Source of the DNA: Zootoca vivipara
Taxonomy: Eukaryota
Reading direction: 5' to 3'
NCBI RefSeq assembly: GCF_963506605.1
Contig: NC_083281.1
Location: forward strand, 27,218,001-27,282,000
Length of the DNA: 64,000 nucleotides
The translations under genes were made by a program, and so were the position numbers. Positions within the stretch are counted from its first letter, which is position 1; each line of letters opens with the position of its first letter. The notes beneath the pieces are model-generated. The model had not been told where the DNA came from. It ran no database searches and worked only from the letters and a program-made list of their open reading frames with translations. Below are positions 1 through 64,000 of the stretch, piece by piece.

Positions 1-11540: not shown

Positions 11541-11676
11541 CAGGCATCCCCAAACTTCAGCCCTCCAGATGTTTTGGACTACAATTCCCATCATCCTTGA
11601 CCACTGGTCCTCTTAGCTAGGGATCATGGGAGTTGTAGGCCAAAACATCTGGAGGGCCGCAGTTTGGGAATGCCTG
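11541..11676. mobile_element. Palindromic hAT MITE (136 bp) in kallikrein 3' UTR
   Basis: CAGGCATCCCCAAACT...AGTTTGGGAATGCCTG; 8-bp TSD CTCTTAAG. Related copies at 59382..59517, ~61605..61740 and ~40182..40315, plus many degenerate ones. Confidence 0.9.
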
Positions 11677-12846
11677 CTCTTAAGCAACATGAGGGGGAAT
11701 AACTTAGTTGCAACTGCCTTCTTTCCGCCATGTCTTAAGTCTGCAGACCTAGGCATATTTTATCCTGGGAGTAAGACTCATCGAACACGGTGGTACTTAC
11801 TTTGAAGTAAACATGGAGAGGATGGTGCTGTGCAACACCATGCCCCACCTTGAAATCCTGATCTGGTACACATTTACTTAACAGTAAGTCACACTAAACC
11901 GAATGACACCTGTTCCCAGGAGAATGAGCATAGCTTGGTGGTCCTATTGCTGTGATGCATGAATTATTACCTCCCTCAATGCTAAAATATTGAATCTTCT
12001 GATTACATAGCAACCATAGTTTCCATGCAATCTTCTTGCTCTGAAAGCTAACACCTGAAAAATAAAGTAATCAGCAGAATTTAAGTGTCTGTCTCGTTTT
12101 CTGATCCAGTGCGGTTGACAGACAGCCCTGACAAGGAGATGTAAAATAGCGCCTTCCCCATGAGGCTTAATCCCCATGAGGCTTAATCTTATCCTCAAGA
12201 GCAGAAACTTGATAAGGAAGAATGTCTGATTAGTCATCTTTGATGTATCAGAACAAAGAACCAGCATGAACCAATTAATTGTTCTTAAGCCTTGAAGAGC
12301 TAGTTGTCATGAAGGGAGGACTAAACTCACGGTACCCAATGTGGTGCCCTCCAGACATTTTTGACTACAACTCCCATCATCCCAGACCATTCACTATACT
12401 AGCTGGAGCTGATAGGGATTGTAGTCCAAAACTTTTCTAAGACACCATGCTAGCTCTCACTGACTTAACTCATACATAGCTCCATTCCGTGCATGTACTG
12501 TATACTTAGAAGTAAGTGCCACTTTGTTCAGTGGAACTTACCCTCCTACTTTTGCACGGGGCTGTAGGCTTAGTCTGTCACTAGGCAGTTGCCTCAGGCA
12601 GCTGATTGTTGTGAAAGAGCAGCCCATTGTTATTTAAGCTACAGTGTTATTATTATTATTGTACATTACCTGACAGGGAAGGAGAGAGGCACACATGCGA
12701 TTTTCCGCCTTCAGTGCTAAAATATCCAGACAAGCGTTGGGCAATATGCACCTTGACTTGGGCAAGACCATTTGCTGCTCTCTCTCCGGCAGTAGAATGT
12801 CTTGGTCTAGCCTTCCTCCAGGCTTTAGATATTAACTCAGTACTGT

Positions 12847-12935
12847 TATCTGAAGAAGTGTGCATGCACACAAAAGCTCATACCAATGACATAGTTGGTC
12901 TCTAAGGTGCTACTGGAAGGATTTTCTTTTTATTT
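12847..12935 (+). mobile_element. Penelope-like element terminal fragment with mutated minimal hammerhead (GAAA>AAAA)
   Basis: TAT-CTGAAGA-A-GTGTGCATGCACAC-AAAA-GCTC-ATAC followed by nearly the same tail as the copy at 26965..27060. Confidence 0.75.
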
Positions 12936-15053
12936 TGTTCAGTACAATTAGAGTACAGATAGACTGAGCCAACCTGGTTCCCTGGTTTGGGAGCTAGTCA
13001 AACCCTTTCTCAGTGGCCACACCTGTTCAGGTGCCTTCATGGGCCCCTCTTTCCCCAGGCCCCACAGCTCCGGGTGGCTGGCCCCACAGAGAATCCATCC
13101 TCTGGCCCCCAGGTCCCAGGAGGGGCAAGTGGTCCTTGTGGGATTTTTTTTGTTTTGTTTTGACTCAGATATAGTATGAAATTAACTTGACTGGCCTTGG
13201 GTTCTTATGGGTACTGTGACTTGCTGGTGGTTGGTCAAGTTGCTGCTTTGTGTCAGACTGCCTCAGGCAGCAAAATGTCTTTGGCTGGTACTGGACGGAC
13301 TTGACCTTAACTCCTAGGGATTTTGTGTGCGTGTGTGATTTTTGTTAATTAAGGCACTATTTAGCCTGCATTGGCCTAAATCAAATGTGGCCCTCTAGCC
13401 CTCTGTCTGGCTCCTGGGACTCTTCCCAGGCCACGCCCCTCAGCAGCCCCAACTTCGTATCCTCCTTGCCTGACTGGAATATGGCTGCCTTTAATGATTC
13501 TTGCCTGCCTCCATGGAAAATAGAAAGTGTGTGTGTAGAAACCAGGCTACTATAAGGAAATAGAATTCATGCCCACTTTTGCCTTGGCGCCCCACCCATT
13601 ACTAGCCTATGGCCCCTGGAAGGTTGCTTAGGTGGGAGCGTGGCCCACAAGTCTGAAAAAAAGGTTCAGCACCCTTAGCCTAACATGTTTTAGCATGGTA
13701 TTTCTTCTCAGTTAACACATGTAGTGTGATTAAAAAACCCATTGCTTTGATTCAATCCTCAATATAGCTTTTTGGCATATTGCAATTTAATAGAATCACA
13801 CTGCAGCTTCCCTATGAAGTCCTGTCGCTCAAGGACTGCCATATTAAGGTCAGTTAACAATGTCCTGCAGAGTTTTGTTACTCTGCTTAATGCCAGCAAA
13901 AACCGATTAGACAAATTTAACTTCCTAGTGCCATAAAAACAAAGACCTTTAAAAATTGGAATTATTTGTGCCTGCTATAAGCTCTCTAAGGGGTGGCTAA
14001 TTAAGCTGCACTCTTCCTGTTCCTCTTCTATCTGAAGCATCTCTGGGAGCCTTTAAATCCCAGGATGGCAATGAAAAAACACACCTCTTTGGCCTACAAT
14101 TAGAAACCGGGGGGGGGGGGGGGATGAAATGATCTCTCAGGTGGCAGCAGCCAAAAGGAGAAATACCGGTAAGTAATCACGAGCAAATTCCATGGGGTGG
14201 GACAGGAAGAGAAACAGAGTGAGGAAATAGCTGGTTGGTGATATAGCTGCAGTGGCAAGGGAGTGAGCTGCAGCTGGCAGGAGCAAAACACATGTATCAA
14301 TTAGTCCTGCTCTAATTCTTTTGAAAAATCTTTGGGGATCTCAACTTATGGCAAGGCTTTTTAAAGTTTTCATGGTTTGGAAACGTTGCCTCAATTGGAA
14401 TGTGTTTTATCATTTTGTGTAAATCAGAGGCGGCCAACTTGTTTTGGGTCCATGGGCACTCTTGCATACCAGAGAAACTGCTGTGATCTGTTTGCCCCCA
14501 CAACCTATTAGGTTGGCTACAACAGTGCTTCTTTCAAGCCTAATTTCAGTCTGTGCAGGAAGGTGCAGCGTTTTGGAAGGGACCCCAAGGATCACCTATT
14601 CTAGTCCAACTCACTGCAATGCATATGCAGCTATCCCATACAGGGATTGAACCTGCAACCTTTTTAACGTGTGGCTGGACACAAAATGTGGGTTTTCGTG
14701 TGTGTGTGTGTGCAGTTGGAAAGCTGATAACGTGGAATTTGGTTTGGAAAAATCTGCACTTTCAGTCCACTATCTTGATTCAAAATGGCATCCAACTCTA
14801 TCCATAGATGAAAACCTGCTTCTTGATCTCAGGAACCATCACGAAAAAGGTGGTTACGGTATCTTCAGAGGGGTCCAAATGCAGAGATCGGACAAATTTC
14901 CAAATTATTTAGCAGATTTTTATATGAGATTTAAAGGAATGGTTATATGAATCACATTGTGCAAGATCAAGCCAATATTAAGCACTTCTAGTTCCACAGA
15001 ATGTAATGTGCTGACAGATAACATTCCAATGGAAATTAATGGGACTTAAAAGT

Positions 15054-15933
15054 GTCTCCCTGCCTATTTAACTTATATGCAGAATTCATCACGCGAAAGG
15101 CTGGACTGGATGAATCCCAAGCCGGAATTAAGATTGCTGGAAGAAATATCAACAACCTCAGATATGCTTATGACACAACCTTGACAGCAGAAAGTGATGA
15201 GGAATTAAAGAATTTTTTAATGAGGGTGAAAGAGGGGAGCACAAAATATGGTCTGAAGCTCAACATAAAAAAAACTAAGATCATGGCCACCGGTCCCATC
15301 ACCTCCTGGCAAATAGAAGGGGAAGAAATGGAGGCAGTGAGAGATTTTACTTTCTTAGGTTCCATGATCACTGCAGATGGTGACAGCAGTCACGAAATTA
15401 AGACGCCTGCTTCTTGGGAGAAAAGCAATGACAAACCTAGACAGCATCTTAAAAAGCCGAGACATCACCTTGCCGACAAAGGTCCATATAGTTAAAGCTA
15501 TGGTTTTCCCAGTAGTGATGTATGGAAATGAGAGCTGGACCATAAAGAAGGCTGAAGAATTGATGCTTTTGAATTATGGTGCTGGAGGAGACACTTGAGA
15601 GTCCCATGGACTGCAAGAAGATCAAACCTATCCATTCTTAAGGAAATCAGCCCTGAGTGCTCACTGGAAGGACAGATCCTGAAGCTGAGGCTCCAATACT
15701 TTGGCCACCTCATGAGAAGAGAAGACTCCCTGGAAAAGACCCTGATGTTGGGAAAGATGGAGGGCACAAGGAGAAAGGGACGACAAAGGATGAGATGGTT
15801 GGACAGTGTTCTCGAAGCCACCAACATGAATTTGACCAAACTGTGGGAGGCAGTGGAAGACAGGAGTGCCTGGCGTGCTCTGGTCCATGGGGTCACGAAG
15901 AGTCGGACACGACTAAACGACTAAACAACAACA
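15054..15933 (+). mobile_element. 5'-truncated BovB/RTE LINE (RT C-terminus, frameshifted)
   Basis: Three overlapping ORFs give SPCLFNLYAE...NINNLRYAYDTTL...YFGHLMRREDSLEKTLMLGK...[17 protein letters not shown]. (AAC)n tail and probable AAAAGT TSD. Confidence 0.95.
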
Positions 15934-18900
15934 AAAAGTCATTTGCTTGCCCAGATCTTGTTCAAAAGCAATTTAGGACAGCCAAAAGTTGTACCTTCTC
16001 ATAAAATCTGTAATTAACTGATGGAATTTGCTTTTGTGAACCGTAGTAGCAGCAACTAGTTGAAACAGGTTTTCTAAGTACTGGGTAAATCCAGGTTTAT
16101 CAAGTGCTATAATTTCCTCTATGGCTGCACACACCAGCATCTTGAGCATAAGTTGTTATTTAGAGGGTATTCGATGTTGGACAGGATCAAGTAGCCTCTA
16201 GCATTCAAGACTACTAAAATCCCCTATTCTCTGAACATGGTGAAGCGGCTGGGAAGAGCTCGAAATAGGAACTCTGCAGCAGAAGGGATGGTAACTCCTT
16301 TATTACATGTGCTCATCCACAGACATAACACACACACCAGAAATTTACACAAATGAAAGCAGGGCTAAAGTTCACCTGATACAAGGTGAAAGCGGAAGCT
16401 ACATCACATCAGGACGAGTATCAAAAACCTAGTTTCTACAAGCAAGAAAACACTTTGCTCCCATTTCAACACACTAATACAAACCTGGGGGGGAGCTTCA
16501 GAAAAGACCCTTCCCTTCCCACTCCATTTCTCAAATATGTTGCAGAAGTAAAGCCCAGCTTGAAGCACTGAAGAATGCTTGATATCCAGCAAACAGCTGG
16601 TTCATCAAACCGTGACTACTTTGGCTGGTTACAAGCGAGGAGGGAGAATTCTGTGGGTTATGAGGCCAGTCATTATGGTGGACCTTGGAGCCCATGTCTT
16701 TTTTGGCCAGTAACACAAGCTCTCTCTTAAGCAAGCTTAATTTAAGGTTGCTGCATGGTGGCTTGTTCAAAAAGCTTTTGAGTGGCTAGACTCTTCAGAG
16801 ATACCACAGCATGAGAATACCATGTAGGTCTGCCAGACTGCATGGCAAACCTCCATGCCAGCAGCTCTGAGGGAGATAGAGCAATGACACGGGGACACAC
16901 CGCAAGATCAAGGCAAACTACATTGACAACAGTGGGGCTTGCATGATGTGGAAGTGTTTGCAACTGCCTTGCACCTGCAACATATAGAGTTTGCTTCAGT
17001 TTATAGGGCTGTTGGATGTAGTGAGGAGGTAAGCCTGTGGCAGAACCCTGAATTCCCCAAAGGTGTTCAAAGTCTGCCCTGCCACACAAAATGTCTGGGG
17101 AGTGTTACAAAGTGACTTTTCAATATTTTCCACACAAATTCTCCCAGGATGAGCAGGGCAGGCCATCTCTCCAAATTAAGAGGCACCCCTCCAAACATAA
17201 AGCAAGGAAGGGAATCAGGGGGAAAACATTATCTTGGCAATCATAAACTGATGGGAGGAGGGCATGGGAGACTGTTTGAGGAGTGGGGGAAGAGGTGTGA
17301 CTCAGATGCCTCAGACCAACCTGAGGCAGACTGGCAGGTATCATTTTCATCACAAGACCCTTCCCTTCTGCATCCTATCAGAATGCTCATATGTACATAC
17401 ATTCCAAAGTCATGCCCACCCCCCATCCCTTTTGAAAAGCTCTCAAGTTCCCTTCATGCTTTGTCCTTTCTCCAACTTACCCCTATGGCATTAATGCACA
17501 GAGGGCATTCTTTAAGCTGCAGCAAGGACCAAGCAAGATTTTGAATTTCCCCTTCTTCTCCCCGTTATGTATATACACACAAAAAAAGTCAGATGATGTG
17601 AAAGGTTCTGCTCCAGTTAATGGTTTCCGTGCAGGGAAAGGCTGTGTAAAGGTCTTTTCATGCTCGGCAACTGCACTGTGATGTCTGAGTTCCGGATTCC
17701 TCTGGCCCATTTAGGTTTTTCCCGCTCGGCTTGGTAGATAACTAGGTCTTTGATTCTCTCAGTCTGTAAGGAAAATCAAGGACTCGTCAGAAATGGTAAA
17801 CAATTCCAGAAATGTAGAGCTGGCCAAATACATTCAGATGTTCAAAGCAGCCAGGTGAAATGGTGTGCACAGAAAACCATGATACTCTGTAGCTGACCAC
17901 ATGCTGTCCTTTAATGATATTCCTAATCCTGGCACCTGAGATGGACAGCTTAATCCTTAATTATAGGTATCATCTATCTATTACTTACATGAATGAACAC
18001 TAGCCTAAGAATAGCACCTTAGGTACAAAGCAACAAACTTGACTTTTTTTTACAATGCCCTGGTTCACGTCACACTAAACCACAGGCAAAAACTGTGGTT
18101 TAATGTGAATGAGCTGGTGTGATGTGATGTGCAAACCAAACTAATGCCTCTTTGGACCAAAATTTATTTATTTATTGCCTTTTCTTCAATTAAGTCAGGG
18201 TAACATCTATGTGTTTCTCCACTCCACCCTGCCTGATTTATCCTAACAACCCTATAAGATAGGTTATGATGATAGTGCCTGGCACAAGTTACCTAGGGAG
18301 CATCATCGCTGAATTGAACCCGGGCCTCCCTGGCCCTAATCTAACACTCTAAACCTGGCCGTCCCCAACCTTTAGCCCTCCAGATGTTGAAGAGACTCCA
18401 GGTCCCCTTAGCCCCAAGCAGGATGGCCAATGGCCTCGGGTGATGGGAGTGGTAGTCCAGAAACATCTGAAGGGCACTATCTGGGAAGATGGCTGCTCCA
18501 TCCATTGTGACACACTGTCATCAGGTAATTTTGCCCCCCCCCCCCCAATTCTAAAACGTATATATACAAGACCAGCCAACAACAGGCTCTGATGATAGCT
18601 TCCAAAATCTGTTCTCCAGCTGCCAATTCCCTCCCTCCAGCCTTGGAGGATAGCTGTCTTGGTTTGTTCTTCACAGTCAACCATATTTTCTTAGCCTATG
18701 ACCACCATACATGGGATGCCCAGTTAAAGATCCAATGGCTACTCTTGTGGCTGAAAGTCAGTGAAGTTATACACTCACAAGTCAGTCAAACCTGTGCACA
18801 CAGAGTTGTTCACATATTCCATCTTAAAAAGTGGGTTGCCTCAGCAGCATGTAGCGGAAACTTCAAAAGATGCCTGTTTCCTTGGCTACTTTCACTGTGT

Positions 18901-19284
18901 AATAACCTGGTAGTCCCTATGTATCTACTTCCCGCTTTGTCAGTCAAAATTCCTGTGCATCTCAAAGTCACATGCAAAAAAATCTAGTTTTTAATGTTTC
19001 ATCAGCTCATCACTGGCAGAAGCAGTAAATAGAGAACTCATACTGGCAACCAAGCATTCATAGGAGGAGCTCTAACAGCTTGGCTCTTTACCATCTTGTG
19101 AAGTGCTGGGGAGAATTCAGCACACATGCAGGTCAAAGGGGTTGCCTAGAACCCATCCAATGCAGGTGCACTGCAATGTTACTACTAACAGAACCCGAAG
19201 AAAATTTAAGCAATGTACTGAATTGATAATGGTCACTTCCTGCTACCTACCAATAACCCGTCCTGCTTGTCTGATTCAGTGACT

Positions 19285-20136
19285 TCAGCGGAGCCAACTC
19301 CTTGCTGAAGACCGTTGCCTTGCCCTTTCAGGGTAGGGTCGTCTCCCAGGCTCAGGGTGCAGAAACTGGTAGTCTTCTGCCAGGGCTACAGCCTCATCCC
19401 CATTTTCAGGGTGACGTTCCCGAACCCAGCGCTGGGCATCCTCTGGGAGGAGGTTCAGGAATTGCTCGAGCACCAACTGCTCCACAATCTCCTCCTTGCT
19501 GCGGGCCTCTGGTTTTAACCACTGGAACAGCAGTTCCTGGAGTCGCTCAAAGGCCACTTGGGGCCCTTCAGTCTCTTTGTAGGTAAAACCCCGGAAGCGT
19601 TTGCGCTGGTTCTCGGAGCCAACGTTCAGCAGGCATGGGATAGCATGCTCCACCTTGGCACATCCTCCAGCCCGGCCGGCAGCCAGACTGCTATGAGCCT
19701 GCTGCGCCTCCCCAAAGAGATCTGGCAGGAGCATGGCCCTTCCTGGCTCTCTGGCCTCCTGGCAGACATCTGGCATTTCTTTAAAGATGTCAGCATCATC
19801 ATCATCATCCTCCATCATCCGCTTCGCCCCTTTCCCTTCTCCCAAGGGCAGCACTGGAACTGACACAGAAGCCTCTGCAGCAGGGGGCACCAAGGATTTT
19901 TCAGTCTTTGGTTTCTCTTCTTGTTTTACCTGCAATCTTGGGGCTTGACGCTGATCAGTAGGCTGCTGCGTCATCTCCGAATGTTCGGCTCCTCCTCCTG
20001 AACACTCACCAGCTGCTTTGACCTCGCCTCTATCCAAGTCCTGGTGCTCAGCCATGTTGGTGCTACCTGGATCCCTCTCCTTTGCAGGATCACTGCAGGA
20101 TGCATCTAGGCTCTGCTCATTCACCTTGGTGGCCAT
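19285..20136 (-). CDS. SCAN-domain-only protein (SCAND1-like architecture), 283 aa, single coding exon
   Basis: ATG 20136 (MATKVNEQ), acidic low-complexity N-terminus, then a clear SCAN domain ([17 protein letters not shown]...[22 protein letters not shown]...EAVALAEDY) and TGA at 19285. Acceptor TTTGCAG at 20237. Upstream non-coding exon donor AAG|GTACGC at 21893. Candidate AATAAA near 18171. Confidence 0.8.
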
Positions 20137-21479
20137 TTTCCACAACAAGGCTGTTTGCTAACCCTGTAGCTATGCTAGGATGTTTGGTGAACAAAGTACC
20201 CGGTAGGTGCTGCTTTTTCTTTGCTTCAAGAAAACTCTGCAAAGGGCAAGGGGTGGAGGAAGAGAGAGAAAGAGAGCAATACAGACAATTGATATTCAGG
20301 CTGTGCTTCAGCATCTGACTAAGACATATTCTGAAATCAAAGGACTTAAAGTTAGTCAAATTCATTGATTCCAATGGCATTACTTAAGAGTATGACTTAA
20401 TGCAGGGATGAAGAACCTTTTTCAGCTTGAAGGCCACATGTCCCATATCAGTGGTGAGTGGGCACCAGAGGCAAAAGTGGGCCAAGCAACCAGTGTAAAT
20501 GCCACCTTTCTACAGTAGGCTAGTTTCTACACATATCCTTTTCTGTCCTCCATCCAAGCAAGCAAGAGTCGTTTTCAGAATTCAAAGACACTTTCCATGC
20601 AGACAAAAACTTTCAAGGAGAGTGTGAAGGCCAGTGGAACGTGTGGCCAGGAGGGGAAGGCTGAGATTCCTGGAGGGCTGCATAAGGCCCTGGTCCTGAG
20701 GTTCCTTGTATGGTAATTTTGCCTGTTTCAACACATGGCCAGTTCTGGCCAGTTTGATTCATGTGAGAAAATAAAACAAAGTAAGATTTGATTACTCACA
20801 CATGAGTGGAAAGGGAGGGCTTCCCTGAAATGGTTAAATTGGGGAGATGGGGGAAGTACCAGAACTCAGTGCACATGTAGATGCTCCCAAGTTCAACTTC
20901 AAGCACCCCTATAGATGGAAAGGATTAGGTAGCAGGTGATGGAAAGATCTCTGCTCAAGCCTCTGAAGGGCAAACAGTTCTGTGCTATAGGCTAGAATGC
21001 TGCTCCAGCATGCCCTCAAATGGGGAAAGCATTTCCGCCCCTTTTCAATAATGTGACCTAATCAGTGTGTGTGAGATCCCATTATACAGCAAAATCAGTC
21101 CAACAGTAAGATCCTGGATTCCCCCTAATTTATTCTAACCATCGTATGGGAAGATGGATAATTCTTACAAACTCAATAGAATGGATAAAATACCCCATCT
21201 TCAGAAGCCATTTGCACAAAACATTACAGCCTAGGTAAGTTTCCTCAGAAATAAATCTTAATAGTCTTCCAGTGGGGCTTATTCCCAAGTAAATGCACTC
21301 CGATTTCAGCCTTTAATGTGACTTAAGGTCCTGCATATAAATAGAGAACGAGCGCCATTGCCTGCCTTTTCTTTCCTCACGGGGCTTACAAAGAACTGCC
21401 TGCGCTTTTTCTCCCTGCGTCTTTTACGCACAACTGAAGCCAGATATTCCACTGAGGTCAATGAGCCACGGAGCTTAGG

Positions 21480-22380
21480 GTTGCAGCATTAAAGCAACAC
21501 ACACAAAAGCAGGCGCTTGTTCAGAATAGCGGCATTCTGAAGCGCTCCAAACCTAGGCAGGAAACCGATTCCGTCCTCGCGCATGAAAAAATCGGGGAAA
21601 ATAAAAGTAAATAAAACCGACGCGGTTTTCATTCCCTTTCTCGATGGGGAACCCACGTAGGTTTTGCACGACGGGCGGCAGGTGCCCAAACTTATTGAAG
21701 CGTCGCTCCGGTGAGGACTGCTCGATTCGGATTCACTCCGCCTCAGTGAGAACAGCCTAATTCGGATTTACCCACCCCTGTTCCTTTAGCAACCAGAAGA
21801 GGAAATGTGCAAAGGGAATGAAAGGAAGAAGCCGGTGCCAACTGCCCCCTCCCCCCGCATCCCTTTTGTTTTGATCTGGGCAACTGCGCGTACCTTCACC
21901 CAGCCGAGGCCTCTTTCCAACACTCTGGCCCCGCCTCCGGAAGTTCCCCAGGTACTTCCGGGAGAGAGAAAGCAAGAAAGAGCCAATTGCGACTGACGCT
22001 TTCTACGCGAAGAAGCCGAACGCGAGAAAGGGCCATAGAGCTATACATCTGTGAAGAACATTCAGGGTTTACTTGGACTGGTGAAAACAACAGGCTTAGA
22101 AAGCCGTTGGCCATTTTTTAAAAAGCGTGACGTGATCCATGACGTGACCAGGAGGGGCGGGGAAAGCTCCAGAACCCACAACTGGGTGGTTGTTGGAGCT
22201 TCGCATGGGAGCGTTCAGTGAAACAGACAAAGAAAGACGGGAAGGGCATCATGGAGATTCGGCGGGTAGAGCGGCACTTCCGTTTAAACGGTCTTTCCCT
22301 CTTCCCCCGGAAATGACGCTCATCTGTAATTCTCAGCCCCACCCACCACGACGTTCCAACGTAGCTGGTGTTGTACAGGA
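21480..22380 (-). promoter_or_regulatory. CpG-rich promoter and non-coding exon 1 of the SCAN-only gene
   Basis: CpG enrichment; ETS sites CCGGAAGT (21937) and ACTTCCGG (21954); GC box; CCAAT; YY1-type GCCATTTT (22110); two TGACGTGA CRE-like sites (22128, 22140); donor at 21893. Confidence 0.75.
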
Positions 22381-22474
22381 AGTCAGTTGTGGTAGGCAAG
22401 CTGTCAGGGAAGCGTGTCCTCCCATCTCAACACTCTCACAACCCCAGCAGCTTGAAGGCCTCTGCAGTACTTTC

Positions 22475-23050
22475 ATTCATTTATTTCCCAAAATTTATAC
22501 ACCGCTTGGTTCTTAAAAAAAAAGCAACAACCCTCAAAAGGGGTTTGCAAAAAGGCAAAACAGTAAAATCGAGAAAAAATCGCAACCATGCTTTAAAACA
22601 TACGAAAGTTAAAATACTAAAACATTAAAATTATCTCAGCTTTCTAAGCATCTAGGTAGGCTTGTCTACACAGGATTTTTTTTTGCAGGCCCAAAACTGG
22701 ACAGTGAAGGCACTTGCTTGATCTCAATAGGCAGGGAGTTTCAAAGTGCAGGTGCTGCCACACTAAATGATTCTTACAATTGTGGGATGGGTATTATGTG
22801 GCACCCACAGCAGTGCCAATTCCACCAATCAAAGTGTTCAAGTGGGCATGTGGGATAAGGTGATCTTGTAGGTAAACTGGTCCAAAATTGTTAAGGGCTT
22901 TATATGCTAATACAGTAGCAACATTCTGAACTTGGCCCAGTAGCAAATCGGCAACCAGTGTAGATCTCTGAACATGGATGTTATATGCTGACTAGGCCTC
23001 TTGTCACCAATTGTACTGCAGCATTGTGCACTAGCTGCAGCTAGAAGACA
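22475..23050 (-). mobile_element. Degenerate L2-type LINE 3' fragment
   Basis: Resembles squamate L2 3' ends; recognised by eye, boundaries approximate. Confidence 0.5.
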
Positions 23051-24673
23051 TTGCAGGGCAGCTTCAACCTTTGGTAAACATTACAAGCTGGATGTGTATG
23101 CTTCTGCCAAGGAATCCTTCAGTAGGAGGGTATTAGAACAGGTAGTTTATCAGTAAAGTAGCAGCCCCACATCTTGATCCCCCATGTCAGTTAAGCTTTG
23201 GGAAATCCCATTCAAGGCTCCCCTCCTCACTGCAGGAAAATGTGACATTGGACCTACCAAGAAGGTTCATTTTCTGCAGTGAATGAAGGGGCACTTGCCC
23301 ACCCTAAGAGATTTGAGTTTGATCTCCACTGCAAGCTTATTGCTTTTTTCTTGTTTGTTTTCTCTCTAATCAGCAATTTTTTTTAGTTTTCTCAATTCTG
23401 TTCTCTGGATCAGTTGTTTTTTGACATTTGATCTCCGTAGGCTTGAGCTTGGATACCTTCAACTGGAGAGGTCGCTTTCCTGCTGCAAGGTAAGAACAGC
23501 TCTAATTTGCATATTCCTGTTTAGTAGAGTGAGTGAGAGGGACAACCCATGCAAGGATCCCCTCCATTCCCTGCAGAAAAGGAACCTTCACAGTAGGTCT
23601 AATGACACATTTTATTAATTTTAAACTCATTTATTAATTGATGTTCCTTGTATATTATTAAATTATGGTAATTCTCTTTGGTTACCCACAAAATAAATGC
23701 TCCAATTCAATTATCTGCAGCTGTCGTTTATATATACCTTTTCTGGAGGAGTCCCAGGTTCAATTCCTGCTCTATACCATAATTCAATGAATTTCAAGTC
23801 GCAGGGTTGGGAAAGACTCTTACCCCAAAGCAATCCTATCAGCTAGAAAGACCAGTAGTCCGACTTCACATAAGACAGCTGCATCAGTTCAGATAATGAA
23901 GGTGTGCTTAAGGCACTGAGATGTTGCCCGTGGGTCAACCCCCCCCCCCGTAAAACATAGCATGAGAAACTATCCATCACCACCATGAAATTAAATATGT
24001 GTACTGTATTAGTTCACATCCACTTCTTGCTACCCTTGCATATTTCATCTCTCCTCCTCTCTCCACACCTGCCTTTTTTTTGCTCATACCTTCAAGCACT
24101 ATGGTAAGAACCAGAGTCCATGGTTCTTTTTGTAACTTTCAAGGTATGAAAAATTGACTAAACATAAATACTAAACTAGACCATTTCACAGCCTTTGCCT
24201 AGTACAATGTTCCCTCTGGAGGCAGTGTGCACCTTTGATTTAGGTATTTCTGACTTGAGGCCTGAACAGGAATCTCTGCCAATTGGTTCAACACCCATGC
24301 TATTTAGTGCCCACAGACAATATACAAAAACGTTCCCAGTTGCTTTATTTAGAGCTAAGCAGGAAAGAAACAGGTACTACAGTATAAAAACAAACAAATC
24401 CTAGAGTAACATTAGAAGGACAGTAATGACAGTCAACATTTGCACCACAGCAGGCAAAGAGCTTCAGCTCTAGAGCCTGCTGCAGTCTGAGCAACTTACA
24501 TGATATGCTAAGGGTAGGGGTCAGGGACAAAAGATAATGAATGTAGCAAGATTGGCTGTCTCAGACAACCAAGAGCTGAAGGAGCTTTTTCCTTTTAATT
24601 CAGGTCCTCATCCTAGCGTCAATATTGCTGCTGAATTTCTTGATGCTCAATTTCTTGATGCTCAGCTTATGTT

Positions 24674-27600
24674 TCAGAAATGCTGAGGAGAGAGCAAAGT
24701 TAGTATCCAATTAAACGTTTTATATATATAACAGTCAGGAAATGAAAATTTACCACAGAAATTAACAGCAGAAATGGTTAAGATTTTCCAGAAACCAATG
24801 CCACTTTCAACATTCCTCAACTGCTTCAATCTGTCCTCCATCTCCCAAAATTATCCAATACCAGATATTCAGAAATTTGCTTTAACTTCTCATTAAGAAA
24901 CAAGAGGAAACCAAACTATTAAAAGAAGACTTAAGAGTCCTAATCACTGTCTTTTTCATCTGCTACCTGGATAATTACTTCTGGAATGGAACTTTGGCCT
25001 GGTCTGCTCCCACACTGGTTGCCTTCCCCAAGCTCCAATGAAGCCACCCAGTTTGAGCAGACCAAGTGATCCTGTGAGGGAGCTGTATTGGAGCAGGGAT
25101 GAGGAACCTGGTGACCTCTAGATGTTATTGGGCCACTGGACCATTGGATCCCTTATCACACACCATGTTGGGTGGGGTGATGGGAATCCAACAGCTGGAA
25201 GGCTACAGGTATCCCAACCAGGCCAGTGCAGACCGGGCAGTGGGGCAGGCGGGTACACTTTTCCCAGGCTTTGGAGGACTAAGCTGATTGGGGGGACCCT
25301 CCAGGGAGCGGCTGCTTTTCTGGTTGAGTTTATAACTTTAATCTAACAAGACTCCCACCCGAGGCCTCAGACAAGCTCTTCACAGGCGTGATCCCAACCC
25401 TGATCTAGACCAAGAGAAAAGGGAAGCAGTAAGCCCTCTTCAGGCTAGATTGCCTACATTTTATGAATTATTCAAACTTATCAGTATGGAGAGAGGCATA
25501 ATAACAAGCATTTGTTGCTGAAAAAGAAAAAAAATGAGAGGTGGAAATAACAGTTTGCTTTTAAACATGGATAGCAAAGAGAGGAGACTTACATTTCTCT
25601 CTCGCCATACTGGCTTGCTGGGAATTTCGGCAATATTCTGGGATGTGTTTGTTGCGGACAGCGACTTCCTGTTGCTGAGGATGTGCACAATAGTGCCAAG
25701 AGCTTCTGATAAGTCTTGTAAAGAGGTACCACTCAACCCATATAGTGTGGAAGCTGTACAAATGAAAAAATAAATATAACAATCCTCACTGATGGAGCAG
25801 TCTGTACGACTTCCAGGTAGCATTGCCAACAATTCTTATTAGAGCAGTGGTAGTTAACCTGTGGTCCTGCAGATGATGTTGGGATTACAGCTCCCATCAC
25901 TGACCATTGGCTATGCTTGCTGGGGGGGGTACAGGTTGGCCACCCCCAGAACATTCCTTTCTGTCATCTTTCATTAGCCAATAATCTCTTTTCTTTTTTG
26001 AAGTCTTTTAATATACACCTCATACCCCTCTCTTTTTATTGCTGCACTAGCTTTATGGATCAACTTTTAAAACCCTGGAGTGCAAATCATTAAGTATAAA
26101 GTTCTTCACTCCCAACTTCTAGCTCTCATCTGTTATCATTCTAACATTTCTCTCTTGTCTGCTATTGTTCACATCTCCCCTTCTGCCTAGTATTGTGCCA
26201 CTCTCTATGTCTGGAATAATCACTGTCTACTCACCATTTGCCTCCCCTGCTTTAAATCCATGCTCAAAACCCACTTCTGCAAAGCCTTTTCTAGATCATC
26301 ATACCATGACATCATCTGTTCTTTGCTTGTGTTCACCTTACAAACTGTGCCATTTTTAATTAAATTTAAATTTACATACAGTTGTACCTCGCTTTGCGAG
26401 TTCGTCGATCCCCAAGGCACGCTTCTGCGTGTGCGCGAAGCGTCGATAGAGCACTTCTGCGCACGCACACACTGCACGAATCGCTTCTGTGCATCCGAGC
26501 GCCACGGAACCCGGATGTAAACACTTCCAGGTCCGAGGTGGTCGGAAACCGAAGCAGTTGCTCCCCAAGGCGGTCTCAAACCGAGGTACCACTGTATACT
26601 ATATCTAATACACAATCTGTATTAAATGTATATTCTGCTTTTCTATGGAAAGTGGATTATGCTAATTTATTGAATTTATATACCCTGTTTCTCATATTTT
26701 AAGACATACCCATAAAATAAGCCATAGCAGGATTTTTAAGCATTCAAGGAATATAAGCCATACCCCGAAAATAAGACATAGTGATAGGCGCAGCAGCAAT
26801 GCCGGCCGCGGCAGGAGGAGGAGGAAAAAAATAAGACATCCCTTGAAAATAAGCCTTAGTGTGTTTTTTTGAGGAAAAAATAAATATAAGACATGTCTTA
26901 TAATATGAGAAACACGGTACGACGGTTTGCAACATATAGAAATAAAAATACTTTATTGTCACTACAAAATAAAAAAAATCCTTCCAGTAGCACCTTAGAG
27001 ACCAACTAAGTTTGTCATAGGTATGAGCTTTCGTGTGCATGCACACTTCTTCAGATACTTCTTGTATCTTCAGATTCTTCTTGTCACTGTACCACTTGTT
27101 TACAGTGAGATTAAACGAGCCCCCCCCCAACAATCTCTCAGTCCTTATTATATGAACACAAAATACAGTAACATAGTAATATAAAGACAATACCCCACAC
27201 CCCACTGGAGTATGCCACCATGGGGGTTCTCCCACTTCATGCCATAGCATCTAGAAGCATCTGCTACATCACTCAGCATCAACGCGCTGTTCACATGGCA
27301 GGTGCCCCTGGACATTATGACAGAAGGAGGCAGTGGGACTTGCCATGTGGGAATCTTGTTTTCACTGGCATTCCCATGAGTGGGCATAATAACGGAACCC
27401 ACCAATTCCATGCAGTCACAATATAGGTGCCTGAGAGGCAACCCATGGCACCACAATGAAACAACCTCTGTCTGCTCATGCCAACAGTTACCTTGGGTTA
27501 GTCGGAGCTCCTCTCGCACAGTGTCCAGCTCAGCCTTTAATACGGTGCATCTGGCACATGGAGGTAGCATTCTGGAGCCTGGTGGCCCATCGTGGGTGGT

Positions 27601-30600
27601 GTCGCCACTGCCGTTTCCACTCCAGGGAGAGTGCAGCAACATCTCAATGCTGTCACTGAGTGAAGGTCTATCTGCCTCAGGAGATATGTGACCATCATTC
27701 CCTCCTTGGGGGCAGGACGCATTGCCATCCTTGTCAAAGACCAGTTGAGATGGCCCAAGGCCAGCTGTTGCTTTCTGCTCGCAGGATGAATTAGAAGAGA
27801 GCACCCCATTCAGAGCCTTTGAAACCCTACCACTGCCCTCCATCTTAGCTTCCCCCTCAACCAGACTCTCTACAGCCACAGCAACATTGCACCCGGAAAC
27901 AGATCTTCCCCGCCCTTTCGCTTTCCCAGCTTGCTTTCCTGGTGCAGGGGTTGGCATTTGCTTAGCTTTCTCCCCAGCCTCAGATGTCTCCTCTGAGTTA
28001 TCATTCGGTTTCCTTTGCTTTGTTGCTGCCTCTCCATGTTCTCCATCTTCTGTGGCCACGGTCCGTTCCCTTGGACCTGACTTTGGTCTCTTCCTCAGCC
28101 GAAGGTGTGCTTCTGTACCTGAAGATGGAGAATAAGTTTATCTTGAGAGACCTGCCAAGATAGAAAAATAACAGATGGGCTTGTGGTTAAGGCCCTAGGC
28201 TGGGAATCAGAAGATCTGGGTTCCAGGCCCACAGATGCCGCAGGGCTCCACTCACCCCTAGAGGACAAGGTTTCCTTATTTAACAGGTTTCTTAGGATAC
28301 AAATCATCAGGAAGGGCCATGAATAATCATGAATACAGTCCTCTGAATGCAAAAGATGCTTGGCAGTCTTCCTCTACCACAAAAACACTGAGGTGGGTTA
28401 CCGTTATTTCCATATTACAGATGATTAATGGAGACTGAAAAAAGTGTATTCTCAAGGCCCACTCAATAAGGACACCTAATGTATCACATTCTCCTAAAGA
28501 GAATTCACACTCTGATAATAAGGATGTATTTTCTCCTTTGAAGCGTGGCATATCTTTTCCACTCCATGTATACAAAGAAACATACCTCCGCCACCCTTTC
28601 AATATAACTCTTAATAAAATTTCCCTTAAGGTGACTTGGAAGATAGTTTTTCTTCATGTTAAAAATCTGACTGACTGACCCTTTTAGAGTCAGGCAGGAT
28701 CTTTCCCCCTGAAGATCAGATAGGCTAGTGAATATAATTTTTGAAGCGTGAAGCAGGACACAGTCCAGGAGATCTCATCAAAATAATTTGAGGCATTTTG
28801 AGAAATTGTTGTAATTATCACACAACCCTAGCTACAACTTATATTTGCATAGGTGAAAGATTTATACGATCTGAAGAGAAGCCAGAGTATGTTCTTATTA
28901 CTTGCAGGCATGGCAATTTATTGTTGTTGTTTAGTCGTTTAGTCGTGTCCGACTCTTCGTGACCCCATGGACCAGAGCACGCCAGGCACTCCTGTCTTCC
29001 ACTGCCTCCCGCAGAAATGGCAATTTATAAATCTCTTTAATACCATTTTCATTGTTTTGGTGGTTCCTGTGGTTTCATCTGCTATTTTGTTTGTTGACAG
29101 ATGACATGTAGTTGTGGGATGAATTGTATTAATGCTCTTGTTTAGCAGTGCAGGATTTGACTCACTAGACGTAAGTCCCATCCAACTCTACAAAAATTAA
29201 TAATTATTTTTTTATGGAAAAAATAATTACCAATCAAAGCATTCTTACAACCATGATCCTGTATCTAGCAGTAGTTCCAATCATCCCAGTGTGAAGAGGC
29301 AAATATGGAAGGGTTGCAAATTCCACGCAAAAACATTTCTGCTGTCCTCAACATAAATAATTGGCCAAACCTACTATAGGTTTACTATACTCTCTGGCAC
29401 CTGAGAAGGCAGCATACTGTAGTCTCCTGTAGCATGAAGTGCTCAAAGGAGAAAGTGGTAGAATTCGGAGTAAATTTTATTTTAGAGCCCTTATGTTAAG
29501 CAGATGAAAGCAGGAGCAGGTTTACTGCCAAGCAATAGATGTAATTATTATGAGGGGTGGCAGGCGAGGGAGAAATAATGTCAGGCATTTCCTCAACAAG
29601 TAATCCCATGAACCTGGAAAAGTAAGGATAGAGTTCTATGACCTAATGCAATCTAGGAAGGCATTCCTTACCAACTTTCCTAAGGTTCTCTTGACTGCCT
29701 TTGATGCAAGATGGTCTCCGATCCTCATCCAATTCTTCTTGGGGGGAATCTGCTACCATGTCATCGGATATCACCCGTGCCTGGAACAGTAAGAATGCCA
29801 CATCTGCATTCATCACCTTCTGCTCAAGTTAACAGGCCCTTTAGTTTCACCAAGGATGTCGGTGTTGGTCCCTGTTATCTGTGAACCATGGATGATTTAA
29901 ACTTGCTGTTTGTTACTGGAGAGCCAACTCATTCTAAATGTTCCTTAAAGACTGAATCCTACTGTATACACCCGAGTCCTAATAAGACTGAGTGTATCCT
30001 ACCTTCATGGATGTGTTGCTAAGAATCTGATGTTTTGTACTAATGAAATGTCCGTTGTTTTTAAAAAGCAAACTCTGCCATCATAGTTGTCTAGAAAAAG
30101 TTTGAATAGTCACAATAGCAGGCCAGGTCTGCCCTCCCCATTTTGGCCAAGCAACATCCAAGACATATATGATGTGAAGTATGGAATAGATAAAGGCAAG
30201 GCTTGGATGAAAGGCGCTTTACATGTGCTGACATTCAGCTGGTTGGTGGTGCCTGCAAAGCCCCTTGCACAGTGCTTTCCAAACACCACAGACTATCAGC
30301 TGATTGTCAGTGCTTGGGAAGCAATGCACTCAAGGCTCCTCAAGCACCAACAATTTGCTTGGATTGTCAGGGCTTGAAAGTGCTGTGTGGTTTGATTGTC
30401 TACCTGCCAAATGTAGCCTGCCAGTAAGCAGATAGATCCAGATTGCCATCTGTATCCAATTCTGCACCCCTGCCATACAGTGTTAACCAAAGGCCAAGAA
30501 ACCCGAGGGAATAGCAGGCATGGTTTCCAGGAATCAGAAGACAGGCTTCCGTGCCTTGCAGAACATACTGTTCCTGCCTACTCAATCCCCAACCTGTCCC

Positions 30601-33600
30601 CACCTTGCCAAAAATCTCTGTCCCTTCCTTCTAAAAGCTGAGGGCTAGAATTCTTAGGTTTCTATCTAGTGTCCTTTGGCCAAGGAGAAACCTGTGTAAA
30701 GTCAGCTCCAAGCAAGAATCAGAAACAATCAGAAATATGATCCTACCTGGTCCCTTTGCCTCTTGGACTCAAAGTGAAGCTGAAACCTCTCTGCCAGGGC
30801 CACAGCCTCCTTGCCATTTTCTGGTTGACATTCACGCACCAAAGTCTGGATTTCGTCCGGCAAAATATTCAAAAACTGCTCAACCACCAGCAGCTCCATG
30901 ATCTGCTCTTTGCTGCGGACATCTGGCCTCAGCCATTGATAGGAAAGTCCCCACAGACACCTGTAAACCTCTTGGGGTCCCTGGGCTTCCTGGTAGCGGA
31001 ACTGCCTGAAAGACTGACGCTGTGTCTCTAAGTCTATGTCTGTTTCCAGTGCTTTAGCACAATTGCTGCCACAGAGTTGTTGGGTCTTGCTATGAAGTTG
31101 GCCTTTATCTTGCTGTCCAGAACTCTGGAAGGAATCACACAATGGATTCAAAACAGAGAGGTGTGCCTCTGGGTTATCACCCTTTCCTGTTGTCCCCATG
31201 TGCCCTGCCATAGGAGGAGGCCTCAGGCCTGTCAGCAACTCTTGGCATTGGTCTCCAGGAGACTGCTGAGATAGTAGCCATCTCAGTATCTCTTCAGCAG
31301 TCCAATACTGCACGTCAGGGGGCACTTTCACTGTTCCTCCAAGTGCCTCCTTCACAGGAAGTCTGGTTAAGCCCTTTCCTGCTACATCAGCTTGCATTAT
31401 CTGTTCTAGCAAAGCCTGTAGCTGTGAGCCAGGGCCTGCAGCTGTTCCTGATCCATTCTTTGTTGACATCTGCAAGGTGTGCAAAGCGTTGGTACAAGCG
31501 TTGGAGGTAGGACTGGCAGGAGGTCGCTGAGTCAGTGCTTGGACAAGCTCGGTTTGCTTCTGAAAAAGCTTCTCAAAGAGCTGGGCCTGGAACTCCCTAT
31601 CCTCCCGGCGCATCTCCCTGTCATGCTGGATGAACTCTGCTAAACTCTGCTTCTCCTCTGCTTGGTTGGCAACCTGTCTCTGCATTCTCTGCACTTCCAG
31701 CTGATGTGAACGCCCATATTTCTGCCCAGTGCCCCTTGAGAAGCTTGACTGCCCATCTCCCTGAGCTTTTTGTTTCCGGGTTCGGAGGTGGGGACGTTGG
31801 TCGAGCATGGATATGAGATGTCTTGGTGCAGGCTGGGTCTCCATCACTATAGGAGAGGCCACATCTATAAGGAAAGCAACAAAGCACAATGAATATCCAG
31901 AGAAATGCAATGGTGTGCATATACCCAGGATACATTCCATCTTAGTGACAAAGCATGCTGGTCTATAAGGAACGAGAGCTGAGTCAAACTTCCAAAAAAG
32001 CAACCACTACAATCCTCACGAGATTAAATCACTTCAAAATGCATGTTAAGAAACCAAGCTTTTGTACTACATCAAATATTCCCTGCATGTAGAGAGTTAG
32101 TGCCTAAGGGGAAAGTGCTTTAGCTTTTTGACCTGGGAGAGCATTCAGACACACAACATCCATGACCTACATGCTAGAGAGTTCTATGAAGAATGCACCA
32201 CATGCTTTCTTCTGAATGCATGATTTGGCTTTTATTTGATTGTCATGTACCTTTTGCAGGATGAGTCCAAGGGCAGTGATCTAGGATATCTATTTAGAAA
32301 AACTAAATCCACTGTGTAACATTTTAAAATGTAAGCATATGCAGAATCACTTTTTAAAACGTGACCCCATGAGTGCAAAAAAGTTTCTGCTGGAACTGAC
32401 CCTGAAATTGTGGCCAAGGTGTAGGTAAAAACAGCTGTACTGCAGCTACCCAGATGACAAATTATGAAATTATGATGGAATTAGTACAACTTGCACCCAC
32501 TAGGATGCATATGTACATATGGTGCTAGGAGCTCTTGACCTTTAAGAGACAATCTTAAAGTTCAAGATGAATCAACTGGACAAGGCTAACAAACTAGAAA
32601 GAGAGCATGTTATTTATAATGGAGGATCCTGCGGTCCAAAGGGACGAAAGTGCTGCAATTCATTACCCTAGTTGGTGTCATAGTAATCTCTTTCATGGAA
32701 TACATTCATCTTGGACAGGTGCCCCAACTGTCTAAGTCTAAGCTATTTTTGGTCTGATTATTAGACAATAAAGTGCAATTTTGTGATAGGCAAAAAAGAT
32801 TACAATACAAGGGGACAAAGACAGCAGAACTTGAGAGGCATCTAGAAAGTCTTCTCAGGAAAGCAGAGGAGAAGCAAGCACTTGACACATATGTGGGTGC
32901 TAAGAATATAGGGAAGTGTAGGTCAGAGGTCTTGGAGGCTAAATACCCAGTAAAAGGCTCTAATTAAACAAATAATTCAAATAAAAGATGTCAGCCACAC
33001 CTGAGTATCCTTCAGGAGGGGCTCTGCTGAAATAAACCAGGCAAAACGAACAATGGAGCTTACCAAGCTCAGGTGATATTTCATCTTCCGATTCCTCTTC
33101 TTTCACTTGAACTGGGATGACTTGGATCTCACCGAAGGCATCCTGAGACTCTGCCTGGGCATAGCTGAATTCATCAGTCCCTTGGCTTTCAGAGGCAGCA
33201 GTCTGTGACAACCAGTGGCCAGAGACCTGAGACCCCCACCGCTCACTGATGCTGGACTGGGTCCCCCAGGGCTCAGATATAGAAATACCTTCCTGTCTGT
33301 CTGCAGAGATACCGGACCCCTCACCAGCTTCTGAGGGAAAGCCTGGTCTGCAGTTTATATACTGTGTCATTATCTGGTCGATCTCATCATAAAATGGACA
33401 CTTGATGGGTGGTCGCCCAACTGAGTTATTTTCTTTTGCTTTCCGGTAAGCCACTTTCAAGCCTTTCATTTTCTCCCGGCACTGGTCCCCAGTTCGGTAA
33501 ATGCCCATTTCTGCGAGGCGCTGGGAAATGCCATCATATACTGCACGGTTCCTCCCATGAGAACTAAGATCGTGAGCGACTGCTGCCTCGGTCCACAGGG

Positions 33601-33670
33601 CAAGGAGCACCTTGATGTGCTCTGCTGGCCAACTGGCTGCCCGCTCTTGTGGTCTGTCACGCCTCATCAT
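24674..33670 (-). CDS. Myb/SANT-like + coiled-coil + SCAN protein lacking C2H2 fingers; complement(join(24674..24682,25593..25753,27492..28118,29672..29780,30747..31864,33064..33670)), 876 aa
   Basis: Six coding exons, all GT-AG with matching phases (1,0,1,1,0); 2631 nt open. First coding exon has a Myb_DNA-bind_4-like domain (W...HIKVLLALW...[38 protein letters not shown]...[11 protein letters not shown]), with an in-frame upstream stop at 33773-33775 and acceptor at 33976. SCAN at ~30780-31030. Last acceptor has a perfect TACTAAC branch point. Non-coding exon 1 donor CAG|GTAGGT at 36978. The last three exons are less certain than the first three. Confidence 0.8.
26379..26594. mobile_element. 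Tc1/mariner MITE
   Basis: TA-flanked CAGTTGTACCTCG...CGAGGTACCACTG. Confidence 0.75.
26683..26917. mobile_element. Tc1/mariner-type MITE (second family)
   Basis: TA-flanked TIRs CCCTGTTTCTCATATTTTAAGACA / TGTCTTATAATATGAGAAACACGG; internal AAAATAAG repeats. Confidence 0.8.
26965..27060 (-). mobile_element. Penelope-like element terminal fragment
   Basis: Near-identical to 12847..12935 in reverse orientation; carries the hammerhead motif. Confidence 0.75.
27021..27058 (-). ncRNA. Minimal type-I hammerhead ribozyme motif (Penelope-type) with intact core
   Basis: Minus strand reads GUAU-CUGAAGA-A-GUGUGC-AU-GCACAC-GAA-AGCU-C-AUAC: stem I GUAU/AUAC, CUGANGA and GAAA cores, palindromic stem II, palindromic minimal stem III AGCU, CUC cleavage triplet. 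Confidence 0.75.
28921..29013 (-). mobile_element. Short BovB/RTE 3' end
   Basis: Reverse complement of the 3' end of 15054..15933; TSD ATGGCAATTTA(T) on both sides. Confidence 0.9.
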
Positions 33671-34594
33671 TACCAAGGAAAATCGAAGAGTTTTGTTGGT
33701 GGAAGTTAAGACGCAAAAAGTCTGGCCTATGGAAGTCCATGCACCGGCAACCCAGATACCAAGAAAGGGAATTTAAATGCAAGGGATTTCAAGGTTCCCA
33801 ATCTCCATGCAAGGAACGCCTTGTAGGTGATGCTTGACCCACCTCCATGTGTCATTTATACAGAGCTTCCTGCAGCCTCCAAACCCAGGAATCTGAACTC
33901 AGGGCGGCCACAATAGCTACATCTTTCCATTCATACTAGATGGAGAGGAATCAATCCAGGGCAGGTCGCCAGCTCCTAAGAAAATGCCATTAGAGTACTG
34001 CTTCTCCTGTAGGAAGGAAGCTAGGTTAACAAAAACCCAAGGTTAATCCACTAAGAAAGTCACTGGTTTGTATGTATACCCAGTTTCAGGAAAGTAGGGT
34101 ATCTTCATACTAAATGTCAGCTAGTCTTATTCACCTGCTAAAACAACAGAAGATGCAGCTGTCACTAATTGATGTTGGAAAAATCCTAGTTCCCCAGGTG
34201 CTTAAAAACATGGTGAAGATAAGAATTATGGCTAAATAATTGTTTCTCAACTTTCTTCCAAATAGAAGGGCAGTTTACAAAGGGATTTTCCCTGTTTTAA
34301 CTCCACAACAACATGGTGAAGTAGGTTAGGCTGAAAGATAGTGACTGGCCCATGGTCATCCAGCCGAAGTCTGACACTGTTCTGTTGTCTAAACACTCTT
34401 CATTTTTTAACCTGAAGGACCCACCTTTAATCTTAACCTTCAAAACAATATTAATCTTAAAACAGTGTTTGCTTTTAGCTTTTAATTTTGTTAACCCTGC
34501 ATCCTTGTGTCTCTAGAGTGCAAAAGTAAACTAATGATTTAGGCAACATTGTTTTTCAAATCACAAGAAGTAAGTGTTCCAATTCATTCCATTT

Positions 34595-35580
34595 TAATAA
34601 AACCTCCAGATGAGAACTATGTCCAGTACTGGGCACCACACTTTAAGATGAATGCAGACAAATTGGAACAGGTTTAGAGTATGGCAATGAAGATAGTCAG
34701 AAATATGAAAAAGTTGTATGAGGAAAGGTTGAAAGAACAGACCATTTATTTTACCCTGGAGAAGGGTGTGGGGTGTTTGTGTGTGCAATACAGCACTCTT
34801 CAAATACCTGAATGGCTGTGATGCAGAAGAAAAAACACTTGTCTCCTGTTACCCCAGAAGGAAAAAATAGATGGCTTTAAGTTACAGAAGAGCAGATTTC
34901 TGGGCAGATGGAGCTTGTTAACATGAGAAGGTAGCCCATCTAGGAAAAGGAAAACTCTGATCCTAAACCTCTGCTGCCTTGTGGGATATCTTCAGGAGAA
35001 GAAAAGTCTACAGGGTAAACCCTACACAAATCTGGAGTGCAGTCCCCAAGACGGTTGGGTGACACCTTGTACACCTCCTTCCGGCAACTCCTACAGCCAA
35101 GCAAGTGCCAAATGTATTGCTCTGCTTTTGTTTGGATCACATTAGTGAGGCTGTGAGGGGGGTCATGTCATCTGGGCAGCCCAGGATCTCCAAACACACT
35201 GCCCAGGCTTACATCCTGGGGAGGTCACTTTGATGCTGTTAATATATAACAAGTTATCAGTCTTTGCAGCCACAGCAGGTGCTGTGATTTTCTAACCGTT
35301 TGACTTCCAGAGGTGCACTCCATTGTCTCTAGGGACAGACGGGTGCCAACAACAACTTCCTATTACTAAGAACAGTTTGATAATGGAACCAATCAACCAA
35401 GGTGGGTCCCATGCTGGACAGCTCCAAGCAGAGGATAAACAGCCAGCTGTTCAGGATGCAGAAATTTTCTGCAATAAGGTGTATGTGTGTGTGTGGGGGG
35501 GATCAGTTGGCATTGGACCAGATAATCTGTACAGCCCTCCCCAATTACCTATTCTATTCCATTCTATTCCCGGTTCTATT
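34595..35580 (+). mobile_element. Old CR1 LINE 3' region interrupted by an RTE-5'UTR-like insertion (~34905..35350)
   Basis: CR1-like GTCCAGTACTGGGCACCACACTTTAAGA...TATGAGGAAAGGTTGAAAGAAC and an (ATTCT)n tail, with unrelated sequence nested in the middle. Confidence 0.6.
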
Positions 35581-38448
35581 ACCTCAAAGGCTAAGCTTAA
35601 GAGAAACTAATTCTACCAGTTTGAAGAAAGAAACTAGCTGTGCATTGTGTGTAGCTTCATTGGCAGCAGCATCAATCCACCCCCCACCCCCAAAGCAGTT
35701 TTTCTCAGGAAAAAAGTTTTTCTAGATGGCTCCAAAGGCCACCTCCAATTCTAAAATTCAGGTGTCCAGATGTAGTGGAAGTACAAAAGAGTTACACAGT
35801 GGTTATTTTTGTTTGTTGTGTAAAAAAGGGAATTTTAGCAAATGCTTCTTTCCTTGCCTCTATGCAACAAGGTAGACTGGTAGAACTACCACAATTCCCA
35901 CTTCTACATAAACAATTCAAGGCAAATGAGTTTTATCTGCCTTTGCATCTGGTCTCCAGCCACTTTTCTGTTTCTGTTTAAGTAATGTGTGGTATGGGAG
36001 AATCTTAAAGAATAAGGTTGTGATGCGACTGGTGCAATCTGCCTGAGATTAGGGTGCAAGCCACTTGTGCATTCAGACCTTCCCGCCTGAAACCACTTGC
36101 TCCCTGAAGAACAAATAAACTCCAAGATCTGTATCAGAGTGCTTTTTAACGTATGGTGTGGATACGAGCACTATCTCTCAGCCTAGCCTCCCTCGCAGGG
36201 TTGCTATGAGGAGAAAAATCAGGTCTGCATATGAAAAACGCTGCACCCTTCCTTGAGGAGGATTGAAATATAATAAGCAAAACTTACAAATCAATAAACC
36301 TAGGAAAGCCAGCTTTTCACCCAGCTTGCAGAAAGGCTGAGCTGCAGTGATTAGCCAAGGGTCCTGTTTTAGCTCCAGACACTTAAGATTACGTTTATTT
36401 ATTACATTATTATTGATAACAAATTTATTATCATCACTATTATTTATTAGGTTTTTATGCTGCCCTTCATCATAAGATCTCAAGGGGGTTCACAGAACAA
36501 AATACAGGACAGAAACAAGTAAATAATTAAACAAAACAGAAAAAACAATACCCTCCTTTCACACATGTATAGATCCCCCTGGACACCCCAACAACAACAC
36601 CAAAAGCCCCTTTTGAAAACACGCGTTTCTTACTGCAATTATTTATATAGTCGTAGATCTAGGAATGTATATATTTCAAAATGCACTTTTTAGAAAGGGA
36701 CTGAAGCCCCCCGGTTTCTCTCAACAGGCCGCTGAAAAGGGGCGGGAGAGATGCTCTCGGCTGAAGGGCAAACGGGTACCGTTCCCTAGACAGGGAAGGA
36801 GCCCGCTTAGGCCAAGGAGCCCCCTTCACCCACAGCCCTGGCGCCGCCCCTCGCCGCCGCCATTCCCCGAGGCAGAAATCACCGCAGGCGGCCTCCCTCC
36901 CCGCCGCCGGAGGGTGGACGGAATCGCCTCCCCCTTCCCCACCCGCTCCAGGGCACCGAAAACCACCTCCCTACCTACCTGCTGTTAAAGAACCACCATA
37001 AAGGGGTGGAGCCGCTCCGGCTGCGAGCCCGCCCACAGCCTCCGCCAATAGGTGAGCCGGGTTGTTTCGGCTGTGGGGGCCAATCATTGACTCGTCGGCT
37101 TGTCACTCACACGGGCAAGAAGCGGGGCTCGGGGGTGGGATTAATCTCTCTTTCTCTCTCTCTCTCCCCCTCCGCCTCCACTCCACCGGTATCCGTTTCT
37201 TGTCCCAGGAACCGGCGACAGGAGTTGGCTGAGAGCTCTTGTCGATCAGAGGGAAGTGGGCGGGGAACGGAGAGGCCATTCGGCCGGCGCTCCTATCAGT
37301 CAAGAAAGGCAGCAAGGTGGGAACGTACCGTAGGGTATCTTCTTACCATCTGCCGGGCCTGTTAGTAGAGATAGGAAATGTTGTAGAATGACCCGCGGTG
37401 TAAATGGATGGTGCCCAGGAACCTATTAAAACACGCGCGCGTGCGCACAGCCCATAGAAAGCAACGGAGAAATCCCAGTATTGTACCCTGCCTGTTACTG
37501 AGCAGCAGGCACATCCATCCCCGAAGCAGATGTATCTTTCTAACTTGAGTCTTTTAATTTCGAGTGGAAAAGAGATTTATTTGTTAAGACGTTAAAATGC
37601 GCCGTTTTCTGTAGGCGCAAACTGCCCTGGTCCGGGAGGGGACAACGCTACCGAAGCGACTTTCATTCCTGCAACCGGTGCGGCGTTTTGCAAGTCCGGA
37701 TTATGAGTTTGGGGGATCCAAACCACTCCACGACCCCAAGTGCAACCTGCTGCAAGATTAACAGAGGGGCCGCAGCGCAGGGCTGGCGCGAGCCGATTAT
37801 CAGCATCCAACAGTGGACTTTGCTTGCATACTTACACACCATGCCTAGAAAACGCACACGCGCCCCAGAAAACACCCTGGGAGCTAAGTTTAAGGGTGCT
37901 GGGAAGCATAGCTCTGCAAGGAGCAAACTACAGTTCTCGGGGTTCTCTGGCCTGAGTGGGAAATGTGCTTTAATATATGCACGCAACGCAAGCCCGTGCA
38001 TCTACCACTGGAATTTGCACTGTCGGTGGTCATTAAACGATTACAGGCTTCGTCCCTGCAAGAAGCGACGCTCCGTCCATTCGACGAAACGGGCTCTTAG
38101 CCCTCGAAAGCAAACGGCCACGAAGAAACAGGGCGCCACAATTACTCGGAGGCGCCACAATTACTCGGGCCTCCAAATGTGGTTGGGGCTCCCCAGCTCC
38201 TCATCCAACAATCCGAAAAGTCCCCCGCCCTAAGTCCCGTTTCCAAATAGGCGAGTCCCGGTTGCAAAGCGGCAGCGGGGCCTACGACTCCCATCACCTC
38301 TCCCCCGCAACCCCGCCGGCTACTTTGCCCGCCCCCTCATCACTTTTCTCGAAAAAGGACTACATCTCCCGTCAGCCTCTCTGCCAGCTTCCGGCAGCTT
38401 CTCCCGGAAGCGGCGAAGAGAAGAAGCCTGGCCTTGTTAAGCTGAGAA

Positions 38449-49519
<11,071 letters not shown>

Positions 49520-52500
49520 AAAGATGGGAGAAGCAGGATGGAGACGGAGGTGGTGGTCTCAGTCTGTGGGGGGCGGGGTTTTTTCCCGGTATGTCTGGTG
49601 TTGGTGTGTGAGATTTATCCTGTGAATAAATAATTACCCAGGACTTTAGTTGCTCCCTTCTTCGGTGGGGGTATGAGATTACCCTCTCCTTAAGACTCAA
49701 ACCCCACCATCACCATCACCCACAGTTTATATATGGCCAACTCTTATGTAGCATTTGTTCCTAAGCCTAACAGGGAACACTGTTGGGTGAGTTTTCTACA
49801 GGGGTGGCCAACCTTTTTAGGGGATGCTCAGGGCCCACATTCACATTTTGCTAACACTCTGGGGGTTGCATGCCAGGAACAGGTGAAGCCACCCCACACT
49901 TGAGCATGCACACTTTCAGATGATCAATTCGATAATTGGGGAAAAGGAAGGTTTCATCGCCACCACCGCGCTGGGCTTTCCTCACCTCCTCCTTTCTCTT
50001 TTTGCTGTCTACACCAAAAGCAAAGGATTCCTTTCAGGGGCAAGCAGAACAAATTGCTTCAGGAGCCAAATCAGTCCCCTGAAAAGGCGGGCGGGCGGGT
50101 GGGGAGTAGCTGGCTCTGTTTTACAGCGGTGAAAGGAAGGGTATGGAGAGATTTTAGCTCCACGATGGAGCACGCACCTGGCAGGCCAAAGGTCCTGGGA
50201 TTGCCAGTTGAAATGAGCAAGGAACCTCTGGCCCGTGTTCCAGTCCCGTTCTTGCTAGGGGGTCCTGTTTGTCATTTCAGAATGGGGAGATGAGCACTGC
50301 AATGCTCCGTGGTGGGAGAGCACAGCATGTCCATGCATTTAAAAGTACCAAAAAGGTCTTGTGTAGGCAAAGGCGCGGCTTCCTCCCTTCTGAGTTGCTT
50401 TGGACATAATCTGTCACTAGAGGGAATTGCTTTACCCTGAACAACACGACGGGCAGTTAAATAAAGACAGGAATGGATTTTTTCCCCTCCGAACTGTTGT
50501 GAAGAGGCACAGAGTGCAGCAAGGTGTGGTGACAGCTTGTAGTTGAAGCTGGTACTTCAAAAGGATGCCCCTTTTATATTTCTTAAGAGCTTTTTATTGC
50601 AACGCCAAAGTGACATCTGGAAAAGGACCCTGCTCACTATGCAACAGCGGCTGCTTGTTCTATTTTTATGTTGTCCAACCTGCAGCTAAAAACAATAACG
50701 AAAACAGTCCGAAAGAGATGCAGCTGCACAGCATTTGCTCTCCCATCTCTCTATATACCGTACACATGCTTTATATTTTATTCTGTAGTCTGGTACAGGA
50801 AAAAGGTTTCTTAAATGTTATGGCAGTCTCTTGAAGGAGTCAATCCTTGAACAGAAAGAAAGGTTTTTAAAATATTGCATTACATGTGATAACTGGCTTA
50901 CAAATACAAAGAGGCCTGTGTTAAGAACCACAAAGGTTTGAGGATATGTTTGCTGCTCGTGCAATTATCACCACCTGCCTTCTGCATTTTGCTCCCTTCT
51001 CACTGTTTACAATCTCCCTCCCTGAATCATGTGAATATATTTGTAACTCAGGATAATGCTTCATGCGCCTGATGAAGATGGACTGTACTCCACGACGCTT
51101 CATGCTGCAATATATTTATTAGTCTTAAATATGCCACAAGACTCTTAGCAGTGTTTGCTGCAGTAGACTTAAATGTGACCTTGTGCCTGTAGCCCTTTGA
51201 AGGGGCTGTGGAAGGCAGGAGCCCAAGCAAAGGGACACCTTCCTCAATAACCTAACAGTTACAGAACATGCTGTTCTTTCTTTCCTCAAAAAATGCAGGC
51301 TCCCACACTAACACATGGTAAAACAAAGAGGCGACAAATGGAATATAAGAATCCATCTTGTCCAAAATCCTGTTTTCACAGTGGCCGAACAGATGCCTTT
51401 AGGAAACCCGCAAATAAGACCTGAGAGCAACAGCAACTCTTCCCCACTTGTGGTTTCTGTAGGGCTGTGCGCGCACACACGGTTCCAGCCCCGAATCAAT
51501 TCGGGGGTTGGAGCTTCCATTGCATCTTCCTCGCCCCCTATACTGTAAAGGGCAGCAGGGCCAATCCCGCTGAGCTCTGCTCCCCAGCGTGTTCTCTGGG
51601 GCACATGGTGAAGCAGACCCCTGCAGCCTGTAGTATTGCACCCTGCGTTCACCCGCTGCTGAGCAGAAACTTCAGTCCTGTTCGGTTTGAAAAATGTACC
51701 TGTGCTCCCTTGCTGGCAGCAGGTGCGCACGGCTAAAAGGTCCTTCCTGCCCGACACCCTGCATCCTGACACTCCTGGATCAATTGGGTTATCTAACTCA
51801 GCTGGGGATTTGGAATTTGGCATAATTTGGGGCACAGCCCTAATTCCCAAGGAGGCCTACTATTATCTGATAGTGGAGGTTAGAAACACTGATAGCCTCA
51901 TTCCCTGCAAGTGTATCTAACCCTCTTTTAAAGCCATTCGAGTCATGGCCATCAAGACATCTTGTGAGAGTGAATCCCATAGTTTATAACTATGCACAGA
52001 GTACTTGCTTTTGTCTGTCCTGGATCGTCCTTTTCCGTGCAAACAGCAGGTGATTTATTAACGGAAATGTGGGAGGGCAGGAAGAAAACAAGTCGACCTA
52101 TTCTGTCAAATGCCAGAGGAAACGGTGCATTGCTGGCGTGATGCCAATATGACGTGTGCCCGTGCACCATGGATGTCTGATAAGCTTCCAGGCAAATCTC
52201 GACTTGTGTTTACTTTGGGTTTATTGGCTTGCAAAGCAAACATGGCTCCATGCTCACTTTTCTTTTGGGACGGAAGGGGCACGTGCCGGGCAGAAGCAGA
52301 GCCAGGATCTCCCTGCTCATCCAATTCTGCATTTGGCCACCAGCTCCAAACTCCCGTCGGCCATTCTGACTGGGGCGGATGGGAAGCAGGAGCCTCCGAT
52401 CTGGAGGGCCACAAGCTGTCCAAACCTCTCTTTTAAGTCCTTGCACAATGCCTTTTATTTCAGCGGCAGAAAAAGTGGCGCCGTCCGGATTTTGGTTGGA

Positions 52501-54400
52501 CTACATTTCCCACCAGCCCAGGCCAGAAAGGCCAAATAAGGGTGATGGGAGTTATAATCCACAAAGCCTGGAAGCCCCCCCCCCAAATTGGCTACCCCTG
52601 CTTTTATCTGGACGTGTTACTAGTGGATTTGAGGGGAGCCTTTTTTGCAGAGGCCAAGAATATGAGGGTTGTCCTTGCCTTTCGTGTTTGCTTGTGTTTT
52701 TTTAATCAAGGAAGTAGATGCACACTCCCAAGAATGAGCATAGCTCACAAAGGCAACAGCCACAGAATGCAGAGTGTCCGTTGGAAAAGGAAAACGGAAA
52801 AACGAGTGGGTGTCGGGTAGAATGGTTGCCTTGAGCTCTTTCAGTTTATATAATCCCAGCGGAGGAGATGGCTGGGCAGTTGGCACAACGAAGGAGAAAC
52901 AAGCCTTGCTAGGAGCTGAGGTATTTTACTACAAGGCCCCACTTGTTGCTTTACCCTCTGGACCTAGAGATATTACTCCCACACCTGTTTTCTCCTCTTA
53001 TTTGAGGTGTGTGGTGAACTTTCTGCCCTCCAGATGTGGCTGAACTACAGCTCCCACTGTCCCCAGCCGTTGGTCATGTTTGCTTGGGTTGATGGGAGTT
53101 ATGGTTCAGCAACAACCCCAGGCGTTTGGCTGATTTGACATCCGATGCCCTTTTAAATGTATTGTGGGAGTGTGTGGGGGGAATTATTGGTTTGCCGTTG
53201 TTATTTTTATTATGCCTTTTGTTGTTTTTATTTTGCAATTTATTTGTCGTGAACCTACAGGTGAAGGGCGGTATACAAATTTAAATGACAACATTTGGAG
53301 GGACAAAAGGTTCCTGCGCCTGACACTGCTCACTGTTTTGGGTTTTTGCGTATGTGTGTTGGTGGGGGTTGTTCTTGCTCATTCTGATGAATGGGGTCCT
53401 AGACGTTTGCCACAGACGGCACCACTGTCTGAGGTTTTAGAACGTGATTTATTTATTTACGGTGTTTTACCCTTCCCCTTTTAGCAGAAAGGACTTTCAG
53501 AGCAGCTTACAAAAATCAGTCCTAAGACAGGCCCTGCTTTCAGACTCACAATTTAAAAGGATACGGCACATGAGGAAAAGGCGATGGGAGGGAGGAGGGG
53601 AAAGCAGGCTCTAGTGCAAGTTTTTTGGAAGTTGCGGCCAGTGGCTGTGGCAGTTTTGATAAAAAAGCAGCCCCTCCCCTGAAACACTGTTCTGCCCCCG
53701 CCCCCCAAAAGATCAGATCCAGGAGCAAAGCTGGTGACAATGTCAAGGTCAGGAGAACACAGTATCTCCCGAGTCCTGCCACGCAGCTCTTCCCTTGGAT
53801 AACTGGCTTGATAGCAGTGAGAATCCTCGGAGGAAGGGTGCTTGATGGAGATACTCTCCTCCCTTGCCAATATCAGTAATTACTGTTGTGAGCAATAAAA
53901 AGAAACACACTTCAAAAAACTCTCCCTCCTCTCACAAGATCCAGGAAAAAATGGTTTAAGAAAACAGTATCTGGTGTTTGCAAATGTTAAAAAAGTGGGT
54001 GCTCAGCCCCCAAAGCATAAAAATATGCTATAACCCCCCTCCCCAACTACTTCAGTGGTTTGTTCGCCTCCTATTATTGTTCATTTGTTTAGCTATCTAT
54101 TTATTGGGGCTTCCCCAAACTGAGCATCAGGTTAGCCACTTTAAGAATGTGAGGTGCTGGGATGAGATGGACCTGTGGCTTGACACAGAGGGTCTTTTCA
54201 TATGATCTATTTTTTAAAATGTCTACCCACACTTTTTGACTGCAAAGCTTCCCCCCTTCCCAACAGCATATTGCAATGCATTAAAAAAATGAACGGTAAG
54301 ATAAACAAACAAGCATAAAACATAGTCGATATCAGAATGCTAAGACTGGAGCCCAAACTAAAATACCATTCAAGAACTTAAGAAGAAGCCCCATCTAGTC

Positions 54401-54632
54401 TTCAAGAAAGAAGATTCCACCTAAACATTAGGAAGAACTTCCTGACAGTAAGAGCTGTTCGGCAGTGGAATTTGCTACCAAGGAGTGTGGTGGAGTCTCC
54501 TTCTTTGGAGGTCTTTAAGCAGAGGCTTGACAGGCATATGTCAAGAATGCTTTGATGGTGTTTCCTGCTTGGCAGGGGGTTGGACTGGATGGCCCTCGTG
54601 GTATCTTCCAACTCTTATGATTCTATGATTCT
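54401..54632 (+). mobile_element. CR1 LINE 3' end
   Basis: AGGAAGAACTTCCTGACAGTAAGAGCTG...TTGGAGGTCTTTAAGCAGAGG...ATTCTATG-type tail; flanking TCTAGTC duplication. Confidence 0.85.
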
Positions 54633-55398
54633 AGTCCAGAATCCCGTTCTCACTGCCAATGGAAGCCAAATAAATAAAGGAGATGGGGCAAAATCATTCA
54701 TGCACTGTAGTTGTTCTTTCCATGCATATTATTTTTCTCCTTGGGAGGCTGAGCGTTTGTCTGATGTCAAATTCAGATTATGTAATTATAGTTGCTTGGA
54801 AGGTCTTGTGCAACAAACCCTCATCACCAAAAGTCAGTGTGGGAACTGTATGGGATAAAGCTTGCTTTGATGCAACACTGCCAAACCTACACCACCTAAT
54901 CTCCATGCAAACAAATCAGGATGACTGTTCAATAAGCAGGTAGCCTGGAAGTGCTATTGGTGCTGATACTCAATAGGCTCTGCTCTGTGCCCTTGTAGCA
55001 GACTTTGAGCCAACCCAACCTCCAAAGGTAAGGAGGCACGGAACAAGGCCTCTAATGCCAAATGTACCTGGTTGGCAGAGTTGCCTTTCAGGGGCTGCCA
55101 ACCTTTTTCAACCAGGAGGCACATCTGTAATTCTGAGAAAGTGCTGTAGGTGCGTTACAAAATGGCTGCCATGGTGTGTGTGTGTGTGTGTGTGTGTGTG
55201 TGACGTAGCACAAAATGGCTGCTGCAGGCGTGGGGGCACAAGTGCGAAATGCCTGCCACATCTGAAAGAGCAGGAAAAGAGGCACTAGCGCAAAATGGTG
55301 CCAGCATGCCGCTGCATAAAGGGGGGGGGAATCGTATCACCTGCAAGGGTGCTGACTCAGAGAGAAGCTATTTGTGTCTTTCCTCTGGGCCCATCTTA

Positions 55399-55614
55399 GG
55401 TAAAGGTAAAGGGACCGCTGACTGTTAAGTCCAGTCGCGAACGACTCTGGGGTTGCGGCGCTCATCTTGCTTTACTGGCCGAGGGAGCCGGCGTTTCTCC
55501 GCAGACAGCTTCCGGGTTATGTGGCCAGCATGACTAAGCTGCTTCTGGCGAACCAGAGCAGCGCATGGAAACGCCATTTACCTTCCCGCCAGAGCGGTAC
55601 CTATTTATCTACTT
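55399..55614 (-). mobile_element. Sauria-type SINE, 3' part
   Basis: (ACCTTT)n tail on the minus strand and characteristic body GGCCAGCATGACT...TTTACCTTCCCGCC...GGTACCTATTTATCTACT. Confidence 0.8.
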
Positions 55615-57029
55615 AGGTAGTTACATTCAAAAAGCACAATGGCTGCACAAGCTGTTTCTGTGTGTACATGACGTACTTGTTCCACGTTTGAGGAGACCCT
55701 CTGGGCAAAGCGCTCTGGCAGACCCTCCTCTTCTGTTAATGGGCTCTGGCAGGCTTAGCTTGTAGCACCATGTTGCAAGTCTAGGGGCATTGTAGGAAAT
55801 TTAAATAGGCCTAGTTGCCTAGGCCTGCTTGGAGTTACTAGGCCAGAAAATTATTTTAAGGGGGAGTCCAGAGCAGATATCAGCAACCCAAGGAAGGCAG
55901 GTGCTAATGTCAGCCCAGTCTGTATATGAATGTGCCTGTTTATGTAGCGGAGGAATTTTATTTGTTCCGAAACAAAATTGTGCCATTTGAATGCTGGTAA
56001 ATTCACTTCCCCTACAATGACCTCAAAGACAATGTCTGGGCAGCTCTCCCACGAATGAGTAGCCTACTGTACATTTATTGCACACTTTAAAATTCCATCA
56101 TTTGGAAAGGCCCTGCGTTTGTCTACCACCATGAAATGAGTCAGGAGGCTTGTGTGTGTGTTGGAAAGGGTGCTTGTTTTGAAAAGTGCACAAAAAATGT
56201 TTAACTATTCCTAGGAGTACGTAACTGCTTGGCAAGGGAAGGACACCAGTAGCTGATCCAGCGCATACTGCAAAATGTCATATTAACAACGGCTGTGGGT
56301 TACAGTTCCATTTAAGACATCATCTGCATCTAAGGAGAGGCAATTGTCTGATAATGACAGCTTAAAGAAGCAATACAATTGGCTAGCAAAGAATATTTAC
56401 ATTCCTTTTAAGATTAAAAAAAGAAGGAAAATGTAGCAGCTTAAGTTTGATTTGGAATGGCTGATCCTTAATGCTGAAAACATTGTCTTTATATAGTGCC
56501 ATTTGTGAATCTCAGGGTTGTGGGTTAGAGCTCAACCCTGGGCAAAAGATTCTTGGATTGCAGGGGGTTGGGCAAGATGACCTTGGTGGTCCTTTCCGGT
56601 TCTACAATTCTGTGATTCTGTGAAGGACAGTGGTTTCACTCTGTGTAAGGCAGCTTCCTAAAAGAAGGGGTTCACTGGGGAAAGAGGCATTTATTTCACT
56701 TAGTTACAGTGGGTTATGGAGACTAAGGAATTAACATGTCACCCACACCCACCTCATTCCTGGCAGTGGAGGTTGGCTAATTGCTGGTGTCAAACCATTC
56801 CTGGAGACTCAGTTTCTGTGGAATAAAGGGCAAGGAGTTGCTTCTGCTTTTGAAACCTGGTCTGCTAACTATAACTAAATCTGAGATCTTGTTGATGCAT
56901 TTTTAATGTTAAGCATTAACTATCCAGAAACAATAGTTTTACACCTTGCGCAGGCACACACTCTCCCCCTTCCTCCCAGTATTGCAGCAGCCTCCATAAC
57001 TGGGCAAATATCCAAAGCATAAGATTTAT

Positions 57030-58480
57030 TTATTTTTTAAAAATTGATTCTTCTCCCGAGCTGCGCAGCAAACGCAGCCTGGAATTCTGATTCCACCGAA
57101 GGAAGACATGCGCTGCCGTCCCACTGATTCCTTCAAGGTCAACGCGACTCCCCAGGCCTCCCTGATCATTTCCCCCGCCCGCAACGTTTTGGGAGCGGAA
57201 GAACCCAGGAGTCCGGGCTGCCAGCCCCGGTCCGCTAGACCCCTAACTTTCTCTGGCCCTGGCCTCAGCCAGGAACCCAGCTTCCCAGATCCATTTCCTG
57301 ATCCAGAACCGAACCCCACGAGAACCCAGCCTGCTTTGCCAGCCTAACTAGGCCGCTCCCCCCTCTTTATTGGGGTGCGTGCGTGCGTGCGCGGAATAGA
57401 GCGGACCCAGGAGTCCCGGCTCGGTTCCCCGCACCCCCCGCCTCCTCTCTGCTCTGGCCCCTCCCCCTCCGGCTTGGCTTCGCTGCCGCGCTGCGCGGTG
57501 CTGGAGCCGCCGGGGGTGCGCGCAACGAAAGGGGCGGCCGCCGCCGCCGAGGAAGGAGGAGGGCGGGGAGGGACGGAGGGAGCGCGGGGCCTGCCTCTCC
57601 TTCCTCTTCCTCTGCGCGGCACCAGGGCCGCCGGCCGGGACCAGCGCTCGCCTCTCCATCCCGGCCGGGCGGGGAGGGGGGAGCCGCCCGCCCCGCTGGC
57701 CGCCTTGGGCTATGTTCGAGTAAGGAAAGCGCGGCGCGGGGAAACCGGGGTGCGTGGCCGGCGGGCGGGAGGGATCGGCGGCGAGCGATGCCGGCCGCGT
57801 CGGGAGCGGGGAGGAGAGGGAGGATCGCGCCGAGGGAGGACGGCTCTTGGCTGCAAGCGGGGGGCGGGTAGGTGGGGGGGGGTAGGGGCTGCGGAGATCT
57901 CTCAAGCCGGGCTGGGAAAGGAAGGCGACTGTCTCCTCCTCCTCCGGGGCTTGTGCCCGCTCTCCTAGCGCTTCGGAAGCCGGACTGGTCACTTGTCAGC
58001 TGAGAGGAGGAGAAGGATGGATGGAGGGAGAGGGATGGACACAAAGGAGCTGCCGGGAAGGAGGGAGAGGGCGGCTGGCAATGGAGGGTTGTGTCTGCGT
58101 GGGACCCGGGAAACGGGTTTCTTTTTCTTTCTTCCTCTCCCTTTTCGCGGAGGTGCAGATCTTCCAAAACACCCGGCGGGGCGGAGGAGCAAAACCCTTG
58201 GCTCCTCTGCCTAATCTCCGAAAGGCGCTGGGGGAGAGGACAGCGCGCGCGTTTGCAAGCTCTTTTTGCAAAGTCTTGAAGGATGGGGGAGAGGTTTCAG
58301 ATCGGTCAGCCCACCCCCCGCTGCACTCCGATCTCTCCCACCCACTCTCTTTGCTACAGGTGCGTGTTTATCAGCGTCTAGTTCTCTCATGGTGTGACAT
58401 CAGTCTGTGTTCAGCAGTGGTAGCAGCGTGGTCTTTGTAGCGCCATCGTGGGGGAAGCCTTTGTTCCGCGTGTCCCTCCA
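57030..58480 (+). promoter_or_regulatory. CpG island promoter / 5' UTR of the downstream plus-strand gene
   Basis: Very high GC and CpG density, GC boxes and GCC repeats; ends in a strong donor at 57720. Confidence 0.85.
57712..57719 (+). CDS. GRAMD1A: 8-nt first coding exon ATG TTC GA (MF-D/E), consistent with GRAMD1A (Aster-A); remainder beyond the window
   Basis: GCT-ATG-TTC-GA|GTAAGG inside the CpG island. From memory, GRAMD1A begins MFDTT and flanks the squamate venom-serine-protease locus. Exon 2 was not found before 64000, so identity rests on 8 nt plus recalled synteny. Confidence 0.55.
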
Positions 58481-58798
58481 CGCATTTACGTGTGATTGTG
58501 TGTGCATATGGATGCAACGAGGAGGGGGCTTTAGATCCCATGCCCCACTGCATAAATTTATATTCTCCATCGCAATACTGGAAAGTGTACGGGTGAAGGG
58601 AGAGTGTCGCCCGTTGTTCTCCCCTTCATCTCCTTGGGGAAGGGGTCGATGAAGGTGAGACTTGGATTGACAGCTGTGCGGAAGGGTGATGGGCAGCGGT
58701 AGCTCTTGCCCATCTGGGAGTTAGAACATAATTCTCTGGCCTCTGCTGACTTCTTGGGCTTGTGTACGAATACTGTAATAATAATGTCTGTACTAGCA

Positions 58799-58800
<2 letters not shown>

Positions 58801-58841
<41 letters not shown>
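58801..58841. repeat. (CA)n microsatellite; (GT)n also at ~59033-59079 and ~55173-55202
   Basis: Perfect dinucleotide runs. Confidence 0.95.
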
Positions 58842-58845
<4 letters not shown>

Positions 58846-59031
58846 CTTGTGATTAAATGGGGGAAAGTTGGAACCATGATCTCCTGAGATTCCTTCTTTA
58901 CTCTGGGGAGGTATTTGTCAGTGGCTTTTAAGTAAAAGCAACAGGCTTGTGTGAGTTTCTTCAAGCTTGGGCTTTTAAGCTAAGGATCTTTTAATTTCAA
59001 TATACTTTTTTTGGAGTACAGGGAATCCCTT

Positions 59032-59080
<49 letters not shown>

Positions 59081-59381
59081 CCCTTTCCTTAAAGCTTCTA
59101 ATTTAAGTGCTTGTGGTTAAAGCGGTTTTACAAATTGGTTTTACAAAGTTCTGATTTTATTACTTCAATATTTTAAAGGCCAGTCTTATGATATTGAGAA
59201 TATGGAGATTATAGGACTAGGGGGTAAGAAAGTAATAAAATATTACATTTGGCCCCAATACAAGTTTTTCAACTCATGCTGGAGTAACCAACATGGTGCT
59301 ATCCAGATTTTTATGAATTGCAACTCCCACCAGCCCTGCCCATTGGCATGTGGAGACCACCATGGTGGTTAAAGGTTAGAG

Positions 59382-59517
59382 CAGGCATCCCCAAACTGTG
59401 GCCCTCCAGATGTTTTGGCCTACAACTCCCATGATCCCTAGCTAACAGGACCAGTGGTCAGGGATGATGGGAATTGTAGTTCAAAACATCTGGAGGGCCG
59501 AAGTTTGGGGAATTCTG
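59382..59517. mobile_element. Palindromic hAT MITE, same family as 11541..11676
   Basis: 136 bp with 8-bp TSD GGTTAGAG. Confidence 0.9.

Positions 59518-64000: not shown

Follow-up and report, generated by a model that had tools for sequence, protein, structure and literature searches.

The window analysed here is a 64-kb stretch of Zootoca vivipara DNA without any N. On its minus strand lies LOC118087551, which had been annotated earlier in RefSeq as an uncharacterised gene and is thus not a new gene. Its isoform X1 (XP_034976203.2, here P0045) has 876 aa and carries the RefSeq name 'uncharacterized protein'. The phase-consistent six-exon ORF of 876 aa proposed in an earlier note on this DNA is borne out by canonical splice sites throughout and by an exact match to this protein, exon by exon. 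The coding exons are exon 1 at 33670..33064 (aa 1-202 plus one base), exon 2 at 31864..30747 (aa 203-575), exon 3 at 29780..29672 (aa 576-611 plus one base), exon 4 at 28118..27492 (aa 612-820), exon 5 at 25753..25593 (aa 821-874) and exon 6 at 24682..24674, which adds only His-Phe-stop; a terminal HF or HL is retained in other squamates. The in-frame translations match residues 1-202, 204-575, 576-611, 613-820 and 822-874 of P0045 in consecutive order, and the split codons D, G and A (n = 3) and the terminal HF agree with it by eye. Acceptors are AG preceded by pyrimidine tracts, and the GT donors are, in order, G/GTAAGC, CAG/GTAGGA, TTG/GTAAGG, AAG/GTAACT and AAT/GTAAGT. The exon phases sum to 2631 nt, or 876 codons and a stop. 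Exons were searched singly, and full-length searches used the database proteins P0045, P0007 and P0146. The nearest downstream AATAAA on the minus strand is at 24344-24349. Rfam at gathering thresholds gave no match in the window, and a scan for bacterial promoters and terminators, which is irrelevant to a eukaryotic locus, found nothing. A proteasome-ATPase exon neighbours the gene.

Exon 1 contains the start codon, a Myb/SANT-like trihelix domain and an acidic disordered linker. The trihelix domain (Myb_DNA-bind_4, PF13837) occupies 33371..33634 on the minus strand (aa 13-100, Pfam E 5.5e-19), and its 68.8 bits against a gathering cutoff of 27 place the protein among trihelix members. Among PDB sequences it is matched best by 2ebi, the trihelix of plant GT-1 (E 0.0018). 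The domain is 98-99% identical among squamates and 77-83% identical to turtles and the alligator, and a basic stretch of 16 residues in the helix-3 region is invariant or nearly so. The near invariance across squamates points to a fixed host target for the domain, rather than to an arms race or an evolving transposon target.

Exon 2 encodes a basic motif, a long helix, a short conserved helix and a SCAN domain. The long helix (31530..31712, minus strand, aa 254-314) is a single helix and a candidate coiled coil with a near-invariant motif of 31 residues. It reaches a pLDDT of up to 94 in an AF2 model and has invariant columns in an alignment of 37 family sequences, with identities of 84-93% within squamates and 62-75% to turtles and the alligator. 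The coiled-coil string quoted earlier is present within this 61-residue helix. The short helix, of 12 invariant residues (31275..31310, minus strand, aa 388-399), corresponds to alignment columns Q388-L399 and to a helix at 392-401 in the AF2 model. The SCAN domain (30768..31028, minus strand, aa 482-568, Pfam E 2.4e-35) lies at the end of the exon, which terminates at a donor typical for SCAN exons. It scores 120.6 bits against a Pfam cutoff of 27, as expected of a SCAN protein, is modelled at a pLDDT of about 90 and superimposes in Foldseek on the ZNF24 SCAN dimer (3lhr) with a TM score of 0.87 and 49% identity.

Exon 3 is probably a degenerate KRAB-A relic, as judged from profile comparisons. 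Pfam KRAB at E values up to 1 gave no match in the exons or in the 37 family members. An HMM of turtle KRAB-A boxes (163 sequences) gave E values of 0.3-3, with the best match always in the exon-3 region, and a sliding hhalign scan of the family alignment against the 163-sequence KRAB-A profile peaked in exon 3 only (probability 75.5%, P 2.4e-5, 44 aligned columns). Most positions of the KRAB-A hydrophobic core are replaced, and conservation of the exon is low, with identities of 39-64% within squamates and of 19-28% to turtles and the alligator. The KRAB-A-like exon claimed earlier is therefore not a Pfam call but does stand as a relic in the profile-profile scan. The relic follows SCAN, so the back half of the protein looks ZKSCAN-like.

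Exon 4 encodes a basic RLRKRPK motif, a long disordered region, an SPW motif and the first C-terminal helix with an invariant CxxC. Exon 5 encodes the second C-terminal helix, with a stretch of 25 residues. The C-terminal block is 85-87% identical in squamates and 51-73% identical to turtles and the alligator. AF2 predicts a helix at 829-850 and a two-helix hairpin with the invariant CxxC. A reading of the CxxC as one half of a C2H2 finger was rejected, since no histidines follow it at the distance that a finger needs and the segment is itself a helix. In Foldseek and PDB profile searches SCAN alone was matched, with no solved relative for the C-terminal CxxC hairpin or the long helix. The domain order given in the earlier note (Myb, coiled coil, SCAN, KRAB-like exon, low-complexity region, CxxC helices) is thus correct.

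Zinc fingers are absent, as had been claimed. Pfam finds no zf-C2H2 in the exons or in the 37 family members, which sets the protein apart from SCAN zinc-finger proteins, and a six-frame regex scan of the whole 64 kb found neither an intact C2H2 motif nor a TGEKP linker, and hence no finger relic. The position of the KRAB-A relic, after SCAN, favours descent from a SCAN gene whose fingers were lost; such a loss is unproven, as neither a remnant of fingers nor an orthologue that has them was found.

The gene extends further upstream than first described: the coding exons were correctly placed, but an alternative first coding exon lies at 36979..37087 (minus strand, ATG at 37087, donor G/GTAGGT, phase 1). 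Spliced to exon 2, it gives isoform X2, which has 710 aa and lacks the Myb domain. By tblastn, aa 1-36 of P0089 are 100% identical to this exon, and Podarcis and Lacerta annotations likewise include X2 isoforms. The existence of an isoform that skips exon 1, together with third-party models that lack SCAN or Myb (P0007, P0008, P0042, P0078), might suggest that a small Myb gene and a neighbouring SCAN gene have been merged in one model. Orthologue transcripts argue strongly against such an artefact. The 881-aa orthologue P0097 lies on a 3315-nt assembled contig and is co-linear across every exon junction, and the 587-aa protein P0003, on a 3072-nt contig, runs from Myb to SCAN. An 881-aa ORF on an assembled contig of 3.3 kb means that mRNA of the orthologue has the Myb exon joined to the SCAN exon, and the contiguous ORFs on these 3.1-3.3-kb contigs, which link Myb, SCAN and the C-terminus, support the joining of the exons in transcripts that the earlier note required. 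The exon 1 donor and the exon 2 acceptor are both in phase 1, and the full-length model recurs in about 35 species. A merged model has next to no probability.

By sequence comparison, LOC118087551 is the Zootoca member of an old and still unnamed family of genes in non-avian reptiles, and not a lineage-specific chimera. Forty-odd reptile proteins of about 860-910 aa combine PF13837 and PF02023 (SCAN) in identical domain order and are fingerless. They come from snakes, lizards, geckos, turtles (two tandem copies) and the alligator; none was found in birds or mammals. Pfam detects SCAN in 37/37 family members, Myb in 35/37, and KRAB and zf-C2H2 in 0. Over its full length P0045 is 73-89% identical to other squamate members and 43-50% identical to those of turtles and the alligator, which places it in the orthologous group. 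The domain blocks are far better conserved than the linkers. The turtle protein P0008, which has no SCAN, was considered as an ancestral SCAN-less form and rejected; because all other turtle models have SCAN, it is treated as a mis-spliced annotation. The gene had been presented as a new chimera in this genome with an unrecognised architecture. The first of these views does not survive, since the gene is in RefSeq and its family is kept across squamates, turtles and crocodilians. As to the second, the architecture is known to RefSeq and UniProt as unnamed models, and so belongs to a widespread family at the level of the databases, but it is undescribed in the literature searched, which yielded no paper describing a SCAN protein with Myb in front.

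The same two Pfam families occur together in mammalian ZSCAN20, ZSCAN29 and ZKSCAN2, where SCAN is followed by two Myb_DNA-bind_4 repeats and a C2H2 array. In ZKSCAN2 a KRAB follows SCAN, as the relic does here. The shared families, and the annotation of the Podarcis lilfordi copy as 'finger and SCAN domain-containing 20', would be consistent with a reptile orthologue of one of these genes in which the domains were rearranged and the fingers lost. The order in LOC118087551 is, however, reversed, with a single Myb domain preceding SCAN, no fingers, and a coiled coil and a C-terminal module of its own. The earlier note was right that the mammalian-type relatives run in the opposite direction, SCAN, two Myb and fingers, as in the platypus ZSCAN29-like P0254 and P0255. 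Among 255 proteins compared, Myb-first order is limited to the trihelix-SCAN family, and 16/16 SCAN-first proteins lie outside it. The Myb domain is only 30-36% identical to that of the platypus-type SCAN-first protein, as against 44% to that of turtle P0146, and the family is not nested in the SCAN-first clade of the domain tree. A proteasome-ATPase neighbour is also not known from the neighbourhoods of mammalian ZSCAN20, ZSCAN29 and ZKSCAN2. Orthology to these genes is very unlikely.

SCAN without fingers has precedents. PGBD1 and ZBED9/SCAND3 join SCAN to a transposase-derived domain and have no C2H2 array. LOC118087551 resembles them and SCAND1 in its fingerless SCAN, and differs in that the partner of SCAN is a trihelix, placed N-terminally, and in that the family is confined to non-avian reptiles. 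SCAND1 has been cited as a host SCAN gene without zinc fingers (bioRxiv 10.1101/2025.03.03.638093).

The front half of the protein resembles other genes. MSANTD1-4 and NAIF1, which derive from Harbinger Myb-like proteins and have proposed DNA- and protein-binding roles (PMC9392472), have a single N-terminal trihelix with acidic, basic and helical segments behind it, as LOC118087551 has; they are about 275-560 aa long and lack SCAN, and the likeness is judged on layout. Residues 1-314 of LOC118087551, a trihelix followed by a helical segment, fit the Harbinger-type layout of ~300-350 aa and are co-linear with P0220. The closest Myb domain found is that of P0146 (Lepidochelys kempii), in which the coiled-coil motif is also co-linear. 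P0146 belongs to a fingerless sister family of Myb-coiled coil-KRAB proteins, including 'trihelix transcription factor DF1-like' isoforms, which have an intact KRAB, lack SCAN and the C-terminal CxxC module, and are seen in turtles only. A Harbinger origin is plausible for the Myb module.

The earlier note went further, proposing that an apparently complete Harbinger-type protein had been taken over by the host and fused in front of a SCAN gene, whose zinc fingers were lost. This would be a double domestication, as the note has it, or a triple one if KRAB is counted. The layout of the N-terminal half (trihelix, acidic, basic, helix), its co-linearity with small reptile proteins (about 300-350 aa) that have a single Myb domain and in some cases are multi-copy in Gopherus, and a tree in which the nearest Myb neighbours are small single-Myb proteins and not ZSCAN20/29 speak for such a fusion. 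So does the KRAB-A relic immediately after SCAN, which is ZKSCAN-like. ZSCAN20 is itself listed among putative Harbinger derivatives (PMC9392472), and SCAN descends from a Gmr1-like capsid (bioRxiv 10.1101/2025.03.03.638093). However, the Harbinger link is one of layout, and outside Myb the protein is only weakly similar to the small proteins (23% identity across 325 columns). The window holds no relic of fingers and the 37 family members include no fingered orthologue; capture of just the SCAN and KRAB exons is equally possible, and the event is ancient and not particular to the Zootoca genome. We regard this fusion as a real contender at somewhat below even odds.

We favour another reading, with a probability of roughly three in four, in which LOC118087551 is the Zootoca orthologue of an old reptile trihelix-SCAN family of modular regulators, with a Myb module joined to ZKSCAN-type exons. 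The modules are, in order, an N-terminal trihelix, an acidic linker, a basic NLS-like motif, the 60-residue helix, the short invariant helix, SCAN, a probable decayed KRAB-A exon, a disordered region and the two-helix CxxC module. The protein would be a nuclear transcription or chromatin regulator that reads DNA through its trihelix rather than through a C2H2 array. SCAN may mediate dimerisation, either homotypic or with the many reptile SCAN zinc-finger proteins, and the long helix and the C-terminal helices possibly assist. The Myb-less isoform X2 would be a SCAND1-like, DNA-blind partner or competitor. As to origin, a Myb and coiled-coil module, as in small trihelix proteins, may have been joined to the SCAN and KRAB-A exons of a ZKSCAN-type gene, probably before the split between squamates and the turtle/crocodilian lineage. 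This scenario is based on a domain tree of 90 columns, in which support past the first node is modest, and on the 75% profile-profile probability for exon 3.

DNA binding by the trihelix is not certain, because the SANT/Myb/trihelix domains of Harbinger Myb-like proteins bind protein, namely the transposase, besides DNA (PMC9392472). The trihelix could then be a protein-binding module, and the protein a scaffold linking a further factor to SCAN-ZNF complexes. In the AF2 model (mean pLDDT 47) and the alignment, the protein is mostly disordered between modules and its conserved helices are short, which is typical of interaction motifs; the trihelix reaches a pLDDT of only 60-72, with the trihelix helices present. 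On the other hand, the nearest relative with a solved structure, the trihelix of GT-1, binds DNA, and the conserved helix-3 region is basic. A scaffold is improbable.

A more ambitious version of the trihelix-SCAN regulator is rather unlikely. The protein would be a reptile-wide regulator predating the split between lepidosaurs and the turtle/crocodilian lineage, in which the SCAN (formerly KRAB) cassette of transposon-control finger families was rewired to a fixed trihelix reader that descends from Harbinger. As a hub, the protein would tie the SCAN-ZNF network, which evolves fast, to a single conserved set of sites, and the Myb-less isoform would be a built-in antagonist. If this holds, the turtle Myb-KRAB genes would mean that KRAB and SCAN effectors were coupled more than once to a DNA-binding domain other than zinc fingers.

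SCAN and KRAB are usually treated as effectors of C2H2 zinc-finger proteins. In the trihelix-SCAN family they are paired with a different and very strongly conserved putative DNA-binding domain at the other end of the protein, and the combination is retained across the main non-avian reptile lineages. The family thereby offers a natural test of the role of SCAN when no rapidly evolving array of fingers is coupled to it, and a candidate case of several transposon-derived modules built into one host gene.

A second SCAN exon lies in the window at 19.3-20.2 kb. It was considered as a tandem paralogue like that of turtles and rejected, as its similarity is confined to the SCAN part; it is therefore regarded as belonging to a separate SCAN gene.

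LOC118087551 is encoded on the minus strand by the six coding exons that the earlier note had proposed; canonical splice signals are present at all of them, and the RefSeq model is matched exactly. Exon 1 (33670..33064) opens with an ATG start and ends at the donor G|GTAAGC, exon 2 (31864..30747) has a pyrimidine tract before its acceptor and the donor CAG|GTAGGA, exons 3 (29780..29672), 4 (28118..27492) and 5 (25753..25593) are bounded by canonical signals, and exon 6 (24682..24674) reads CAT TTC TGA. Joined in phase, they total 2631 nt, or 876 codons and a stop. The window has no N runs, and its exons were used as queries singly, one at a time. Their translations are exact substrings of the 876-aa RefSeq protein P0045 (XP_034976203.2 / XP_034976204.2, 'uncharacterized protein LOC118087551 isoform X1 [Zootoca vivipara]'), at residues 1-202, 204-575, 576-611, 613-820, and 822-874; inspection shows that the three codons split between exons agree too, as does the terminal His-Phe. 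The window is thus DNA of the common lizard. The gene also has an alternative first exon at 36979..37087 on the minus strand (ATG at 37087, donor G|GTAGGT), which leaves the same phase, 1, as exon 1. In RefSeq isoform X2 (P0089, 710 aa) this exon is joined directly to exon 2 and the trihelix is omitted; the annotations of Podarcis muralis, P. raffonei, and Lacerta agilis include X2 counterparts. The gene therefore extends about 3.4 kb past the upper boundary given in the earlier note. The alternative exon sits within a GC-richer block.

LOC118087551 is a member of the SCAN-domain and trihelix superfamilies. In Pfam searches of the in-frame exon translations, exon 1 encodes a Myb_DNA-bind_4 domain (aa 13-100, E 5.5e-19), the end of exon 2 encodes a SCAN domain (E 2.4e-35), and exons 3-5 have no match. 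An AlphaFold2 model built from a 37-sequence alignment of the family, that is, the reptile proteins with Myb_DNA-bind_4 followed by SCAN and no zinc fingers, is largely disordered (mean pLDDT 47). Within it are predicted the helices of the trihelix (residues 16-106, pLDDT 60-72), a single long helix (residues 254-314, pLDDT up to 94) containing a near-invariant 31-residue motif, short helices (residues 348-361 and 392-401), the SCAN domain (residues 478-583, pLDDT about 90), and a C-terminal helix pair (residues 800-818 and 829-850, pLDDT 64-70) with an invariant C799-x-x-C802 just before it. The top Foldseek match in the PDB is the ZNF24 SCAN dimer 3lhr (TM 0.87, 49% identity), and Foldseek recognized nothing there outside the SCAN part. 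Matches of the family profile to PDB sequences are likewise confined to SCAN domains; exon 1 alone weakly matches the plant GT-1 DNA-binding trihelix (2ebi, E 0.0018). The invariant 12-residue helix at aa 388-399 and the CxxC two-helix C-terminus have no solved relative and no Pfam relative.

The family is widespread in reptiles. A word search with exon 2 returned lizard and snake proteins carrying PF13837 and PF02023. A second search, with the 530-aa SCAN-less Naja model P0007 as query and candidates of up to 928 aa visible, yielded about 45 proteins, roughly 860-910 aa long, in which Myb_DNA-bind_4 precedes SCAN. Their hosts are snakes, anguimorphs, lacertids, iguanians, a skink-like lizard, an amphisbaenian, a tegu, and geckos among the squamates, and outside them many turtles (two adjoining loci per genome) and Alligator sinensis. 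The P0007 word search brought up no bird or mammal protein, although a conserved orthologue would have many words in common with the query. The source names are all placeholders ('uncharacterized protein', 'SCAN box domain-containing protein') or borrowed ('finger and SCAN domain-containing 20', 'zinc finger BED-type containing 9', 'retinitis pigmentosa 1-like 1').

Two database proteins bear on the splicing of the gene. P0097 (881 aa, in the cluster of P0003) is encoded on a 3315-nt assembled contig and P0003 (587 aa) on a 3072-nt contig; the orthologue behind these contigs shares about 73% of its residues with the lizard protein. Introns that add up to more than 6 kb and contain in-frame stops separate the corresponding exons in the window, so the contigs must be spliced mRNA. 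P0097 is co-linear with P0045 across all exon junctions. The refuting outcome named in the earlier note, Myb and SCAN exons that are not joined in transcripts, thus does not arise in this orthologue.

Conservation is concentrated in blocks. When the Zootoca protein is compared with squamates (Anolis, a sea snake, and a gecko) and with turtles and alligator, identities are 98-99% and 77-83%, respectively, for the trihelix, 84-93% and 62-75% for the long helix, 90-95% and 75-80% for the 12-residue block, 87-89% and 47-59% for SCAN, and 85-87% and 51-73% for the C-terminal helices, with the linkers down to 8-27% in turtles and alligator. The invariant columns of the 37-sequence alignment cluster in exactly these five blocks. 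The pattern, at the protein level, suggests strong purifying selection on discrete blocks.

The absence of zinc fingers, first noted for the lizard gene, holds for the entire family: Pfam finds neither zf-C2H2 nor KRAB in the 37 members searched at E up to 0.1, and a regex search of all six frames finds no intact C2H2 motif or finger linker in the 64-kb window, and hence no relic of lost fingers. Exon 3 was described as KRAB-A-like in the earlier note. In a plain HMM search of the family, a KRAB-A profile built from 163 distinct turtle KRAB boxes scored E 0.3-3, which is not significant; the best match was always the segment equivalent to exon 3, directly after SCAN. An hhalign profile-profile scan of 46-residue windows along the full family alignment gave a single peak at residues 571-616 (exon 3 is 576-611), with a probability of 75.5% and P 2.4e-5, in which 44 aligned columns cover the entire KRAB-A box; windows outside 551-646 each gave P >= 0.11. 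Exon 3 and KRAB-A have in common the skeleton V..(D/E)(D/E).A......L.E.QR........EN....LG, but the hydrophobic core positions of KRAB-A are mostly replaced. We read exon 3 as a putative decayed KRAB-A exon that probably does not function as KRAB, in agreement with its place among the least conserved segments of the protein; the KRAB membership of the gene would be vestigial at best. In ZKSCAN genes KRAB-A comes after SCAN, so the back half of LOC118087551 resembles a ZKSCAN-type effector cassette.

An exhaustive P0007 search of 1.84 billion representatives, clustered at 50% identity such that divergent orthologues could be hidden, gave 1323 hits, of which 150 were listed. Among the matches listed, only the Myb domain is matched outside the reptile orthologues, the coiled coil and C-terminal tail are matched in reptile proteins only, and the high-scoring non-orthologues form several groups. 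One combines Myb with zinc fingers. Another is SCAN-first and ZSCAN29-like, as in platypus (SCAN at 52-144, two Myb repeats, six fingers). Teleost proteins form a third: P0100, P0101, P0136, and P0166 carry TINF2_N with 6-8 Myb_DNA-bind_4 repeats, so that a telomere-protein domain is combined with an array of trihelix domains, and one has C2H2 fingers as well. In a further, recurrent group, P0214, P0218, P0245, P0242, P0180, and P0080 an N-terminal Myb_DNA-bind_4 is fused to a class I/II aminotransferase domain; one member, on a 3.5-kb contig, is probably a real mRNA.

Custom-built Myb and SCAN HMMs classified the 255 proteins in hand: Myb precedes SCAN without fingers in 48, all of them in the LOC118087551 family, and SCAN precedes Myb in 16. 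In a Myb tree (314 domains, 90 columns) the family members form a single clade (support 0.988). Closest to this clade are P0146 and small single-Myb reptile proteins (0.898), and ZSCAN20/29-type domains branch off at the next level out, weakly supported (0.61). P0146, an uncharacterised Lepidochelys kempii protein, has an N-terminal trihelix 44% identical to that of the lizard, a co-linear coiled-coil motif (ALAKQFLEQERQLREEDRAQQRELVQQL, against a 27-residue lizard counterpart), and an intact KRAB box, without SCAN or fingers. Its relatives are turtle proteins annotated with Myb and KRAB, or Myb-only isoforms named 'trihelix transcription factor DF1-like'. This fingerless trihelix/coiled-coil/KRAB family of turtles (P0146, P0256, P0257, P0320, P0350, P0358, P0369, and P0373) is, by sequence comparison among the matches listed, the closest apparent relative of the N-terminal half. 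The reptile single-Myb proteins (300-350 aa; Elgaria P0220, Emydura P0217, and Gopherus P0234) are co-linear with lizard residues 10-330, with weak alignment beyond the Myb domain. Gopherus flavomarginatus has at least three near-identical single-Myb loci (P0234, P0250, and P0251) on three different contigs, which may be Myb-like ORFs carried by transposons. Harbinger Myb-like proteins and the MSANTD/NAIF1 proteins derived from them share the layout of these single-Myb proteins, and ZSCAN20 is a putative Harbinger derivative (PMC9392472). By analogy, we infer that the Myb module of the family may be of Harbinger origin.

LOC118087551 is not a SCAN zinc finger protein (SZFP), because it has no fingers, and it falls outside the SCAN-first ZSCAN20/29/ZKSCAN2 group because its domain order is the opposite and its Myb single. 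As in PGBD1 and ZBED9, SCAN is coupled to another module, here putatively derived from a mobile element. Literature searches found no description of the Myb-then-SCAN architecture. RefSeq and UniProt already contain this architecture for dozens of species, and the earlier note's 'new system in this window' is therefore an overstatement.

The protein is conserved, fingerless and almost certainly nuclear, and it has one trihelix, candidate helical oligomerisation segments, and a genuine SCAN fold. The trihelix would provide DNA recognition, and SCAN would mediate homo- or heterodimerisation with the reptile SCAN-ZNF repertoire, which is expanded (bioRxiv 10.1101/2025.03.03.638093). The Myb-less isoform could then be a SCAND1-like competitor that does not bind DNA. 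The near-absence of change in the trihelix among squamates favours a fixed host target over a transposon arms race.

The window contains a second SCAN-domain exon, N-terminally extended by a long acidic stretch, at 19288-20157 on the minus strand (Pfam E 1.6e-34). Its likeness to LOC118087551 is limited to the SCAN part (about 45% identity). It is accompanied by no exon for Myb, KRAB or C2H2 within the window, and it may thus be another fingerless SCAN gene. A reverse-transcriptase fragment at 15052-15495 on the plus strand (RVT_1, E 4.8e-09) resembles an RTE/BovB-type LINE; such elements are common in squamates. At 7045-7440 on the plus strand, an open frame encodes part of a trypsin-family serine protease (Pfam Trypsin, E 2.3e-13) and is probably one exon of an adjacent protease gene. 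The block at 57348-58440 is GC-rich (GC 0.55) and has long open frames that overlap on the two strands; this is typical of a CpG-island promoter region and is no coding signal. The proteasomal ATPase OB-domain exon at 43885-44400 on the plus strand (Prot_ATP_ID_OB_C, E 1.7e-08) belongs to a gene for a 26S proteasome regulatory subunit, whose transcription runs away from LOC118087551.
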